A DNA stretch of 64,000 nucleotides, from the NCBI GenBank assembly GCA_965238075.1, contig OZ250173.1, forward strand, positions 1-64,000. Reading direction: 5' to 3'. This document shows, piece by piece, positions 1 through 64,000 of the stretch (position 1 is the stretch's first letter; each line of letters begins with the position of its first letter). The notes beneath the pieces are model-generated. The model had not been told where the DNA came from and made no database searches. It saw only the letters and a list, made by a program, of their open reading frames with translations. Source of the DNA: Candidatus Entotheonellaceae bacterium (GTDB lineage Bacteria > Tectomicrobia > Entotheonellia > Entotheonellales > Entotheonellaceae). The position numbers and the translations under genes are program-made.

Positions 1-104
1 AACCCGATTTCTACGGTTCAGGACGTGATCGCAACCAGGCAGCGCCTCTGCTCAAAGGCGCCGAGGGACATGCAGATTACGAAGTAGACGAAACCCGTAA
101 CCCT

Positions 105-812
105 CTATGCGGAGCGGCAAAGCGCGTCGAATGTCGTGCCGGAAAGTACCGCATGAACCAAGCGTGGGAGATTGACCTCAATGGCCCGTCGCCAGTTGGC
201 TTCGGAAGATGCCAGGCAGCCATCGGCGATGATGATAGTCTGAAACCCGTTCTCCACTGCATCGCGGGCCGTGGAATCGACCTGGACGTCGGCGAGGGCG
301 CCCACCACCACGACGCGTGCCACCCCTGCTGCCCGAAGGTGACCGGCAAGGCCGGTGCCAGCGAACGCGCTCAAGCCCGCATAGGGAGGGCGCACGTCGT
401 CCCCGGCGGCCGGAGCCAGCCGTTCGTGGATCTCCGCTCCCCAACTGCCGGCTTCGAAGAGGCCCCGCTCTCGCATCCATGACAGAATCGGGACGAGAGG
501 CAGGGGCTTGTCGCCCACCAGGTCAGCCAACCCAGCCTGGGGTGCGTAGACCACGTCCCACCCGCGTCCGCGGGCCGTATCGAGGAGTCTCGCAAGAGTC
601 AAGACGACGGAGGCAGCAGCCTCAGGCCCGGCGGTCAGATCATAGCCACGGCCGTCCGGCGTAAACAAGTCGTTCTGACAGGCGACCAGTAGGACGGCAG
701 TATCGGCAGCGTTGAAGGCCAGGTCGCATCGCAGCGCACGCTCCGCGGCGCGGCGCATGTAGCCGTTCATCACCCGGTTGAAGATGTTATCCCGATGCCG
801 ACGCATGACCAC
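105..812 (-). CDS. Isochorismatase-family (cysteine hydrolase fold) protein, probably catalytically inactive
   Basis: Motifs CQNDLF, SAFAGTGL, VDSTARDA; the catalytic Asp, Lys and Cys positions are substituted. Start overlaps the upstream paralog and may be the ATG at 806. Confidence 0.8.
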   Translation of the reverse strand: MVMRRHRDNIFNRVMNGYMRRAAERALRCDLAFNAADTAVLLVACQNDLFTPDGRGYDLTAGPEAAASVVLTLARLLDTARGRGWDVVYAPQAGLADLVGDKPLPLVPILSWMRERGLFEAGSWGAEIHERLAPAAGDDVRPPYAGLSAFAGTGLAGHLRAAGVARVVVVGALADVQVDSTARDAVENGFQTIIIADGCLASSEANWRRAIEVNLPRLVHAVLSGTTFDALCRSA

Positions 813-1434
813 CCTCCCGCATTGTCTCTATGGCCCGCTCGAACTCGGCCACGGTCATCAGCTGATGCGCGACGAGCGGGAGCGTTCCTTCGATCGCCGC
901 GTCGTGGTCCCGATGACTCCACGAGGCCACCGCGTCGCGCAATACGGTGACGTGGTAGCCGAGATCGACGCCCTGACGGACGGTCGATTCGACGCAGGTG
1001 TTGGTGAGCAGACCGCAGATCACGATGTGGGTGATCCCCGCGCCGTGCAGATGCGGATCCAGATCCGTGCCACCGAAGGCGCTGGAAACCGGATGCTCGC
1101 ACGCAACGAACTCGGCGGCCTCAGGGGCCAACTCACTGTGAAACTCGCCACCATGTCGGCCGGCGTGAAAGAACCGATTTCGGCGTCCGAGAAATTGGCT
1201 TGGATTCGGGAATCGTGGCTGATTCTCGTTTGGATGGTACCGGTGATGGGGCGCGTAGACGACCAGAATCCCAGACCGTCGCGTAGCGGTAAGCACGCGA
1301 CGGAGATTGGCGATCAAATCGACACGGAGGGCAACCGGCCGCAGCAATAGCCAGCCTTTGCCCCGGCGGGATACGAAGTCGTTAAGCGGGTCGATGACGA
1401 CCACCGCCGTAGCGTCAGCAGGAAAGGCCGTCAT
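787..1434 (-). CDS. Isochorismatase-family cysteine hydrolase
   Basis: VVIDPLNDF, SSAFGGTDL, TNTCVESTVR (catalytic Asp and Cys present). Confidence 0.88.
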   Translation of the reverse strand: MTAFPADATAVVVIDPLNDFVSRRGKGWLLLRPVALRVDLIANLRRVLTATRRSGILVVYAPHHRYHPNENQPRFPNPSQFLGRRNRFFHAGRHGGEFHSELAPEAAEFVACEHPVSSAFGGTDLDPHLHGAGITHIVICGLLTNTCVESTVRQGVDLGYHVTVLRDAVASWSHRDHDAAIEGTLPLVAHQLMTVAEFERAIETMREGGHASASG

Positions 1435-1797
1435 GCCACTGCTCAGAAAGCACCGCGGTAGCGCTCTTCTCGCAGCGCGGGCCCAGAGCGACGATTATGG
1501 TTTGCCATCGGCGGGTCCTCATGCGGGGTGGCCATTATCGCGCATGATCCTAGTCCAGGCCAGAACCAAAAGCAATCGGCTTGGCCTGCTTCCCCTGAGG
1601 CCATAGAATACCCTCTTTGCATCCTACACATGCACGCGCTGATGGGCCGTTTTGCGGGTGCTGCGCCCGCTATCTTGTGGTGCGATGGCCGCGTGGCGGA
1701 CATCGGCCGTCAGCGTTCGCGGCGGCGGGTGCATTAGCTTCCCCGTTAATGAGACAAGTCATAAGTAGAGCTTTCTGGCACAAGGTGGTGAACCTTT

Positions 1798-3366
1798 ATG
1801 AAAGTCAGCAGCATTTCAGAGATGCGGGCGCTGGACCGCGAGGCGATTGAAGGTTTCGGCATTCCCGAGGACCTACTCATGGAGAACGCCGGCGAGGCAG
1901 CTTGCGCGGTGCTCGGGCGCGAGGTTGGTGTGGCGGGCAAAAACTTTGTCGTCGTCTGCGGCGTCGGCAACAACGGTGGCGACGGCTTCGTGGCGGCGCG
2001 GCGACTGCATGCCGGCGGCGCTGCCGTGAACGTGGTCGTGGTCGGTGACGAAAATCGCCTGCGCGGCGCTGCCCTGAAAAATCGGCAGACCTTGTCCCGC
2101 CTGCCGGTCAAGGTTGATACCCTCAAAGAAATTGCTCCCCTGGCCGCCGATCTGGCTGCCTGCGACGTCGTTGTTGACGCCCTGCTGGGCACGGGGCTTT
2201 CCCGTCCGGTGGCGGGTCTGCAACGCGAGGTCATTGAGCGCATCAACGACAGCGGCAAAACCGTGTTGAGTCTCGACGTGCCCTCCGGCATCCACGGTGA
2301 CACCGGCGCCGTGATGAGCGTCGCCGTGCGCGCCGACCTGACCGTCACCTTCGGCCTGCCCAAACGGGGTAACCTACTGTGGCCCGGTTTTGGACACTGC
2401 GGCAAGCTATACGTTTCTCCCCTCTCGTTCCCGCCCTCCATGATCGAGGCGGCCGATCTGCAGGTGGCCGTCAATGATCCCCTGCCCCTGCCGCCGCGCG
2501 ACCCGCAGGGCCACAAGGGAACGTTTGGCGACGCGCTGTTTATCGCCGGTGCGGGCAGTTACTTCGGTGCTCCGTACCTGGCCGCCCTGTCGTTCCTGAA
2601 AGCCGGCGGCGGCTACGCGCGGCTCGCCGCTCCCGCCGCCATGACGCCGTTTCTTGCCATCCAAGGCTCTGAGATCGTCTTTGTACCGCAGCAGGAAACG
2701 CCTGCTGGCAGCATCGGCATCGGCAACAAGGCGGCTCTGCTGGACCTCGGCGCGGGTGTGGATTTCGTGGTGCTCGGCCCCGGATTGTCACTGGACGCGG
2801 AATCTCAGCAACTGGCTCGCGAGTTGGCTGCCGAGTTGAGCAAGCCGCTGCTGATCGACGGCGATGGCATCACGGCCATGTGCAGGGAACCGTCAATCCT
2901 CGCCAATCGACAGCAACCGACCATTCTGACCCCGCACACCGGCGAGATGGCCCGCCTGACCGGCCGCTCTGCCAACGAGGTAGAAGCCGACCGCATCGCT
3001 GCCGTCCAGGAAACCGCGGCGCGGCTCAGGGCGTTAATCGTCCTGAAAGGCGCGCACTCGCTGATTGCTACCCCTGACGGGCAGGTATTCATCAACCTCA
3101 GCGGGAACTCCGGCATGGCCACCCCGGGTTCGGGCGACGTTCTGACCGGCGCCATTGCCGCCATGTTCGGGTTGGGCCTTGCGATTCCCGAAGCAGTACG
3201 CATGGGTGTCTTCCTACACGGCCTGGCAGGTGACCTGGCGGTTGCCGAAACCGGCGCCGACGGCTTGGTGGCGTCGGACATCCTGCGGATGCTGCCAGCG
3301 TCCATGCGGCAGGCGCGTGGCGGCGGACCGTGGGACGAACGGTACACCGGGCCACAGATCGTTTGA
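1798..3366 (+). CDS. nnr: Bifunctional NAD(P)H-hydrate epimerase/dehydratase (YjeF/Nnr)
   Basis: LMENAG, GNNGGDG, DALLGTG, DVPSG; C-terminal HKGTFG, TPHTGEM, GSGDVLTG. Confidence 0.95.
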   Translation: MKVSSISEMRALDREAIEGFGIPEDLLMENAGEAACAVLGREVGVAGKNFVVVCGVGNNGGDGFVAARRLHAGGAAVNVVVVGDENRLRGAALKNRQTLSRLPVKVDTLKEIAPLAADLAACDVVVDALLGTGLSRPVAGLQREVIERINDSGKTVLSLDVPSGIHGDTGAVMSVAVRADLTVTFGLPKRGNLLWPGFGHCGKLYVSPLSFPPSMIEAADLQVAVNDPLPLPPRDPQGHKGTFGDALFIAGAGSYFGAPYLAALSFLKAGGGYARLAAPAAMTPFLAIQGSEIVFVPQQETPAGSIGIGNKAALLDLGAGVDFVVLGPGLSLDAESQQLARELAAELSKPLLIDGDGITAMCREPSILANRQQPTILTPHTGEMARLTGRSANEVEADRIAAVQETAARLRALIVLKGAHSLIATPDGQVFINLSGNSGMATPGSGDVLTGAIAAMFGLGLAIPEAVRMGVFLHGLAGDLAVAETGADGLVASDILRMLPASMRQARGGGPWDERYTGPQIV

Positions 3367-3384
3367 GTGGCGGCAAATTCCCGT

Positions 3385-4560
3385 CTATTTGATCACCACC
3401 TCATCCACGCGAAAGCGCTCCGCCGCTGTCCAGTCGTAGCCGACACCCAGTCCCGGCCCCTGCGGCACCCGAACACAGCCGGTTTTGTCAATGCTCGCAA
3501 GCTCGTCAGCGTAGCCGTCCTGGTAGATGGGCAGCGATACGATGTTGTCCAGCTTCGGGTGCACCAGGCCCATCTCGTAGAAATTGGAGTTGCGCATCGC
3601 GGCCATGCAGTGTCGCTGCGCCGGGCCGGCGATGTGCAGTTCCAGGTCCATGCCGAACCCTTCCGCGGCGTGGGCGATTTTCATCGCCCCGGTAATCCCG
3701 CCGTCGTATTCCGGGTCGGCGCGGGCGAAGTCGGTAGCCTCGGCGGCTGCCATGTCAACGTGCGCCTCGACGAGGTGCAAGTGCTCACCCTGCAGTAGCG
3801 GCGTGGTCAGGGCGTGGCGCAGTTGCCGGTGCGCGTAGTGCGACACGCCGCCGTCCTTGAGCGGGTCCTCGTACCAGAAAAATCCCTCGGCGTCGCAGGC
3901 CCGCCCGACCCGCAGGGCGTCGGCATAGGTGTTGTAAGCGCAGCATGGATCGAGCATCAGGGCCATTTTGCCGCCGACGCGCCGCCCGACGGCGTGCACC
4001 GTGGCGATTTCCTGGGTGATGGGGCCTTCGCCCCAGGAGTGGATCTTGAACCCTTGATAACCCATTTCGAGACACTGTTCGGCGAAATCGGCAAACGCCT
4101 CCGGGCAATCGAGACCGCCGGGAGTGCGGTCGGCGTGGTAGGTGCTGGCGTAAGTCGGCAGGTCTTCGCGGTAGCCGCCCAGCAGCCGGTAGACCGGCGC
4201 CTGGTGGAGCTTGCCCGCCAAGTCCCATAGGGCGATGTCGACGGGGCCGATACCCATGCGGTCGTTCTTGCGCAGGATCACCTTGGCCTGGTTGTAGAAG
4301 CGCTCGCGTTCGAGGGCATTCTTGCCAATCAGAAACGGTGCGAACAGGTTGATTTGCTCGAAGGTGGCGGGCGCGATGCTGACGTATTCGCCGGTTACGC
4401 CCACGTCGGTATGGATGCGGATGCCCAACGCTGAGCGGGCGCCCTGCTGGCCGGGCTCGTAAAATGCCCCCATGGCGAAGCTGAGGTCGTATCCGACGTT
4501 CTTGAACGGGAAGCGGTAGCGGGTGAGCTGGATGCGCTCGATGATCGGCGTGTTGTTCAT
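3385..4560 (-). CDS. Mandelate racemase/muconate lactonizing enzyme (enolase superfamily)
   Basis: VDIALWDLAGK...PVYRLLGG, metal ligands D/E/E (LMLDP, WYEDP, GE), C-terminal PQGPGLG. Confidence 0.9.
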   Translation of the reverse strand: MNNTPIIERIQLTRYRFPFKNVGYDLSFAMGAFYEPGQQGARSALGIRIHTDVGVTGEYVSIAPATFEQINLFAPFLIGKNALERERFYNQAKVILRKNDRMGIGPVDIALWDLAGKLHQAPVYRLLGGYREDLPTYASTYHADRTPGGLDCPEAFADFAEQCLEMGYQGFKIHSWGEGPITQEIATVHAVGRRVGGKMALMLDPCCAYNTYADALRVGRACDAEGFFWYEDPLKDGGVSHYAHRQLRHALTTPLLQGEHLHLVEAHVDMAAAEATDFARADPEYDGGITGAMKIAHAAEGFGMDLELHIAGPAQRHCMAAMRNSNFYEMGLVHPKLDNIVSLPIYQDGYADELASIDKTGCVRVPQGPGLGVGYDWTAAERFRVDEVVIK

Positions 4561-4615
4561 GATGATCTTTCATGGCGGCGCGGCATGTGCTGAGGCGCCG
4601 CGGGGAGTTACTGTG

Positions 4616-4651
4616 CCCTCTCCCCTGGAGGGAGAAGGTTGGGATGAGGGG
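4616..4651. repeat. REP-like palindrome, CCCTCTCCC/GGGAGAGG family
   Basis: ccctctcccctggagggagaaggttgggatgagggg; related copies at 7326-7362 and 35949-36007. Confidence 0.6.
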
Positions 4652-4733
4652 AATTAAATTGAGACACTCACCACCCCAGGCTGCGGCGCATTGTACGACG
4701 TACCGCCAAGCCGATACTATCGTTGGCTCCGGC

Positions 4734-5648
4734 CTACTTCTCTCGCGGAACAACCTTGTGGTGAATTGGGGGCAAAGATTGGATATAGGCCGCTATCGCC
4801 CCCAGGTCGGCCTCGCTGAGGTGGCTGTAGCCCGTTTCGATGAGTTCGCTCATCAGGCCTTGGGTATCGTCGCCATCGGGTTTCAGCCCCATTTGCAGAA
4901 ACCAGACGACATCCGCAGGGCTCCATGAGCCAATGCCCGTGCCCGCATCAGGGGTGATGTTAGGAGCCAGTTCGCCGTCCGGGCCGTCAACGGTGCCGGC
5001 GTGCCGCCTGTCCTTCTGGAGGCCGCCCATTAGGTCGCGCGGCGTGTGGCATTCCCCGCAGTGACCCAGGGCCTGGACGAGATACGCGCCCCGGTTCCAC
5101 TGCGGGGATTGGTCGGGTTCCGACTGCAAGGCGCCGGATTGAAAATACAACCACTTCCACACCCGCACCCCGAAGCGCCAACTAAACGGGGCCTGCAAGT
5201 CGGGCGTTTTGTTCGCTTGTGCAATCGGAGGTATCGAGAAGAGGTAGGCTTTCAGGTCCAGCACGTCCTGTCGGGTCATCCGGGTGAAGGACGTATAAGG
5301 AAAGACGGGAAAGTACTGCACACCCGACGGGCCCACGCCCAGCGTCATGGCGCGGAGGAAATCCTCATCGCTCCAGGCGCCAATACCCGTCTTCGGATCG
5401 GGTGTGATATTCGTACTGTAGATCGTTCCGAACGGCGTGGCGATAGGCCGCCCGCCCGCCATGAAGGCGCCTTGGTTCTTCACGTCAGTGTGACAACTGC
5501 AGCCGCCCGCAGCCCAGAACAGGTAGGCGCCGCGCTCCACCGGCGGACTCTCCTGCCCTGTCGCTGTCCCGACCGACAACCAAAGCATCAGGGTAAGGAA
5601 CACAGCGACGGATCGACGCCTGCTTTTCGGGGCGTACCCAACGCGCAA
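4734..5648 (-). CDS. Periplasmic di-heme cytochrome c (alcohol/gluconate dehydrogenase cytochrome-like)
   Basis: Signal peptide, RGAYL repeats, NITPD repeats, heme motifs GGCSCH (CXCH) and CGECH; TTG start with GAGGAG RBS. Confidence 0.88.
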   Translation of the reverse strand: MRVGYAPKSRRRSVAVFLTLMLWLSVGTATGQESPPVERGAYLFWAAGGCSCHTDVKNQGAFMAGGRPIATPFGTIYSTNITPDPKTGIGAWSDEDFLRAMTLGVGPSGVQYFPVFPYTSFTRMTRQDVLDLKAYLFSIPPIAQANKTPDLQAPFSWRFGVRVWKWLYFQSGALQSEPDQSPQWNRGAYLVQALGHCGECHTPRDLMGGLQKDRRHAGTVDGPDGELAPNITPDAGTGIGSWSPADVVWFLQMGLKPDGDDTQGLMSELIETGYSHLSEADLGAIAAYIQSLPPIHHKVVPREK

Positions 5649-5834
5649 TGCTTCTCCTCTCGTTGTTCATTCAAAACCCCGTGCCTCGATGCCTCGCTAT
5701 CCAAAGCCATCAAACCACAATTCGCTGAAACTACGCAATCCCTGATCCGTCGAATGCTTCTACCCGCGGGCGTTATGCGGCGGATGTAAAATACCTGGAA
5801 TACGTCCCTGAACCTTGCGAGCGGAGGATGTGGC

Positions 5835-7319
5835 ATGGCGGGTTACCTGTTGGGCTACGACATCGGCAGTTCGGCGATCAAGGCGGCGGTGGTTGAAGCG
5901 GACAGTGGCGCGTTGATAGGTTCGGCGGTCTCGCCGGCTGACGAGCTGCCCATCGAGGGGCCGCGGCCCGGTTGGGCGGAGCAGCACCCCGAGGTGTGGT
6001 GGACGCATGTGTGTGCAGCCACCCGGCAATTGGCTGCCGCGCACCCGGCGGCGCTGCGGGCGGTTAAGGCTATTGGGCTATCGTACCAGATGCATGGATT
6101 GGTGCTGGTGGACCGCGCCCAGCGGGTGCTGCGCCCGGCCATCCTGTGGTGTGACAGCCGCGCGGCGGACATTGGCCGCCGCGCCTTCAAGGCGTTGGGC
6201 GAGGCCGTGTGTCTGCAGCGCCTGCTCAACTCGCCGGGAAATTTCACGGCCTCGAAGCTGAAATGGGTGAAGGACAACGAACCGGACGTGTTTGCCCGCG
6301 TGCACAAGGCGATGCTGCCGGGGGACTACGTGGCGCTGCGGATGACCGGCGAGGCGGTGACGACGCCCGCTGGCCTCTCAGAGGGTATCCTGTGGGATTT
6401 TCAGACGGAGCGCGTGGCCGAAGTCCTACTGGCGCATTACGGCATTCCGGCCGCCTATATCCCGCCCGTGGTGGAGGTCTTCTCGGCGCAGGGCGCTTTG
6501 CAGGCTCGCGCTGCCGCGGACCTGGGGCTGCCAGCCGGCATCCCGCTGGCCTATCGCAGCGGTGATCAGCCCAACAATGCGCTGTCTCTCAACGTGCTGG
6601 AGCCGGGCGAAGTGGCGGCAACGGCGGGAACGTCTGGGGTCGTCTATGCCGTGAGCGACACGCCGCGGGCGGATGCCCAAGGGCGCGTCAACACGTTTCT
6701 GCACGTCAACCATCAATGGCAGCGCCCGCGATATGGCACCCTGCTGTGCATCAACGGCGCCGGCAGCCTGTACCGCTGGCTGCGGCACACGGTGATGCCG
6801 CCGGGAACGGACTACGCCGACATGAACCGCTTAGCGGCTACCGCTCCTGTCGGCGCCGATGGGCTGTCCCTGCTGCCGTTCGGCAACGGCGCCGAGCGCC
6901 TGCTTCAGGACCGCCACATCGGCGCGCGCCTCGACGGTCTCGATTTCAACCGACACACCCGCGCGCACCTGCTGCGGGCCGCACAGGAGGGCATCGTTTT
7001 CGCCCTGCATCACGGTCTGCAGATGATGCGAGGCCTTGGTCTGGAAACCCGGACCGTGCGTGCCGCCGCGGGCAATCTGTTCCTCAGTCCGCTTTTCTGT
7101 TCTGCCTTCGCCACCCTCACCGGCACGCGCCTGGAGTTGTACGATACCGACGGCGCCCAGGGCGCTGCCCGCGCCGCCGGCCTTGGCGCCGGTTTGTACG
7201 GTGATGTGGCCGAGGCGCTGCGCGGCCAGCGGCAACTACGGGCCTTCGCACCGGATCCCAGCGTGTTGCCGGCGTACCGGGAGGCGTACGCGCGCTGGTG
7301 CTCTGTGCTTGAGATGTGA
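5835..7319 (+). CDS. xylB: FGGY carbohydrate kinase, xylulokinase-like
   Basis: LGYDIGSS, GWAEQHP, ILWCDSRA, GDQPNN, GTSG, PFGNGAER. Confidence 0.85.
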   Translation: MAGYLLGYDIGSSAIKAAVVEADSGALIGSAVSPADELPIEGPRPGWAEQHPEVWWTHVCAATRQLAAAHPAALRAVKAIGLSYQMHGLVLVDRAQRVLRPAILWCDSRAADIGRRAFKALGEAVCLQRLLNSPGNFTASKLKWVKDNEPDVFARVHKAMLPGDYVALRMTGEAVTTPAGLSEGILWDFQTERVAEVLLAHYGIPAAYIPPVVEVFSAQGALQARAAADLGLPAGIPLAYRSGDQPNNALSLNVLEPGEVAATAGTSGVVYAVSDTPRADAQGRVNTFLHVNHQWQRPRYGTLLCINGAGSLYRWLRHTVMPPGTDYADMNRLAATAPVGADGLSLLPFGNGAERLLQDRHIGARLDGLDFNRHTRAHLLRAAQEGIVFALHHGLQMMRGLGLETRTVRAAAGNLFLSPLFCSAFATLTGTRLELYDTDGAQGAARAAGLGAGLYGDVAEALRGQRQLRAFAPDPSVLPAYREAYARWCSVLEM

Positions 7320-7325
7320 TCGAAG

Positions 7326-7362
7326 CCCCTCTCCCTGACCGTCTCTCGCCTGGGGAGAGGGG
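7326..7362. repeat. REP-like inverted repeat between convergent genes (may act as terminator)
   Basis: cccctctccc...gggagagggg. Confidence 0.55.
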
Positions 7363-7403
7363 TTCAAGGGCGCCCCGCCCGTGCAATTTGCCCAAAGCCA
7401 ATC

Positions 7404-8423
7404 TTACGGACGTGACAGAATCGTCACCCACATGGGAGTATTGCCCACGTCGTATGTTCCCAGGTGGTGCAGGGTGCCGTTGTCGGCGTCAATACGGTAG
7501 GCGGCAAGGCGGCCGGATTCGAGGCCGGCGGCGTAGAGAAAATTGCCGCTGGGATCGATTCCGAAGGCGCGCGGCACGGGTTCGGTGGCAATGCGGTCGG
7601 CGGGATTCAGGGTGCCCGTGTCGGGGTCCACGGCGAAGCAGGCCATGCTGTTGTGGCCGCGATTGGGGGCGAAGAGCATGCGGCCCGATGGCGTCATGTG
7701 GATTTGTGCGCAGGTGTTGTCGCCGTCGAAATTATCCGGCACGGTGGAAACCGTTTGTAGGGCGCTCAGCGTGCCCGCCGCGGTGTCGAGAGCGTAGGCA
7801 GTGACGCTGCATCCCTGCTCGTTGGAAAAATACACGATGTCCTTGTGGGGATGAAAGCAGAAGTGCCGCGGCCCCACGGGGTCGGGCGGCGTGAGCCGGG
7901 CGGGCGTGTTGGGGGTCAGGCGGCCGGTTTGCGCGTCGAATCGGAACTGAAAGATCGCGTTGGGACCTTTGCCGGCGATGTGCGGCACGAAGGCGAAGCG
8001 GTTGTTTGGATCCGTTTGCAGCGCATGCGCGCCGGTGGCCGTATCCAGCCATTCCACGGGTGGGGCACTGACGGCGCCGCCGCCGTCGATGGCGTGCACG
8101 GCAGCCTTGCCGGCGGCGTAATAGGCGGAAAACAGAAATTTGCCTTGGCGGTCCATTGCGAGGTAGCAAGGTTCGGCGTCCAGAGCCACGGCGCCGATTG
8201 GGGCGAGGTCGCCGGTGTGCGGGTCGATGCGAAAGCTGGACACCTCGCGGACGCCGCGGCGCCCGACGTGTAGGAATTGGCCCCGCGAGTCGACCGCCAT
8301 GGGGGCTGGTCCGCCGGGAACGGCAACCGGATCAAGGGGATCGAGGTGGCCGGTGTGCGGGTCCACGCTGAAGCGGCGGATGCAATCATCGCCTTGCAGG
8401 GAGACATAGAGTTGGGTTGGCAT
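7404..8423 (-). CDS. Lactonase family beta-propeller (6-phosphogluconolactonase-like)
   Basis: GPRHFCFHP, NRGHNS, PRAFGIDPSG, repeated propeller blades. Confidence 0.9.
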   Translation of the reverse strand: MPTQLYVSLQGDDCIRRFSVDPHTGHLDPLDPVAVPGGPAPMAVDSRGQFLHVGRRGVREVSSFRIDPHTGDLAPIGAVALDAEPCYLAMDRQGKFLFSAYYAAGKAAVHAIDGGGAVSAPPVEWLDTATGAHALQTDPNNRFAFVPHIAGKGPNAIFQFRFDAQTGRLTPNTPARLTPPDPVGPRHFCFHPHKDIVYFSNEQGCSVTAYALDTAAGTLSALQTVSTVPDNFDGDNTCAQIHMTPSGRMLFAPNRGHNSMACFAVDPDTGTLNPADRIATEPVPRAFGIDPSGNFLYAAGLESGRLAAYRIDADNGTLHHLGTYDVGNTPMWVTILSRP

Positions 8424-8457
8424 GGGGTTCCTTTCCGGATGACGGGGCGGAACGGCT

Positions 8458-8482
8458 GGGGCGGGTTTGAAGCCCTCCCCTG
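8458..8482. repeat. GTAG-type REP-like element (degenerate)
   Basis: Reverse complement caggggagggcttcaaacccgcccc resembles 14674-14698. Confidence 0.4.
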
Positions 8483-8495
8483 CACGCCCAAACGC

Positions 8496-9146
8496 TTAAG
8501 GATCAATGCGGCGATAAACGCCGGGGGAACCCTCGCCATGCGTCATGGCCTGCCGCATGCGTTCGGAGTTGGGTGAGGAATTCTGGCGCTGGTCGTGCCA
8601 AGCGTCGGTTTCAGGCACCTTGTCGTTCTCGAACTCGTAAACCGTGGCATAGCCGGTGGTGCCGTCGATGACGCGGTAGCGGCGGGCATAGATGACGCCC
8701 GGCACCTTACGATAGCCGGGCACGTATTCGCCGCTGTACCAGGCGTTCCATTCGGCGTCCACCGCCTGCGGCACCGACATGCGGCCGATCTGTAGGCAGG
8801 GCGCCATGCCGCGGTCCGGCATTTCCACTTGCTCCGGGAAAATCTGCTGGCCGACGACACGGGTCAGGTTCTTGCCGATAACGGTCGGCGACACGCGTTC
8901 GCCCCACGGGGTGCGGGGCCGGTTCTTGAACGCCGGGGTTTGCAGTACGTCGGTGCTTTCGATCTCGTAGGCGGCGAGGTACTTCGGGCCGCCCTTGACG
9001 GCTTCGTAACGCGCCGCGGACACAATGCCGGGCACGGCGAGCAACTCGGGAAGGTGCTCGGTGTTGTACCAATCGTTGAATTCGTCTTCGTGTTGGGAGT
9101 CGATGTCCGTATAGATGAGGAAGATGGCGTTGCCCTTGCTTGGCAT
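8496..9146 (-). CDS. Tandem EthD/DUF4286-like dimeric alpha-beta barrel protein
   Basis: Two repeats of EFNDWYNTEHLPELLAVPG / EWNAWYSGEYVPGYRKVPG. Confidence 0.8.
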   Translation of the reverse strand: MPSKGNAIFLIYTDIDSQHEDEFNDWYNTEHLPELLAVPGIVSAARYEAVKGGPKYLAAYEIESTDVLQTPAFKNRPRTPWGERVSPTVIGKNLTRVVGQQIFPEQVEMPDRGMAPCLQIGRMSVPQAVDAEWNAWYSGEYVPGYRKVPGVIYARRYRVIDGTTGYATVYEFENDKVPETDAWHDQRQNSSPNSERMRQAMTHGEGSPGVYRRIDP

Positions 9147-9191
9147 GAGAGTTTCTCCTGTGAATAAGCGTTGCGCGAGTTGAAACTCGCC

Positions 9192-10166
9192 CTATTCGGC
9201 CGCCAAGACGCAACGGAAACCGATTTCCAGGTGGCGGTCGGCAGCCAGGTCGTAATTGCGGTAGGCGGCGCGAATTTTGCCCCGATGGCTGCTCCAGCAG
9301 CCGCCGCGCAGCACGCGATACGGCGAGGCGTCCGTTGGGCCCGGCGGGTCGTGTGACGGCGCCGCCTGGTAGTAGTCCTTGATGTAACGGTCCCGGGCCC
9401 ATTCCCAGAGATTGCCGCCCATGTCGTGGGCGCCGTAAGGGCTGGCACCTTGCGGGAAGCTGCCCACCGGCTGGGTGAACACCGTCACGCCGTCGAGGTC
9501 CAGATTCCCCAGCAGCAGCACCCACTGCCGATCGCTGAGAATCGGATTCCCGAACGTGAATTCAACGTTGTTGGAATATGCTACCTGCCAAGTATCGCCC
9601 CAGGGATACGTCAGCCCGTCCGGACCGCGCGCCGCTTTTTCCCACTGCGCCTCGGTGGGCAGAGCCTTACCAGCCCAGCGGCAGTAAGCGTAGGCATCAT
9701 ACCAATCCACCGCAGTCACCGGATGGTTGGGGCCATTTAGGCGGCTGTCGCGCCAATACGTTGGGGTGTAGTCCTTGTCGGGTGGCGCGTCGGGATGCAT
9801 GGAGTGACGTTCGCCGCCTTTGAGCGCGTCCAGAAACACGCCGTATTGCCGGTTGGTGACCTCGAACTTGTCGATGTAATAGGCCGACAGGTAAATCGAG
9901 CGCTGCGGTGTTTCCACCATGAAGAAGTCACCGAACTGCCCGCTCAAAGCCTCTGCCCTCGCCTTGGTGGTGCCACGCAGAAAATACCCCGCCGGCACGT
10001 ACACCATGGCGGCATCGTCCCCGCCGTGAACGTAATCGCCGTGCGTCGCGCCGGTGACCAACGTTTCGGGCATGCGCTCTCCGAACCAGCCGGTGTCGGC
10101 CCAAGCGGGGTCCCCGAAGGCGACGCAGTACGCCAAAGCGATCAGGATAAGCAGCCAATGGCCCAT
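9192..10166 (-). CDS. Secreted FGE-sulfatase (SUMF1/EgtB/PvdO) domain protein
   Basis: Signal peptide from ATG 10166 (MGHWLL); IDKFEVTN, LPTEAQWEKAARG, DMGGNLWEW, RGG, GFRC; lacks the FGE CxxxxC motif. Confidence 0.88.
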   Translation of the reverse strand: MGHWLLILIALAYCVAFGDPAWADTGWFGERMPETLVTGATHGDYVHGGDDAAMVYVPAGYFLRGTTKARAEALSGQFGDFFMVETPQRSIYLSAYYIDKFEVTNRQYGVFLDALKGGERHSMHPDAPPDKDYTPTYWRDSRLNGPNHPVTAVDWYDAYAYCRWAGKALPTEAQWEKAARGPDGLTYPWGDTWQVAYSNNVEFTFGNPILSDRQWVLLLGNLDLDGVTVFTQPVGSFPQGASPYGAHDMGGNLWEWARDRYIKDYYQAAPSHDPPGPTDASPYRVLRGGCWSSHRGKIRAAYRNYDLAADRHLEIGFRCVLAAE

Positions 10167-10186
10167 GCCTTTGGCACGCCGTCGTG

Positions 10187-10891
10187 TCACAGATTCTGGC
10201 TGACCCACTCGTACCACGCCGTTGGTTTCGTGTGGCCGGTGATCTGCTCCAGGGCCACCTTGGCCTTGGCGGCGCCGACGCCGACGTGCTGCCCCCACTT
10301 GTCCATGACCAGCTTGATGAGCTTGGGTACGGCGCGCTTGATCTCCAGTTCTATGGCAATCTCAACGGCCCGGATGGCGATGGCGTCCACGTGATCATTG
10401 AGCGCGATGAGGATGGCCTTTTCCGCGCGTTTTTCTTCGTGGAAACGAATGCGGGCGACGTTCAGCAACATGTGGCGCACGCGCCAGTCGAGATGTTTGC
10501 GCACCGCCTTGTAGGTTTCCTTACGGGCGGACTTGTCTGTCATGTTTAGCAGCGCCGCTTCCGCCGCGTCGAGGAGCGGCCGGGCTTGTTGATCGTCGAC
10601 ATCCCCTAGCACGGTATCCCCTAGCCCGGCATACAGAATCGCCAAGGCACCTGCTTTGTCGTCCTGTGCGGCGTATTGGTCGAACAGGGCGAGGATGGTT
10701 GCGACGTCGCCGCTGTCCTTGGCGGCCGCGAAATCCTTGACGGCCTGCGCAGGCGGGGCCGGCCGTCTGGCGGCGTTGACAAAGCCGGCGGTGGCTGACA
10801 CCAACAGGAGTGCCGCACAGGCGATGCCGGCGATGCGGGCCAGCCGGGCGCGAAGGGAATGGTGAACGTCAATTACTGGCATGGGTTGCAT
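10187..10891 (-). CDS. Secreted alpha-helical HEAT/ARM-like hypothetical protein
   Basis: Signal-peptide-like N-terminus; DWRVR, ALND..AIRAVE, AVPKLIKL, ALEQITG are HEAT-like. Start 10891 or 10882, overlapping the upstream gene. Confidence 0.65.
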   Translation of the reverse strand: MQPMPVIDVHHSLRARLARIAGIACAALLLVSATAGFVNAARRPAPPAQAVKDFAAAKDSGDVATILALFDQYAAQDDKAGALAILYAGLGDTVLGDVDDQQARPLLDAAEAALLNMTDKSARKETYKAVRKHLDWRVRHMLLNVARIRFHEEKRAEKAILIALNDHVDAIAIRAVEIAIELEIKRAVPKLIKLVMDKWGQHVGVGAAKAKVALEQITGHTKPTAWYEWVSQNL

Positions 10892-12509
10892 GCGCGAATC
10901 TCCTCTCGCGAGTCTGATGCCGGGTGCGCAGGCGGCGCCAGCGCGGCTCAACCCACAATACCAGACCCGTTACGGATTGCACGATCATGAGAATGGCTAC
11001 AACGTCCAACACGTACTTGAACCAGGTTCCAAACAACTCGCCGCTGTGGGCATCGTGCAGCAGTTGGTACAGCGTGGTGGCGCGTACCGAGCGCTGCGGG
11101 CCGTACGGCGGGGCCAGGAGCGTTTCCTCCCACGGTGGGGGTTTGAGGGCGACAAGGCTGGTCATCCTCTGCGACAAAAGGGTATTGCCGGAAACCACGT
11201 GCATCGCCTGACGGTCAGCGTACAGCGCGTCGATAGGCTGCTCCAGCAGGTGTGTCCACTGGCCGCCGAAGTTGCGGCTCACCTGCAGGCCGCGCTCGTT
11301 GCCGATGTGCATGAAATTGACCCAGCCGGGGCCGACGTACAGGTGATCGACGTGCTTGAGGACCTCGGAACTGAACGTTTCGCCCACCGGTGCCCAGGTC
11401 TGCCCGCCGTCCTCGGTAGCGAACAGGCCGTAGGTATGGCCGACCCACATGTGGGCGGGGTTGCTGCGGCTGATTGCCAGGGTCCGCAGGTTCAGATAGA
11501 CCGGACCCTTCCAGCGGTTCGTGTCGAATTGTTCGGGGAACCACGCAGCCGGCGGGCCGTGGTTGGCGAACACGGAGAAATCCACGATGTGCAGCAGCAG
11601 GATACCGCTGATCGGCAAGAGGTAGAGCAGGGGCCAACTGACCAGGCCGCCGACGCGATGCAGGTGACGGAAATACCAGTGGCTTGCCGGTCGCGGCGCG
11701 TTCACGGCGTCGCGCCGTTTTTGCCTGCGGTGCCACCACAGCGCCACGCCCGTGTAAGCGAGCACCCCGAGCAGCAGCGCAAACGTGTGGTTCACCCACC
11801 ACCAATCGTTCTCCAGGAACACCTGACCGTTGTGCAAATGGAGCGCTACGGTCATCCAATCCAGCTTGCCGACGCCGCGCTCTTCGCCGTGGGGCGGAGC
11901 GAAAGAGGTGAGCTCCCAGCCTTCGTCCTCGTCCGGGTGCATGAGGCGCTGGTAGACGAAACCGTTCTCGTCGATGGCCACCGCCACGCCCCGGGGTGCG
12001 AAGATGAGTTGCACAATGCCGCTGGTCGACAGGTCCTCGTCGTACGACTCGCCGTACGGCTTCCAGTCCTCACCGCCGTTCATCGACAAGGCGATGCCGC
12101 GGCCCTTGCTGACCATCAGCATCTGCGTATCGCTGGGATTGGCGGCTAGCACGGGGGGGTACAAGCCCTCCCCGGCCACGAAATCGCCGGGGATGTCCTC
12201 GGTCACGTCCTGCCACGTCTGACCCCTGTCGAGGCTGCGGAAAACGCCCTGCCGATGCGTGGCGAACCAACCCTTTTCGGTGACGGCGATGGACTTGACG
12301 TGTTCGCCCCAGGTGTTGACTTCGTAGCGCGGCGGCAGCAAGGCGGATTGGATATGGACGTCGCGTAGCCGGAACTGATCGAGAGGGTAGATGAAGACAC
12401 CGGTAATGGCGAGAAATACGATCAGGACGAAGGTAGCCAGGGCGCTCCATACATGAACCTTGAACCACCGCTTGAAGTTCAAGCCCCCCTTCGCTCGTTG
12501 TCTTACCAT
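10869..12509 (-). CDS. PepSY-associated TM-helix protein with BNR/Asp-box periplasmic domains, internally duplicated
   Basis: HVWSAL, LHLHNG, HLHRVGG, LHDAHSG TM motifs; SLDRGQTW, SMNGGEDW, TEDGGQTW, SRNFGGQW repeats. Confidence 0.8.
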   Translation of the reverse strand: MVRQRAKGGLNFKRWFKVHVWSALATFVLIVFLAITGVFIYPLDQFRLRDVHIQSALLPPRYEVNTWGEHVKSIAVTEKGWFATHRQGVFRSLDRGQTWQDVTEDIPGDFVAGEGLYPPVLAANPSDTQMLMVSKGRGIALSMNGGEDWKPYGESYDEDLSTSGIVQLIFAPRGVAVAIDENGFVYQRLMHPDEDEGWELTSFAPPHGEERGVGKLDWMTVALHLHNGQVFLENDWWWVNHTFALLLGVLAYTGVALWWHRRQKRRDAVNAPRPASHWYFRHLHRVGGLVSWPLLYLLPISGILLLHIVDFSVFANHGPPAAWFPEQFDTNRWKGPVYLNLRTLAISRSNPAHMWVGHTYGLFATEDGGQTWAPVGETFSSEVLKHVDHLYVGPGWVNFMHIGNERGLQVSRNFGGQWTHLLEQPIDALYADRQAMHVVSGNTLLSQRMTSLVALKPPPWEETLLAPPYGPQRSVRATTLYQLLHDAHSGELFGTWFKYVLDVVAILMIVQSVTGLVLWVEPRWRRLRTRHQTRERRFAHATHASN

Positions 12510-12642
12510 GGTCCCTCCACAATCGGCGGCGTTGCTGGCAGGCAGGGGCCAGCGAGGGGTTGAAAGGCTGACTATATACGAGTATTAGGCGAAAGGAAAA
12601 TTCAATTTGGGCAGGGGATGGAAAACGCTTGCGCAGGGGCCA

Positions 12643-13686
12643 TCAGCCGCCGCGGGTGTGCATTTCGAGGTGGGGGTCCTGACGCAATCCTTCGAGCTGA
12701 ACGAGGGCGCCGCGGACACCGTTCCTCTCAAGGGCTTTCCTCTCCTCGGCGCCGCGGTCCGTGCGGCCCTGCCAAGTGCGCGTAACCAGCGACTTCAGCG
12801 CCTCCGGGGAGGCTCCGGCGCGCAGCGGTTGGCGGAGGTCGAGGCCGTCGGTGGCATACAGGCACAGGTACCACATGCCGTCGGCGGTCAGGCGGCTGCG
12901 GTCGCACGAGCGGCAAAACGGCGCCGTGGTGGAGGCGATGATGCCGAAGATCGTGTTATCGGGCAGCATCAAGCGCTCGGCGGGCGCGCGGCTGTTCTCG
13001 TTGAGCGGGGTAATGGGACCGTAGTAGCGGGAAAGCGTGTCGAGAATGTCGGCGCGCGCCAGCACCTTGTCCATGCGCCAATGGGTAGCACCGCCGACGT
13101 CCATGTATTCAATAAAGCGTACTTCCGCGTCAACCTGTTTGCCGTATTCGATCAGGTCGATGAGTTCGTCGTCGTTGTACCCCTGCATGGCCACGGTGTC
13201 GAGCTTCAGGTCCTTGAATCCGACCGCCCGCGCCGTCTCGATGCCCTGCAGAACGCGGGCGTGCGTGGTGCGCCGGGTCAGAGCTGTGAAACGATCCGGG
13301 CGCAAGGTGTCGAGGCTGACGGTCACGCGGTGTAGCCCTGCTGCAAACAGGTCGGCGGCTTGGTCGGCAAGCAGCACGCCGTTGGTGGTCAGCGCGAGAT
13401 CGTTGAGGCGGGGATTGGTGGCCAGCATGCGGATGAGTAACGGCAGGTCGCGGCGCAACAGCGGTTCGCCGCCGGTGAGGCGGACTTTTTCCACCCCCAA
13501 TTCGGCAAACAGGCCAACCAGGGTGTTCATCTCCTCAAATGTCAGCAAGTCCTCGCGCGGCAGCCAGAGGTAATCCTCCTCGGGCATGCAATACTGGCAG
13601 CGCAGGTTGCAGCGGTCGGTGACCGACAGGCGCAGATTGGTCATGGGCCGGTCGAACACGTCGGTGAGGTAGGGTGCTGGGGCCAT
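12643..13686 (-). CDS. moaA: GTP 3',8-cyclase (molybdopterin biosynthesis radical SAM)
   Basis: CNLRCQYC, LTGGEP, C-terminal CxxC...C cluster, ends MHTRGG; start reassigned to ATG 13686. Confidence 0.95.
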   Translation of the reverse strand: MAPAPYLTDVFDRPMTNLRLSVTDRCNLRCQYCMPEEDYLWLPREDLLTFEEMNTLVGLFAELGVEKVRLTGGEPLLRRDLPLLIRMLATNPRLNDLALTTNGVLLADQAADLFAAGLHRVTVSLDTLRPDRFTALTRRTTHARVLQGIETARAVGFKDLKLDTVAMQGYNDDELIDLIEYGKQVDAEVRFIEYMDVGGATHWRMDKVLARADILDTLSRYYGPITPLNENSRAPAERLMLPDNTIFGIIASTTAPFCRSCDRSRLTADGMWYLCLYATDGLDLRQPLRAGASPEALKSLVTRTWQGRTDRGAEERKALERNGVRGALVQLEGLRQDPHLEMHTRGG

Positions 13687-13759
13687 GGTTGCCGTTTCTA
13701 TGGTATTGGGATCGTGCTCGTAGCGGGCGGCTTCCAGCCCTGCGGGCAGCGGTGCGCAG

Positions 13760-13788
13760 ACTATAAGGGGCGGTTGGGGTGCTGTCAA
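13760..13788 (-). promoter_or_regulatory. sigma70 promoter for moaA
   Basis: TTGACA-17 bp-TATAGT on the minus strand. Confidence 0.7.
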
Positions 13789-13807
13789 ACCGCCGTGGCA
13801 AGGCGTC

Positions 13808-13836
13808 TTGCGCTGGTGGCGGCTTGCGGATAAACT
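13808..13836 (+). promoter_or_regulatory. Putative sigma70 promoter for the hydrolase-LLM operon
   Basis: TTGCGC-17 bp-TAAACT, divergent from the moaA promoter. Confidence 0.5.
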
Positions 13837-13882
13837 GCCGCGCATCGAAGCAACGGGCATCCAGACAAGGAGAGCAAGGCGA

Positions 13883-14677
13883 ATGACGATGGCGGAACAG
13901 GCTTACCAGGAAGAACGCATGGCGCTTGCCGACACCGAGTTGTACCTCTTGAAGGGGGGCGATGGCCGACCGCTTTTGGTGCTGCACGGCGTCGAGGGGC
14001 ACGAGGGCTGGCTGCCGGTCCACGATGCCCTGGCGGCTAAGGCGACCGTGTATGCGCCGGCGCATCCGGGCTACGGCGAGACGGCTCGGCCCGAGTGGCT
14101 GGAAACCATCGTGCACCAGGCGGTCTTCTATCACTGGTTCATCGAGCGGGCGGGCTTGGCCGGGCTGGACGTCGTCGGCTTCGGCATCGGCGGTTGGATC
14201 GCCGCGCAGATGGCCGTCATGTGCCCGCAGAATCTGCGCCGTCTGGTTCTAGTGAACGCCGCCGGAATTCACCCGCAGGAAAGTGACATCCTCGACATCT
14301 TCATCCTTCCCTGGAAACAAGTGATCGAGCGCGGCTTTTACGACGCTGAGGGGTGCCCGGAGTATCACCGGCTGTACGGCGGTGAGTGGCAGGAGTTCGG
14401 CGGGCCGCGCGAGGCCGGGCGTACCATGTCCATCCGCATGTGCTTTCGGCCCTTCATGTACGACACGGCGCTGCCGGACATGCTGGGCAAGGTCACGCTG
14501 CCGACCCTGGTGGTGTGGGGCGCCGATAACCACATTATCCCGCCGGAATGCGGCCGGCTTTATCAGCAAGCCATCCCCGGCGCTACCCTGCATGAGATCG
14601 AACGCTGCGGACACTGGCCGCACTTCGAGCGACCCGAGGAGCTTGCCGGCGTGATCCAGACGTTCCTGGCTCCGTAG
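13883..14677 (+). CDS. Alpha/beta-hydrolase-fold protein lacking the nucleophile Ser (GFGIG)
   Basis: LLVLHG, PAHPGYG, VGFGIGGW, PTLVVWG, CGHWPHFE. Confidence 0.88.
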   Translation: MTMAEQAYQEERMALADTELYLLKGGDGRPLLVLHGVEGHEGWLPVHDALAAKATVYAPAHPGYGETARPEWLETIVHQAVFYHWFIERAGLAGLDVVGFGIGGWIAAQMAVMCPQNLRRLVLVNAAGIHPQESDILDIFILPWKQVIERGFYDAEGCPEYHRLYGGEWQEFGGPREAGRTMSIRMCFRPFMYDTALPDMLGKVTLPTLVVWGADNHIIPPECGRLYQQAIPGATLHEIERCGHWPHFERPEELAGVIQTFLAP

Positions 14678-14698
14678 GGGCGGGTTTCACCCCGTCCG
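14674..14698 (+). repeat. GTAG-type REP-like element
   Basis: gtaggggcgggtttcaccccgtccg overlapping the stop codon. Confidence 0.5.
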
Positions 14699-14741
14699 CC
14701 GCGTGTGCCCGCACCGTACTCACTACCGTAAGGAGTGCTCC

Positions 14742-15884
14742 ATGGCCCCCACCCAGTACTACTACTTCACCGAACAACCCTACACGGGCTACGACCCCGC
14801 GGTGCAGGAAGAGCACCCTGCCCTGCGCCTCACCCTGCCGAATAGCCTGTACGACTCGCGCCTTGCCAGCGAGCTTTACAACCGCTATCACGACGAATAC
14901 CAGATTGCGGATGAGGCCGGCTTCGACGGCATCATGATCAACGAGCACCACACGGCGCCGTTCTGCATGCAGGCATCGATCAACATTACCGGCGCGGTGC
15001 TGGCCAAGATCACCCGGCGCGCCAAGATCATCATGCTGGGCAATCCTCTGCCGGTGGTGGACAACCCGCTGCGTCTGGCCGAGGAACTGGCCATGATCGA
15101 CTGCATCTCGCGCGGTCGGTTGGTTTCCGGGGTGGTGCGTGGCGGCGGTGTGGAGAGCTTGGCGAACAACGTCAACCCGGCGCACAACCGCGAGCGTTTT
15201 GAGGAAGCCCACGACCTCATCATCGCGGCCTGGACGCGCCCCGGACCGTTTCGCTGGGAGGGCAAGCATTTTCAATACCGCGTGGTGAACCCGTGGGCGT
15301 TGCCGCTGCAGAAGCCGCACCCGCCCATGATGGTGCCCGGCACTGCCAGCCCGGAGACGGTCATTTGGGCCGCCAAGCACCGCTACCCCTACATCGTGCT
15401 CGGATCGTTCCTGGAACAAACCCAGGAGCTTATTCAGATTTACCGTGAGACGGCTGAAGAGGAGGGGTACGAGATGCAGCCGGAGAACATCGGCTATCTG
15501 ATTCGCTGCTTCGTATCGGATACCGAGGAGCACGCTCAGGAGCAAGGCAAGAACTTTTTCTGGCAGAACGGCGCGCTCAATAAACAGCCGCGTGAGTGGA
15601 TGGCACCGCCGGGATACGCCACCGTCGACGTGGCGGGGATTCGGCGCCTGCGGGCGATATCGCGCTCTTTCGATTCCCTGGCTTACGAGGAGGCGCAGAA
15701 GAACTACCAAGTGGTGATCGGCACGCCGGATCAGGTTATCGAGAAGCTGCGCTACGTGCGCGACTTGCTCGGCGTCGGCCACATGTGCCTGTGGAGCCAT
15801 GACGGTTACATGACCCACCAGGACACGGTGCGGAGCATCGAGTTGTTCGGCAAAGAGGTGCTGCCGGCTCTGCGCGACGCGTAG
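14742..15884 (+). CDS. Luciferase-like (LLM) flavin-dependent oxidoreductase
   Basis: GFDGIMINEHH, NPLRLAEELAMIDCISRGRL, LQKPHPP, ELFGKEVLP; AAGGAG RBS before ATG 14742. Confidence 0.93.
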   Translation: MAPTQYYYFTEQPYTGYDPAVQEEHPALRLTLPNSLYDSRLASELYNRYHDEYQIADEAGFDGIMINEHHTAPFCMQASINITGAVLAKITRRAKIIMLGNPLPVVDNPLRLAEELAMIDCISRGRLVSGVVRGGGVESLANNVNPAHNRERFEEAHDLIIAAWTRPGPFRWEGKHFQYRVVNPWALPLQKPHPPMMVPGTASPETVIWAAKHRYPYIVLGSFLEQTQELIQIYRETAEEEGYEMQPENIGYLIRCFVSDTEEHAQEQGKNFFWQNGALNKQPREWMAPPGYATVDVAGIRRLRAISRSFDSLAYEEAQKNYQVVIGTPDQVIEKLRYVRDLLGVGHMCLWSHDGYMTHQDTVRSIELFGKEVLPALRDA

Positions 15885-15901
15885 CAACGGCTTGATCAGG
15901 G

Positions 15902-16366
15902 GTGAGGGACGCGGTGCATCGGCCGGAACGGCAACAATTCGTGTCGCGTCCGCGCGGCGAGGTATTCGCGTTTTTCGCCGAGGCCCAAAACCTCGAAATG
16001 CTCACCCCGGCTTTTCTCAACTTCCGTATTCTTACCCCTCAGCCGCTGGACATGCGCAGCGGCACCCTCATCGACTACCGTATCCGTCTAGGCGGGATCC
16101 CCATGCGCTGGCGAACGTGCATCGAAACGTTAGACGCCCCGCTGCGCTTCGTTGACGTGCAACTCTCCGGCCCTTACCGCTACTGGCACCATCCGCATGA
16201 ATTCCAAGACGTACCTGGCGGCACCTGGGTGATCGACTGGATCACCTATTCCCTGCCCTTCGGCTTCTTGGGCGCCTTGGCGCACTGGCTGTTCGTGCGT
16301 CGCGCACTGGGACGTATCTTCGAATACCGACAGCAGCGATTGGCGGAGGTTTTCCTCGGCGGGTGA
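15902..16366 (+). CDS. SRPBCC family protein
   Basis: VFAFF..AQNLEMLTP, FVDVQLSGPYRYWHH, IFEYR. Confidence 0.85.
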   Translation: MRDAVHRPERQQFVSRPRGEVFAFFAEAQNLEMLTPAFLNFRILTPQPLDMRSGTLIDYRIRLGGIPMRWRTCIETLDAPLRFVDVQLSGPYRYWHHPHEFQDVPGGTWVIDWITYSLPFGFLGALAHWLFVRRALGRIFEYRQQRLAEVFLGG

Positions 16367-16382
16367 GGCGGGCTGGATGTTG

Positions 16383-17252
16383 CTAGGCTGGAAACTGCCC
16401 GAGCTGCTTGTGCACCAGCTCAGCGGCAGGGTCATACAGCGAATCAACAATGGAAAAATGGTCGAGATTTTCGGGTACGATGACCTCCGTGTGGGCACCG
16501 CGGGCGCGCCAGAAGTCGGCCATCAGGTGCGTCTGACGGTGGTATTCCCCGGACTCGTCGGCGCCCACGATGAGAAGCAGCGGTGCCTGGGTCGCGTACG
16601 ACTGCTGTACCGGTGAGTTGCAGACAGCCATTTCCGGGGTCATGCGCAGCGTGTCGTTCAGGTAGGAAAGCTGAATCGGTTCGAGATCGAACAGGCCGCT
16701 AATGGCGCAGACGCCCTTCACCGCGTCCTGGGGGACGCCGGGTGCGAACGTTGGCCAATCAGTGGCGAGCATCATGCACGCCAGATGGCCGCCGGCCGAG
16801 TGGCCGCAGACGTAGATGCGATCCGGGTCGCCGCCGTACTCCGCAGCGTGGCGATACAACCAGGCAATGGCCGCCCGGTTCTGGCGCACGATCTCGTCCA
16901 TATCCACCGCAGGCGCTAGGTCGTAATTGTTGACCACCGTCATGACGCCGTGCGGCTGCATGCCCTGCGCCACGTAGCTGCAGTCGGCTTTATCCAACGA
17001 ATACCAATAGCCGCCATGTACAAACACGTAAATCGGCGCGCCTTGGCCCTCAGCCGGGAAGATGTCGATGGCCTCCTTGGGGCGTGCCCCGAAGGCCACG
17101 TCGAGATGCCCTTCCAGCGCGGCACGCGTCTTGACGCTGTGCTCGGTCCAGGCGTTGAAGCGCTCCTTGTAGTCCGGGAAGCGCCGACGGTTGTTGTATT
17201 GGGCGTCGAGGGCCTGTTGATCCAGATCACGATATACGAGTGGTGCGGACAT
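16383..17252 (-). CDS. Alpha/beta hydrolase, arylformamidase-like
   Basis: HGGYW, GHSAGGH, SGLFDLEP, DHF; start ATG 17252 with GGAGG RBS. Confidence 0.88.
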   Translation of the reverse strand: MSAPLVYRDLDQQALDAQYNNRRRFPDYKERFNAWTEHSVKTRAALEGHLDVAFGARPKEAIDIFPAEGQGAPIYVFVHGGYWYSLDKADCSYVAQGMQPHGVMTVVNNYDLAPAVDMDEIVRQNRAAIAWLYRHAAEYGGDPDRIYVCGHSAGGHLACMMLATDWPTFAPGVPQDAVKGVCAISGLFDLEPIQLSYLNDTLRMTPEMAVCNSPVQQSYATQAPLLLIVGADESGEYHRQTHLMADFWRARGAHTEVIVPENLDHFSIVDSLYDPAAELVHKQLGQFPA

Positions 17253-17286
17253 CGTTCCTCCTGAAGCGGTGGCGGGCGGTGGTGCC

Positions 17287-17751
17287 TCAAGCGCCGGCGG
17301 GTTGCTGTATCCGCTCGTCGATTCTCTGCTTCTGCCCTGGGGTTGGCATGGCGGAGCCGTCCGCCCGGATGGTGGCGTAGGTCGCTGGGCTGGTGAGTTC
17401 GAGCAGTTCCAGGTCCTCGGAATAATCCCGCAATTCGTGCAGCAGATTGCCCGGCACGGTGACGGCATCGCCCTCGCGATAAACGAGTTCCTCATCGCGG
17501 TCGGCATAGTAAAAACTCACCCACCCCTTGAGCACCAGGGCGAATTGCATATCGACGACGTGCCGGTGCAGTCCGTTGCGACCGCCGTTCAGATGCTTGG
17601 CCTTAATCACGTGGGCGTGGAAATCGCCGCCGGTGGCGTCGCCGAGGCCGAGGTCGCGGTAAACGAATTCCTCACGCAAGCCGTCCGTTTCGTACTCGGC
17701 GCCGTCGGCGCGACTGACCACTAACCGGTAGTTCTTGCTTTCCTGCGACAT
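17287..17751 (-). CDS. Cupin domain protein
   Basis: GLREEFVYRDLG, HRH...Q..VLKGW, PGNLLHE. Confidence 0.85.
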   Translation of the reverse strand: MSQESKNYRLVVSRADGAEYETDGLREEFVYRDLGLGDATGGDFHAHVIKAKHLNGGRNGLHRHVVDMQFALVLKGWVSFYYADRDEELVYREGDAVTVPGNLLHELRDYSEDLELLELTSPATYATIRADGSAMPTPGQKQRIDERIQQPAGA

Positions 17752-17769
17752 GATGCCCTCCTTGCGAAC

Positions 17770-18660
17770 TCAATCGATGATCTTGTTCAGCGGATATTCG
17801 ACGATGCCGCTCGCCCCCGCCTCCTTGAGGCGCGGGATGAGGTCGCGCACCACCGACTCATCAATGACCGTGTTGACCGCCACCCAGTCGCCGTTGGCCA
17901 GCGACGAGACGGTCGGCTTCTGCAACGCCGGCAACGCCTTGAGTACCTCGCCCAGGTGGGCTTCGGGGACATTCATCATCAGCCCCACCTTGCCCTCGGC
18001 GGCGATGGCGCCGCGCAGCATGAGGGTGATGTTTTCGATTTTCTTGCGTTTCCAATCATCCTCCCAGGCCGCAGTGTTGGCGATCAGGCGCGGCGTGCTC
18101 TCGAGGATGGTGTCAACGATACGAAGGTTGTTGGCCCGCAGCGAGCTACCGGTCTCAGTCACCTCAACGATAGCGTCGGCAAGTTGCGGCGGCTTGACCT
18201 CAGTGGCGCCCCAGGAAAATTCCACGTGCGCCTGCACGCCGTGGTTCTTCAAATAATCCGTGGTGAGGTTGACCGCTTCCGTGGCAATGTGCTTGCCTTG
18301 CAGGTCACGCGGATCCTGAATGGGCGAATCCTGCGGCACGGCAAGCACCCAACGCACGGGACGGCGGCTGACTTTGGAAAACACCAACTCGGCCACCTCG
18401 ACGACCTGCGCGCGGTTCTCGACGATCCAGTCGTGGCCCGTCAGGCCGGCGTCCATCACGCCGTCTTCCACGTAGCGGGCGATTTCCTGGGCGCGGATGA
18501 GGATGCAGGTGATTTCCGGATCGTCGATGGTGGGGTAATACGAACGCGAGGGAAAGTTGATCTGATAACCGGCCTTGCGGAACAGCCCGGCGGTGGCCTC
18601 CTGCAGGCTGCCGGCCGGGATGCCTAGCTTCAATATCTGGGGTTGCGTCATGTCGGCCAT
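17770..18660 (-). CDS. hisG: ATP phosphoribosyltransferase (long form)
   Basis: [35 protein letters not shown]-terminal regulatory domain. Confidence 0.95.
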
Positions 18661-19056
18661 CTATGCGTTGGTGTTGTAAACTTGGCGCGGATCGAAGACG
18701 CGTCGCGCGACGACCTGCAATTTGTCGTCTGCCACGCGGCGAAAGAAACAGCTTGGATAACCCTCGTGACAGGCCGCGTCGCCGGCTTGTCGGACCTTGA
18801 GAAGCAGGGTGTCGGCGTCACAATCCACGTAAACCCCCCGTACTTCCTGCACGTTGCCGCTCTCCTCCCCTTTGCGCCAGAGGCGGTTGCGGCTGCGGGA
18901 GAAATAGCACGCACGGCCCGTGCGCAGGGTTTCAGCGAAGGCTTCGTGGTTCATGTAGGCCATCATCAGCACCTCGCCGGTGGCCTCGTCCTGCGTGATG
19001 ACGGGCACCATCCCGCCTGCTTTGTCGAAATCGATCACCTTCTCCCAATTGGACAA
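18661..19056 (-). CDS. hisI: Phosphoribosyl-AMP cyclohydrolase
   Basis: [30 protein letters not shown]. Confidence 0.95.
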
Positions 19057-19179
19057 TGCTTATCCTCCTTGTTTGCCGTAGCCGCGAGGCCCGAAGTCTA
19101 CCACAGGTGCGGCGGCGCCTGCTATGATGGGCCGTATTCACTCTGGTCTTAAACCCGCTCTGTCAGGAGACACTGATTT

Positions 19180-19866
19180 ATGGTTGAAAGCCCGTTCCGC
19201 GACATCAAGGTGTGTGTGTTCGACGCCTACGGCACCTTGTTCGATTTCAACTCGGCGGCTGAGCGTTGCCGTGACTCCCTCGGCGACAAGACCGATGAGT
19301 TGTCGGCCCTGTGGCGCAGCAAGCAACTGCAATACACCTGGCTGCGGGGCTTGATGGGCAAGCACAAGCCGTTCCGCGAGGTGACGGGCGATGCGCTGGA
19401 TTTCGCTCTGCAAACGCTCGGAGTGGGCGACCCTGCGCTGCGCAATCGATTGATGGAGTTGTATGACCGAATTGAAGCATTTCCCGAGGTGCCGGGGGTG
19501 CTGCGAAGGCTGAAGCAGGCGGGTATCGCCACAGCCATCCTGTCCAACGGTTCGCCGGACATGCTGGATGCGGCGGTGCGACACACGGGAATCGTGGGCG
19601 ATTTGGATGCCGTGTTATCGGTAGAGGCGGTGGGAGTTTACAAGCCGCATCCGTCGGTGTACAAATTGGCCGCGCGGGAATTCGGTGTGCCGCCGTCGGC
19701 GATCAGCTTTCAGTCGTCGAATGCCTGGGACGCGGTGGCGGCGGCGACCTTCGGTATGCGGGTGGTGTGGTGTAACCGTTACGGGCAGCAACGCGAGCGG
19801 CTGACGGCACAGCCGGACGTGGAGGTCAGCACCCTGAGCGCGCTGCCGGAAATCCTCGGTTTTTAG
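19180..19866 (+). CDS. Haloacid dehalogenase type II
   Basis: FDAYGTL, WRSKQLQYTW, SNG, YKP, SSNAWD. Confidence 0.92.
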   Translation: MVESPFRDIKVCVFDAYGTLFDFNSAAERCRDSLGDKTDELSALWRSKQLQYTWLRGLMGKHKPFREVTGDALDFALQTLGVGDPALRNRLMELYDRIEAFPEVPGVLRRLKQAGIATAILSNGSPDMLDAAVRHTGIVGDLDAVLSVEAVGVYKPHPSVYKLAAREFGVPPSAISFQSSNAWDAVAAATFGMRVVWCNRYGQQRERLTAQPDVEVSTLSALPEILGF

Positions 19867-19878
19867 GCCGAAGACCAT

Positions 19879-20397
19879 TCACGTGTTGGAGGGGTTCAGG
19901 AGGTTTCTGACAGTCTCGTAGTCGCGCCGTGCCTCCTCCCGCCGACCCAGGACCCACAGAGCGGTGGCGCGATGGTTGTAGGCGTACCAGTAGTTCGGGT
20001 CGAGGTCGATGGCACGGTTGAAACAGCGGATGGCTTCTTCAAAGGCATTTTGGTCCGACAGTACGAGACCGAGGTTGTTGTAAGCGTCGCGGTAGTCGAT
20101 GTCGAGCACCAGCGCTTGGCGGTAGTCGGCCATGGCGCGCTGCGGGTCCTTGAGGTTGCGGTAGGCGATGCCGCGGTTGTTGTAGGCCACTGCATCGGGC
20201 TGCAGGTGGATGGCCCGGCTGTAGTCGTCGATGGCCGCCTGATAGTCGCCGTGATCCAGGTAAGCGTTGCCGCGCAGGAAATAGGCGCGCCGGTCACCGG
20301 GCTCCTCGCGTAGTCGCGCCGTGAGGTGTTGGATGACTTGTACGTGGTAGTCCCGGTCGCTCATATGACTCAAGTGCGGCCCGTGTTGGTATGCCAC
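19879..20397 (-). CDS. TPR-repeat protein
   Basis: Four TPRs (AYFLRG, AYNNRG, AYNNLG, AYNHRA). Confidence 0.88.
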   Translation of the reverse strand: MAYQHGPHLSHMSDRDYHVQVIQHLTARLREEPGDRRAYFLRGNAYLDHGDYQAAIDDYSRAIHLQPDAVAYNNRGIAYRNLKDPQRAMADYRQALVLDIDYRDAYNNLGLVLSDQNAFEEAIRCFNRAIDLDPNYWYAYNHRATALWVLGRREEARRDYETVRNLLNPSNT

Positions 20398-20592
20398 GAA
20401 GTGCCCCTCGATAGCTGATTTTGGGGCTGATGGACTGTGAGAAAGCCTGAAGGAAGACGCATGCTACTGCAAGGCAGCCGATTGCAAAACCCCCTGCCCC
20501 GCCGTTTTTTGCTACACTTAACACGTCTACGGTATACGTAGGCGCCCGGAGCGGAGATACGTTTAAGCATTTAAGCCCGAGGAAGCCACCTC

Positions 20593-21744
20593 ATGTTCAG
20601 ACGCCAAAAGCTGACCGAAGCCCAAGTGCATGATATTTTGAAGACCGTTACGTATCCAGGTTACAGCCGCGACATCGTCTCCTTTGGAATGGTCAAGAAT
20701 ATCAGCATCGAAGGCAAAAACGTCGGCGTGCTCATCAGGCTGACGGAACATCAACCTCAGATTGCCGACCAAGTTCGCCAATCCGTTTCTGCCGCCCTGC
20801 GCAGCCTGCCGGGCGTGGGCAACTTGCAGGTCGACCTGGAGATGCCGCCGGCGCCCGCCCCCCAGGCGGGACACGAGCACCATGGGCACGACCACCAAGA
20901 TCATGATCATGGCCGCCAAGCGCCGCCGTTTCCCACGAACGAGGCGCAGCCATTGCCGGGTGTGCAGAGCATCGTTGCCGTGGCGAGCGGCAAGGGTGGC
21001 GTGGGCAAGAGCACGGTTGCTACCAATCTGGCCGTGGCGCTTGGTCTGGCGGGATTGCGCATCGGCCTGCTGGACGCCGACATTTACGGGCCGAACATAC
21101 CCCTGCTGATGGGTGTGGACGAAAAGCCCGAAGTCACAGGCGACAACCGCATTGTGCCGTTCTTCAACCACGGCGTCAAAATGCAGTCTCTCGGCTTTTT
21201 CTTGAGCGACAATACGCCGGTCATCTGGCGCGGTCCCATGGTGATGAAGGCCGTGCAGCAGCTTTTGCAGGATACCGATTGGGGAGAACTGGACGTTCTC
21301 GTCATCGACCTACCCCCTGGCACCGGCGACGTGCAACTAACGCTGGTGCAGACGGTGCCGCTCACCGGCGCGGTGCTCGTCACCACGCCGCAGAACTTGG
21401 CGCTATTGGATGTTCAGAAGGGCGCCGAGATGTTCAAGCACGTCAACGCACCTCTGCTGGGCATTGTCGAGAATATGAGCTTCCATCAGTGTCCTGATTG
21501 CGGCACAGAGACGGAGATTTTTCGTCGCGGCGGGGGGCAAAAGGAAAGTGAGCGTCTGGGGATTCCGCTGCTCGGGCGTATTCCGCTCGAATCAGCCGTG
21601 TGCGACGCTGGCGATGCCGGGGTGCCCGTGGTGATTGGCCAACCCGAAGGCCGCGCCGGGCAGGAGTTTCGTCAAATCGCCGCTGCGGTCGTGGACGTGC
21701 TGATGAACAAACCGCAGCGGCCGGCGGTCAAAATTATCAACTGA
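20593..21744 (+). CDS. mrp: Mrp/NBP35 (ApbC) Fe-S cluster carrier ATPase
   Basis: N-terminal DUF59, SGKGGVGKST, DADIYGP, DLPPGTGD, ENMS..CPDC; His-rich linker. Confidence 0.93.
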   Translation: MFRRQKLTEAQVHDILKTVTYPGYSRDIVSFGMVKNISIEGKNVGVLIRLTEHQPQIADQVRQSVSAALRSLPGVGNLQVDLEMPPAPAPQAGHEHHGHDHQDHDHGRQAPPFPTNEAQPLPGVQSIVAVASGKGGVGKSTVATNLAVALGLAGLRIGLLDADIYGPNIPLLMGVDEKPEVTGDNRIVPFFNHGVKMQSLGFFLSDNTPVIWRGPMVMKAVQQLLQDTDWGELDVLVIDLPPGTGDVQLTLVQTVPLTGAVLVTTPQNLALLDVQKGAEMFKHVNAPLLGIVENMSFHQCPDCGTETEIFRRGGGQKESERLGIPLLGRIPLESAVCDAGDAGVPVVIGQPEGRAGQEFRQIAAAVVDVLMNKPQRPAVKIIN

Positions 21745-21800
21745 AGGCCGTCTGCCCTGTTGGCCTAGCTTACCTGAGTCCGGGCCAACAGGGCGGATAT

Positions 21801-23357
21801 TTAATTTTCCACGAAATTACGAAGGTGGTCACTGCGGGTAGGGTGTTTCAGCTTACGCAGTGCCTGAGCTTCGATCTGCCGAATGCGTTCACGCGAGACG
21901 CCAAACATCTGCCCCACCTCTTCCAGCGTGTGCGGCGTTTCATCGCCCAGCCCGAAGCGCATCCGTAAAATGCGTTCCTCCTTCGGACTCAGCGTGTTCA
22001 GCATCTTGTGAATCTTATCCTGCAAATCGTGGTTGATGACCGCCTCAAGAGGTGAAGGCGAGTTCTTGTCCTCGATCAACGAGCCCAGTTCGGTATCGCC
22101 GTCGCCGATGTGGTTCTCCAGCGAGATCGTGCGTTTGGCGACCTTCAGGCTACTCTTGACCTTTTCGACCTGCAGGCCGGTGTCCTGGGCAATCTCCTCG
22201 GGCATCGGCTTGCGGCCCAGTGCGACGGTTAGGGCCTGCGTTGAGCGCATGACCTTGTTGAGCATCTCGATCATGTGAACAGGTATACGAATCGTCTTGC
22301 CCTGCTCGGCAATCGCCCGTGTGATTGCCTGGCGAATCCACCAGCTCGCGTAGGTGCTGAACTTAAAGCCGCGGTGGTAATCGAACTTGTCCACCGCCCT
22401 CATCAAGCCAATGTTGCCCTCTTGGATGAGATCAAGGAACGACAAACCGCGATTGATGTACTTCTTGGCGATACTGACCACCAAGCGCAGATTCGCCTCC
22501 ACCATTCCCCGTTTGGCTTGCTTGAGACGCTCCTCAATAGAGTCCAGTTCTTCGACGAAATGATGCAGAACATCGTATTCCGCCAGTGATTCGGACGTCT
22601 CATCAGTAGTCTGGCGCGCGTCAAGCGTGTTCTGTCTGAAGGTGTTTAGCGCTTGGTAGTGCTGCTTGGCATTTTCCACCGCCTCCTGCAGCAGCGAAGT
22701 CTTGAAGTGCAGGCTTTGCAAGCGCTGCAGAACGTCCTCGGTTGCTACCGGAGTAGCCACTTCGCATACCGCCGTTGCCGGGGTGGATGCCCCTACCGGC
22801 TCGCAGGGGTCGCATGACGCCAAGGTCGCGCGTACTTCTTCCAGATGGTCACTGGCGGGATATTCCGTGTCGTCAGGAAATTGGCAGACGTCCTCCAGGG
22901 CCAACTCACCGTCTTGCAAACGGGTCAGGAGCTTATGGGCGATGAATGGCGTCCCGAGGGCGTGCAACAGCCGATCCTTTTCGGCCTGCTCGATGCGCTT
23001 GGCGATTTCCACCTCGCCCTTGCGGTCAAGCAGAGGCACCGTGCGAATCTCCTGAAAATAAACCAGCACGGGCTCGTCGGTCCGCTCCTCATAGTTTGGC
23101 TCGGGCCCGGAGGGCTGCTCGCTCACCGGGGTTCCGGCGCTGCTGCTCACCGGCTCGTCGATGGTATAACTTTCCGGTGCGGTCGTCTCGGTGTCCAGGT
23201 CCTTCTGTTCGAACAAGGCGAACAGGTCTTCCGCCTCGTCCGTATCCTCAGGCGTGTCTGATATTTCCAGGTCCACCATTGGCAGGTCTGCCGGTAATGA
23301 ACTGTCCTGGAACTCAGGCGCCGTCTTCACCTTTGCAGTCCTTGAACGTTGCTTCAT
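21801..23357 (-). CDS. rpoD: RNA polymerase sigma-70 factor, RpoD/SigA family
   Basis: [52 protein letters not shown]; may be a paralog of the primary sigma. Confidence 0.85.
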
Positions 23358-23633
23358 CGGGTACTCCGTTGTTCACCAAGTCGTGGAACTTGGCCATTGT
23401 TGTGACTCGTAGCTTGCTGCTACGCACAAAATCGTAAAGGCATACGGGGGACAACAGCTTTACAACCCTGCCGAATTCCGCTAGATTCCGCCCACGAAGG
23501 AAACAAATAACCTCTTCTTTTCTTTCCCTCCGCCTGCAAAAAACTGGCTGTAAAGTCCTGTGATGTGTTGAGAATTGCTACTGGTACGGTTGGATTTGTG
23601 TGTGATGAAAACATCCGGTAGGAGTACAGCAGT

Positions 23634-23662
23634 AATATATATCCGAAGCCGTTTTTTGTCAA
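23634..23662 (-). promoter_or_regulatory. sigma70 promoter upstream of the rpoD-like gene
   Basis: TTGACA-17 bp-TATATT on the minus strand, about 270 nt before the start. Confidence 0.6.
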
Positions 23663-23755
23663 CGTCCGGCACACAAGATGTCACCTGTGCCTTGGGACAC
23701 GATTGACATCCTCTCACCACCTCCTGCCCGTTAACCAGAAAGAATTGGAGAAGTC

Positions 23756-24955
23756 ATGGCTGGTCCCTTGGAAGGACTGAAGGTCCTCGAGCTCCTCCGC
23801 GTGCCCCCTGGCGCGTTTTGCACCATGATGCTCGCCGACATGGGCGCCGAAGTGGTGAAGATCGAAACGCCGGTGGCGGCGACACCGGAGCAGATGGCAC
23901 AAGCTGAACGGCGAGCGGCTTTTGAGTTTGTTAATCGTAACAAGCGCAGTATCGCCATCAATCTGAAGCAACCAGACGGTCAGCAGTTGCTGCATCAACT
24001 CGCAGCCGACGCCGACGTGCTGGTCGAAGGCTTCCGGCCTGGCGTCATGGCGCGCCTTGGCGGCGACTACGAAACGTTGAAGCGCGTCAACCCGCGCCTT
24101 ATATACTGCTCGCTCAGCGGCTACGGACAGGACGGCCCGCACCGCGACCAGCCGGCACACGACATCAATTTCCTATCCATCGCCGGAGTACTCAACCTGA
24201 TCGGTGAACTCGACCGGCCGCCAGCGATTCCGCTCAACCTCATCGCCGATTACGCTGGTGCTTCCTTGCACGGCGTCGTGGGCATTCTCCTCGCCCTGCT
24301 GGCGCGGCAGCACACCGGGCGCGGGCAACTTGTCGATGTGTCGTACCTGGACACGTCGCTCGCCCTGCTGGCGGCCACCCCGATGATGCAGGACTTCCTT
24401 CTTAACGGCGCTGATAGCCGCCGCGGCACTGGCCTGGTGGGAGGCTCGTATCCGCATTACACTACGTACGAAACTGCCGACGGCAAGGCGCTGGCGGTTG
24501 GTTGCACGGATGCGGAGCAATGGGACGCCTTCTGCAAGGTGATCGGGCTGGGGGGTTCGGCCGAAACCGGTCCCGACGGGGCGTGTCCGGACCGTGCCGC
24601 CGATGGCGCGACGCAAGCCGCGAGGGCAGTCGTGCAAGCGGTTCTGAGACGAAAGACGAGGGATGAGTGGTTTGCGATTTTTCGGGACAAGCAGGTGAGC
24701 GCTGCGCCGCTGTACGCAGTGGACGAGGCGTTTGACGATCCGCAGGTCCTGGCTCGGCGGATGGCGGTCAATGTGGTCCACCCGCGTCACGGGTCGGTGC
24801 GCCAAGCCGGCATTGCCATCAAATTGTCTGACACATCGGGCAGTATTCGCGGCGCCGGGCCGGCGTTAGGCGAGCACACCGATGAAGTTTTGCGGGTGCT
24901 GGGGTATGACGAAACCAAGCGGGTAGAATTGCGCCAGGCCGGCACGGTGGCCTGA
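23756..24955 (+). CDS. CaiB/BaiF CoA-transferase family III
   Basis: LADMGAEVVKIE, NRNKRS, EGFRPG, SGYGQDGP, IADYAGA, LGEHT. Confidence 0.92.
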   Translation: MAGPLEGLKVLELLRVPPGAFCTMMLADMGAEVVKIETPVAATPEQMAQAERRAAFEFVNRNKRSIAINLKQPDGQQLLHQLAADADVLVEGFRPGVMARLGGDYETLKRVNPRLIYCSLSGYGQDGPHRDQPAHDINFLSIAGVLNLIGELDRPPAIPLNLIADYAGASLHGVVGILLALLARQHTGRGQLVDVSYLDTSLALLAATPMMQDFLLNGADSRRGTGLVGGSYPHYTTYETADGKALAVGCTDAEQWDAFCKVIGLGGSAETGPDGACPDRAADGATQAARAVVQAVLRRKTRDEWFAIFRDKQVSAAPLYAVDEAFDDPQVLARRMAVNVVHPRHGSVRQAGIAIKLSDTSGSIRGAGPALGEHTDEVLRVLGYDETKRVELRQAGTVA

Positions 24956-24984
24956 TGCACAGCGAATTCGCAGGAGGAGCAGGG

Positions 24985-25335
24985 ATGAAAATTCACCGAC
25001 TGTACGAGGATGAGAACGGTATCTCGCACTTTGAGGACGTTGACATCGAATACGTAGAGACGACCCACGCGGGACGGCTGTCGCGGCGCCTGCCGGCGAC
25101 GGGCATTATCTTTCGGGAAGTTCCGCCGGATTATGATCTCGACTGGCACCCGGCGCCGCGCCGCCAGTACATCATCAACCTCGACAACGGGGTGCAAATC
25201 ACCGCCAGCGACGGCGAGGCCCGCACGATTGCAGCGGGCGAGGTGGTTCTCGTCGAGGACACCACGGGCAAAGGGCATCTGAGCAAGGCGATCAATGATC
25301 GTATACGCCATTGCATCTTTGTGGCGTTGGATTGA
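24985..25335 (+). CDS. Small cupin-like protein
   Basis: DENGISHF, WHPAPRRQ, EDTTGKGH; GGAGG RBS before ATG 24985. Confidence 0.8.
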   Translation: MKIHRLYEDENGISHFEDVDIEYVETTHAGRLSRRLPATGIIFREVPPDYDLDWHPAPRRQYIINLDNGVQITASDGEARTIAAGEVVLVEDTTGKGHLSKAINDRIRHCIFVALD

Positions 25336-26029
25336 GGGCGGCCTGTAGCCTCGCTCGGCGGCGGTTCAATATGGCGTACCCGCCCAGGCATAACAGCAGG
25401 GCCGCCAGCGCCATGAGGACGAGCATCCGCCAGTCGCTCAAATGGGCGCCGAACGTTACCATCAAGATCGTTGCAGGGATGATGCCGACGGCCGTGGTCC
25501 AGCTAAACCGCCACCAGCTAATGGTGGTCAGGCCGAGGGCGAAATTGATCAGGTTGAAGGAGATAACTGGCAGGAGGCGCACGGCGAGCAGGATAGGTAT
25601 GTCGATTTGCTGCAACCAATGCTGCGAGCGTTCAAGCCTGGCAGGGCTGACCAGCAGGCGCAGCACAGGCTGCCCGAAGGAACGGGCCAGCAGGAAACCC
25701 AGGTATGCACCCAGCAGGGCGCCGACCCAAATGGTGACAAACCCCCACAGCGGCCCAAGCGCCATGCCCGCCGCCAAAGCCAGGAACTCGGCCGGCACGG
25801 GCACCAGGGTGTGCAAGATCATCAGTCCGATTATGACAAGAGGCAGCCAAACAGGAGTGGAAGCGAGAAGGCGTTGCACGCCTTCGGTGTTGGGATTGGT
25901 GACCAGCGCCCAAAGCGTCTCCCGCAGCGGTGCCGATAACCCAACCCATAAGAGCAGCCCCAGTAGTCCTAAAACCACGCCCAGGCGCATCGCCTGCCCG
26001 AGCAGGACTGGCAGCGGCGGTTTCTGCAT
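25292..26029 (-). CDS. TVP38/TMEM64 (VTT/DedA-like) membrane protein
   Basis: PVPAE..ALAAG, RLLPVISFNLINFALG; start ATG 26029; 3' end overlaps the convergent cupin gene. Confidence 0.85.
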   Translation of the reverse strand: MQKPPLPVLLGQAMRLGVVLGLLGLLLWVGLSAPLRETLWALVTNPNTEGVQRLLASTPVWLPLVIIGLMILHTLVPVPAEFLALAAGMALGPLWGFVTIWVGALLGAYLGFLLARSFGQPVLRLLVSPARLERSQHWLQQIDIPILLAVRLLPVISFNLINFALGLTTISWWRFSWTTAVGIIPATILMVTFGAHLSDWRMLVLMALAALLLCLGGYAILNRRRARLQAALNPTPQRCNGVYDH

Positions 26030-26081
26030 TGTCCTGCGGCTCCTTCTTGTCCCGGCATCAGCGGACCGTATCAACGAAAGG

Positions 26082-26825
26082 TCACCAAACGTTTTGCGGT
26101 AGAGGTAACCCGGCAAAATCTTTGGCCGCCAGCGGCGCTTCGGGTGTTACGCCCATCTGGTCGAGCAGATCGTATAGCTGCCGCAGATGCTGCGCCGTGT
26201 GCCAAACGGTGCGCTGAAAGAACGCCGCTGCCTGCTGTGGGCCGTAATAGGTTTCCACTGTACCATCGAACGCCTCGGGCCGACCCCACCAATCGTGCAA
26301 ACGGTGGCGCACTCCCTCGCCGTACTGCGCAATGGCTGCCATGTCGGGCATATCTGGCGGCGGTTGCTCCTCAAACCAGGCTTCCGGGAGATGGCCCTGC
26401 TCCATGGCGTCGCGGTACGCCTGACCGACCCGGAACAGGTGGTAGGCGAGTTGATACACTGAGCGGTCGCGCCCCGGCGTCCGCATGTACATATGCTGGG
26501 CCGGAACCTGCATGATGGCCCGTTGCGCGGCCTGCAGAATCGTGTTGAGGCGCGTCTGCAGTTCCGGCAGTGGCAACGCCAAGCCATCGTCGTAGGTCAC
26601 CCCAACCAAATCTGCCACCGCCGCCGGATTCCATCCGTGCACCGCGCGGTCTCTAACGATTACCGCAGGCACCCGCGTGATCCCATGCCCGTGCAGCGTA
26701 TCCATGGCGTCCGGCTGCGCCTCGACATCAATCGCCTCGAAATCGACCTTCCACGAAGCAAGCAACTCTTCCAGAGCGCGGCATGAACTTCAACCCACCC
26801 GCTTATAAAGCCTCACGGTTTCCAC
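26082..26825 (-). CDS. Selenoprotein: glutaredoxin-like (UxxC) domain fused to a DinB-like domain
   Basis: GTG 26825 with GGAGA RBS gives METVRLYKRVG-U(TGA 26792-26790)-SSCRALEELL, in frame with the 227-aa ORF; Grx motifs IDVE, VPAV, GWNP; DinB motifs QLAYH, HTAQH. Confidence 0.82.
26762..26779 (-). promoter_or_regulatory. Candidate bacterial SECIS hairpin
   Basis: GCGCUCU-GGA-AGAGUUGC stem with a bulged U; G-containing loop begins 17 nt after the UGA. Confidence 0.55.
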
Positions 26826-27084
26826 AGGTATCTCCAGTTTGATTGACACTTGACCAGCGCACAATTTCATTAAAGCAGAGGCATTAAAGCTGATTCCCGT
26901 ACGCAAAGCAAAAGGGATGCGTCTTCCAGAGGCCCAAGTGTGAGGAGAATGACTGACTCGGTACACCGATTCTGGTGGGTGGGAGCGGGCGGGAAGCGGT
27001 TAAAACGCGGCACGACGGTTGGTGGAATTACGTAGAACGAATCTTTTTCCGTGGTATGACCCGGCCTCATACATACGCCAAGGG

Positions 27085-27657
27085 CTATGCGTGTCGCCAA
27101 CTGCGCACGGGTCCTGTGTCAATGTGAACGTATTTGGAGCGCGGGTAGTAACCAACACCACCCTGCTTAAGGCTCAGAGCCACACGGCGAACGGACTTGG
27201 CGCTGTGTCCGGGAATGCGAATGTCTACCGCCTTGCCCTTGACGTGGAAACTGCCCTTGGCGGCCGCCGAATTACGGCGTCGGAGCCGATCGTTGGTGGC
27301 CGGTGAGCGGTAGCCGGATATAATGTTGATCGTCCCCTGGGCCTCGAGTTTCCTGACAATGTCGTGGATGAGGTTAAACAATCCGGGATCGATTTCAGTC
27401 ACCTTGCCGTTATGAGGGTCCCGCAGAAAATGGTTGAGCGCTTTCAACGCATCGGGCACATACTCGCCTTTCACCCAATACGCCACCTTGATGCTTTCGC
27501 CAGTCAATGCGTTGTGTAATTTCAGGGATCGATTGATGTGATGCGGCCACCCCAGGGATGGAGAGAGACTCGTCGCAATAAACAGAGTACCCATGCGGAG
27601 GACTTGGCGGCGGCTCAGTCCATCCGTGTGCGCCGACTGGATGATGGGGCGTGTCAT
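27085..27657 (-). CDS. YcbK/DUF882 (MepK-like) peptidase M15 with Tat signal
   Basis: SRRQVL Tat motif, SGYRSPATN, SFHVKGKAVD, GGVGYYP..YVHIDTG. Confidence 0.9.
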   Translation of the reverse strand: MTRPIIQSAHTDGLSRRQVLRMGTLFIATSLSPSLGWPHHINRSLKLHNALTGESIKVAYWVKGEYVPDALKALNHFLRDPHNGKVTEIDPGLFNLIHDIVRKLEAQGTINIISGYRSPATNDRLRRRNSAAAKGSFHVKGKAVDIRIPGHSAKSVRRVALSLKQGGVGYYPRSKYVHIDTGPVRSWRHA

Positions 27658-27687
27658 CGGACCTCCTTGATTTCGCCGGGTTTTCCG

Positions 27688-27737
27688 AAGGTCGCAGCCA
27701 TTCTGTGAAAGTAAGGTCGCAGCCATTCTGTGAAAGT
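27688..27737. repeat. Perfect tandem 25-bp duplication
   Basis: aaggtcgcagccattctgtgaaagt x2. Confidence 0.9.
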
Positions 27738-27953
27738 TATGAGTAAGGCCCGGAAACTGACCAAAGCATCCCAATGATTTGAAGGGGGCTTACCTTACCA
27801 GCCAAAATGGGAATGTCAAGCACCCCTTCCAACTTGAGCCCCATTGCCGCATCCGCTATTGTTTCCGCATCGAAACAACTGGGCTGGACGGGTCGCAACG
27901 CCCATGAATTGTGCCCTCAGTCCGTCATGCGCTACCACCCAAGAGGAGCCGAC

Positions 27954-29219
27954 ATGGCAATACCAGCATCTGACGTTAAAGACCTCTCCCTGGCCGACCG
28001 GGGACGCCGGCGCATCGAATGGGCGCTTCAAGAAATGCCCGTGCTGCGTCATTTGATGACGCAGTTCAACGCCGAACGTCCGCTTGAGGGCGTGCGCATG
28101 AGTGGATGCCTGCACATCACCACCGAGACGGCCAATCTGGCCCGTGCGCTCATCGCAGGAGGGGCGAAGCTGGTGTTGACGGCCAGTAACCCGCTCAGCA
28201 CCCAGGACGACGTGGCGGCGGCGCTCGTGCAGCACTACGACGTCCCGACGTTTGCCATCAAGGGCGAAAGCAACGAGGTGTACTATCAGCATTTGCATGC
28301 CGCCCTGGATCACCATCCACAACTCACCATGGACGACGGCGCCGACCTGGTCAGCGTGGTGCACAAGGACCGCCGCGAATTGCTGCCGAACGTGATCGGC
28401 GGCACAGAAGAAACCACCACCGGCGTCATTCGGTTGCGGGCGATGGCGGAAGACGGCGCGCTGCAGTTCCCGGTCATTTCCGTAAACGACGCCATGACAA
28501 AGCACTTGTTCGACAACCGCTACGGCACCGGCCAGAGCACCCTGGACGGCTTGGTACGTTCCACCAACATCCTGCTGGCGGGCAAAACGTTCACGGTAGC
28601 CGGTTACGGCTGGTGCGGCAGGGGTATCGCCATGCGCGCCCGCGGCGCCGGTGCTAACGTCATCGTCACCGAGGTGGATTCCCTACGCGCTCTGGAGGCG
28701 ATGATGGACGGTTACCGGGTCATGCCGATGGTCGATGCCGCCGGGCAATCCGATTTCATCGTTTCGGCCACGGGTGACAAGCACGTCATCGATGAGGCGC
28801 ACTTTCGGGTGATGAAGGACGGTTGCGTGATCGCCAACTCCGGCCATTTCAACGTGGAAATCAACATCCCGGCCCTGGAGGCCTTGGCGGTGGCGACCCG
28901 ACAGCCGAGAGATTTCGTCGACGAATACGAACTCGCCGACGGCCGCCGTCTGCGTCTGATAGCGGAAGGACGGTTGGTCAACCTGGCTGCCGCGGAAGGG
29001 CATCCGGCAGCGGTGATGGACATGAGTTTCGCCAACCAGGCCCTCGGCGCCAAGTACATCTACACCCATCACGGGGAGTTGGAAAAGAAGGTGTACCCGG
29101 TGCCGCGCGACATCGATCTGGAAATCGCTCGCTTCAAGCTCGCTGCCATGGGCGTCAAGCTCGACGCGTTGTCCGAGGAGCAGGAAGCGTATCTGTCGTC
29201 GTGGCAGGAAGGCACGTAG
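27954..29219 (+). CDS. ahcY: Adenosylhomocysteinase
   Basis: [50 protein letters not shown]; start ATG 27954. Confidence 0.96.
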
Positions 29220-29281
29220 CCCATCCCCACTATCTCGCCCGCCTCGCGGCACGGCCCTTGCCTCGCGCCGCGAATCACATA

Positions 29282-30826
29282 TCAGCGCGGCTGTGCTTGT
29301 CGCATATCCCGCAATATAGCTTGAGCGCAGTTGTGTCCGGGAGCCCCGGTGATTTCGCCGCCCGGGTGCGTGCCAGCGCCGCACAGATATAGCTGAGCGA
29401 TCGGCGCCCGATAGGCCACCCGGCGTGAGAACGCCTGGCTCGGCACCACGTCGATGTGGCGGATGTTGCCGTCGGTCATGCCGACGGCGGTTTCGATATC
29501 CTCCGGGGTGCGGAGCGTCCAGGCAATGAGGGTATCCCGGAAATTGGGCGCGTAGTCGCACAGCGTGGAGATAATCGACTCGGCGACCCGCTCACGAGCC
29601 TCGTCCCATGACTCGCCCACCGGATGCCGCGGGTAGTACAGGGTCCAACACGACACGACGTGTTGCCCCGGCGGTGACAGGGTGGCGTCCCAGAGCGAGG
29701 GAATCTGCATGCGGATGAGGGGATGCGCGGCGGGCCGACCCTGCTTGCAGGCATCCCAGCTTGCCTGGAAGTAGGCGACCGATGGGCAGATGCGTACGTA
29801 TGTTGTCAGCTTCGGGTCGTAACCCGCGCCCAGGTAGCGGGAGAAGTTGGGCAGGTCGCTCAGCGCCGCCAGGAATTTGACGCAGTTGGCTCGCGTCCGC
29901 AGGTTGGTGATGCGCTTCAGGAACCCGTCATCAAGCGATTGTGAGTCCACCAAGCTCAGATAGGTGCGTTTGGGGTCGGCGTTCGACACCACCACCGCGC
30001 TGCGGATTTCCTCACCGCCAACCAACCGGACGCCGCGCGCCTCGCCATCCTCAACCAAGACCCGCTCGACGCTCACCCCGGTGCGAATCTCGACGCCGCG
30101 TGCTTGCGCCGCGCCCGTCAGGGCCGCGGCCACGGCGTTCATGCCGCCCTTCGGGATGCCAAAATACTCAGGTTTGTTGAACCGCCGCATCCACATGATG
30201 TACGCGACGCTGAACACGCTGCCCGGCGCGCTCGGATCGCCCATGTCCTGCGCCTCGACGAAGAACGCTTTCACCCGGTCGTCTTCGAAATAAAGGTCGA
30301 GCAGGTCACTGACGCCGACCGTCAGCATGGTTTCCCACACTTCCTCGTCGGGCGTGCCGCGCACGTCCGCCGTCACCTGCGCAAAGGTAGGCGGCTCGGT
30401 GAAGAAATAGCGGTACAGGATGCCGGCGGCGCGCTCCCAAAAGGCGTTCCACGCCGGAAAAGCCCTGGCGTCGCGTTCCGACAGGCGCCGGATGCCGTCC
30501 TGCGTCTGGCGGTCGTCGTGCCAGGACATCAGGTACGAGCCGTCCGGGAAGGGCTGGAAGGCCATCGGGTCGTAAGGATAGGTGGCGTAGCCGTGGCGGG
30601 GCAGATCCAGTTCTTCGATCACCTTGCCCTGGAACATATGGCAAACGTAGGGGCAATACGGCACCGTGAAGCCGGGATGAATCGTTTCGCCGACAATGGC
30701 GCCGCCGGTGCGGTTGAGCCGTTCCAGCACCAGCACGGACAGCCCTTCCTGGGCCAGGTAACTGGCGCATACCAGACCGTTATGCCCGGCGCCGATGACA
30801 ATTGCGTCGTACTGGGTTTCCCCCAC
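29282..30826 (-). CDS. Phytoene dehydrogenase-like FAD oxidoreductase
   Basis: GAGHNGL, PKGGM, GNIRH, LCGAGTHPGG..GAPGHNCA. Confidence 0.88.
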   Translation of the reverse strand: MGETQYDAIVIGAGHNGLVCASYLAQEGLSVLVLERLNRTGGAIVGETIHPGFTVPYCPYVCHMFQGKVIEELDLPRHGYATYPYDPMAFQPFPDGSYLMSWHDDRQTQDGIRRLSERDARAFPAWNAFWERAAGILYRYFFTEPPTFAQVTADVRGTPDEEVWETMLTVGVSDLLDLYFEDDRVKAFFVEAQDMGDPSAPGSVFSVAYIMWMRRFNKPEYFGIPKGGMNAVAAALTGAAQARGVEIRTGVSVERVLVEDGEARGVRLVGGEEIRSAVVVSNADPKRTYLSLVDSQSLDDGFLKRITNLRTRANCVKFLAALSDLPNFSRYLGAGYDPKLTTYVRICPSVAYFQASWDACKQGRPAAHPLIRMQIPSLWDATLSPPGQHVVSCWTLYYPRHPVGESWDEARERVAESIISTLCDYAPNFRDTLIAWTLRTPEDIETAVGMTDGNIRHIDVVPSQAFSRRVAYRAPIAQLYLCGAGTHPGGEITGAPGHNCAQAILRDMRQAQPR

Positions 30827-30872
30827 GTCCTGCCCTCCCCGTCCGTATCCATGTCATCCCGCCGCGTCGGGG

Positions 30873-30901
30873 TTGACACCGCCGGACAATGTTTCTAGGC
30901 T
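30873..30901 (+). promoter_or_regulatory. sigma70 promoter for the globin-tenA-TCS run
   Basis: TTGACA-17 bp-TAGGCT. Confidence 0.55.
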
Positions 30902-30964
30902 CAATCCATCGAACAATAACCGATGTGGCTTATCCCCCAGGCCCCCTTACACAGACTACACTCC

Positions 30965-31378
30965 ATGGACCCATTCAACTTTCCGGTGCGGGAAGCCTCT
31001 CTGGACGCCATCTACGCCACGGTAGGCGAGGACGGCATCGCCCGCATCACTGAGGCGTTCTATCAGCAAGTCGCCACCGACGACCTGCTCGCCCCGATGT
31101 ATCCCAAAGACGACCTGCAAGGCTCGGAGCAGCGCCTGCGCGATTTCCTGGTATACCGATTTGGCGGTCCGCAGCGCTACATCGAAACGCGCGGCCACCC
31201 GCGCCTGCGCATGCGGCACGCGCCCTTTCCGATCGACCAACGCGCCCGCGACCGCTGGATATCACTCATGGACAATGCCCTGGAAGCCGCGGAACTACCC
31301 GCCGACATGACCGCCATGCTGCAAGAATTCTTCCGCCACGTCGCCACATTCCTGATCAACCGTGACGCGGGCCCCTGA
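30965..31378 (+). CDS. Group II truncated hemoglobin (HbO-like)
   Basis: FY..VATDDLLAPMYP, GGPQRY..RGHPRLRMRHAPF, RDRW. Confidence 0.9.
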   Translation: MDPFNFPVREASLDAIYATVGEDGIARITEAFYQQVATDDLLAPMYPKDDLQGSEQRLRDFLVYRFGGPQRYIETRGHPRLRMRHAPFPIDQRARDRWISLMDNALEAAELPADMTAMLQEFFRHVATFLINRDAGP

Positions 31379-31416
31379 GCGCCATCTGTTCCGCACACCC
31401 GACAGAAGGAAACACC

Positions 31417-32085
31417 ATGCGATTTTCCAAACACCTGCGCCAGCAAGCAGACCCCATATTCGAGGCCATTTTCGCCCACCCGTTTGTTCGCGGCATCGCC
31501 AACGGCGACCTCACCAGCGAGCAGCTTGCCCATTACGTGAAGCAGGATTTTCAATACCTCAACGTCTTTTGTCAAATCTACGGGTTGGCCATCGCCAAAT
31601 CCTCGACGCGTGAGGACATGGCTTTTTTTCACCAGCGCATGGCGTTCATCCTGCACAGCGAAACGCACCCGCACCACAATTTCGCCGACGTCGCCGGCTA
31701 CAAGTTGGAGGATCTTGAACACGCCGACCTGCTGCCCACGTCGCGCAACTACACGCGCCACATGCTGCACGTGGCCCACAGCGGCACGCTGGGAGAGCTT
31801 CTCGCCGTTCTGCTGCCCTGCCCGCTCACTTACTGGGAGATCGGCCTCAAGCTGCAGCAGGAGGTAGGGCCCGACGACAGCCACCCGTTCAAGCCCTGGA
31901 TCGACTTCTACGCGGCGCACGCCAGCGAGGAAATCAGCGAGTTATTCCTGGGGCGACTCGACGCTTACGCCGAACAGGCCCACGCGGCGGAAAAGGCGCG
32001 CATGGAGGATCATTTCCTCACCAGTTGCCGGATGGAATACATGTTCTGGGACATGGCCTATAATCTTGAGTCCTGGCCGGTGTGA
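31417..32085 (+). CDS. tenA: Thiaminase II / aminopyrimidine aminohydrolase
   Basis: HPFV, YVKQDFQYL, LLPC (catalytic Cys), EYMFWDMA. Confidence 0.92.
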   Translation: MRFSKHLRQQADPIFEAIFAHPFVRGIANGDLTSEQLAHYVKQDFQYLNVFCQIYGLAIAKSSTREDMAFFHQRMAFILHSETHPHHNFADVAGYKLEDLEHADLLPTSRNYTRHMLHVAHSGTLGELLAVLLPCPLTYWEIGLKLQQEVGPDDSHPFKPWIDFYAAHASEEISELFLGRLDAYAEQAHAAEKARMEDHFLTSCRMEYMFWDMAYNLESWPV

Positions 32086-32133
32086 CGGCGCGTCCGCTGG
32101 CCAAGTCCGCTTACCTCCGCTTAGGGCCTTGCC

Positions 32134-32805
32134 ATGCGACTTCTGGTTATCGAAGACGAACAGAAGGTGGCCAACTTCATCAAGCAGGGCTTGGAAGAGG
32201 AAGGCTACGCGGTGGACCACGCCGCCGACGGCGCCAGCGGCTTGCAGATGGCGCTGGAGGGGTTGCACGACGTCATCGTGTTGGACGTCATGCTGCCGAA
32301 GCTCGATGGCTTGAGCGTTCTGCAACAATTGCGGCAGGAAACCATTACCACGCCGGTATTGCTGCTGACCGTGCGCGCCACCATTGAGGACAAGGTGCTG
32401 GGGCTCGACGCCGGTGCCGACGACTATCTCACCAAGCCGTTTGCCTTCGAAGAATTCGTCGCCCGCGTGCGGGCTCTCCTGCGGCGCCGGGCTGAAACCA
32501 CTCCGCCCATCCTGCAGGTCGCCGACCTGGCGCTCGACCCGGCGCGTCGCGTGGTGTCGCGGGGCGACCAGAAGATCGACCTGACCCCCCGCGAGTTCAC
32601 CCTGCTCGACTATTTCATGCGCAATCCCGGTCGGGTGCTCACCCGCACCATGATCGCCAACCGCGTGTGGGACTACACCTTCGACTCCGCCACCAACGTC
32701 ATCGACGTCTACGTCAATTACCTACGCAAGAAGATCGACACCGGGCACGACACCAAGCTGCTCCACACCGTGCGGGGTGTGGGCTACGTCATGAAAGTGC
32801 CCTGA
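32134..32805 (+). CDS. OmpR-family response regulator (CusR/MprA-like)
   Basis: REC domain (IEDE, DVMLP, KPF) plus wHTH (NVIDVYVNYLRKK, TVRGVGY). Confidence 0.93.
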   Translation: MRLLVIEDEQKVANFIKQGLEEEGYAVDHAADGASGLQMALEGLHDVIVLDVMLPKLDGLSVLQQLRQETITTPVLLLTVRATIEDKVLGLDAGADDYLTKPFAFEEFVARVRALLRRRAETTPPILQVADLALDPARRVVSRGDQKIDLTPREFTLLDYFMRNPGRVLTRTMIANRVWDYTFDSATNVIDVYVNYLRKKIDTGHDTKLLHTVRGVGYVMKVP

Positions 32806-32808
32806 GCC

Positions 32809-34218
32809 ATGCCGGCCTTCTCCATTCGCGCCCGCCTCACCCTGTGGTATTCCGCCCTGCTGACCGTCACCGTGCTCATTCTGGCCGGTGCCGCGTACGC
32901 CCTGCTGTGGTACGGCAGCATGCAGGATATGGACGACGCCCTGCAAGGCGTGGCGCGGGCGCTGGAGCAACAAGCGCCACGGCGCGGCAGCCCGTTCGTG
33001 CCCGCGGACGTCGACGCGCTGTTCCGGCGCTTTTTCGGTTTTTCGCCCTGGGACCGCTACGTGCAGCACCGCGATCTTCTGAGCCCCCCTGACCCGCGTC
33101 GGCGGCGGGCACCTTCGGGCACGTTACCGCTCAGCGCCGAGGCGAGGCGCAACGCCGCCGCCGGGCGCGAGACGTACGAGACCGTGGAAGGCCTGGCGGA
33201 TTATCCGGTACGGGTGCTCACCAAACCAGTGCTTGCCGGGGGAAGGGTACGAAACGTCATCCAGGTAGGCATGTCGCAGGAGAATCTGTACGCCACGCGG
33301 CGCCGTTTTTTGTGGGTCATGGCGGCGGTGCTGCCGCTGGGCCTACTGCTGGCGGCCGGGGGCGGCTGGGCTCTGGCGCGCCGGGCGCTCGCCCCGGTTG
33401 AACACATGGTGGAGGCGGCGCGGCGCATTGGTGCCGAGCGTCTGGCCGAGCGACTTGAGGAAAGCGGTACCGGCGACGAGCTGGACCGCCTCTCCGGCGT
33501 GCTGAACGCCATGCTCGAACGCCTCGATCTGTCGTTTCGTCAGATGCGGCAGTTCAGCGCCGACGCCTCGCACGAACTACAAACGCCCCTTACCATTCTG
33601 CAGGGCGAGTTGGAGGTAGCCCTGCGCAGCCCGCGCACCCCGGAGGCGTATCGGGAGGCGATCCAGAGTGCGCTGCAAGAGATCGAGCGCATGGCCGTTT
33701 TGGTGGAGGGCCTGTTACTGCTGGCGCGCGCCGATGCCGGCATGCTGCGGCTGGACCTGAAGCCGATGGACGCGGCGCAGTTGCTTGCCGAGGTGTTCGA
33801 ACGCACACAGATTCTGGCGCAATCACGCTCCATCGCCCTCGACCTCGAAGCCCTTGAGCCGCACCTCGTTTTCGGCGACCGCGAGCGGCTGCGGCGCGTG
33901 TTGCTCAACCTGGTGGATAACGCCATCAAATACACCCCCGCCGGGGGCCGCGTCACCCTGTCGCTTCGGCAGCGCGACGGGCGTGTTTGCCTGTCGGTGC
34001 GCGACACCGGCATCGGCCTGTCGGAGGCTGAGCAGGAGCACATCTTCCAGCGCTTCCACCGCGCCGGTTCGGCCCGTGACCACGGCGCGCAAGGCTCCGG
34101 GCTGGGTCTGTGCATCGCCCGCTCCATTGTCGAGGCGCACGGCGGCACGCTTCAGGTTGTCAGCCGCCCCGCCGAAGGCAGTACCTTGACGGTGTGCCTG
34201 CCGTACTTGGCCGAATGA
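32809..34218 (+). CDS. HAMP sensor histidine kinase
   Basis: Two TM helices, HAMP, SHELQTPL, NLVDNAIKY, DTGIG, GSGLGL. Confidence 0.93.
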   Translation: MPAFSIRARLTLWYSALLTVTVLILAGAAYALLWYGSMQDMDDALQGVARALEQQAPRRGSPFVPADVDALFRRFFGFSPWDRYVQHRDLLSPPDPRRRRAPSGTLPLSAEARRNAAAGRETYETVEGLADYPVRVLTKPVLAGGRVRNVIQVGMSQENLYATRRRFLWVMAAVLPLGLLLAAGGGWALARRALAPVEHMVEAARRIGAERLAERLEESGTGDELDRLSGVLNAMLERLDLSFRQMRQFSADASHELQTPLTILQGELEVALRSPRTPEAYREAIQSALQEIERMAVLVEGLLLLARADAGMLRLDLKPMDAAQLLAEVFERTQILAQSRSIALDLEALEPHLVFGDRERLRRVLLNLVDNAIKYTPAGGRVTLSLRQRDGRVCLSVRDTGIGLSEAEQEHIFQRFHRAGSARDHGAQGSGLGLCIARSIVEAHGGTLQVVSRPAEGSTLTVCLPYLAE

Positions 34219-34250
34219 CCCCCGCTCGCCGCTGCGCTTCATTAGAAATT

Positions 34251-34316
34251 TCTAAGCCTTTTCTCATTCATTTCTCAACGCCCTCTCATTTGGTTTTCAC
34301 CCCGCGGTGTCATATT
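34251..34316 (+). promoter_or_regulatory. Five phased TCTCA-like direct repeats plus an extended -10 upstream of htrA
   Basis: tctaag 34251, tctcat 34262, tctcaa 34273, tctcat 34284, tttcac 34295 (exact 11-bp period); TGtCATATT 34308-34316. Confidence 0.65.
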
Positions 34317-34398
34317 CCCCTCCATGGGCAACAGAACCGGCACGCCGGACCAACTGGGCTGGTTGGCCGCATCCAATGCTTTATCAACGGAGGTTGAT

Positions 34399-35922
34399 AT
34401 GTCATACCGAGTCTTTCTGAACAAACGGTTGGGAATCGGCGTTTTGGCCACGGCGCTGGTGATCTGTTTCCTGGGCGGCTTGGTGATTGCCAAGGAGATG
34501 CGCCGTATGCCGGCGGACGGCGACACAGCCGCGGCCGCCGCGCCGTCCATGCCGGCAGTCCCGGCGGTTCCCGGCTCCTTCGCCGAATTGGCGAGCGATT
34601 TGGGGCCGAGCGTGGTCAACATCAGGGTCACCAAGTCGGCTGACGGGGTGTCCTGGAACATGCCCGAATGGTTTGAGCACGGTCCGTTTGAACACTTCAA
34701 TCGTCGCTTCTTCGACGACCAGCATCGTCAGCGCCGGGAGCGTCATGATCGGCCCGGTCATTCCCAACGGCGTCGGCGCGGTGATTTTCGTCGGCAGGGC
34801 GCCGGCTCCGGCGTCATCATCAGCGCCGAAGGGCACATTCTCACCAATCATCACGTTGTCCAGCACACCGAGGACGTCAGGGTGACGCTGACCGATGGGC
34901 GCGAGTATGAAGCGCGGGTCGTCGGGCGTGATCCTAAGACCGATCTGGCGGTGCTGCAGGTGGACGCAGGCGAGCCGCTGCCGGTGGCGACGCTGGGCAA
35001 TTCCGACACCCTGCGGGTGGGCGATTGGGTCATGGCCATCGGCAATCCGTTCGGCCTGAGCCATACGGTGACGGCGGGCATCGTGAGTGGTAAGGGCCGC
35101 ATCATCGGCGCCGGCCCGTATGACGACTTCATCCAGACCGACGCATCGATCAACCCCGGCAACTCCGGGGGGCCGCTGTTCAACATGCACGGCGAGGTGG
35201 TCGGCATCAATACCGCCATGGTGCCGCACGGACGCGGCATCGGCTTTGCCATCCCCATCGACACCGCCAAGCCGTTGATTCCGCAGATGGTGGCGACCGG
35301 CAGCGTGACGCGCGGCTATCTCGGCGTCTCCATTCAGTCCATCACCCCGGATTTGGCGGAAGCCCTGAAGCTCGACGGAACCCAGGGCGCCCTGGTTGGC
35401 GAGGTGATGCCTGACAGCCCGGCGGCGCGGGCGGGCTTGCAGACTGGCGACGTCATTACGGCGTTTGACGGCAAGCCTGTTGCCACCTCGCAAGACCTGC
35501 CAGGCATGGTCGCCGAAACCCCGGTCGACCAGGACGTGACCGTCACCGTGCAGCGTCAGGGCGAGTCGCTTGACCTCGCGGTGACCGTCGGCAAGATGCA
35601 CGCCGAAACGGCCCAGGCGACCGATAGTCCGGAATCCGGCCGCGGCAATCTCGGCCTCCATTTACGAGACCGGCTGGCCGACTCCCGCGGCGATGACGAC
35701 CCTGCGCTCGCCAATGGCGTCTTGGTGACCCGCGTACAGCCGGGAAGCCCCGCGGCGGCGTCCGGTATTCGCGGCGGCGACGTCATCCTGCAGGTGGACC
35801 AGAAGCCCGTGGACTCCATCGCCGACGTGAAGCAGGTTCTGGCCGAGACGGACGAGGAATCGCCACTCGTTATGCTTGTCAAGCGTGGCGGGGGCAGCTT
35901 CTACGTCGTGCTTAAAGCGTAG
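34399..35922 (+). CDS. htrA: DegP/DegQ (HtrA) serine protease with two PDZ domains
   Basis: GSGVII, TNHHV, DLAVL, NPGNSGG, two PDZ domains; GGAGG RBS before ATG 34399. Confidence 0.92.
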   Translation: MSYRVFLNKRLGIGVLATALVICFLGGLVIAKEMRRMPADGDTAAAAAPSMPAVPAVPGSFAELASDLGPSVVNIRVTKSADGVSWNMPEWFEHGPFEHFNRRFFDDQHRQRRERHDRPGHSQRRRRGDFRRQGAGSGVIISAEGHILTNHHVVQHTEDVRVTLTDGREYEARVVGRDPKTDLAVLQVDAGEPLPVATLGNSDTLRVGDWVMAIGNPFGLSHTVTAGIVSGKGRIIGAGPYDDFIQTDASINPGNSGGPLFNMHGEVVGINTAMVPHGRGIGFAIPIDTAKPLIPQMVATGSVTRGYLGVSIQSITPDLAEALKLDGTQGALVGEVMPDSPAARAGLQTGDVITAFDGKPVATSQDLPGMVAETPVDQDVTVTVQRQGESLDLAVTVGKMHAETAQATDSPESGRGNLGLHLRDRLADSRGDDDPALANGVLVTRVQPGSPAAASGIRGGDVILQVDQKPVDSIADVKQVLAETDEESPLVMLVKRGGGSFYVVLKA

Positions 35923-35948
35923 CGGTCCCTGACCTCAGTGGTCGCTGG

Positions 35949-36007
35949 CCCCCTCCCTGCCCTTCCCGTTTCCTCCCTCCTCCGCGGGGAGGGTCAGGGA
36001 GAGGGGG
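35949..36007. repeat. REP-like palindrome (CCCTCCC/GGGAGAGGG family)
   Basis: cccctccctgccct...agggtcagggagaggggg downstream of htrA. Confidence 0.55.
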
Positions 36008-36127
36008 AACTCCAGATGCCCTGTTACCCGGATTTTGCAGCCCTCGCCCCCGACCTGCCATACTGCGGCCGTGTGACGTCTCCCTCGGAACACGACCGCA
36101 CCCCGCCTTTGTAACGGAGCCTCGAAC

Positions 36128-36613
36128 ATGACATCTGCAAAAACGCTGTATCTGGCGAACCCCTATGGCTTCTCGTCCCAACAGCGCGAGGGACCTTTGG
36201 CAGCGCTTGTGACGGCGCTGGAAGCGCTGGGTGCCGAGGTCTGGGAGCCGTTCGCTCGCAACAACCAGATCGACCGCGCCAGCCCCGGCTGGGCCTACCG
36301 TATCGGACAGGCTGACCTGCGCGACGTGCGCGACGCCGACGGGCTGTTCGCAGTGGTCAACGGCTGCCCCCCGGACGAGGGCGTCATGGTGGAGTTGGGT
36401 ATGGCCATCGCCTGGGCAAAGCCGGTGTTTCTCTTCCGGGACGACTTCCGCCGTTGCACCGACAGCGAGACCTATCCCCTGAACCTGATGCTCTTCACCG
36501 GTCTCCCGCAATCGGGCTGGGAAGCCTACTGGTACGCTTCAATCGACGAGATCGCCGACCCCGGCAAGGCCCTGGCGCGGTGGTTGCGGGACGGCGTAAG
36601 GAATCCACGATGA
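36128..36613 (+). CDS. Nucleoside 2-deoxyribosyltransferase family protein
   Basis: YLANPYGF, DEGVMVELGMA, NLM. Confidence 0.88.
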   Translation: MTSAKTLYLANPYGFSSQQREGPLAALVTALEALGAEVWEPFARNNQIDRASPGWAYRIGQADLRDVRDADGLFAVVNGCPPDEGVMVELGMAIAWAKPVFLFRDDFRRCTDSETYPLNLMLFTGLPQSGWEAYWYASIDEIADPGKALARWLRDGVRNPR

Positions 36614-36849
36614 ACTGCATCCACTGTCGGGGGCGGATGCAGCGTTCGCAAGCGCCCTTTCCTGTCGATCGAAACGGCTATCCCTTGCTGTTCGATACAG
36701 TCCCGGCCCGGGTTTGTGACCAATGCGGTGAGGCGTACTTCGAGAAACGCGCGGTGGACTTAATGCAAAGCGCCATCAAGGGACTGGACCAGCAGGATCG
36801 GCAGCTTGCTGCGGTGCCTGAGGCGACTTGCGGTTGCCAATCTCCGTGA
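36610..36849 (+). CDS. YgiT-type zinc finger (MqsA-like) protein
   Basis: MNCIHCRG...VPARVCDQCGEAYF; ATGA overlap with the upstream stop. Confidence 0.8.
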   Translation: MNCIHCRGRMQRSQAPFPVDRNGYPLLFDTVPARVCDQCGEAYFEKRAVDLMQSAIKGLDQQDRQLAAVPEATCGCQSP

Positions 36850-37069
36850 CAGCGTTATTCACAGCCGCAAGGATACGATGGGCGGTACGCGTGTTTTCAA
36901 GGGAACCCGCGTTGTCGTAAAGAACCTGTTCGATTACTTGGCATCCGGGTACAGCCTGGATGTTTTCTTGGACGACTTTCCGTCGGTAAGCCGCGAGCAG
37001 GCAGTGAGGGCGCTTGAAATGGCCAAAGAGTCTTTGGAAAGCCACGCTCATGAGAGTGCTTCTCCATGA
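36806..37069 (+). CDS. DUF433 antitoxin-like protein, start uncertain, possibly degenerate
   Basis: MGGTRVFKGTRVVVKNLFDYL..GYSLD.FLDDFPSV. Confidence 0.7.
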   Translation: MLRCLRRLAVANLRDSVIHSRKDTMGGTRVFKGTRVVVKNLFDYLASGYSLDVFLDDFPSVSREQAVRALEMAKESLESHAHESASP

Positions 37070-37283
37070 GTCGGTTCCGTGGGCACTGAGGCACTATTTG
37101 CCCAACCACGAAGTGCGGACAGTCAAATATGTGGGATGGGACGGCAAAACCAATGGGGAACTCCTGGAACGGGCGAGGGGTGAGTTCGATTTGCTGATTA
37201 CCGTTGACCAGAGTGTTCCATAATTGCTACGTAACCTTGATTCCCTGAAACGCGGCCAGGTCGCCCTCATCGGAACGCCGTAA
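37050..37283 (+). pseudogene. DUF5615 PIN-like toxin remnant
   Basis: MRVLLHE (Asp to His), GW.GK.NGELL, ITVDQ, stop at 37221-37223, then the in-frame C-terminal remnant LLRNLDSLKRGQVALI. Confidence 0.72.
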
Positions 37284-37335
37284 CGCGGCTGTCAAAAAGA
37301 GACAACCTAGAGGGGTCGGCCTGTTTTGGTCTCCC

Positions 37336-38982
37336 CTACCCCCTGTCCTCGAGCAGGCCCGTCACGGTGCCGTCCACGTGCAGGATGCGCAGTATCTGGA
37401 GGGCGGCGGGCACGATTGCCGCGTGCTGGTCCGCGTCCCGGCCGGCGCACAGTCGGTTGAGCACTTCGCCCACCGACGTGCGGCCATCGATCAGCGACAC
37501 CACCTGCGCCGCCAACGGGCTGCACGGCGTGCCTTCTGGGTAGCCGTCCGTTATCAGCACGTGACCCCACACGAATTCTCCCGCGCCGAGAACGGGTTTT
37601 CTCTTGATGGCTACGCCGGCGGCGAGGCGGGGAACCGCTGCCAGGAGTGTCTCGGATGCTCCCGGCTTTGTTAGTTGCGCCCGGCGCTCGGCGCGGGCCG
37701 ATTCCACGGCGCGGACGTTGCGGACGAACGGTTCCGGCGCCTCGCCCCTCTCCAGCACCACGCGCTCGTAGCCGCGCGGCGGTTGACCGGCGACCGCATG
37801 GATGAAGGCATGGCGCGGAGATAGCGATTCTTGGTCGCCCATCAGCCGCCGCGCTTCCCAGAAATACGACTCCGCCGTGCGGTTGCTGCTGTAAAAAAGT
37901 TGGGCCATGGTGCGGAAGTGGTTGTATTCCTTGCCGTACAATTCGGCATAGACCTGCCCCGCCGCCGCGGCCATGCCGGGGTCTTTGAGGGCGGTGCTCA
38001 CGTAGGCCGCGGCCAGCACGCCAGACATCAACGCCAGGTGCACGCCGGATGAAAACAGCGGGTCGATGAAGCACGCCGCATCGCCGACGAGGATGTAGCC
38101 GTCTCCCACCAGCCGTTCCGAGGTGTAGGACCAGTCCTTGACCACCTGCGGACCCGAAATCAGGTTGGCATTCTGCAGCATGCGGGCCGTGTGCGGTGCC
38201 TCGCCTACCTGATGCAGAAAAACCTCCCGTAAGTCACCCTTCGCCAAGCGTTCCTGCCCACTTTGGCTGTCGAGCACTGTGCCGACGCTCGTCCATCCGG
38301 TGTGCAGGGGAATCATCCACGACCAGCCGTGCGGATGCGCCTCAATGAAGATGTTGGTCTCGTCAGGAGCCGGCAGGCGGTCGGCGCCGGTCACGTAGCC
38401 GTAAACTGCCAGGTTGCGGAAGAAAGGATCCCAGCGCCGCAGTTGCAGGCGGCGTCCCAGCAGAGCAGCCTGGCCGCTGGCATCGACCACGAAGCGGGCG
38501 CGGGCAGTGCCGTCGTGCCCGGCGTCGCTGCGATAGCGCACGCCAGCGGCCCGGCCGTCCTCGTAAAGGACCTCGACGACCTGATGGCCCTCGCGTACCT
38601 CGACGCCGCACACACGGCTGTTTTCCAGGAGTAACTGATCGAAGACGGGCCGCCACACTTGGTAAGCGTGCGGGTTGTTCGGGTTGGCCTCGCGGAAGTA
38701 CCAGCTCCAGGGCTTATCGTCCTTGCCCCAGACCATGGTGGCGCCCCATTTGGGGAGGAATCCGGCCGCTTGCACGGCGGGTAGGACGCCCAGTTCTTCC
38801 AGGACGGGCAGGCTGGCAGGAAGGAGGGATTCGCCGACGTGGTGACGCGGAAAACGCTCGCGTTCGAGAAGCAGAACGCGCCAGCCCTTGCGGGCCAGCA
38901 TGGCGGCGGCGGTACTGCCGCCCGGGCCGCCGCCGATGACCACCACGTCGGCGTTGAGATCCGGTTGATTGGGGATCGTCAT
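37336..38982 (-). CDS. Flavin-dependent halogenase with a C-terminal PqqD/winged-helix-like domain
   Basis: GGGPGG, HVGESL, FLPKWG (catalytic Lys position), WSWMIP (WxWxIP), GDAACFIDPLFSSGV; probable start ATG 38982. Confidence 0.85.
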   Translation of the reverse strand: MTIPNQPDLNADVVVIGGGPGGSTAAAMLARKGWRVLLLERERFPRHHVGESLLPASLPVLEELGVLPAVQAAGFLPKWGATMVWGKDDKPWSWYFREANPNNPHAYQVWRPVFDQLLLENSRVCGVEVREGHQVVEVLYEDGRAAGVRYRSDAGHDGTARARFVVDASGQAALLGRRLQLRRWDPFFRNLAVYGYVTGADRLPAPDETNIFIEAHPHGWSWMIPLHTGWTSVGTVLDSQSGQERLAKGDLREVFLHQVGEAPHTARMLQNANLISGPQVVKDWSYTSERLVGDGYILVGDAACFIDPLFSSGVHLALMSGVLAAAYVSTALKDPGMAAAAGQVYAELYGKEYNHFRTMAQLFYSSNRTAESYFWEARRLMGDQESLSPRHAFIHAVAGQPPRGYERVVLERGEAPEPFVRNVRAVESARAERRAQLTKPGASETLLAAVPRLAAGVAIKRKPVLGAGEFVWGHVLITDGYPEGTPCSPLAAQVVSLIDGRTSVGEVLNRLCAGRDADQHAAIVPAALQILRILHVDGTVTGLLEDRG

Positions 38983-38998
38983 ACCCAGCGCGCCGAGA

Positions 38999-40303
38999 TC
39001 AATCGGCAACGTGCTCGGCAGCGCCCGGGGCGGCTTCGGCATGCGGGCTGTCCGCGGCGTCATCATTCGCCGCGAGCGGCTGACCGGTCGCCGGATCGAC
39101 CTCGAAGGGGCCCGGCAATTCCAGTTCCTTAGCGATTTCCTTGACCGCGGGGATGACTTCCTGCCCCATCAGCCGCAAGCTGCGCATGGCGTCGTCATGG
39201 TTCATGGCGCCGTCGCCGTCCCAGAAGAAAATGCTGCCGGGGCGCAGGTATTCCAGCACGTGGCGGATTTTGGGGATGACGGTCTTGGGGGTGCCGGAAA
39301 TCACCGTGTAATCCGCTATCTGCTGCTCATACGGCCGCCCCAAGGCACTGGCGAGGCCGCCGCGCGCCCGCGTCGCTACGGTTTGTGTCGGCAGTACGCG
39401 CTTGCGGGACGTGAGACCCGGCAGGTTGAGCAGCGCCGGGTTCACCGTCCCCTCGTTGCCGGCCAGGAACGGGTTGCTCGGCCCTTGCACGAACTTGCGG
39501 CCGGTCTGGTCCGCCAGTTCTTCGGTCTCGTCCACGTGCACCTTCCACAAGTAGCCGATGTTTTGCGGGCCGGACTGATAGCCCTCTTCGGCCGCGGTGT
39601 CGTGGTAGAGCTGGAACGCCTGCCGGGTGGGTTCGAGCTCGGTGGCCAGCATGATGTAGGGGATGCGCTGCTTGGCGGCCCACATGAGCGAATCGCGGCT
39701 CACCACGCCGGGCAGCCAGATTGGCGGGTGGGGCTTCTGATATGGTTTCACCCACGGGTTGACGTGGCGGTAATGAAAATGTTTGCCCTCCCAGCGGAAC
39801 GGGCCGGAGGTGGTCCACGCCTTGACGATGAAATCGTGCGCCTCTTGGAAGCGCTCCCAGTTGTAGTGCGGCGGGATGTTGTGCGACACGCTCTCCCGCC
39901 CGGTGCCGCGCACCCAGCCGGAGACCAGGCGCCCGCGCGAGATCATGTCGATCATGGCGAGTTGTTCCACCAGCCACATCGGGTCGTCCCACAGCGGCAG
40001 GATGTTGCCCAGCAGGACGATCTTGGCGCGGCTGGTCATGCGCGCCAGAATCGAGGCTTCCACGTTCATGGCGCCGCCCATGCAGAACGGCGTGCCGTGG
40101 TGTTCGTTGAGCATCAGGCCGTCGAAGCCCATCTCCTCGGCGTAGGTTTTCTCGTCGAGGTAGCGATTGTAAAGGTGGGCTCCCAGCTTGGGATCATAGA
40201 TGTCGTTGCTGACCGTGAGGTCCATGATGGGCTTGCCGGTGGCACCGAAATAGCCGGAGTCCGGGTCCTGGTAGGGGCGCTCGGTGAAGTACCCGATAAA
40301 CAT
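38999..40303 (-). CDS. Luciferase-like (LLM) flavin-dependent oxidoreductase
   Basis: GFDGLMLNEHH, AMIDMISRGRL, YQKPHPP, LMGQEVIP; paralog of 14742-15884; start ATG 40303. Confidence 0.92.
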   Translation of the reverse strand: MFIGYFTERPYQDPDSGYFGATGKPIMDLTVSNDIYDPKLGAHLYNRYLDEKTYAEEMGFDGLMLNEHHGTPFCMGGAMNVEASILARMTSRAKIVLLGNILPLWDDPMWLVEQLAMIDMISRGRLVSGWVRGTGRESVSHNIPPHYNWERFQEAHDFIVKAWTTSGPFRWEGKHFHYRHVNPWVKPYQKPHPPIWLPGVVSRDSLMWAAKQRIPYIMLATELEPTRQAFQLYHDTAAEEGYQSGPQNIGYLWKVHVDETEELADQTGRKFVQGPSNPFLAGNEGTVNPALLNLPGLTSRKRVLPTQTVATRARGGLASALGRPYEQQIADYTVISGTPKTVIPKIRHVLEYLRPGSIFFWDGDGAMNHDDAMRSLRLMGQEVIPAVKEIAKELELPGPFEVDPATGQPLAANDDAADSPHAEAAPGAAEHVAD

Positions 40304-40380
40304 CGGTCGTTCTCCCTGTGGTTGCGGTACGGTTGAAAACGGCGGCTGCCGCGGGTTGGGCGGCGGGCCATGCGGGGGCA

Positions 40381-41752
40381 TTATAGCACTGCTGCTTCCC
40401 GGCCCCGGTGAGCGCTAGCGTCGGTACCGCGACGCCCCACGACGCGGACCTTGAACGACTTGTTCGGACTGGGGAACGGAATCATGACGGTCTTCAAAGT
40501 GTAATTGGCCGGGACGAGTTCAAGCTCAGCCTCGTGCAGGATAGTCGCCATCGTCACCGCAATCTGCACCTCGGCAAAGCCGCTGCCCAGGCAGCGATGC
40601 GCGCCCAGACCGAAGGGCGCATAGACCTCGGGTTGCCGGTGCTCGGCGCGCTCCGGGGTATAGCGGTCGATATCGAACCGATCTGGCTCTGGGAAGTGGT
40701 CGGGCAAGTAGTGGGGCACCGTGGTCGCGATCATCACGTTCTCGCCGGCGGGAATGCGGTAACCGGCGAACTCGAACGAATTGGTGACGGTGCGTATCAG
40801 CAGCGGTGCGACGGGATACATCCGCATCGTTTCCATGGCCGCGCGATGCGTTACGTCCATGTCGTGGAGGGCTTCCCTGGCCGGCGTGCCGTCGGCGAAA
40901 AGCCGGTCCGCCTCGGACTGCACCTGAGCCAACAATTCGGGATGCTTCAACAACGCGTAGAGCATGAATGCGCAGGTACCCGTTACCGTGTGGAGTGCCA
41001 CGAGGAAAGGCCCAAGCGCATTGATCCTCAGATCTGCTTCGGGAAGGAATTGCGGATCTGACTCGTGCAAATCCAGAATGTCGTCAATCAGGTCCCGGTT
41101 ATCGCCGTTGCGATTTCGATTCCCTCCCGTGTGCCGCGCCATGACCTCCAGGTACAACTCGTCCAACCGCTCGGACGCGCCGTCGAAACCGTCGAGACCA
41201 GAGGGCTGGACGGGCGATGAACCGGCTTGTTTGAAGCACGTAGACGAAATAGTCCAGATCGTCGATATAGGCGTGCGGTGAGACGCCGCCGACCAGTGTC
41301 CCGACTTGCCCGCCGGCGATGCGCTGGAGGGCGGGGATGACCGGCCAGGGCGTATTGAGCGGCCACTTGGCCATCTCCTGTCGGGCGATGGCGGCGAGGT
41401 CTGTCACGCGATCCGCCGCGTACTGCCTGGAATACCCCCGTTTCAACGTTTTGCGCAGCGTTGCATGGTCTGACCCGTCGCTGCTGATCACCGAGCGAGC
41501 GGCGCCGTACCGGGTGACGATCGCTGACCAAAATTCAAAGGAGCGGAAATGATTTGCGCCCTCGCGCATCAGGAACCGGTTTGCTTCCACGCCGGCCAGC
41601 ACCGTGAATCGCCGGTGCAGCATGCGGATGCCGAAGACCGGCCCCAGTTCTATGTACTGCGACGTGAGAAAACCGCGGATGTCCCTCGCCATACTCAAGG
41701 CGTTGCCGACGAACGGCAGGCCGCGCGCGATGGGCAGCGTCGAAGAAGCCAT
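40381..41752 (-). pseudogene. Cytochrome P450 split by one extra base near 41179 (pseudogene or sequence error)
   Basis: N-half GLPFVGN in the ORF 41099-41827 frame; C-half ETMR, PDRF, PFGLGAHRCLG in ORF 40381-41166; removing one base gives RFRRASERLDELY and about 456 aa. Confidence 0.85.
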
Positions 41753-41806
41753 TCCCCCCTCCTTCCGCTTACGGGCCGGAAATTCAGACGGGCTATACGG
41801 AGGGGG

Positions 41807-41815
41807 ATTATAACA
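41807..41815 (-). promoter_or_regulatory. Extended -10 promoter for P450-LLM-halogenase
   Basis: Perfect TGtTATAAT, 55 nt before the P450 ATG. Confidence 0.6.
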
Positions 41816-41858
41816 CCGTGGCCCCATGATCCCAGTGGCAGATGGCGCCGCGGAGCAT

Positions 41859-41887
41859 TTGACCGCATGCTTTCCAGGTGTGACAAT
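41859..41887 (+). promoter_or_regulatory. Putative promoter for hydrolase-dehydrogenase
   Basis: TTGACC-17 bp-GACAAT with TG extension. Confidence 0.45.
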
Positions 41888-41941
41888 GCCGCCTTCACCC
41901 GACTGGTCGACGGCTTAATTTAGGAGCGAGGACAACCCACC

Positions 41942-42745
41942 ATGACGACACCTTCGGCGCCCTGGGGGGCGGACATGATTGAGGCCGGGGGCCTCAAGAT
42001 TGAGCTTGTGAAAGGCGGCAGCGGGCCGCCCCTGCTGGTGCTGCACGACGAGCTGGGGCATCCCGGCTGGTTGCGGTATCACGACGCCCTGGCTCGGCAT
42101 TACACCCTTTATCTGCCGTCGCATCCCGGCTTTGGACAATCCGAGCGCCCGGACTGGATCCTGACCATGCGGGATCTGGCCTGCTGGTACCTCGACGCGT
42201 TGGACGGGCTGGGGCTGCAGCAGGTGCCGGTCATCGGCGTCGGGCTGGGCGGCTGGTTGGCGGCAGAGATGGCGACTATGTGCCCGCGGCAGTTCGGCAA
42301 GCTGGTCCTGGTAGGTGCGCCGGGCATCAAGCCGCCGCACGGCGAGATCTACGATGTGTTCCTGGTGGTCGCCAGGGACTACCTGGCCGCCAGCTTCCAC
42401 GATGCCGCGAACTGCGCGGAGTACCAGGAATTGTACGGCGCCGACCCGACACCCGAACAGGTGGAGAACTGGGAAATGGCGCGTGAGATGGCCAGCCGGC
42501 TGAGTTGGCGGCCCTTCATGCACTCCCCGAGCCTGCCGTATCTGCTGCGCCGGCTGCGCGGGCTCCCTACCCTTCTGGCTTGGGGGCGGGAGGACGCTAT
42601 CGTGCCGTTGAGCGCCGCGGAGGTATATCAGGCGTCGATTCCAGGTGCGCAGTTGGCCGTTTTCGACCCATGCGGACATCACCCGGAAATCGAGCAGGCC
42701 GACGCCTTCGTGGAGCGGGTTGTGGCTTTTCTGGACAATGCCTGA
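41942..42745 (+). CDS. Alpha/beta-hydrolase-fold protein lacking the nucleophile Ser (GVGLG)
   Basis: LLVLHDE, PSHPGFG, IGVGLGGW, WGREDAI, CGHHPEIE; paralog of 13883-14677. Confidence 0.88.
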   Translation: MTTPSAPWGADMIEAGGLKIELVKGGSGPPLLVLHDELGHPGWLRYHDALARHYTLYLPSHPGFGQSERPDWILTMRDLACWYLDALDGLGLQQVPVIGVGLGGWLAAEMATMCPRQFGKLVLVGAPGIKPPHGEIYDVFLVVARDYLAASFHDAANCAEYQELYGADPTPEQVENWEMAREMASRLSWRPFMHSPSLPYLLRRLRGLPTLLAWGREDAIVPLSAAEVYQASIPGAQLAVFDPCGHHPEIEQADAFVERVVAFLDNA

Positions 42746-43725
42746 TGCCGAACGTTTTGATTACCGCGCGGTATTTTGCCGTCGATCCCGAACCCCTCGA
42801 TTTGCTGCGGCGGAATGGGTGCTTCATCACCCACCCGGACATTGATTGGACCCTGGGCGACGCCAACGTGTCGCAAGCCCGCGCCATTGAGCTTCTGCAC
42901 GACGCGGATGGGGCGATTATTTCGTCGGTGCCCATTACCGCAGCGGTTCTCGACGCGGTGCCGCGGCTCAAGGTCATTGTCCTGCGCGGCGTGGGCTACG
43001 ACTCGGTGGACGTGCCCACTGCCACCGCGCGTGGTATTCCGGTGGCGGTGGCGCCGGGATTCACCGACAGCGTCGCCGATTACGTGTTTGGTTTGCTATT
43101 GGCGGTGGCGCGCCAGGTGGCGCAGGCGGATCGCGTGGTACGCGGCGGGCGCTGGGAGGTGCTGGTCAGCACCAACATCGCCGGCAAAACGCTGGGCATC
43201 ATCGGATTGGGGCGGATCGGCAAGGCGGTGGCGCGGCGTGCGCGAGGCTTCGACATGCCGATTCTGGCCACCGACGTGGTGCAGGACGAGGCATTCGCGG
43301 CGTCGCACGGCGTGCGGTACGTGACGCTGGAGGAGTTGCTGCGGCAGGCAGACATTGTGTCGATCAACGCCCCATTGCAGGGCGACACCCGTCATCTCAT
43401 CGACGCGCAAGCCCTCGCCTCAATGAAGCCGACGGCGTTTCTCATCAACACGGCGCGTGGCGACCTGGTCGATGAAGCCGCCCTGGCGGCAGCGTTGCGC
43501 GCTGGCCGCTTGGCCGGTGCCGGCCTCGACGTGTTTCACGACGAACCCCTGCAGGATAGCCCACTACGTGGCCTCGACAACGTTGTACTGTCCCCTCACC
43601 TCGCCGCTTACAGCCGGGAAGGCCTACGTGAAACCGGCGTTTTGGCGGCCCGCGCCGTCCTTGCCGTGCTGGCCGGCGGTCGCCCCGACGCGGCGCAATG
43701 GGTCAATCCCGAGGCGTCCGGTTAG
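42745..43725 (+). CDS. D-isomer 2-hydroxyacid dehydrogenase (SerA-like)
   Basis: GVGYDSVD, GLGRIG, INTARG, DVFHDEP, SPHLA; TGATG coupling to the upstream gene. Confidence 0.92.
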   Translation: MPNVLITARYFAVDPEPLDLLRRNGCFITHPDIDWTLGDANVSQARAIELLHDADGAIISSVPITAAVLDAVPRLKVIVLRGVGYDSVDVPTATARGIPVAVAPGFTDSVADYVFGLLLAVARQVAQADRVVRGGRWEVLVSTNIAGKTLGIIGLGRIGKAVARRARGFDMPILATDVVQDEAFAASHGVRYVTLEELLRQADIVSINAPLQGDTRHLIDAQALASMKPTAFLINTARGDLVDEAALAAALRAGRLAGAGLDVFHDEPLQDSPLRGLDNVVLSPHLAAYSREGLRETGVLAARAVLAVLAGGRPDAAQWVNPEASG

Positions 43726-43745
43726 CGCCATCTGACCTGAGGTCA

Positions 43746-45368
43746 TTATGGCATCGTGATCAAGCCGGGCTCGTACCGTTCGCACGGCTCCAATCCCATG
43801 AGTTGGATTACCGTATTGGCAACGTTCGCCAGCGTGCGGACCTGCCCTTGCCGCAGTTGGTAGTGATTGACCCCTGCTGGGTCGTACAGGTAGAACGGCA
43901 CCGGGCTCAGGCTGTGTGAGGTCTTGGGCGGCAGCGCGGCGTCAAGGGCTTCCCAGTCGGGCACTTGGCCGGACTTGACGTCGAACATCTCGTCGCAGTT
44001 GCCGTGGTCGGCGGTGATGAGCAATACGGTGTTGCTCGCCTCGGCCGCCCGGATCAGCCTGCCCAGCATCATGTCCAGCGTCGAGACGGCCACCACCGTC
44101 GCCGGCAAATCGCCGGTATGCCCTACCATATCTCCATTCGCCAAGTTGATACGGCCAACGTCGAAGCTGCCGCTGCGCATGCGCGCCACGGTGGCGTCGG
44201 TGATCTCCGCGGCTTTCATCCAGGGCCGTTGATCAAAACGGATGCCCTCGTCCGACGGAATTTCGAGGTATTCCTCGAGGGCGCGGTCAATGTAGCCCGA
44301 CCTGTTACCATTCCAGAAGTAAGTCACGTGCCCGAACTTCTGCGTTTCGCTGCAGGCGAACTGCCGCAGCTTGCGATTCACGAAGAACTCGCTCAGGGTG
44401 TGGTCGATCTCCGGCGGCGCCACGAGGTAGTGTTCGGGGATGGCGAGATCGCCGTCGTACAGCATCATACCGGCGTAGAAGGTGTTGGGACGGCGAACCC
44501 GATCAAAGTGCGAAAAGTCTGCGTCACAGAAGGCCTTTGACATCTCGATGGCGCGGTCGCCGCGGAAGTTGAAAAAGACGCCGCCGTCGCCGTCGTGAAT
44601 CGGCCCGACGGGTTGGCCGCCCTCGTCGGTGATGACGAACTCGGGCAGATACTGATCGCCCACGTCGGTGTCCTTGCGGAAGGCTTGCAGGGCCGCGGTG
44701 AGTGACGGGAAGCCCTGCCCTTCGCCCAGCACGTGCACCCGCCAGCCCCGTTGTACCATGCCCCAATCGGCCTCGTAACGATCCATCGTGATGCGCATGC
44801 GCCCACCCCCGGATGCGGCCAGCACGTCGAAATCGGGGCTGCGCAACTCGGCCATGGTTCGTTCCAAACGCTCCACGTAGGTCTCAGCTGACTTTTCGCC
44901 CACGTCACGGCCATCGAAGAGTATGTGCACCCGGACCCGCTTGACGCCGTCGGCTTTGGTCCGCGCCAGCATGGCGTACAAGTGCTGCTCATGCGAATGC
45001 ACGTTGCCGTCGGACAGCAGGCCGAGGAAGTGCAGCGTTCGGTCGTGCGAGCCGACGTAGGACAGCAAGTCGCGCCAGGTGCGGCCCGAAAAGATGCGTT
45101 CGGAAGCGATGGCCTGCCCGACCAGCGTGGCGCCCTGCGCAAAAACCCGCCCGGCGCCGAGGGCGCTGTGCCCCACCTCGCTGTTGCCGATGTCGTCGTC
45201 GCTCGGCAGGCCGACCGCGGTGCCGTGGGCTTGCAGCGTAGTATAGAGCCCGTGTTGCCTGAGCCAGTTCATGGCCGGCGTCCAGGCGAGCCGTACGGCG
45301 TTGCCGAATCGTTCCTCACGTACCCCAACGCCATCCATGACGACGACCAAAACCCGTCTATCGCTCAC
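43746..45368 (-). CDS. gpmI: 2,3-bisphosphoglycerate-independent phosphoglycerate mutase
   Basis: MDGVG, GNSEVGH, SDGNVHS, DGRD, NFRGDRA, NGDMVGH, ADHGN. Confidence 0.95.
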   Translation of the reverse strand: MSDRRVLVVVMDGVGVREERFGNAVRLAWTPAMNWLRQHGLYTTLQAHGTAVGLPSDDDIGNSEVGHSALGAGRVFAQGATLVGQAIASERIFSGRTWRDLLSYVGSHDRTLHFLGLLSDGNVHSHEQHLYAMLARTKADGVKRVRVHILFDGRDVGEKSAETYVERLERTMAELRSPDFDVLAASGGGRMRITMDRYEADWGMVQRGWRVHVLGEGQGFPSLTAALQAFRKDTDVGDQYLPEFVITDEGGQPVGPIHDGDGGVFFNFRGDRAIEMSKAFCDADFSHFDRVRRPNTFYAGMMLYDGDLAIPEHYLVAPPEIDHTLSEFFVNRKLRQFACSETQKFGHVTYFWNGNRSGYIDRALEEYLEIPSDEGIRFDQRPWMKAAEITDATVARMRSGSFDVGRINLANGDMVGHTGDLPATVVAVSTLDMMLGRLIRAAEASNTVLLITADHGNCDEMFDVKSGQVPDWEALDAALPPKTSHSLSPVPFYLYDPAGVNHYQLRQGQVRTLANVANTVIQLMGLEPCERYEPGLITMP

Positions 45369-45428
45369 GCGGTGTCCTTCAGTTGGAGGGAACTCTTTGC
45401 CAGGTTCCCATTGCAGGCTGTCACCAGA

Positions 45429-46853
45429 CTACAGCGTCCGCTGGAGGGCTGCTTGGGCAGCGAAGTAGCCGCTCATGCCGTGCACCCCGCCGCCCGGTGG
45501 CGTGGAGGCGGAACAGATAAACAGCCTTCTGTCCGGCGTTGCGTAGGGCGTCAGCCGTACGGCGGGTCGCGTGAAAAGCTGGTGCAAATCCTGCACGCCA
45601 CCGCTGATGTCGCCGCCCACATAATTGGAATTGTATTGTTCCAGCGCCGCGGGCGCCATGATGTGGCGAGCCAGCACACGTTCTTGGAACCCAGGGGCAA
45701 AGCGTTCGATCTGGCTTTCAATGTGTTCAGACATGTCAAACGTTGAGCCGTGCGGCACGTGGCAGTAGGCCCAGGCGGTATGCTGACCGGCAGGCGCGCG
45801 GGTGTCGTCGAACAGGCTTGCCTGGGCCAGAATCACGAACGGCCGTTCGCTGTGTTGACCGTTGAAGGCGGCCTGCTCGGCGTCGGCAATTTCGTGCAGC
45901 GTGCCTCCCAGATGGACGGTAGCGGCGCGCTGGCACACCTCGGCGCGCCACGGGATCGGGCCGTCGAGCGCCCAGTCCATCTTGAAGACGCCCGGACCGT
46001 AGCGATAGCGCTCCAGTTGTCGCCGATAATAATTTGGCAGGCGATGCCCGGCCAGTGGCAGCATCTGGCGCGGCGTCACGTCCAGGAGCACAACGCGACT
46101 CGGCGGCACGTCGTCCACGCAGGCAACCGGCGCGTTTGCTTGGATCTCCCCGCCCAGTGATGTCAGATACGACGCCATGGCGTCGGCTAGGCGTTGCGAG
46201 CCGCCGCGCACGAGCGGCCAGCCGACCGTGTGCCCCAGAATGCCCAGCACCAAGCCAAACGCCGCAGTGGGGCGTTTATCGAGCGGTAGAACGGCGTGTG
46301 CAGCCAGACCGGCGAAAAGTGCCTTCGCCGCGTGGCCGGCAAACTGAGCTTCCGCCAGGGTTTGCGCCGAACGCAGGCCGGGTAGGCCGAAACGGGCCAG
46401 TAGCAAGGGGTGCCGCGGTAAGCGCAAAGGGCCCAGTAGCATGTCCATTAGCGGTTCCCAGTGCCGCACCAGCGGGGCCATCAGATCCACATAGGCACTA
46501 CCGTCGGCACCCAAGGCGACGCTGGTCCCTTGCAAGGACCGTTCGAGCAGCAGCGCCGATCCGTCGTCCAGGGGATGCGCCAATGCGGCGTCCGGCTCGA
46601 CCCAGGTCGCGCCGTGGTCGGCGAGGGGCAGCGAACGGAAAAACGGCGATGCTTTGGCCAACGGGTGAATCGCTGCGCAGACGTCGTGTACGAATCCGGG
46701 CAGGGTCAACGGCTTCGAGCGTAGCCCGCCGCCGACCGTTTCAGCGGCTTCGAGAACCAGCACCGAGCAACCGGCCCGAGCCAGCGTGATTGCAGCGGCG
46801 AGGCCGTTCGGACCGGAGCCCACCACAACTGCGTCGTAATCCACAGACGGCAT
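45429..46853 (-). CDS. Phytoene desaturase-family FAD oxidoreductase
   Basis: [35 protein letters not shown]. Confidence 0.88.
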
Positions 46854-47054
46854 CAGGCGCCTCGTTTTTCGCAGGTAACGGAATTAGAGGAAACCAGTGA
46901 CGATGGCACAACCTGGAGGTTGTCGATGCGTCGCCAAGGCCGCAACAGCGCACTTTCCGGTTGACTCCGAACGCTGCTGCAAGCAGGATGATTGCCTTCG
47001 AAAGTCAGTCTCATTTGATTGCTATGGAAATGGGCTGTCCAACACCCACAAAGC

Positions 47055-47151
47055 GTCATTCCGGGCTTGACCCGGAATCCAGGACCTTCGTTTGGGGTAG
47101 GCTTCTGGCCCTCCACAAAACCTTACGGACCCCGGCTTCCGCCGGGGTGAC
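47055..47151. repeat. Bipartite palindromic repeat (GTCATTCCGG..CCGGAATCCA / GGACCCCGGC..GCCGGGGTGAC family)
   Basis: Related copies at 55780-55862 and 61656-61718. Confidence 0.65.
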
Positions 47152-47237
47152 GGGGCCTGGTTCCATCACCGTTACGTGGCCTGCAGGCCAAAAGGATTCT
47201 AACGACAACGTGTTCCGCAAGAGCAGGAGTCCGTTTT

Positions 47238-48206
47238 ATGAAAGCTGTACGTGTCCACGAGTTTGGCGGCCCCGAGGCGATGAGCTACGATGAGGTTCCC
47301 ACCCCGTCGCCCGGCGAGGGCCAGGTGCTGGTGAAACTGGCGGCCAGCGGCCTGAATTACATCGATGTCTACCAGCGCACCGGCTCGTATCCCAATGCTC
47401 TGCCCTACACCCTCGGCCTGGAAGGCTCCGGCATCGTGGCAGGCGTGGGAGCCGGAGTCGCCACGTTCAAGGAAGGCGATCCGGTCACCTGGACTGGCGT
47501 GCCCGGCGCCTATGCCGAATATGCCGTGGTGCCCGAGCAGCGCCTGGTGCGCATGCCCGACGGGCTGGACGTCAAAGTGGGTGCGGCAGCCATGCTGCAG
47601 GGAATGACGGCGCACTATCTTGTCAAAACTACCTACCCTCTCAAGGCCGGTGACGCCTGTCTGGTGCATGCGGCGGCCGGCGGCGTCGGTCTGTTGCTGG
47701 TGCAGATGGCCAAGCAATGCGGCGCGCGGGTGTTCGGCACCGTCTCAACCGAGGAAAAGGCCGCTCTGGCGCGGGATGCCGGTGCCGACGGCGTGATCCT
47801 CTACACCGAGCAGGATTTTGAGGCCGAGGTGAAGCGCCTGACCGACGGCAAGGGCGTGCAGGTGGTTTACGACGCGGTAGGCAAAACGACGTTTGAAAAA
47901 AGCCTGAACTGTCTGGCGCCGCTGGGTTACATGGTCCTCTACGGGGCTTCCAGCGGGCCGGTGCCGCCGTTCGATGCCGCCGTTCTCGGCGCCAAGGGGT
48001 CATTGTTCCTCACTCGGCCCAGCCTGTTCCACCACATCCCCGACCGCGCCAGTCTCGAACAGCGTGCCGGCGACGTCCTCAACTGGGTCGCCGATGGTAG
48101 CCTCAAGCTGCGCATGGAGCACAACTTCGCCTTGTCCGAGGTGGCGGAAGCGCATCGCAGCCTGGAAGGACGAAAGACCACCGGCAAGGTGTTGTTGATT
48201 CCGTAG
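47238..48206 (+). CDS. qor: NADPH:quinone oxidoreductase (zeta-crystallin/MDR)
   Basis: GLNYID, HAAAGGVG, YDAVG, KGSLFLTRP, KTTGKVLL. Confidence 0.92.
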   Translation: MKAVRVHEFGGPEAMSYDEVPTPSPGEGQVLVKLAASGLNYIDVYQRTGSYPNALPYTLGLEGSGIVAGVGAGVATFKEGDPVTWTGVPGAYAEYAVVPEQRLVRMPDGLDVKVGAAAMLQGMTAHYLVKTTYPLKAGDACLVHAAAGGVGLLLVQMAKQCGARVFGTVSTEEKAALARDAGADGVILYTEQDFEAEVKRLTDGKGVQVVYDAVGKTTFEKSLNCLAPLGYMVLYGASSGPVPPFDAAVLGAKGSLFLTRPSLFHHIPDRASLEQRAGDVLNWVADGSLKLRMEHNFALSEVAEAHRSLEGRKTTGKVLLIP

Positions 48207-48216
48207 TGCAGCGGAA

Positions 48217-48247
48217 TGTCGGATTATGCTTCGCTAACCCGACCTAC
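48217..48247 (-). repeat. GTAG-type REP element
   Basis: Reverse complement gtaggtcgggttagcgaagcataatccgaca (GTAG plus hairpin). Confidence 0.6.
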
Positions 48248-48294
48248 AGCTCCTAAAAGCGGGCGGGGACCGCAACGGCCCGCTCGCCTCAACC

Positions 48295-49812
48295 TCAGGC
48301 TTCGTGCCCCCAGCGCGACTTTACGGCTTCCCGGTCAACCTCATGGGCGTCCGTCCTCGGCAGCGCATCGGTAAACACGACCCACTTCGGTTTTTTGTAG
48401 CGGGCGATTCTGCCGGCCACGTGATCAATGACCTGATTGGCGCTCAGACCGCTATCGCTGCTCTCGATGACGGCCTTGATGGCCTCGCCCCACTGGGCAT
48501 CGGGCACGCCAAAAACGCACACCGCACTCACGCCCGGTATCTCCCTGATGACGGTCTCGACCTCGGCGGGATAGACGTTTTCCCCACCCGGCTTGATCAA
48601 TTCCTTCTCCGGCCTGCGGCCTACGTAATGTAAAAAACCGTCCCCGTCAAAGCGTCCCACGTCGCCGGTGTGATGCCAGCCGCCCCGAAAGGTGTAGTCG
48701 GTCTCTTCCTGCTGAGCATAATAACCCTGGAACACCACGAATCCGCGCGCCAGAATTTCGCCCGCCGTGCCGACCGGCACCTCGCGGTCGTATTCGTCAA
48801 CCAGCCGTACGCGGCATAGCGGCGCCACCCTGCCCGCGGCGCCCGGTCGTTCGACGGCGCGTTGCAGGGTGATGAAGCCGCTGGTTTCGGTCTGGCCATA
48901 GCCCGTCCAGAACTGCGCTTGGGTATTGGCCTGCAGGCGTCCGATGACCTCCGCCCCTTCGAGGCCGGCAACGTGTTTCAGGCTGGGCAGGCGGCTGTCG
49001 GCCGCCTCCGCGGCGTCCAGAATCGATCCGAGAACGGGGGGAAAACTGGTCAGATAGGTGACGTTGTGCGTGTCGATGAGCCGCACGGCCTGGGTGGCGT
49101 CGAAACGGGCCGTCAGCACGTTGGCGCCGCCGGCGTGCATGGTGGCGAGCGCCGCGCCCAAGGCGGCGATGTGAAACAGCGGCAGCGCCAGGAGATTGCA
49201 GTCGGACGCAGTGAGATCCATGCAAACCATGGTTTGCAGGTTGGCCGCCATCAGGTTGTTGTGCGTCAGCACGGCGCCGCGCGGAATCACATCCACCGCG
49301 GCGGTGGAGATCACCGCGAACGGGTCGTCGCCCGCGACCGGGCCGGGGGCTTCGTCGGGGCCGGAATCGGCGTAGAGTGTGTCGAAGGCGGCAAACGGGC
49401 CGGAGGGAATTGATCCAAAGGTATACCAGTGAGAAATGTCGGTGCTCGCTGGCCAATCCGCCACCGCCGGCTGCGTGGCGGCATCGACGACCATCATGCT
49501 CGGCTCGGCCCGCTCGACGATGCGGAGGACCTCATCTGCCGTCAGGCGCCAGTTGATCGGATAGGCCAGAATGCCCAGCTTGGCGCAGGCGCCGTAGAGG
49601 TCCAGGTAGCCGGGGTGGTTCTGTGCCAGAATGCAGATGCGCTCGCCTTTCCGGATCGGCAATGCCGCGAAGCCGCTCGCCAAGGCATCGACGCGGGCAA
49701 GAAATTCGCGGAAATTAACCTCGCCCTGTTCGTGAATAACCGCCGGCCGTCCGCCGGATTGTGCGGCGTTGCGCAGCAGCATGTCGTACAGCGTGAACGT
49801 CTGCACGGACAC
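48295..49812 (-). CDS. AMP-binding acyl-CoA synthetase
   Basis: LPLFHI, GYGQTET, WHHTGD, KELIKPGGENVYP; atypical P-loop STAAVDVIPRG; GTG start 49812. Confidence 0.88.
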   Translation of the reverse strand: MSVQTFTLYDMLLRNAAQSGGRPAVIHEQGEVNFREFLARVDALASGFAALPIRKGERICILAQNHPGYLDLYGACAKLGILAYPINWRLTADEVLRIVERAEPSMMVVDAATQPAVADWPASTDISHWYTFGSIPSGPFAAFDTLYADSGPDEAPGPVAGDDPFAVISTAAVDVIPRGAVLTHNNLMAANLQTMVCMDLTASDCNLLALPLFHIAALGAALATMHAGGANVLTARFDATQAVRLIDTHNVTYLTSFPPVLGSILDAAEAADSRLPSLKHVAGLEGAEVIGRLQANTQAQFWTGYGQTETSGFITLQRAVERPGAAGRVAPLCRVRLVDEYDREVPVGTAGEILARGFVVFQGYYAQQEETDYTFRGGWHHTGDVGRFDGDGFLHYVGRRPEKELIKPGGENVYPAEVETVIREIPGVSAVCVFGVPDAQWGEAIKAVIESSDSGLSANQVIDHVAGRIARYKKPKWVVFTDALPRTDAHEVDREAVKSRWGHEA

Positions 49813-49838
49813 GGGGTTCTCCTTCCTCGGCGTGGGGG

Positions 49839-50516
49839 CTACGCGGCAATCGGCGTGGTGACGAAAACGCGGAAATTGGCGCGTAGCGACGCTGTCTCTC
49901 GGATGGCGAAGCCTGCCTCGGCCAGCAGCCATTGCCAATCCTCGGTGGTGTACTTGTTGTGCACCGGGAAGAGGCGGAACCAGCGCCGCAGGCTGTCCTG
50001 CCGTTCTTCGCCCTCCCCTTCGACGCGCGAGTCGAGGTACTCGGTCAGCGGTGCGCGCACCCAATCGTTCAGGAAGAAAATGCCCTCCGGGGCGAGAAGC
50101 CGGCGGATTTCCGCCAGTATCGGCAGCGGCTCGTCCAGCAGGTGCAGGATGGCCGTCATGTTGATCAGGTGTACCGAGCCGTCGGCCAGTGGGACGGGCT
50201 GCGCGGTCAGGTCGTGCACCGCGAGAGTCGGTTTCGGACCCGCGTAGGTCACCTCCTCCTGCGCATAAGTGATCATGGCCGGCGTGAGGTCATATCCGTG
50301 CAAGGCGGAGCCGGGGAAACGCCGGCTGAGATCGCGGAGAAACAATCCTGGGCCGCAGCCAAGGTCCACAATGGTGGGCCGACCCGGCAGGTTTGGTGAC
50401 ACGTGCGTATCGAAATAGCTCCGGAAGGCCTCGTCGTGGCGCTCTGCGTGACTGTCAACCATGCGCTCGACGAATTCCGTATCCGATATGCCGCTGATGC
50501 TTTGATGGGTGGCCAT
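49839..50516 (-). CDS. Class I SAM-dependent methyltransferase
   Basis: VDLGCGPG, GYDLTP, RLLAPEG; ATG 50516 with GAGGAG RBS. Confidence 0.88.
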   Translation of the reverse strand: MATHQSISGISDTEFVERMVDSHAERHDEAFRSYFDTHVSPNLPGRPTIVDLGCGPGLFLRDLSRRFPGSALHGYDLTPAMITYAQEEVTYAGPKPTLAVHDLTAQPVPLADGSVHLINMTAILHLLDEPLPILAEIRRLLAPEGIFFLNDWVRAPLTEYLDSRVEGEGEERQDSLRRWFRLFPVHNKYTTEDWQWLLAEAGFAIRETASLRANFRVFVTTPIAA

Positions 50517-50640
50517 AGTCTCCTCGGCGATTCCTTCCTTTGGGGGCAAGCTGCACTATAATGACGCTGCTACTATACATGAGCAAAATGATCGACAACA
50601 GGGCTGGCGTGCGCCGACGGTGCCAGCGTGAGGACGACGG

Positions 50641-51654
50641 ATGGCACCCTTCCAACTCCAATCGCCTCTCGACATGCACCTGCACTTACGCGAGGGCGAC
50701 CTGCTGAGTCTCGTGGCGCCGCTGAGCGCCCGCCCCTTTGCCGGCGCGGTTATCATGCCCAACCTGGTGCCGCCTGTCGACAATGCGGCACGCCTCGATA
50801 GTTACCGCGCCGCTGTCGACGCGGCCGTTGGGGATGCAGCCTTCGAGCCCTACATGACGCTGTTCTTCCGCCCGTACACTGCGGACGAGCTTGAGGCGAT
50901 GCACTCGCGCATCATCGGCATCAAGCTCTATCCGGCCGGCGTCACCACCAACAGCGAGGCCGGTGTGCGGGCCTTGCAAGAGGCGGAACCGACGCTGACC
51001 TTGATGCAGGAGCTTGACATTCCCTTGTTGGTGCACGGTGAGAGCACGGGTTTCGTCATGGACCGCGAGGTGGAATTCATGCCAGTGTACGAACACTTGG
51101 CGCGAACCTTTCCACGCCTGCGTATCGTGATGGAACATATCACCACGCGGCAGGCCGTGGCGTTTCTCGACCGCTATGCCAAAGTCTTCGCCACCGTCAC
51201 GCTGCACCATCTCGTGCTGACGCTGGACGACGTGGCGGGCGGGCTATTGGCGCCGCACCTGTTTTGCAAACCCATCGCCAAACGACCGGACGACCGCGAC
51301 GCCTTGCTCGCTGCCGCGCTCAGCGCCCATCCCAAGCTGATGTTCGGCAGCGACTCGGCGCCGCATCCGCGGCACAGCAAGGAGTGCGCCGGCTGCGCCG
51401 CCGGGGTGTTCACGGCCCCGGTCGCGCTGCCGATGCTTGTGGAACTCTTCGACAAGCACGACGCTTTGGATAACCTGCAAGCCTTCGTTTCCGGGAACGC
51501 CCGGCGCATTTATTGTCTCACGCCGATGCCCAAGACGGTTTCTTTCCTTAAGGAAGCAACCACCATTCCGTCGCATTATGGGACGGTCGTGCCGTTCGGC
51601 GCCGGCAGGACCGTGGCATGGCGATTGCTTGCCGCTGGCCAACCGCCCGTTTGA
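50641..51654 (+). CDS. pyrC: Dihydroorotase (homodimeric type)
   Basis: [40 protein letters not shown]. Confidence 0.94.
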
Positions 51655-51793
51655 CACTGCTTTGATGTTAGTGGTATACAAAGGGCCTCGTGACAGGTCG
51701 TCTTTGACCCCTTGCCACCTTGTTATCCGAGCGTGAAGGTTCTCAACCCAGGCTCCCCACTGCAGCCCCCAAAAGAACGGTGCCGATTTTTCC

Positions 51794-52678
51794 ATGATTT
51801 CGTCGGAACTCTACCACCAAGTACGCCGCCTGCACATCCGCACAAACCGGCTGGTCAACGAAACATTTGGGGGCGAATACCTGAGCGCCTTCAAAGGGCA
51901 TGGCATGGAGTTTGCCGAGGTGCGCGAATATGCGCCTGGTGACGACGTGCGCAGCATTGATTGGAACGTCACGGCGCGGCGAGGCCATCCGTACATCAAG
52001 CGTTATGTGGAGGAGCGGGAGCTGACCGTCATGTTGCTGGTCGACCTCAGCGCCTCCGGGCAGTTCGGCAGCGTCAGTCGGTTGAAAATGGACATTGGTA
52101 CGGAGTTGTGTGCGGTGCTGGCGCTAAGCGCCATCACCAACAACGACCGCGTTGGGCTGTTGCTGTTCACGGATAAGATCGAAAAGTTCGTGCCGCCGCA
52201 GAAGGGCAAGCGCCACGGGATGCGGATCATGCGGGACCTGCTTTATTTTCAGCCACAACAGCGGCGCACGGACGTGGGGCTGGCGTTGGACTTTCTGCAT
52301 CACATCAGCCGGCGTCGCACGGTCAGTTTCCTGGTTTCCGACTTCATGACGTCGGGGTATGACATGCCCCTGCGCGTCGCGCACCGGCGCCACGACATGA
52401 TTCCGATCAGCATTACCGACCGCCGTGAGGCCAGCCTGCCGCAACTCGGTCTGGTCGCCCTGCAGGACCTTGAGACCGGTGAATATATGCTGGTTGACAC
52501 GGCCAGCGATGCGGTACGTGAAAACTACCAACGCCGCCGGGAAACCGAGGTCGAACAGCGCCAGCACTTGTTCAAGTCACTGCGCATCGATTCCATCGAG
52601 GTGAATACGGAGGAGCCCTATATTCGTCCCCTGCTGCGGTTCTTCCGGCAGCGGGAGCGGCGCGGCGCCAGGACCTAG
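51794..52678 (+). CDS. DUF58 protein (MoxR-associated, MxaS-like)
   Basis: GMEFAEVREYAPGDDVRSIDWNVTAR, DLSAS, VSDF. Confidence 0.92.
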   Translation: MISSELYHQVRRLHIRTNRLVNETFGGEYLSAFKGHGMEFAEVREYAPGDDVRSIDWNVTARRGHPYIKRYVEERELTVMLLVDLSASGQFGSVSRLKMDIGTELCAVLALSAITNNDRVGLLLFTDKIEKFVPPQKGKRHGMRIMRDLLYFQPQQRRTDVGLALDFLHHISRRRTVSFLVSDFMTSGYDMPLRVAHRRHDMIPISITDRREASLPQLGLVALQDLETGEYMLVDTASDAVRENYQRRRETEVEQRQHLFKSLRIDSIEVNTEEPYIRPLLRFFRQRERRGART

Positions 52679-52738
52679 GCGTAAAATGCCCTGAAAAGCC
52701 TTCGCTGTTCCCTGCCCCGCAATTGGAGCCTGCTCAAC

Positions 52739-53767
52739 ATGTATTTTGCCGCCATACCCTACACCTACTTGTTAGTCCTGATCCCCGTCGTACTGGCGTT
52801 GTACGTGTATGCCTTCGTCCGCAAGCGCCAGGCCCTGGCCACCTTTATGGACCCGTCGCTGATCTCGCGCCTTTTGCCTGGGCACAGCCGCAGACGGCAA
52901 TGGGTCAAGGCGCTGTGCATGGTTGGCGCCGTGGCCGCCCTGGTGGTGGCGCTGATGCAGCCGCAGTGGGGGATCGATTGGCAGGACATCCCGCGGCGCG
53001 GACGGGATCTCATCATTCTGCTGGACGTTTCGATCAGTATGAAAGCCCAGGACGTTTTGCCGAACCGTCTCGAACAGGCCAAGCAAGCGGTCAGGAAACT
53101 GGTGGAATACCTGCAGACAACGGGTGGGCACCGGCTGGGCTTGGTTGCCTTCGCCGGCAGGGCGAGTCTGCGATCCCCGATGACGTTGGACTATCCCTTT
53201 TTTCTCAAACGCCTCAAACAGGTGGGGCCGGAAACCGTCACGCGTGATGGTACGTCGATCGGCGCCGCCATCCGGCAGGTTCTTGAAGGCTTCAGCAAGA
53301 TCGAATACGAATATACTGACATCATCATTCTTACCGACGGCGAAGACCACAACAGCTTCCCCCTGGAAGCCGCCCGTCTGGCTGCAGCCAAGAAAATAAA
53401 CCTCTACACGGTCGGCATCGGCGACGCCAGTCAGGGTCACCTGGTGCCGATCAAGTGGACGGAAGAGGGTTTGCCCTACTTCGCCAAGTACAAGGGGCAG
53501 GCGGTACGTTCGCAGATGAACCAGAGCCTGCTGCTGGAAATGGCGCGGCTGACGGACGGCGCCTATCTGGCCGGCGGAACCCGCGAGGTGCCTCTCGATC
53601 GGCTCTACCGCGACGAGATCGCCGACAAGCCTCGGCGCAATATCGAGGTCTCCGAGCGCGAACACCTCATCCACCGCTATCACTGGTTTGTGTTGGCTGC
53701 CGTGCTGTTGCTTGCCGCCGACATGTTACTGCGCGAGCGGAAAATCCCCGTGGAGAGGCAGATATGA
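52739..53767 (+). CDS. vWA domain protein, BatB-like
   Basis: N-terminal BatA-type TM segment, MIDAS DVSISM, PNRLEQAK, TDGEDH. Confidence 0.88.
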   Translation: MYFAAIPYTYLLVLIPVVLALYVYAFVRKRQALATFMDPSLISRLLPGHSRRRQWVKALCMVGAVAALVVALMQPQWGIDWQDIPRRGRDLIILLDVSISMKAQDVLPNRLEQAKQAVRKLVEYLQTTGGHRLGLVAFAGRASLRSPMTLDYPFFLKRLKQVGPETVTRDGTSIGAAIRQVLEGFSKIEYEYTDIIILTDGEDHNSFPLEAARLAAAKKINLYTVGIGDASQGHLVPIKWTEEGLPYFAKYKGQAVRSQMNQSLLLEMARLTDGAYLAGGTREVPLDRLYRDEIADKPRRNIEVSEREHLIHRYHWFVLAAVLLLAADMLLRERKIPVERQI

Positions 53768-54603
53768 GAGACAGAAAGGGACACATGACGAGTAAAGGCA
53801 TGCTGTTGGCGTTAGCAGTTCTGGTGCTGCTACCGCTTCATGTGCAGGCTGAATCGCCTTACAAGGCTGTGCAACGGGGCAACGAACTTTACGAGGTGGG
53901 TGAATACGACGCCGCAGGGCAGCATTATGCCAACGCCAGCGAGGCCCTCCCCGAGGCTGCCGAGATTTACTTCAACCAGGGAAACGTACTGTACAAGAAG
54001 CGCAAATTCCTCCAGGCCCTGGCGCATTACACGAATGCTTTGCAATCGGTTAACGGCGTTTTGGAAAGTCGCGTCAAGTACAATCTCGGTAACGTCGAGT
54101 ACCGCCGCGCCCTGATTGCGATGAGCACGCCGCAGGATTCCATGCTGCTGTTGCGGTCCGCTATCACCTACTACCGCGATAGCTTGGCGGTCGATCCGCA
54201 ACACCAAAACGCCCGCTACAATCTGGAGTTGGCGCATCGCCTGCTGCGCCAACTCTACGATGAATTACAAGAGGACCGGCGGGATAACCCCGATGACGGC
54301 CGTAATTCGGAACGGAAATCAGAAAAGGACGAGTCGAAGCAGCGGCAGTCTGAGCAACGCAACTCGCGGAAGGAAAGTAAGGAAGATGAGGGTCAGGCGG
54401 GCAGCGAGGCATCACGGAGCGTCATGGCCGACAGCGGTATGGAGGAGTCGCCAGAAGACATGGAAATGCCCGACGACCTGAGTCTGGAAGAAGCCGAAAT
54501 GAAACTAAACGAATTTCGTGATCGGACAAAAAAGATCGCGGAAATGCGCCAGGAATGGAAGAAGGCTCGCATGCGCGACGGCAAGGTGGAGAGATACTGG
54601 TAA
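53764..54603 (+). CDS. TPR protein, BatC/MxaK-like
   Basis: Signal peptide, GNELY, YFNQGN, YNLGN, ARYNLELA, charged low-complexity tail ending ERYW. Confidence 0.82.
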   Translation: MRDRKGHMTSKGMLLALAVLVLLPLHVQAESPYKAVQRGNELYEVGEYDAAGQHYANASEALPEAAEIYFNQGNVLYKKRKFLQALAHYTNALQSVNGVLESRVKYNLGNVEYRRALIAMSTPQDSMLLLRSAITYYRDSLAVDPQHQNARYNLELAHRLLRQLYDELQEDRRDNPDDGRNSERKSEKDESKQRQSEQRNSRKESKEDEGQAGSEASRSVMADSGMEESPEDMEMPDDLSLEEAEMKLNEFRDRTKKIAEMRQEWKKARMRDGKVERYW

Positions 54604-54622
54604 TTCTGATTCTGCCGTAGTA

Positions 54623-54662
54623 AGGAAAAGGCGCCTACGCAGGGTTGTAGGCGCCTTTTCCT
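54623..54662. terminator. Perfect 16-bp inverted repeat between batC-like and batA-like genes
   Basis: aggaaaaggcgcctac-N8-gtaggcgccttttcct. Confidence 0.6.
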
Positions 54663-54733
54663 CGTCATTGTTTCGGTGGGGCTGCCGATTTATCGACATC
54701 GTTCGTGCCCATTTACTTTGGGAGTTCATCATC

Positions 54734-55756
54734 ATGCGATTGGTCAATCCCCTGGCCCTGTTTCTATTGGTATTGGTGCCGCTGCTGCTGTACTTGCGTT
54801 ACCGGCGCCAGCAACCGGCGGTTATATCCTACCCGACGCTACAGGACCTGCGCCGGCTGCCGCGGTCGTTTGCGGTATGGCTGCACCGTGCGCTGCCGGT
54901 CCTGCGCGCGCTGGCGCTGATTTTGTGCGTTGTGGCTCTGGCCCGGCCGCAGTGGGGGTTCGAAACCACCGAGGTACGGCGCCAAGGCATCGCCATCGAC
55001 ATGGTCGTGGATATCTCCCGTAGCATGGCGGCGCAGGATTTGGAATTGGAGGGCGAGGAAAGGGACCGGCTGGAGGTGGTGAAGGAAGCGTTTCGTCAGT
55101 TTGTGCGGGGTGAAGGCGAAAGTGCCGGTGGGCGTGAGGGCGATCTGATTGGCATGGTGACGTTTGCGAAATACGCTGACGGTGTCAGTCCGCTGACGCT
55201 GGACCACGACATGCTGTTGTCGCTACTCGATCAGATCGAGATCGTCACCCAGCCGGAAGACAACGGCACCTCCATTGGCGAGGCGGTTGCCTTGGGGGTG
55301 GAACGCCTGCGTCAGAGCAAAACGACGAGCAAGGTGTTGATTCTGCTGACGGACGGCAGCAACAACGCGGGCCTTATGGAGCCTGTGGAAGCGGCCCAGA
55401 TTGCCAAGGCGCTGGGGATCAAGGTTTACACCATCGGAACCGGCAGGCACGGGACGGCCCCCGTGCCCATGCGGGCGCATGATGGCCGGAAAGTGATTCG
55501 TCGTATGCAGGTGTCGATCGACGAACGGACGCTCCGGCAGATTGCCCATCTCACCGGCGGGCAGTATTTTCGAGCCACGGACAGTGAAGCATTGAAGGAA
55601 ATTTATTCGGAGATCGACCGCCTGGAAAAGACCACCACGGTGGCGGAACACTACCAGCAATACATCGACTTCTTCCCCGCATTCCTGCTGTCCGGCCTGG
55701 GGCTCGTGCTGCTGGAAGCCGTGCTCGTCAACACCCGTTTGCGGACCGTTCCATAA
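54734..55756 (+). CDS. vWA domain protein, BatA/MxaC-like
   Basis: ALARPQ, MIDAS DISRSM, PLTLDH, LTDGSNNAG, TGGQYFRA; ATG 54734. Confidence 0.9.
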   Translation: MRLVNPLALFLLVLVPLLLYLRYRRQQPAVISYPTLQDLRRLPRSFAVWLHRALPVLRALALILCVVALARPQWGFETTEVRRQGIAIDMVVDISRSMAAQDLELEGEERDRLEVVKEAFRQFVRGEGESAGGREGDLIGMVTFAKYADGVSPLTLDHDMLLSLLDQIEIVTQPEDNGTSIGEAVALGVERLRQSKTTSKVLILLTDGSNNAGLMEPVEAAQIAKALGIKVYTIGTGRHGTAPVPMRAHDGRKVIRRMQVSIDERTLRQIAHLTGGQYFRATDSEALKEIYSEIDRLEKTTTVAEHYQQYIDFFPAFLLSGLGLVLLEAVLVNTRLRTVP

Positions 55757-55779
55757 TTCCCTAATCGATGGAAAGGTCT

Positions 55780-55862
55780 GTCACCCCGGCGCAGGCCGGG
55801 GTCCAGGGGTTTTGTGATGGCTGATGGCAGGTCACGCCATTCCGGCATGCGCCGGAATGGCG
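55780..55862. repeat. Palindromic repeat pair between convergent operons
   Basis: gtcaccccggcgcaggccggggtcca ... gccattccggcatgcgccggaatggc. Confidence 0.6.
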
Positions 55863-55867
55863 TTTTT

Positions 55868-56320
55868 TTACTTGCGAAGGGTATTCAGCTCAAGGGCAAC
55901 ACCGGCAGTGCCGAGCGGTACCAGTCCCGGTGTGCTGGCAAACAACTCGCCGGGCACGACGGAGAGGACATCGCCGTCCTTGTCAGTGAAAGCCTGTACA
56001 ACGTAGGATTTCCACTTGCTGCGACCGGACATGTCGAAAGTCGGCGCGATACGGAATTCAACAGGCAGAGTGAACGTAAGCAAGATTGCATACTTTGCGT
56101 CAAGTTCGACGCCGTTTCCCGGATGGAACAGTTTGATAATCAGTCGGTCGGTGGGCGAGATGTGATGAGCGAGACCAGCGCGGATACGGATCGTTCCCTG
56201 GATCGTTTTCTTGGAATCATCAGCCGCCCAGGCGGCATTGAACAGCCATCCAACAAGCAGGCACACACCGCATACGAACCCGATTCCCGCCAATTGAGAC
56301 AGCCCTCGGTGGATCGTCAC
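55868..56320 (-). CDS. Secreted hypothetical protein, resembles the CcmI/CycH C-terminal Ig-like domain
   Basis: Signal peptide (AWA|A), IQGTIRI, LPVEFRI..DMSG, DKDGD..PGEL, VPLGTAGVALELN; GTGA coupling to the upstream gene. Confidence 0.6.
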   Translation of the reverse strand: MTIHRGLSQLAGIGFVCGVCLLVGWLFNAAWAADDSKKTIQGTIRIRAGLAHHISPTDRLIIKLFHPGNGVELDAKYAILLTFTLPVEFRIAPTFDMSGRSKWKSYVVQAFTDKDGDVLSVVPGELFASTPGLVPLGTAGVALELNTLRK

Positions 56321-56727
56321 TGAATGTAGATGTCCAAATTTCCGGCGCCCGTCCAGCCGGTGAACTGCACACGCGAAAAGCGGCGATGCACGGTGCTGAG
56401 GCGCTGGTAGAACTCTACCGTGAACGCCACTTGGATCTGGTCTCCCTCCTGCCCGAGCACCCGTACCCACGGGGCCATCATGTCTTCAAGTATTTTACCG
56501 TCGATATAGATGCACAGGTCCTCGCCGTTCTCGTTGCGCAGTTCCTTCCGTAATGCCTGAACGTCCTTGTCGGCGCGCTGCCCCGCCGCTGCTTGCCCGT
56601 AGGCTACCTGGCTGACGCAAACCCACGAGCCCCTGAGCAGCGTGTGCGGGCGGTCATCGTCGTGGTGGCCCTGGGCGACGCCCATCAGCAGGACGATAAG
56701 CAGCGTTGCGAGGCTTACGATATTCAT
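56317..56727 (-). CDS. Secreted hypothetical protein
   Basis: Signal peptide MNIVSL...AQG, then HHDDDRPH; two Cys; co-oriented in the PQQ cluster. Confidence 0.65.
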   Translation of the reverse strand: MNIVSLATLLIVLLMGVAQGHHDDDRPHTLLRGSWVCVSQVAYGQAAAGQRADKDVQALRKELRNENGEDLCIYIDGKILEDMMAPWVRVLGQEGDQIQVAFTVEFYQRLSTVHRRFSRVQFTGWTGAGNLDIYIQ

Positions 56728-56762
56728 ACGAACCCCCACGGCCCACTCTTTTCTTGGCACGA

Positions 56763-57221
56763 TTAGTAGTCCTTCCAGATCGCCCCTTCCAGAGCGAGCG
56801 TTTCAAGATAGACGCCGATGTAGGAAATCTGTTCGGCATTCAGCACGCCGGCCCACGGCGGCATTTTCAACTTGGGTCTGCCGGCTATGACGATGGACAC
56901 GAACTGGCTGTAGCCGGCCCAGAAGCGGCGCAAGTCCTTGGCATAGCCGCCCCAGCGCGGCGAGCGGCCGTCGGCTTTCACCCCGTGGCACTGCACGCAC
57001 CAGGTAAAGTAGAGCTTGCCCCCTTTGAGGGCCGCGTCGCACTGCCCCGAGTAGGGATTTGACGACGGCACCGGATTTTCAGGGAACGTCAAGATGTTGG
57101 TTCCATCCGTGCACTCCTCGGCGGCCAGCGCATGGATGGGGCCGTGCACCACCAACAAGCTCATCACCACGACAACAGTGGCAAGAAACCGCACCCGAGT
57201 CATGCCCGAGTTGGTTATCAC
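56763..57221 (-). CDS. Periplasmic mono-heme cytochrome c (electron acceptor, PedF/XoxG-like)
   Basis: Signal peptide, NPYSG, CVQCH, GRP..KMPPW. Confidence 0.88.
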   Translation of the reverse strand: MITNSGMTRVRFLATVVVVMSLLVVHGPIHALAAEECTDGTNILTFPENPVPSSNPYSGQCDAALKGGKLYFTWCVQCHGVKADGRSPRWGGYAKDLRRFWAGYSQFVSIVIAGRPKLKMPPWAGVLNAEQISYIGVYLETLALEGAIWKDY

Positions 57222-57270
57222 GGTTGTTTCTCCTTCCCTTACAGTCCACGAACATCTTGGCAGAAAGCAG

Positions 57271-57316
57271 AAAAAAACGGCGGGGCTGGAAAGCCTTGCG
57301 TTTCCAGCCCCGCCGT
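57271..57316 (-). terminator. Rho-independent terminator after the PQQ dehydrogenase
   Basis: GC-rich stem acggcggggctggaaa/tttccagccccgccgt ending in a run of 7 U on the minus strand. Confidence 0.8.
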
Positions 57317-57329
57317 CGTCAGCCCGTGT

Positions 57330-59120
57330 TTACGGGAGCGCGAACGTGACGAGCGCTGCGGACGACTGATAGTTGACCATCTGGTCCCCGAACAGGGCCA
57401 GCACGGCGCCGGCAACGTAGGTACCATGGCCAACTACCATGGATACGTACTGCTTGCCGTCGGCGTCGTAGGAAATGATACCGCCGTTGTGGCCGGTACC
57501 GTTGTTGAAACGCCACAGGACGTCGCCGGTTTCGGCGTCCAACGCCTCTGCCCAACCGTCCATGGTGCCGTTAAACACCAGGCCGCTAGCGGTGGACATC
57601 AGCGCTGAGTGCGGAATGATGTCATAACGCTTGTCCCAGGTCAGCTCGGCCGTCACCGGGTTACGCGCCGTGATGCGTCCGTGCGCCTTTTCGCCAGGCG
57701 GATGCGTGCCCACCCATTCGGCAGCCATGAAGACCTGCGCGAACGGCTCGGTCACGCGGGTCTCGGTACCGAAGGAGATGGTGGTGCCGCCGCCCTCGGG
57801 GGCAACCGTCAGCCACATGCACCATTCGTTGACCACGCGATAGTGCAACCCGGTCTGCGGGTTGTACGTGCCGGCGTTCCAGCTATGGCCGCCATCGATA
57901 GCCGGGCAAACCAACGTGCGCTCGCCAGGCTTGGGCCACAGCATGTTCTCAAACTCGCCCGTTTCCAGATTGAAACCGCTCGTCCAATTTTGGCTCTTCT
58001 GGGCCGGGTACACGTTCACGGGCTTGCCGCTCTTGGGCTCGTGCACGTGGTTGAAACCGTTCTTGCCAGGGTGGAGAAGCAGGGTCTGGCCGTTGTCTTC
58101 GAACAGGACGTACTCGCCAGGAGAGGCGTCGTAGTCGTAGGGATCGCTCGGCGCTTCCTGAAAGTACCAATTCAGCTTGCCGGTATCCAGGTCCAAGGCG
58201 ATCGTGGAGGAGGTGTACAGGTTGTCACCCGGGCGCCAGCCGTTGGTGTTCGGGTCGCGGCACTGGTCACCGCAATAGTCGTAGTCAGGATCCGGATTGC
58301 TCGTGCCCATCAGGATCTGGTTGTTGGCGTAATCAACGGTGCCGGGCTGCCAGGAGCCGCCGCCGCCGTACTTCCACGAGTCACCGCCCCAGGTGGCGAG
58401 GGCTGCGGGGTCGCCGCGGCCCGTGGTGTAGAAGGTCCACTTCAAATCGCCATTCTGAGGATTGAGACCGAAGATGCGCCCCTCAATCGGATACTCGCCG
58501 CCGTTCTGACCGATGACGACCAGGTCGGAATTGACGAAGGTGGCGGAGCCGCTGAAGCCCGCGGTGTCCTTTTGAGAGTTGACCAGCTTGCGGTCCCACA
58601 TGATCTCGGCGGTGTTCTCGTCTATCGCCACCACGCGGCCATCGGCCAGGCCCATGTAGATACGACCGTCGCCAATGGAGGTGCCGCGGGAGTGAGCGAA
58701 AACGGAGCGCGCCACAACGGCCTCGTCCATCTCCGGTGTGAAGGCCCAGATGCGCTCACCCGTCGCGCCGTTGAGCTTCCAGATCGTGGACGGGTTGGCG
58801 GGGAGGTAAACATTGCCGCCGATGGCCAACGGCGTGCTGTGCAAGCCGCCATTACCGCTGCCGGTGGCGCCGCCGGGCAGGAAGATCCACGCCGGGCGGA
58901 GTTGGGACACGTTGTCCTTGGTGATCTGATCCAGCGGGCTGTGCCGCCAAGCCTTGTCGGTGGTGCGATGGTACGCGCACCAGTTCTCAGCCGGGCAGTT
59001 CCGGATGCTGTCAGCGCTCGTGCTGCCGTGGCTCATCGCCATCGCAGCCGGAGCCACAAACAGGCCGGCAATCGCCAGCAACACCAATGCCTTACCAAGT
59101 CTTTTCATTCCCTTGCACAT
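57330..59120 (-). CDS. PQQ-dependent dehydrogenase (type I ADH/MDH-like beta-propeller), atypical
   Basis: Signal peptide, HSPLDQIT..NV..L, GGEY, GGGSW, GTSNP, RPGDNLY, DPYDYD, KNGF, CP..GG..W, GKQYV. Confidence 0.9.
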   Translation of the reverse strand: MCKGMKRLGKALVLLAIAGLFVAPAAMAMSHGSTSADSIRNCPAENWCAYHRTTDKAWRHSPLDQITKDNVSQLRPAWIFLPGGATGSGNGGLHSTPLAIGGNVYLPANPSTIWKLNGATGERIWAFTPEMDEAVVARSVFAHSRGTSIGDGRIYMGLADGRVVAIDENTAEIMWDRKLVNSQKDTAGFSGSATFVNSDLVVIGQNGGEYPIEGRIFGLNPQNGDLKWTFYTTGRGDPAALATWGGDSWKYGGGGSWQPGTVDYANNQILMGTSNPDPDYDYCGDQCRDPNTNGWRPGDNLYTSSTIALDLDTGKLNWYFQEAPSDPYDYDASPGEYVLFEDNGQTLLLHPGKNGFNHVHEPKSGKPVNVYPAQKSQNWTSGFNLETGEFENMLWPKPGERTLVCPAIDGGHSWNAGTYNPQTGLHYRVVNEWCMWLTVAPEGGGTTISFGTETRVTEPFAQVFMAAEWVGTHPPGEKAHGRITARNPVTAELTWDKRYDIIPHSALMSTASGLVFNGTMDGWAEALDAETGDVLWRFNNGTGHNGGIISYDADGKQYVSMVVGHGTYVAGAVLALFGDQMVNYQSSAALVTFALP

Positions 59121-59277
59121 AATCTCTCCTTAGTGCAAATACCAAATCCATTTGTCGCCGAATTTCCTCCCCGTGCCGGAGAGGCGTCTCAACGATACTC
59201 GAATCCAATAGCCAAGCCCGACCTCAGTGTGAGTAGACTGCGGTTTATGTTTTGTCTATTGGACAGGTCGAACGTTT

Positions 59278-59306
59278 ATAATCATCCCACCAGCCAACCG
59301 TGTCAA
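59278..59306 (-). promoter_or_regulatory. Putative promoter for the PQQ dehydrogenase
   Basis: TTGACA-17 bp-GATTAT (weak -10). Confidence 0.35.
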
Positions 59307-59550
59307 GCTCGTTTCCGCTTTGCCAGCCCAATCTGTGCGGTTGTTGTAATGTTAACCTCCGCGCCTATGGGCAAGTCACAGTTGTGGGATACAGGCAGTA
59401 GGCTATGATGTCCAATTGTCCCGACGCGATTCGTTCAGCCGGGTGCGTCCTTTATCTGGACCTATTGATCCGCAAGGAAAAGCCAAGCTACCCGCAACGG
59501 ATCTTCTGAGGATTATTCAACGCTGGTAGCCCTTTGAATGGATGTGAATT

Positions 59551-60798
59551 ATGAAAAGTGCAAAGATTATCTACGACATCATTTGGATGACAATCGCGAT
59601 TCTACTCGCCTCCTTCCTCACGGTCGTCTTTGATCTGCATGAGTGGCTTATTCAGTACACGCGCCCCTTCGAATCCTGGGAGCTCGATGAGACTCCCTTC
59701 TTCCTCTTTTTTGTGGCCCTGTCCTGTGCTTGGTTTGCCTATCGACGCTGCCGAGAATTGATCACGGAGATCGCCGAGCGCAGGCAGATCCAGAAGGCGC
59801 TCACGGACAGTGAAACCCGCTACCGTACCCTGGTAGAAGCCTCGGCTCAGGGCATTTATATATACCAGGAAGGCACCATACGGTTTGCAAACCGGGCGCT
59901 GGGCCGGCTGTTTGGCTGTGAAAGCGCCGAAGCGTTAATCGGGGAGCACGTGGAACAGCTCTACTCGCCTCATGAAGAGGCGCGTCTGACAGCCTACAAC
60001 ACTGCCGCTTTGGCGGGCCACGCCGAGCCGCGGCGTTACGAATGGCACGGCGTGCATCGGGACGGCGCCATGCTCTGGCTCGAAAGTCTTACGCTGCGCA
60101 TCACGTGGGACGGCGTCCCGGCCCTGATGGTTACGGTGCTGGACATTACGGAGCGTCGAGGCCAGGAACAGGAACGACGCAAGATCGCTTACGACATCCA
60201 CGACGGCATCGCGCAGTTGATGGTGGGCGCCCAGCACCATCTGGAGGCGTTCGATCACCTCTGGCGCGATGACGCTTCACTGGCCGAGGATCAGTTGGGC
60301 CGCGGCCGTGCTAAGCTCCGCCAGGCGATCGTCGAAACACGACGGCTGATGACTCAACTGCGCCCGGTCAGCCTCGAAACCCTGGGTTTGATTCCTGCCG
60401 TGCAGCAGTATCTGAACGAATTGGGCAAAGACGCTGGCTGGGAAATCGACTATCACGCTGAGGTCGCCGCCCTGAATCTCTCCCCGGACGGGGAAACCGC
60501 CCTTTTCCGCATTCTGCAAGAGGCGCTGACGAATGCCTGGAAGCATGCGCAGACGCCAAGGGTGCGTCTCAGCCTGCACACCGAAGGCGAAAAAGACGAT
60601 CTGCTGGTTGTATGTGTCCAAGATTGGGGAATAGGTTTCGAGCCCGCCCGGATCCACTCCGATGCCCAAGGGATCGGCCTTATGGGCATGCGTGAGCGCT
60701 CTCGACAACTGGGTGGGGTATGCAGCATCGAGAGTCGCCCCGGCCGCGGCACGACTGTGCGGCTGCGGATTCCCCTGCAGCATGGAGAAGCCACATGA
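59551..60798 (+). CDS. PAS-domain sensor histidine kinase (HisKA_3, NarX/UhpB type)
   Basis: Two TM helices, PAS (SETRYRTLVE..DITERR), IAYDIHDGIAQ, QEALTNAWKHA, DWGIGF, GLMGMRER. Confidence 0.92.
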   Translation: MKSAKIIYDIIWMTIAILLASFLTVVFDLHEWLIQYTRPFESWELDETPFFLFFVALSCAWFAYRRCRELITEIAERRQIQKALTDSETRYRTLVEASAQGIYIYQEGTIRFANRALGRLFGCESAEALIGEHVEQLYSPHEEARLTAYNTAALAGHAEPRRYEWHGVHRDGAMLWLESLTLRITWDGVPALMVTVLDITERRGQEQERRKIAYDIHDGIAQLMVGAQHHLEAFDHLWRDDASLAEDQLGRGRAKLRQAIVETRRLMTQLRPVSLETLGLIPAVQQYLNELGKDAGWEIDYHAEVAALNLSPDGETALFRILQEALTNAWKHAQTPRVRLSLHTEGEKDDLLVVCVQDWGIGFEPARIHSDAQGIGLMGMRERSRQLGGVCSIESRPGRGTTVRLRIPLQHGEAT

Positions 60799-61460
60799 GT
60801 CTGCGGGAACAGCGCCGCATTCAGGTCGTGATAGCCGACGATCACCCGGTGGTGCGGGAAGGCTTGCGGAGCGTCCTTTTGACGGCTGCGGACATGGAGG
60901 TTATCGGCGAGGCCGGTACGGGAGCGGAGGCGGTGGCGCAAGCGCAGGCGCTGCAGCCGGAGGTCATGCTGCTCGACATCCGCATGCCCGATGGGAATGG
61001 CCTGGCAGTCCTGAATCAGATCAAGGCGGTGTCGCCCGATACCAGCGTCATCATGGTGACCATGCACGACAATCCTGATTACATTTCCCGCGCCGTTGCA
61101 GCTGGTGCCGCCGGGTACGTTCTCAAGGAGGCAAATCGCCACGATCTCCTCACGGCAATTCGCACGGTGCTCAATCCATCGGCGGCGCCCACCCCTGTCC
61201 TGTTGAGCAAATCTCAACGGGTGCCGTTCAACGCCGCACAGACGGCGGCGCCGTCCGGCCCCACGTCGCTTAGCTCGGTCGAACGCGAATTGCTGTTGCT
61301 GCTAGCGGATGGGCTCAGCAATAAAGAAATCAGCTTGCAGTTGCGCTGCAGCTTGGGCACCGTCAAGAATTATCTCCAGCATATTTTCACCACCCTTCAG
61401 GTTTCAGACCGCACCCGCGCAGTTGTAGAAGCTATCCGCCTCGGGCTCATTGATCCGTGA
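60795..61460 (+). CDS. NarL/LuxR-family response regulator
   Basis: ADDHPVVREG, DIRMP, GYVLK, GLSNKEI..TVKN; ATGA coupling. Confidence 0.93.
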   Translation: MSLREQRRIQVVIADDHPVVREGLRSVLLTAADMEVIGEAGTGAEAVAQAQALQPEVMLLDIRMPDGNGLAVLNQIKAVSPDTSVIMVTMHDNPDYISRAVAAGAAGYVLKEANRHDLLTAIRTVLNPSAAPTPVLLSKSQRVPFNAAQTAAPSGPTSLSSVERELLLLLADGLSNKEISLQLRCSLGTVKNYLQHIFTTLQVSDRTRAVVEAIRLGLIDP

Positions 61461-61655
61461 GATTGTAGCCACCTGGCCACAACGTCTTGGCCAGACGGCT
61501 TCATTGCGGATTTGCGCCCTCTTTCGCCGTTGCCGATTTATCACAGACATGGGTATATGGTGATGCAGGAAGCCGCTTTAACTCTTGACTGCGCGCTTCG
61601 GGAAGGTCTGAGGAAATCGCTCAGATGCGGGCTGTGTGCTGATACCCTCAAATTC

Positions 61656-61718
61656 TCATTCCGGCGCAAATCCTTTGCGTTCGGGAAGCTACTGGACTCC
61701 GGCTTCCATCGGAATGAC
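61656..61718. repeat. Degenerate copy of the bipartite palindromic repeat
   Basis: tcattccggcg ... tggactccggcttccatcggaatgac. Confidence 0.5.
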
Positions 61719-61810
61719 GGGAACAGGCAGTCCGCCGATACCGTCAGAGGTTGCGGACTTGGGCAGATTTATTCTGACCTTCCCCTAAAAACGGAGCACG
61801 TGGGCGAGCG

Positions 61811-62563
61811 ATGAGCGAACGTTTGACTGACATACGGGATGCGAACTTCGGGTACGGCCGCACAAGTGTCTTGCAAGGCGTGCAATTCTCCCTTGCGGCG
61901 GGAGATTTCGTCGGCCTTGTCGGGCCTAACGGCGCGGGCAAGACCACCTTGTTGCGCGGCTTGTTGGGCCTGATCAAACCGCAGCGTGGAGAGAGGCGGA
62001 TCAACCCCCCTGACGGCGCTGCCGACGTGGTATTCGGCTATGTGCCGCAGGAAAAGGCGGTTGATCCGTTTTTCCCGTTGTCGGTGCTCGACGTGGTGCT
62101 CATGGGGCGCTACCGGCTGCTCGGGCCGGGCCGGCGTCCGACGCTGGTGGATCGGCGTGCGGCACTGGCGTGTCTCGGCCACGTGCAACTTGAGCATCTT
62201 GCTGACGCGTCCTTTCAGGATTTGTCAGGCGGTCAGAAACAGCGGGTCCTTCTGGCCCGTGCTTTGGCCACCGAGCCGCACGTTCTGGTGCTCGATGAAC
62301 CAACCAGCGCCATGGACCTGGCAGCTGAAAAACGGCTCATGGCCGTGATTAGCGAGCAGCACGAGGCCCGAGGGCTGACGGTCATGCTGGCAACACACGA
62401 CTTGAACCTGATCGGTCGCTACGCTTCCAGAATTGCCCTTGTCGCGGGGGGGCGGGTTATCAGCGGCTCGCCAACGGAACTTTTGGAGACCCGGCAACTC
62501 AGTGAGGTATACGGCGTCGAGGTGCAGGTGCACGAAGTCCAGGGTCGGCGGTTAATCGTCTGA
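61811..62563 (+). CDS. Metal ABC transporter ATP-binding subunit (ZnuC/MntA-like)
   Basis: GPNGAGKTT, GYVPQ, FPLSV.DVVLMG, LSGGQKQR, LDEPT, THDL. Confidence 0.92.
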   Translation: MSERLTDIRDANFGYGRTSVLQGVQFSLAAGDFVGLVGPNGAGKTTLLRGLLGLIKPQRGERRINPPDGAADVVFGYVPQEKAVDPFFPLSVLDVVLMGRYRLLGPGRRPTLVDRRAALACLGHVQLEHLADASFQDLSGGQKQRVLLARALATEPHVLVLDEPTSAMDLAAEKRLMAVISEQHEARGLTVMLATHDLNLIGRYASRIALVAGGRVISGSPTELLETRQLSEVYGVEVQVHEVQGRRLIV

Positions 62564-62583
62564 GGCTACGGAGAGTCAACGCC

Positions 62584-64000
62584 ATGTGGGAAATGCTTTC
62601 CTACCCCTTCTTCCAATCGGCGCTCATCGCCGGCACCTTGTCCGCGGCCATGTGTGCTCTGGTGGGGGTGTACGTCCTGCTCAAGCGCATCGTGTTCGTC
62701 GGCATTGCGCTGGCCCAGCTTGCTTCACTGGGTGTGGCGGTGGCTTTGCTTATCGACGTGCACCCGATGATCATGGCCCTGGTGACGACCTTGACGGGTG
62801 TGGCCTGTTTTGCATTGACCCGTACCGGCCAGCGCGTTCCGCAAGAGGGCGTGATCGGTGCCAGCTACGTGATGGCGGCGGCCCTCGGCATCATTTGCGT
62901 GGCCAAGAATCCCGTGGGCGAGGCGCGCAATCTGAAGGTGCTGTTCGGCAACATCCTGTCCGTTCACACGGGGGAGATGGTGGCCCTCGCCGTGCTTTTG
63001 GCGGTGCTGGCCATCGTACACGTGGTTTTCTACAAGGAGTTCCTGTTCGTATCTTTCGACCCGGAAACCGCCCAGGCTCAGGGAATCAACGTCCGCGGGT
63101 GGGACCTTCTGCTGTACCTCACCATCGGTCTGGCGATTGCGTTTTCCATTCACTCAATGGGAGTGTTACTCGTGTTTGCACTACTGCTTGTTCCAGCCAT
63201 GACGGCGCGCCTTGTGGCGCACAGGATGATGGCTTTGTTTGCCCTGGCCATTGCTTTCGGGGTTGTCGCAGTTCCGCTCGGTCTGTATCTGGCTGTGCGC
63301 ATCGACCTGCCGACCGGCACCGCGGTGGCCGGCACCTGCGTGGTGATGCTGTTGGCCGTCCTGACGGGTCGCGGTTTGTATCGCAGTGTTGGACGCTTGG
63401 CGTCGGGGGCGGCGGTGCTGATGCTGGTATTTAGCTTGGCAATACCGGGTTCCGTTTCCGCCCAGGAGACGGATGTTGAACAGCGTCTGCAGGAGTTGCA
63501 GCAGGAAATACAAGAGCTTCGTAACAGCCTGCGCGGCCAGCAGTTGCGGCTGCCGGGCGGCTTGCTGCTCAACCCGGAAATGCGCGTCGAAGGCAACTTC
63601 CAAGGCAATCGAGGCTGGGGCTTGCAACGAAACGCCGAGTACGAGGGTTTCCCCAACAACCGCTTCAATATCCGTGAGGTCGAACTCGGCTTCCGGGCCT
63701 CGGTGGACCCCTTCGCGGTTCTGGAAACGGTTATCAGCGCCCAGCGTCTGGTGGAAATCGAATTTGAGGACGGGGAAGAGGAATTGCCCCGCGAACTCGA
63801 TTCCGAAGTGGAATTCGAGGAGGCGCACCTGACCTTTGCGCGGCTGCCGCTGCGCTTGCGCGGCAAGCTGGGTCTCATGCGCACCAGCTTCGGTGAGTAC
63901 AACGACGATGACCCCGATGAGTTCCCGCAAATCGACCCGCCAAACGTTATCGTGCATCTCTATGGCGAGGAAGGCGAGGGCTGGAAGGAACCCGGCCTCA
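62584..64000 (+). CDS. Metal ABC permease (ZnuB/ABC-3) fused in frame to an outer-membrane receptor/porin-like domain (runs off the window)
   Basis: My translation from ATG 62584 has no stop to the window end (absent from the ORF track): LVGVYVLLKRIVF, LFGNIL, SFDPETA, GVLLVFALL, DLPTG; then GSVSA|QETD, a coiled coil, LNPEM, FNIREVELGFRASVDPF, EEAHLT, FGEYN. Confidence 0.85.
   Translation, partial: MWEMLSYPFFQSALIAGTLSAAMCALVGVYVLLKRIVFVGIALAQLASLGVAVALLIDVHPMIMALVTTLTGVACFALTRTGQRVPQEGVIGASYVMAAALGIICVAKNPVGEARNLKVLFGNILSVHTGEMVALAVLLAVLAIVHVVFYKEFLFVSFDPETAQAQGINVRGWDLLLYLTIGLAIAFSIHSMGVLLVFALLLVPAMTARLVAHRMMALFALAIAFGVVAVPLGLYLAVRIDLPTGTAVAGTCVVMLLAVLTGRGLYRSVGRLASGAAVLMLVFSLAIPGSVSAQETDVEQRLQELQQEIQELRNSLRGQQLRLPGGLLLNPEMRVEGNFQGNRGWGLQRNAEYEGFPNNRFNIREVELGFRASVDPFAVLETVISAQRLVEIEFEDGEEELPRELDSEVEFEEAHLTFARLPLRLRGKLGLMRTSFGEYNDDDPDEFPQIDPPNVIVHLYGEEGEGWKEPGL

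Follow-up and report, generated by a model that had tools for sequence, protein, structure and literature searches.

A gene with an in-frame TGA from an Entotheonellaceae bacterium very probably encodes a selenoprotein of redoxin plus DinB architecture

On the minus strand of the window, the 64,000-nt stretch of Candidatus Entotheonellaceae DNA analysed here, a mechanical ORF call begins at a TTG (26765) that lies 9 codons below an in-frame TGA and 20 codons below a GTG, and the question raised by this locus is whether the TGA ends translation or is decoded as selenocysteine (Sec). The original prediction had extended the gene by these 20 codons through the TGA to the GTG with its GGAGA ribosome-binding site, and the sequence anatomy is as it claimed: 11 codons (V/M-E-T-V-R-L-Y-K-R-V-G) precede the TGA, AGT TCA TGC follow it, and the frame downstream stays open until a terminal TGA at 26084-26082 (Table 1). 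The GGAGA motif is kept in four of five same-genus orthologues (L040, L041, L042 and L044), and the fifth, L043, carries GGAGGAG preceding an upstream ATG instead. Also as predicted, the TGA falls on the first Cys of a glutaredoxin CxxC motif (G-U-S-S-C), and with Cys placed at the TGA the Pfam Glutaredoxin profile (PF00462) matched residues 4-61 with 33.9 bits against a cut-off of 22.9. We consider it very probable that the gene encodes a selenoprotein and that this selenoprotein joins a redoxin to a DinB domain.

Table 1. Positions in the window of the gene, its coding features and the two candidate hairpins
Feature	Positions	Strand	Basis or remark
Whole gene	26082..26825	-	247 codons plus stop; single in-frame UGA, predicted Sec12; glutaredoxin-like domain plus DinB_2
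Ribosome-binding site GGAGA	26832..26836	-	5 nt 5' of the GTG start
GTG, most likely start	26823..26825	-	every candidate start lies upstream of the TGA
Second in-frame GTG	26816-26814	-	alternative start, also upstream of the TGA
In-frame TGA, predicted U12	26790..26792	-	first position of the U-S-S-C redox motif
TGC, Cys15	26781..26783	-	putative resolving cysteine of UxxC; invariant in the 48-sequence alignment A3
Glutaredoxin/NrdH-like thioredoxin fold, residues 4-74	26604..26816	-	PF00462, PDB profile, Foldseek
DinB/YfiT-type four-helix bundle	26157..26570	-	PF12867, AF2 secondary structure, Foldseek
His129, first of the putative metal-binding His triad	26439..26441	-	at least 90% conserved in A3, invariant in A1
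His209-x3-His213, second and third of the putative triad, in the last helix	26187..26201	-	both invariant in A3
Candidate SECIS A (hairpin of the original prediction)	26755..26791	-	-8.8 kcal/mol; lower stem takes in the GA of the UGA
Candidate SECIS B, overlapping A	26751..26781	-	interrupted stem, AGUUG apical loop, -7.0 kcal/mol

Conservation and decoding of the in-frame TGA

The aligned codon was compared among 79 related loci, which are the relatives from genome_contigs with the N-terminus present (125 of 205 relatives were not kept in the locus set). TGA was found in 78 of them and TGC in one, from Microbacterium (L062); apart from this exception, the loci are labelled as Tectomicrobia, Rokubacteria, Terriglobia, Binatia, Delta- and Gammaproteobacteria, Verrucomicrobiia and Dehalococcoidia/SAR202. 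A search of 61 related genomes, partly the same as those contributing the 79 loci, yielded 16 full-length matches in 14 genomes, and 15 of the 16 had exactly one TGA, while the remaining one has the TGA and, after it, a slip of 1 nt within an A-run. The flanks of the TGA are conserved as (V/L)Y-x-x-x-G upstream and x-x-C downstream, and G11, U/C12 and C15 never vary across the 48 sequences of alignment A3. Homologues with Cys at the TGA also exist: besides the TGC of L062, the homologue P0111 carries CSSC at the aligned position, and C-x-x-C stands at the aligned place in at least 59 of the best 150 cluster representatives at 50% identity.

The genome also encodes the Sec machinery. Its tRNA-Sec (anticodon TCA) scored 73.9 bits, and the profiles of selA, selB and selD scored 606.7, 357.7 and 318.8 bits, respectively, all four exceeding their curated cut-offs. 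A de novo scan for read-through ORFs gave 9593 and then 23343 candidates with the first filters, and coding-score and Cys-context filters reduced these to 90, from which 14 were chosen by eye for a family search. All 14 further in-frame-TGA ORFs matched selenoprotein families, six of them over the curated cut-offs (three UGSC, one GrdB-type, one ArsC-type and one SelW/T/H); the 14 are a selection, with the remaining 76 outside the family search, and do not amount to a complete selenoproteome.

These data bear on the possibility that the TGA is read as some other residue, either as Trp or Cys by near-cognate decoding or as a reassigned stop, which we judge very unlikely. The gene itself terminates in TGA here and in four of five same-genus orthologues, which shows that TGA serves these genomes as a stop, and the residue that homologues align at the internal TGA is Cys, the usual partner of Sec. 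Furthermore, the full Sec machinery stands in this genome together with many other Sec-family genes, and selA accompanies the TGA form in all four other genomes tested that carry it, whereas it was not found in the one genome tested that bears the Cys form, that of Microbacterium.

Candidate SECIS hairpins and truncated annotation

The original prediction described a hairpin with a G loop 17 nt downstream of the TGA and a bulged U. This hairpin (candidate A) exists: its GGA apical loop begins 17 nt after the UGA above a 5-bp upper stem with a bulged U, and its core, GCGCUCU-GGA-AGAG(U)UGC (26779-26762), has -4.2 kcal/mol alone. The published bSECIS criteria comprise a loop of 3-9 nt, an upper stem of at least 4 bp, a G in the first two loop positions, a spacing of 16-37 nt and a minimum free energy of at most -7.5 kcal/mol (PMC13188914, Fig. 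2 legend). At -8.8 kcal/mol, candidate A passes all four published bSECIS criteria and thus fits the bacterial model as predicted, but about 30% of same-genus synonymous recodings do so too. Moreover, the hairpin homologous to the one conserved in the orthologues is not this one with its GGA loop but the overlapping candidate B with its AGUUG loop, which matches the orthologue hairpin in loop and position (alignments A2 and A5). In candidate B the GU of the loop lies at +26/+27 and the upper stem has just 3 bp.

The same criteria were applied to the whole family. In genera other than that of the window they were passed by 50 of 66 distinct sequences, compared with 76 of 396 synonymous recodings, and within the genus by two of five sequences, compared with nine of 30 recodings. 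The first scan began 5 nt after the UGA and for that reason missed the lower stem of the window's hairpin; in a repeat from the UGA itself, which covered eight sequences, three of the five same-genus sequences passed, the window's own included. This test replaced one of folding stability, because the 57 nt after the UGA showed only a modest shift in the family as a whole (z averaging about -0.9 to -1.3) and none in the window's genus, where they were not stabler than synonymous recodings in the five sequences (z +0.08 to +0.92). In the orthologue hairpin, a compensated pair is AU in 20 sequences, GC in eight and broken in none, and of the 6-bp stem four pairs remain in the window's gene, as would be left by erosion of an ancestral stem. 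A hairpin is clearly under selection in orthologues of other genera; in the window's genus, the hairpin alone is not above chance. GU-containing loops likewise occur in 13 of the 14 other in-frame-TGA genes of this genome, whose hairpins are mostly stronger, with stems of 5-13 bp and -4.6 to -18.4 kcal/mol.

The annotation of relatives bears on the simplest alternative, namely that the TGA is an ordinary stop, that the product is a protein of 227 residues starting at TTG 26765, and that the 11 codons upstream are non-coding. The truncated form is indeed what has been called in 119 of the best 120 database relatives, which lack the N-terminus and are named 'DinB family protein' or 'hypothetical', and the SECIS signal, as described above, does not rise over background in the window's genus. 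However, gene callers disagree on the downstream start (products of 207, 221 or 227 aa), the Cys-form homologues are full length, and the codons 5' of the TGA show protein-level conservation between phyla. The product of an ordinary stop would also be without strand 1 and the entire active-site motif of the glutaredoxin fold; the Pfam match begins at residue 4. An ordinary stop is accordingly exceedingly unlikely. What is strongly supported is that the protein belongs to a widespread family comprising both Sec and Cys members, the former being cut off at the UGA by gene callers; the expectation that standard pipelines would cut the protein short is borne out, and the error is repeated throughout public data.

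That the gene is a pseudogene or its TGA an assembly error is a negligible prospect: frameshifts or additional stops do occur in some relatives (L046, L051 and L106), but the gene is covered in contigs of four runs from four other studies, all of which keep TGA at 26790-26792 rather than TGC or TGT, the loci sharing it come from many independent assemblies, and the remaining frame is intact and conserved. The TGA is genuine and no assembly error. RNA-library contigs cover the gene; as transcription is not demonstrable from such contigs, they were not used as evidence of expression.

Two domains and a putative metal site

Beyond the Pfam match, the N-terminal domain matched 7c10 (4.4e-21) and NrdH entries in the PDB profile search and superposed on 1h75 in Foldseek with an rmsd of 1.4 A across 71 columns, and P53, at the cis-Pro-type position of the glutaredoxin domain, is invariant in alignment A3. 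The C-terminal part matched Pfam DinB_2 (PF12867) over residues 106-217, marginally, at 26.7 bits against a cut-off of 24.8. In the AF2 model of the protein (pLDDT 93.9, pTM 0.90), the bundle is formed by helices 86-105, 123-143, 162-180 and 199-223, and Foldseek matched it to 6iz2, 3dka, 2f22 and 1rxq, with TMt of 0.72-0.79 to 6iz2, 3dka, 2f22 and 2p1a. From their conservation, H129, H209 and H213 probably constitute a metal site.

The nearest known systems each share part of this architecture. The Sec-containing glutaredoxin (Grx, PF00462, UxxC), which Table 1 of PMC13188914 gives as verified by experiment, has the thioredoxin fold with Sec first in a UxxC near the N-terminus in common with the window's protein, which passes the Pfam Glutaredoxin cut-off; but Sec-Grx is single-domain, whereas the window's protein adds a C-terminal DinB_2 domain of ~165 residues and its redoxin part is nearer to NrdH/YruB-type redoxins than to glutathione-binding Grx. 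The NrdH-redoxin and YruB families (TIGR02194 and TIGR02196; 1h75, 7c10 and 3zij) matched the N-terminal domain best in both sequence and structure, yet the window's protein scored 40-41 bits against curated cut-offs of 86-89, and it differs in having Sec for Cys, in being fused and in showing no ribonucleotide reductase link. As candidates for family membership, the NrdH-redoxin profiles were rejected below their cut-offs (40.2 bits against 85.75 for TIGR02194 and 38.8 against 131 for NF007657). The UXX-star glutaredoxin-like selenoproteins (NF041212, NF041211, NF047338 and NF045501) were likewise rejected (30.5 bits against 66, 24.4 against 100, 24.4 against 97 and 14 against 325); they share the glutaredoxin-like fold and selenoprotein status, but have Sec three residues from the C-terminus, according to the family names, rather than in an N-terminal UxxC, and no DinB domain. 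The Cys-form Grx-DinB proteins (P0111, L062 of Microbacterium and ESM Atlas clusters) have the two-domain architecture and the invariant residues in common with the window's protein and are the Cys counterparts of this family, with Cys replacing Sec. The ESM Atlas was queried with the natural Cys homologue P0111, and its Cys-form clusters are automatically named 'DinB family protein', 'glutaredoxin domain-containing protein' or 'NrdH-redoxin family protein'.

Proposed function and distribution of the family

From the two folds we infer that the protein may function as a selenol/thiol-dependent metalloenzyme. The DinB-fold proteins BstA and MST are described as metal-dependent thiol S-transferases in which conserved His residues hold a metal and the thiol is bound there, and the chemistry of the DinB/YfiT superfamily as metal-assisted thiol transfer (PMC10950700). 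With the BstA/YfiT and MST proteins the window's protein shares the four-helix bundle and the conserved, putatively metal-binding His triad, while Foldseek identity is low (13-19%), an N-terminal redoxin is added, and the mechanism considered here needs no low-molecular-weight thiol partner.

UGA codon 12 is very probably decoded as Sec by the organism's own SelA/SelB/SelC/SelD to give a 247-residue cytoplasmic selenoprotein, whose U12-S-S-C15 redox motif begins helix 1 in a glutaredoxin fold of the NrdH/YruB kind. The redoxin domain is predicted to pack rigidly onto the DinB/YfiT-type four-helix bundle with the superfamily's presumed three-histidine metal site. The mechanism itself is put forward tentatively. 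Where DinB-fold enzymes activate a thiol at the metal site for S-transfer, the fused redoxin domain could supply a built-in selenol/thiol pair, which would be the nucleophile or, alternatively, a reductant resolving an adduct at the metal site. A system of the thioredoxin-reductase type would then reduce the oxidised Se-S bond again, as it does in the case of NrdH. Overall, the protein would be a self-contained detoxifying enzyme, a transferase or reductase that depends on its selenol.

Two readings divide on where the Sec would act. In one, which appears somewhat unlikely, the protein is a selenoprotein with separate active sites: the DinB domain would depend on a free low-molecular-weight thiol, as BstA/MST do, and the Sec redoxin would merely recycle thiol adducts or disulfides, or serve as a docking or regulatory module. 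The known DinB-fold transferases described in PMC10950700 use free metal-bound thiols, which agrees with this reading, as does the presence in this genome of Sec and Cys redoxins that are of this type but stand alone (L131). On the other side, the fusion with its short linker is kept across the whole family, and AF2 predicts one rigid body (pTM 0.90). In the other reading, which is more speculative and should be regarded as doubtful, the Sec of the fused redoxin would act directly at the His3-metal site of the DinB fold, making the protein a self-contained 'seleno-S-transferase' or reductase. If this were so, a built-in selenol would replace the free low-molecular-weight thiol of BstA/MST-type enzymes, and the protein would represent a second, independent route to a GST-like enzyme. 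Canonical glutathione S-transferases have an analogous layout, in which a thioredoxin-fold domain precedes a helical one that forms the substrate site, but the helical domains differ (Foldseek TM ~0.3, rmsd 12-16 A) and the likeness is one of analogy only. On the reading with direct action of Sec at the metal site, the protein would belong to an uncatalogued selenoprotein family of wide phylogenetic distribution, with SAR202/Dehalococcoidia, Rokubacteria, Binatia and sponge-associated Entotheonella as prominent carriers.

The family was not found in NCBIfam or in the 2026 catalogue of 119 prokaryotic selenoprotein families, and no paper on a Grx-DinB fusion turned up among the literature listings, though supplements of selenoproteome papers might include it with a label like 'Grx-like'. 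The selenoprotein reading, if accepted, would add to the known prokaryotic selenoproteome both a new family, which that catalogue lacks, and the DinB (S-transferase-like) fold. DinB-fold proteins are abundant and mostly without known function, and the fusion to a Sec/Cys redoxin hints at thiol/selenol chemistry and offers a testable model. The occurrence of the family in marine SAR202, soil Rokubacteria and Binatia, and sponge symbionts bears on the selenium demand of these organisms. Conserved neighbours were sought as a clue to function, and none was common to the whole family; the commonest, a GMC oxidoreductase, lay close to 20 of the 79 loci, while MmgE/PrpD was nearby in two of 80 loci and CoA-transferase III in six of 80, the latter only in the window's genus and Microbacterium.

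An in-frame TGA in a glutaredoxin-DinB reading frame

The gene at 26082-26825 (minus strand) had been predicted to extend 20 codons upstream through an in-frame TGA to a GTG preceded by GGAGA, and the sequence was found to be exactly as claimed. In the mechanical ORF list the gene begins only at TTG 26765, nine codons past the in-frame TGA and 20 codons past the GTG. This TGA, coding for residue 12, is not an assembly error. The stretch or part of it is contained in 20 public runs from nine studies, and contigs from four of these runs, each belonging to a different study, were compared (two metatranscriptome libraries and two of unrecorded kind, the contigs being no evidence on transcription). 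All four spanned 26000-27100 with up to 36 differences from the window, none of which fell in the TGA codon, and neither TGC nor TGT appeared there. One difference among the run contigs, at 26820, changes Glu2 to Asp, as in sister species.

Features of the Grx-DinB gene and protein, and further in-frame-TGA genes of the same genome (G000, contig C1)
Feature	Position	Strand	Remark
Ribosome-binding site GGAGA	26836-26832	-	5 nt upstream of GTG
Start codon GTG	26825-26823	-
In-frame TGA	26792-26790	-	after V/M-E-T-V-R-L-Y-K-R-V-G, before S-S-C-R-A-L-E-E-L-L
Terminal stop TGA	26084-26082	-	frame open up to here
Thioredoxin-fold domain	residues 4-74		AlphaFold2 model
Long helix 1	residues 86-105		AlphaFold2 model
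Long helix 2	residues 123-143		AlphaFold2 model
Long helix 3	residues 162-180		AlphaFold2 model
Long helix 4	residues 199-223		AlphaFold2 model
TGA gene	G000:C1:1107274-1107810		outside window
TGA gene	G000:C1:2942306-2942869		outside window
TGA gene	G000:C1:189693-191390		outside window
TGA gene	G000:C1:2110852-2111373		outside window
TGA gene	G000:C1:2668167-2668688		outside window
TGA gene	G000:C1:1388495-1389841		outside window
TGA gene	G000:C1:82883-83536		outside window
TGA gene	G000:C1:3343433-3344137		outside window
TGA gene	G000:C1:2947153-2948346		outside window
TGA gene	G000:C1:2325425-2326429		outside window
TGA gene	G000:C1:398004-398249		outside window
TGA gene	G000:C1:2660851-2661402		outside window

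With Cys substituted for the TGA residue, the Pfam profiles Glutaredoxin (residues 4-61, 33.9 bits vs. a cut-off of 22.9) and DinB_2 (residues 106-217, 26.7 bits vs. 24.8) were matched. No NCBIfam model exceeded its own cut-off; the top scores came from YruB- and NrdH-type glutaredoxin-like models (40-41 bits vs. cut-offs of 86-89), followed by weak matches to the UXX-star selenoprotein models. The AlphaFold2 model, built with a 48-sequence alignment, was a confident single body (pLDDT 93.9, pTM 0.90). Its N-terminal domain was nearest by sequence to PDB 7c10 ('Glutaredoxin', 4.4e-21), then to BC3987 and NrdH-redoxins, and by Foldseek to E. coli NrdH (rmsd 1.4 A over 71 columns). The C-terminal domain resembled the DinB-like proteins 3dka, 3gor, 2qe9 and 1rxq by sequence, and the DinB/YfiT proteins DR0053, YjoA, BH3987 and YfiT by Foldseek (TMt 0.64-0.79). 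No solved chain found by Foldseek spans both domains (TMq at most 0.49), and GSTs matched the model only nominally (TM ~0.3).

Conservation of the TGA codon and Cys-containing homologues

Comparison of the protein with 61 related genomes gave 16 full-length matches in 14 genomes: 15 were flagged with one internal TGA, and the remaining match also has this TGA but slips by one base in the run of A that follows. When the scan was widened to one genome per species, partly overlapping the 61, it yielded 205 relatives, and the 80 best were retained. These were labelled 'Candidatus Entotheonella' (Tectomicrobia; the group in which the window's genus is placed), Rokubacteria/Methylomirabilota, Terriglobia, Binatia, Delta- and Gammaproteobacteria, Syntrophobacteraceae, Verrucomicrobiia, Dehalococcoidia/SAR202 and, once, Microbacterium. 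Among these best 80, the aligned codon was TGA in 78 of 79 loci and TGC in the Microbacterium locus, the 80th being left out as its N-terminus is missing at a contig end. The motif past Sec was FSC in 40 loci, SSC in 23, FTC in 14 and TSC in two, and the residues ahead of the TGA, (V/L)-Y-x-x-x-G, were kept at the protein level. G11, U/C12, C15, P53, G64, R119, G195, H209, H213, L214, Q216 and P243 were invariant in the 48-sequence alignment, and H129 was at least 90% conserved.

Three orthologues look damaged, through either assembly error or decay of the copy: L046 (= L027; 1236-1289) slips by a single base in a run of A right after the TGA, L051 (= L029) has a frameshifted stretch midway through the DinB domain, and L106 has an extra in-frame stop 10 codons past the TGA. 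Two larger Entotheonella-type genomes (G007 and G013) each hold two paralogues (second copies L038/L112 and L039), an SSC-type and an FSC-type of ~28% identity, both with TGA; the FSC-type is the dominant form in Dehalococcoidia/SAR202.

Cys-containing homologues aligned at the TGA were likewise found in protein databases. P0111, the sole full-length protein among the best 120 relatives in a large protein collection, has C-S-S-C at the site, and the other 119 (172-231 residues) reached at most 92% query coverage, which bears out the expectation that standard pipelines truncate the gene. Names, where given, were 'DinB family protein', 'uncharacterized damage-inducible protein DinB', 'Glutaredoxin' and 'hypothetical protein'. 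A profile search of 50%-identity representatives returned 221 proteins (E up to 1e-30). Among the best 150 inspected, 54 carried G-C-x-x-C near the N-terminus, five more H/D-C-S-S-C, and one Ser at both motif positions; most others start past the motif, as expected of Sec forms cut by gene callers. DinB-fold proteins and Cys-form fusions are already in databases under automatic names, the fusions including 16 two-domain ESM Atlas clusters around P0111.

Selenocysteine machinery and candidate SECIS hairpins

The window genome, a single contig of 3.35 Mb with 62% G+C, encodes tRNA-Sec (73.9 bits vs. a cut-off of 47; tRNA-SeC with anticodon TCA by ARAGORN), neighbouring selA (606.7 bits) and selB (357.7 bits), and selD (318.8 bits). 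Elsewhere, selA was present in all four other TGA-form genomes tested (completeness not given; one selA in pieces), and was not found in the one Cys-form Microbacterium genome, also of completeness not given. The selA in pieces (G061:C6:254468-255625, the genome of locus L049) consists of several adjacent parts in different frames, which suggests assembly frameshift errors or a broken gene. A rough scan of the window genome gave 90 read-through candidates, and all 14 chosen by eye matched families with known selenoproteins. Six exceeded a curated '(seleno)protein' cut-off (three UGSC-family, a GrdB-type reductase subunit, ArsC-family and SelW/T/H-family), and eight were under it (two UGSC-like, two PrdB-like, ResA-like, Rcas_1661-like, rhodanese-like and a small YruB-like glutaredoxin). 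Judged by this machinery and these 14 ORFs, the organism makes use of Sec, and apparently does so in many genes. Together with the conserved TGA, the Cys homologues and both Pfam domains, the machinery supports the original prediction, and the gene very probably encodes a hidden selenoprotein, a UxxC glutaredoxin fused to DinB.

The 12 tabulated genes comprise five UGSC-type (one with a long C-terminal region fused), a GrdB-type, two PrdB-like, a ResA-like (WATW-U-GIC), a DsbG/Rcas_1661-like (U-PHC), a SelW/T/H-type and a rhodanese-like gene, most with 5-13 bp hairpins and GU in the loop. A tandem pair of small selenoprotein genes is found at G000:C1:1008582-1009205 (minus strand): an ArsC-family protein (U-TTC, 122.6 bits vs. 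a cut-off of 85) and a stand-alone YruB/NrdH-like glutaredoxin (U-GPC, 71 bits, under the cut-off), a single-domain relative of the Grx-DinB N-terminal domain.

The bacterial SECIS model in the Fig. 2 legend of a 2026 review asks for an apical loop of 3-9 nt whose upper stem has 4 bp or more, G within the first two bases of the loop, a UGA-to-loop spacing of 16-37 nt, and an energy of at most -7.5 kcal/mol (PMC13188914). The hairpin originally proposed, GCGCUCU-GGA-AGAG(U)UGC, fits this geometry when its lower stem is included (-8.8 kcal/mol, spacing 17, 5-bp upper stem; -4.2 kcal/mol without the lower stem), but it is not distinctive. Within the window's genus, the region past the UGA showed no gain in stability over its synonymous recodings (z +0.08 to +0.92), and two of five real sequences passed vs. 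9 of 30 recodings (three of five when the scan began at the UGA); the hairpin is therefore weak evidence for a SECIS. Outside the genus, 50 of 66 distinct sequences passed vs. 76 of 396 recodings, kin not being independent. In 28 sequences a stem of 6 bp is retained beneath an A-G-U-U-(G/U) loop, with a covarying pair that is AU in 20, GC in eight and broken in none, and Dehalococcoidia-type genes have a separate stem with a compensated GC/UA pair. In the window's genus the ancestral 6-bp stem is down to four of six pairs, and a second, overlapping candidate hairpin (-7.0 kcal/mol) is its interrupted remnant with the same AGUUG loop. GU occurred in the apical loop of 13 of the 14 other in-frame-TGA genes, at a distance of 17-29 nt counted from the U of the UGA, a pattern that fits the second hairpin rather than the one proposed. 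One sister species has AGCUG in place of AGUUG, and the same change makes the proposed hairpin stronger.

Novelty, possible chemistry and gene context

Sec-containing glutaredoxins are established selenoproteins. The Sec-form Grx-DinB fusion is judged to be a real selenoprotein of new architecture, widespread and systematically mis-annotated; no record of it was found in NCBIfam or in Table 1 of the 2026 review (119 families, no DinB entry; PMC13188914). No mention turned up among the papers listed by full-text searches on DinB with selenoprotein or selenocysteine, and the term 'DinB' is absent from the text of the review and of the GOS selenoproteome paper. The latter describes a 'Grx-like' UxxC family of 42 sequences, which could in principle include N-termini of the Grx-DinB family.

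The DinB-fold proteins BstA and MST are described as metal-dependent bacillithiol and mycothiol S-transferases, in which conserved His hold the metal and mycothiol is bound at it (PMC10950700). From this chemistry and the fold matches, the fused U-x-x-C pair might supply the DinB metal site with an internal nucleophile or reductant, and might be recycled in the manner of NrdH-type redoxins. Such a shared-site selenol mechanism is plausible but, on balance, less likely than not.

Gene neighbourhoods compared across the family offered no consistent functional clue. A CoA-transferase family III gene lies nearby in six of 80 loci, from the window's genus (window 23756-24952, plus strand) and Microbacterium (locus L062, 333-2957), and one representative, P0219 (721 aa), has an MmgE/PrpD domain pair fused ahead of the Grx-DinB unit; these associations are too sparse for use. 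Downstream of the selenoprotein gene sits a VTT/DedA-type membrane protein gene (window 25295-26116, minus strand), whose mechanical start at TTG 26116 gives a 35-nt overlap with the selenoprotein gene end, and whose alternative start at ATG 26029 gives no overlap and a 245-residue protein with a complete VTT domain.

Follow-up and report, generated by a model that had tools for sequence, protein, structure and literature searches.

An ABC-3 permease joined in frame to a predicted 16-strand porin through an internal signal-like segment in Candidatus Entotheonellaceae

How might a single gene supply proteins to both membranes of a bacterial envelope? Outer-membrane proteins are usually separate precursors that are exported post-translationally, and polytopic inner-membrane proteins are inserted co-translationally. 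The question is raised by a gene at the end of the window, by which we mean the whole 64,000-nt stretch analysed here, positions 1–64000 of a single 3.35-Mb contig of a Candidatus Entotheonellaceae genome. A sequence-only reading had noticed there one stop-free frame missed by the open reading frame (ORF) track, in which an inner-membrane permease seemed to continue into an outer-membrane domain. We found this frame to run from an ATG at 62584 to the window end, with 472 aa inside the window, and it was missed solely because it leaves the window before its stop. Extending the sequence past the window, as that reading had advised, we found the frame open to a stop at 64711–64713. The 709-aa product comprises, from N- to C-terminus, an ABC-3 permease, an Arg-rich loop, a short hydrophobic segment, a coiled coil and a predicted 16-strand beta-barrel; all coordinates given here are on the (+) strand. 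The gene for a ZnuC/AztA-like ABC transporter ATPase of 250 aa (61811..62563; PF00005, E 6.5e-27) ends 20 nt upstream, and a gene for a ZnuA-family binding protein (PF01297, E 5.7e-37) begins 13 nt downstream. The best NCBIfam matches of the ATPase, AztA (E 3.8e-52) and the anchored-repeat ABC ATPase (E 4e-54), both scored under their cut-offs. No other ABC-3 permease was found in the source genome (93% complete). In the 350 nt before the ATPase gene there is no riboswitch or other Rfam family, nor any operator-like palindrome; the sole inverted repeat lies after the regulator gene.

Residues 1–262 (62584..63369) form the permease domain, and its proposed likeness to ZnuB was borne out. PF00950, the ABC-3 (ZnuB/PsaC-like) family, matched residues 6–259 over profile positions 1–254 of 258 (E 3.5e-48; 164.8 bits against a cut-off of 20.1), and the closest solved sequences were PsaC (7kyo, E 2.7e-20) and ZnuB (9oko, E 1.6e-19). 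The NCBIfam equivalog cut-offs were all missed, namely those of AztB (132 against 280), the anchored-repeat permease (120 against 297), SloB (95 against 460) and ZnuB (77 against 284). AlphaFold2 placed helices in this half at residues 8–34, 39–57, 61–78, 87–108, 114–121, 129–148, 150–165, 170–192, 194–211, 215–240 and 244–267, predicting nine transmembrane (TM) helices together with a periplasmic helix and a cytoplasmic coupling helix. PsaC and ZnuB are described as having nine TM helices, with a periplasmic helix after TM4 and a cytoplasmic coupling helix after TM5 (PMC8346216, PMC12236471), and the helix layout of the full-protein model agrees with this description. If one counts onward from the coupling helix and takes the alternating K/R-rich loops as a guide, the chain after TM9 lies in the cytoplasm.

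We then asked whether the join is real. A search with residues 290–709 (E ≤ 0.001) returned 105 proteins, and in 85 of these the junction is preceded, in frame, by 200 or more residues of permease, at identities from 99% down to 33%. The names of the source organisms include Methylomirabilales and Rokubacteria, and the databases name the fused proteins simply as permeases. All five same-genus genomes have permease, junction and barrel in one open frame of 752–776 aa. Contigs from four public runs, belonging to three studies, span 63370–63470 without gaps, and the three substitutions that they carry at the junction are all missense; two of these runs are RNA libraries, in which a contig is not proof of transcription. 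The stop or frameshift near the junction by which the sequence-only reading would have been overturned was thus not found. Across homologues the length of the junction varies and the frame is kept. One might suspect an artefact confined to this assembly, either an error of sequencing or assembly or the recent loss of a stop codon as in a pseudogene, since genomes of the Ca. Entotheonella TSY1/palauensis type and distant phyla have a separate gene for each part. We give this explanation almost no credence: a join that recurs in 85 of 105 homologous clusters from many assemblies and in every same-genus genome, with run contigs free of indels and length differences that preserve the frame, refutes it. 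The permease–porin join is real and conserved.

The nature of the C-terminal domain was less apparent from its sequence. No Pfam or NCBIfam family exceeded its cut-off over the C-terminal 440–450 or so residues; PF07396 (Porin_O_P) gave no match to this domain or to any of the 16 rows of a related-barrel alignment, and a profile of the barrel family found nothing at E <0.05 among the sequences of solved structures. In a protein atlas the barrel matched merely unnamed or loosely named beta-barrel clusters. The predicted structure was more informative. Folded alone with 93 aligned sequences, the domain gave a 16-strand barrel with a pLDDT of 83 and a pTM of 0.85, the strands spanning residues 332 to 702. 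The top structural match was the porin OprP (2o4v_A; Z 27.6, rmsd 3.3 over 311 of 390 residues, identity 13%), and Foldseek agreed with a porin fold (E 2.2e-12 against OprP). VhChiP (Z 23.9), DcaP (23.5), PorB (22.6) and OmpM1 (20.7) were also matched, and 16-strand porins filled the top 11 structural rows, from Z 27.6 to 20.7, with TonB-dependent receptors at Z 12 or less. The sequence-only reading had called this an outer-membrane receptor-like domain. Its beta-barrel stands, with 16 predicted strands; its receptor does not. A TonB-dependent receptor was rejected on the grounds that TonB_dep_Rec_b-barrel (PF00593) scored 18 bits against a cut-off of 27, that there is no plug, and that the model has 16 strands, not 22. 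We conclude from the model that the C-terminal domain has a 16-strand porin fold and is not a TonB-type receptor.

The porin domain (residues 326–709) begins at 63559, fills the window to 64000 and continues to 64710. In the model its periplasmic turns are 2–9 residues long and its outer loops are long, the longest being L3 at 34 residues (residues 434–467; 63883..63984). L3 narrows the pore in classical porins. Here it is the best-conserved loop, with a net charge of −10 that is also the median over 104 homologues, and E438, N440, D441, D443, E446, P448, D451, P453 and N454 are nearly invariant. The barrel as a whole has a net charge of −37. By analogy with known porins, these features suggest an acidic, cation-selective channel. 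The C-terminal F709 is kept in at least 90% of the 93 rows, and F or Y occupies this position in 16 of 16 rows of the smaller alignment; a C-terminal aromatic residue is a signal for the BAM machinery. Ahead of the barrel, residues 294–325 (63463..63558) make up a predicted periplasmic stalk and short linker, in which the AlphaFold2 helix at 297–319 accounts for the coiled coil seen from sequence. Such a stalk occurs in standalone relatives too. The distance from the cut site discussed below to the barrel motif is 26–131 aa in fused forms (median 36) and 12–110 aa in standalone forms.

To place the fusion among its relatives, we compared it with loci in which the parts lie apart. That these parts are normally encoded separately, as had been claimed, holds in related genomes. 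In Ca. Entotheonella TSY1 and palauensis, which belong to the same family and another genus, the permease stops after 285 aa and is followed by a barrel gene with its own ATG and N-terminal signal peptide, and then by znuA; in distant phyla the gene order is barrel, znuA, ATPase, permease. A profile built from standalone and fused barrels drew in a family of 4773 cluster representatives at E ≤ 0.001, and 1246 at E ≤ 1e-30. Among the best 150 matches, four are of fused length with the match in their C-terminal part. When 10 standalone members were scanned, one reached Porin_O_P and one BBP2, each barely over the cut-off (for Porin_O_P, 27.3 bits against 20.9, over profile positions 20–127 only). 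Five of the 10 had no Pfam match at E up to 0.001, and nine had no NCBIfam match, the tenth having two that lay far below their cut-offs. The porin family is mostly without family annotation. A pattern search over one genome per species, which reaches only members with one conserved motif, yielded 35 loci from phyla that include Desulfobacterota, Planctomycetota, Acidobacteriota, Binatia, Nitrospirota and Lentisphaerota, and also from a Variovorax. In 33 of the 35 the barrel is closely followed, on the same strand, by the start of a ZnuA homologue, and the other two end at a contig edge. This linkage argues for a functional tie between porin and importer.

The history of the join was approached with a quick maximum-likelihood tree of barrels, made of 100 rows after five of the 105 were dropped for short barrels. 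With four distant standalone forms as the root, the remaining clade of 96 rows is filled by the fused forms. Nested among them (SH-aLRT 99) is a single clade (SH-aLRT 100) of seven unfused rows of the Entotheonella type. A tree constrained to unite the other 88 rows in one clade was worse by 55.7 log-likelihood units (AU p 0.034), for a group that was chosen post hoc, and we take the AU result only as a hint of secondary fission. The likeliest history is that the genes fused once, long ago, and that the fusion was later undone in one lineage.

We next considered the stretch that joins the two halves, which resembles a signal peptide. It starts with an Arg-rich loop, predicted to be cytoplasmic (R263, R267 and R271; 63370..63396), which has the character of an n-region. 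There follow a hydrophobic h-region of 16 uncharged residues, L272–I287 (63397..63444), which aligns with the h-region of the N-terminal signal peptides of standalone homologues, and a c-region, P-G-S-V-S-A (P288–A293; 63445..63462). The sequence-only reading had predicted a cut at 63462/63463; the codon of A293 ends at 63462, the features of a signal are present, and signal-peptide rules together with conservation predict that signal peptidase I would cut there, at A293|Q294. The counts that follow come from the 84 fused homologues that are not gapped at −1, as one other sequence is. The n-region has three K/R in 59 of them, at least two in 74 and no acidic residue in 76. Small residues at −1 and −3 mark signal peptidase I sites under the von Heijne rule. 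Position −1 is Ala in 83 and Gly in one, and position −3 is A (48), V (29), T (3), G (2), L (1) or S (1); position −2 is free, with 13 different residues, and position +1 is Gln in 78. A Pro or Gly lies at −8 to −4 in all 84, as P288-G289 do here, directly after the core. With the polar c-region counted in, the median length of the uncharged stretch is 22 residues. Neither a lipobox Cys nor a twin-arginine motif was present on inspection of the junction sequence.

By rule-based features, then, the junction has the n-region, the core with helix breaker and the −1/−3 pattern of a cleavable Sec signal peptide. The exception is position, as the segment begins at residue 263, behind nine TM helices, where such a signal is expected at the N-terminus. 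AlphaFold2 models the junction with low confidence (pLDDT <50 at residues 270–277 and 283–299). The alignment columns of the internal segment correspond one to one with those of the N-terminal signal peptides in unfused relatives, and the Ala-Gln site is common to both. We take these comparisons as good evidence for descent of the segment from a cleavable signal peptide, and for continuing selection on its cleavage site. The source genome encodes both signal peptidase I (122 bits) and BamA (655 bits).

What, then, might become of the fused chain? The sequence-only reading had offered either a polyprotein split by signal peptidase I or an envelope-spanning transporter, and the comparative evidence favours the former. 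We think it somewhat probable that the protein is a two-membrane polyprotein cut by signal peptidase I, whose porin serves as the outer-membrane entry channel of an importer of four parts: ATPase, permease, porin and ZnuA-type binding protein. One transcript and one polypeptide would then probably supply both membranes. In such a scheme the permease, with its nine helices, would enter the inner membrane by way of Sec/YidC, and the chain that follows would at this stage be cytoplasmic. The three Arg, the 16 hydrophobic residues and P-G-S-V-S-A would act as an internal Sec signal, threading the remainder into the periplasm. Signal peptidase I would cut after A293; the tenth helix would stay with the permease, and a coiled coil and barrel of about 416 residues would be released, the barrel to be inserted in the outer membrane by BAM. 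The strongly acidic and probably cation-selective 16-strand porin would pass metal to the binding protein and on to the ABC pump. A gain of the fusion may be that both parts are made together, in equal numbers and in the same place. Cleavage, outer-membrane location, substrate and selectivity are all features that we infer in this model. It draws on the nine-helix topology, which is like that of PsaC and ZnuB and leaves the end of TM9 in the cytoplasm; on the signal-peptide ancestry of the junction, with its constrained −1 and −3, free −2 and preceding Pro or Gly; on the porin fold and the presence of signal peptidase I and BamA in the genome; and on the znuA homologues downstream of the barrels. 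It also has a precedent, in that cytochrome b is fused to c1 in Bradyrhizobiaceae (PMC4986455). Against it, if the halves work apart, selection for their staying fused lacks an explanation, and one lineage split them without obvious loss.

The main rival is a chain that is never cut; if the covalent link itself were useful, an in-frame join kept over deep divergence would be easily explained. The hydrophobic segment would be a tenth TM helix, and the coiled coil and linker would bind the porin covalently to the permease, so that a single polypeptide in both membranes formed a fixed path for uptake through the envelope. Between the two parts there are indeed a periplasmic coiled coil and a Pro-rich linker. 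We nevertheless consider such a tether unlikely. The −3/−1 pattern, the free −2 and the Pro or Gly preceding them in 84 of 84 homologues are needed by a cleavage site and not by a plain membrane helix, and the uncharged stretch reaches its median length only with a polar c-region, the hydrophobic core here being 16 residues. The stalk is not peculiar to fused forms, nor is its length calibrated as a spacer, given its range among them; the median of 36 residues, fully extended, would span at most about 12–13 nm, and the periplasm of model bacteria is wider than that. There is also a mismatch of symmetry: ZnuB is a two-fold dimer, and the porin folds closest to the barrel are trimers. Were the chain uncut after all, nine or ten inner-membrane helices and a 16-strand outer-membrane barrel would make a covalently linked two-membrane uptake machine, and BAM would fold an outer-membrane barrel still anchored to the inner membrane.

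Alternatively, the porin may be made mainly from a start codon inside the junction, with its own signal peptide, and the stop-less join would be a tolerated by-product of a lost permease stop codon. Translation from a TTG at 63376 would yield M-Y-R-S-V-G-R and then the hydrophobic core, which together look like an ordinary signal peptide, and the porin gene of unfused relatives starts at this point of the alignment. This Leu codon is TTG in some same-genus genomes, however, and CTG in others; the next Leu codon is TTG, CTG or GTG, so a start-capable codon is not conserved, and distant fused forms are without an equivalent codon. Translation of the permease would still read into the barrel, and the fate of the fusion product would need explaining in any case. 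We regard internal initiation as quite improbable, and return to the polyprotein as our preferred reading.

The substrate of the importer was considered next. The Asp/His pair in TM2 of the channel (D46/H50 in PsaC, D36/H40 in ZnuB) aligns to Ile41/Gln45 here, and none of the 24 barrel-linked permeases whose sequence covers this stretch has it. This pair binds the ion in PsaC and ZnuB (PMC8346216, PMC12236471). Its absence weakens the case for a Zn/Mn transporter like those characterised so far; the assignment of the permease to the fold family is unaffected. The neighbouring binding protein is closest to ZnuA of Synechocystis. At the first His position among the residues that we take to be its metal ligands, this lineage has Glu and distant loci have His. 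Our best guess is that the substrate is a divalent metal cation. Supply of lanthanide or calcium to the adjoining PQQ dehydrogenases was rejected, as this adjacency occurs only in the organism's own genus (L016–L018) and at none of loci L019–L049.

Each part of the system has known counterparts. ZnuABC, PsaBCA and MntABC importers share with it an ABC-3 permease of nine helices, and the ATPase upstream and ZnuA-family protein downstream seen here; the difference lies in about 450 extra residues, which comprise signal, coiled coil and porin. OprP and OprO, the phosphate-selective trimeric porins of Pseudomonas, likewise have 16 strands and a long L3, whereas the loops here are strongly acidic, in contrast with the arginine ladder named in the OprP entry title, and the barrel has an N-terminal coiled coil. 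DcaP of Acinetobacter baumannii (6eus) and OmpM1 of Veillonella parvula (8bym), also 16-strand barrels, reportedly have a periplasmic coiled-coil stalk ahead of the barrel. Unlike the protein described here, they are encoded by standalone genes with ordinary N-terminal signal peptides, and we know of no linkage of either to an ABC importer.

The closest precedent for the fusion itself is FbcH, the cytochrome b/c1 precursor of Bradyrhizobium japonicum, which Thony-Meyer et al. reportedly found to be cut at an internal signal sequence. FbcH likewise has a polytopic inner-membrane protein followed in frame by an exported one, but both of its products stay at the inner membrane in one complex, whereas here the second would go to the outer membrane. 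Other proteins, too, bring metal through the outer membrane for an importer in the inner one. MnoP is said to be a manganese channel of Bradyrhizobium. ZnuD is a TonB-dependent zinc receptor of Neisseria (PMC2895646). Both would do the same job in the pathway as is proposed for the porin here; ZnuD differs in being a gated receptor of 22 strands with a plug, features that were not found in our domain. In the literature searched, which lay largely outside most subscription journals and supplements, we found no description of a permease–porin fusion or of a znuA-linked porin, and no documented example of a bacterial outer-membrane protein released from a co-translationally inserted polytopic protein.

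A conserved natural gene that makes both kinds of protein from one chain would be a test case for a Sec start-transfer signal after nine helices, for the action of signal peptidase I at internal bacterial sites beyond cytochrome b/c1, and for the route by which a barrel precursor released from the membrane reaches BAM. Beyond this gene, a large and mostly unannotated porin family travels with znuA-type importers in many phyla, and it is a candidate for the route by which metal ions may cross the outer membrane in bacteria without TonB-type zinc receptors.

The permease part of the fused gene is the only match to the ABC-3 family in the whole genome, which is 93% complete. No second ABC-3 transporter backs up its import system, whatever the substrate. 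Where the permease and porin are separate genes, in the Candidatus Entotheonella records, they lie approximately 3.5 kb apart in the TSY1-type record (L019 1720-7218) and only about 400 nt apart in the palauensis-type record (L020 4835-7218). A 388-aa open frame runs antisense to the porin domain on the (−) strand (window 63181-63999; L001 1682-2848). Antisense open frames are frequent in DNA as GC-rich as this, and the 388-aa frame is probably not a gene.

We found that the transporter operon is embedded, in its own genus only, in a PQQ alcohol-dehydrogenase island, parts of which lie at window 57330-59120 (−) and at 10776-19511 of L014, a locus from the same genome. The island encodes two PQQ dehydrogenases (TIGR03075, 348 and 704 bits), a YncE-like propeller, a fusion of cytochrome c with an SBP_bac_3 domain, and a protein that matches the PQQ-system binding protein TIGR03863 under the cut-off (E 7e-40). 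Genes for a histidine kinase and a LuxR-type regulator are found at window 59551-61460.

In the standalone Entotheonella-type porins P0065, P0066 and P0072, loop L5 carries Asp runs of tens of residues, whereas at the aligned place in the window's protein (residues 544-562) the loop is short, acidic and contains two Cys. Shortly beyond the window end is a ZnuA-family binding-protein gene (L014 9727-10689, genome 64726-65688), whose product retains the second and third His positions but has Glu in place of the first His (Q-E-P-E-L versus E-D-P-H). This change is common to Entotheonella-type genomes too, whereas Synechocystis ZnuA and the distant ZnuA homologues at loci with the porin family have His there.

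Within the permease, Ile41 and Gln45 (window 62704-62718, residues 41-45) align with the channel Asp/His pair that is D46/H50 in PsaC and D36/H40 in ZnuB. This pair was absent from all 24 barrel-linked ABC-3 permeases spanning the stretch (L015-L049); in place of the His, they carry either Gln or Glu. These substitutions suggest that the barrel-linked ABC-3 permeases form a distinct subfamily, and their substrate or mechanism may differ.
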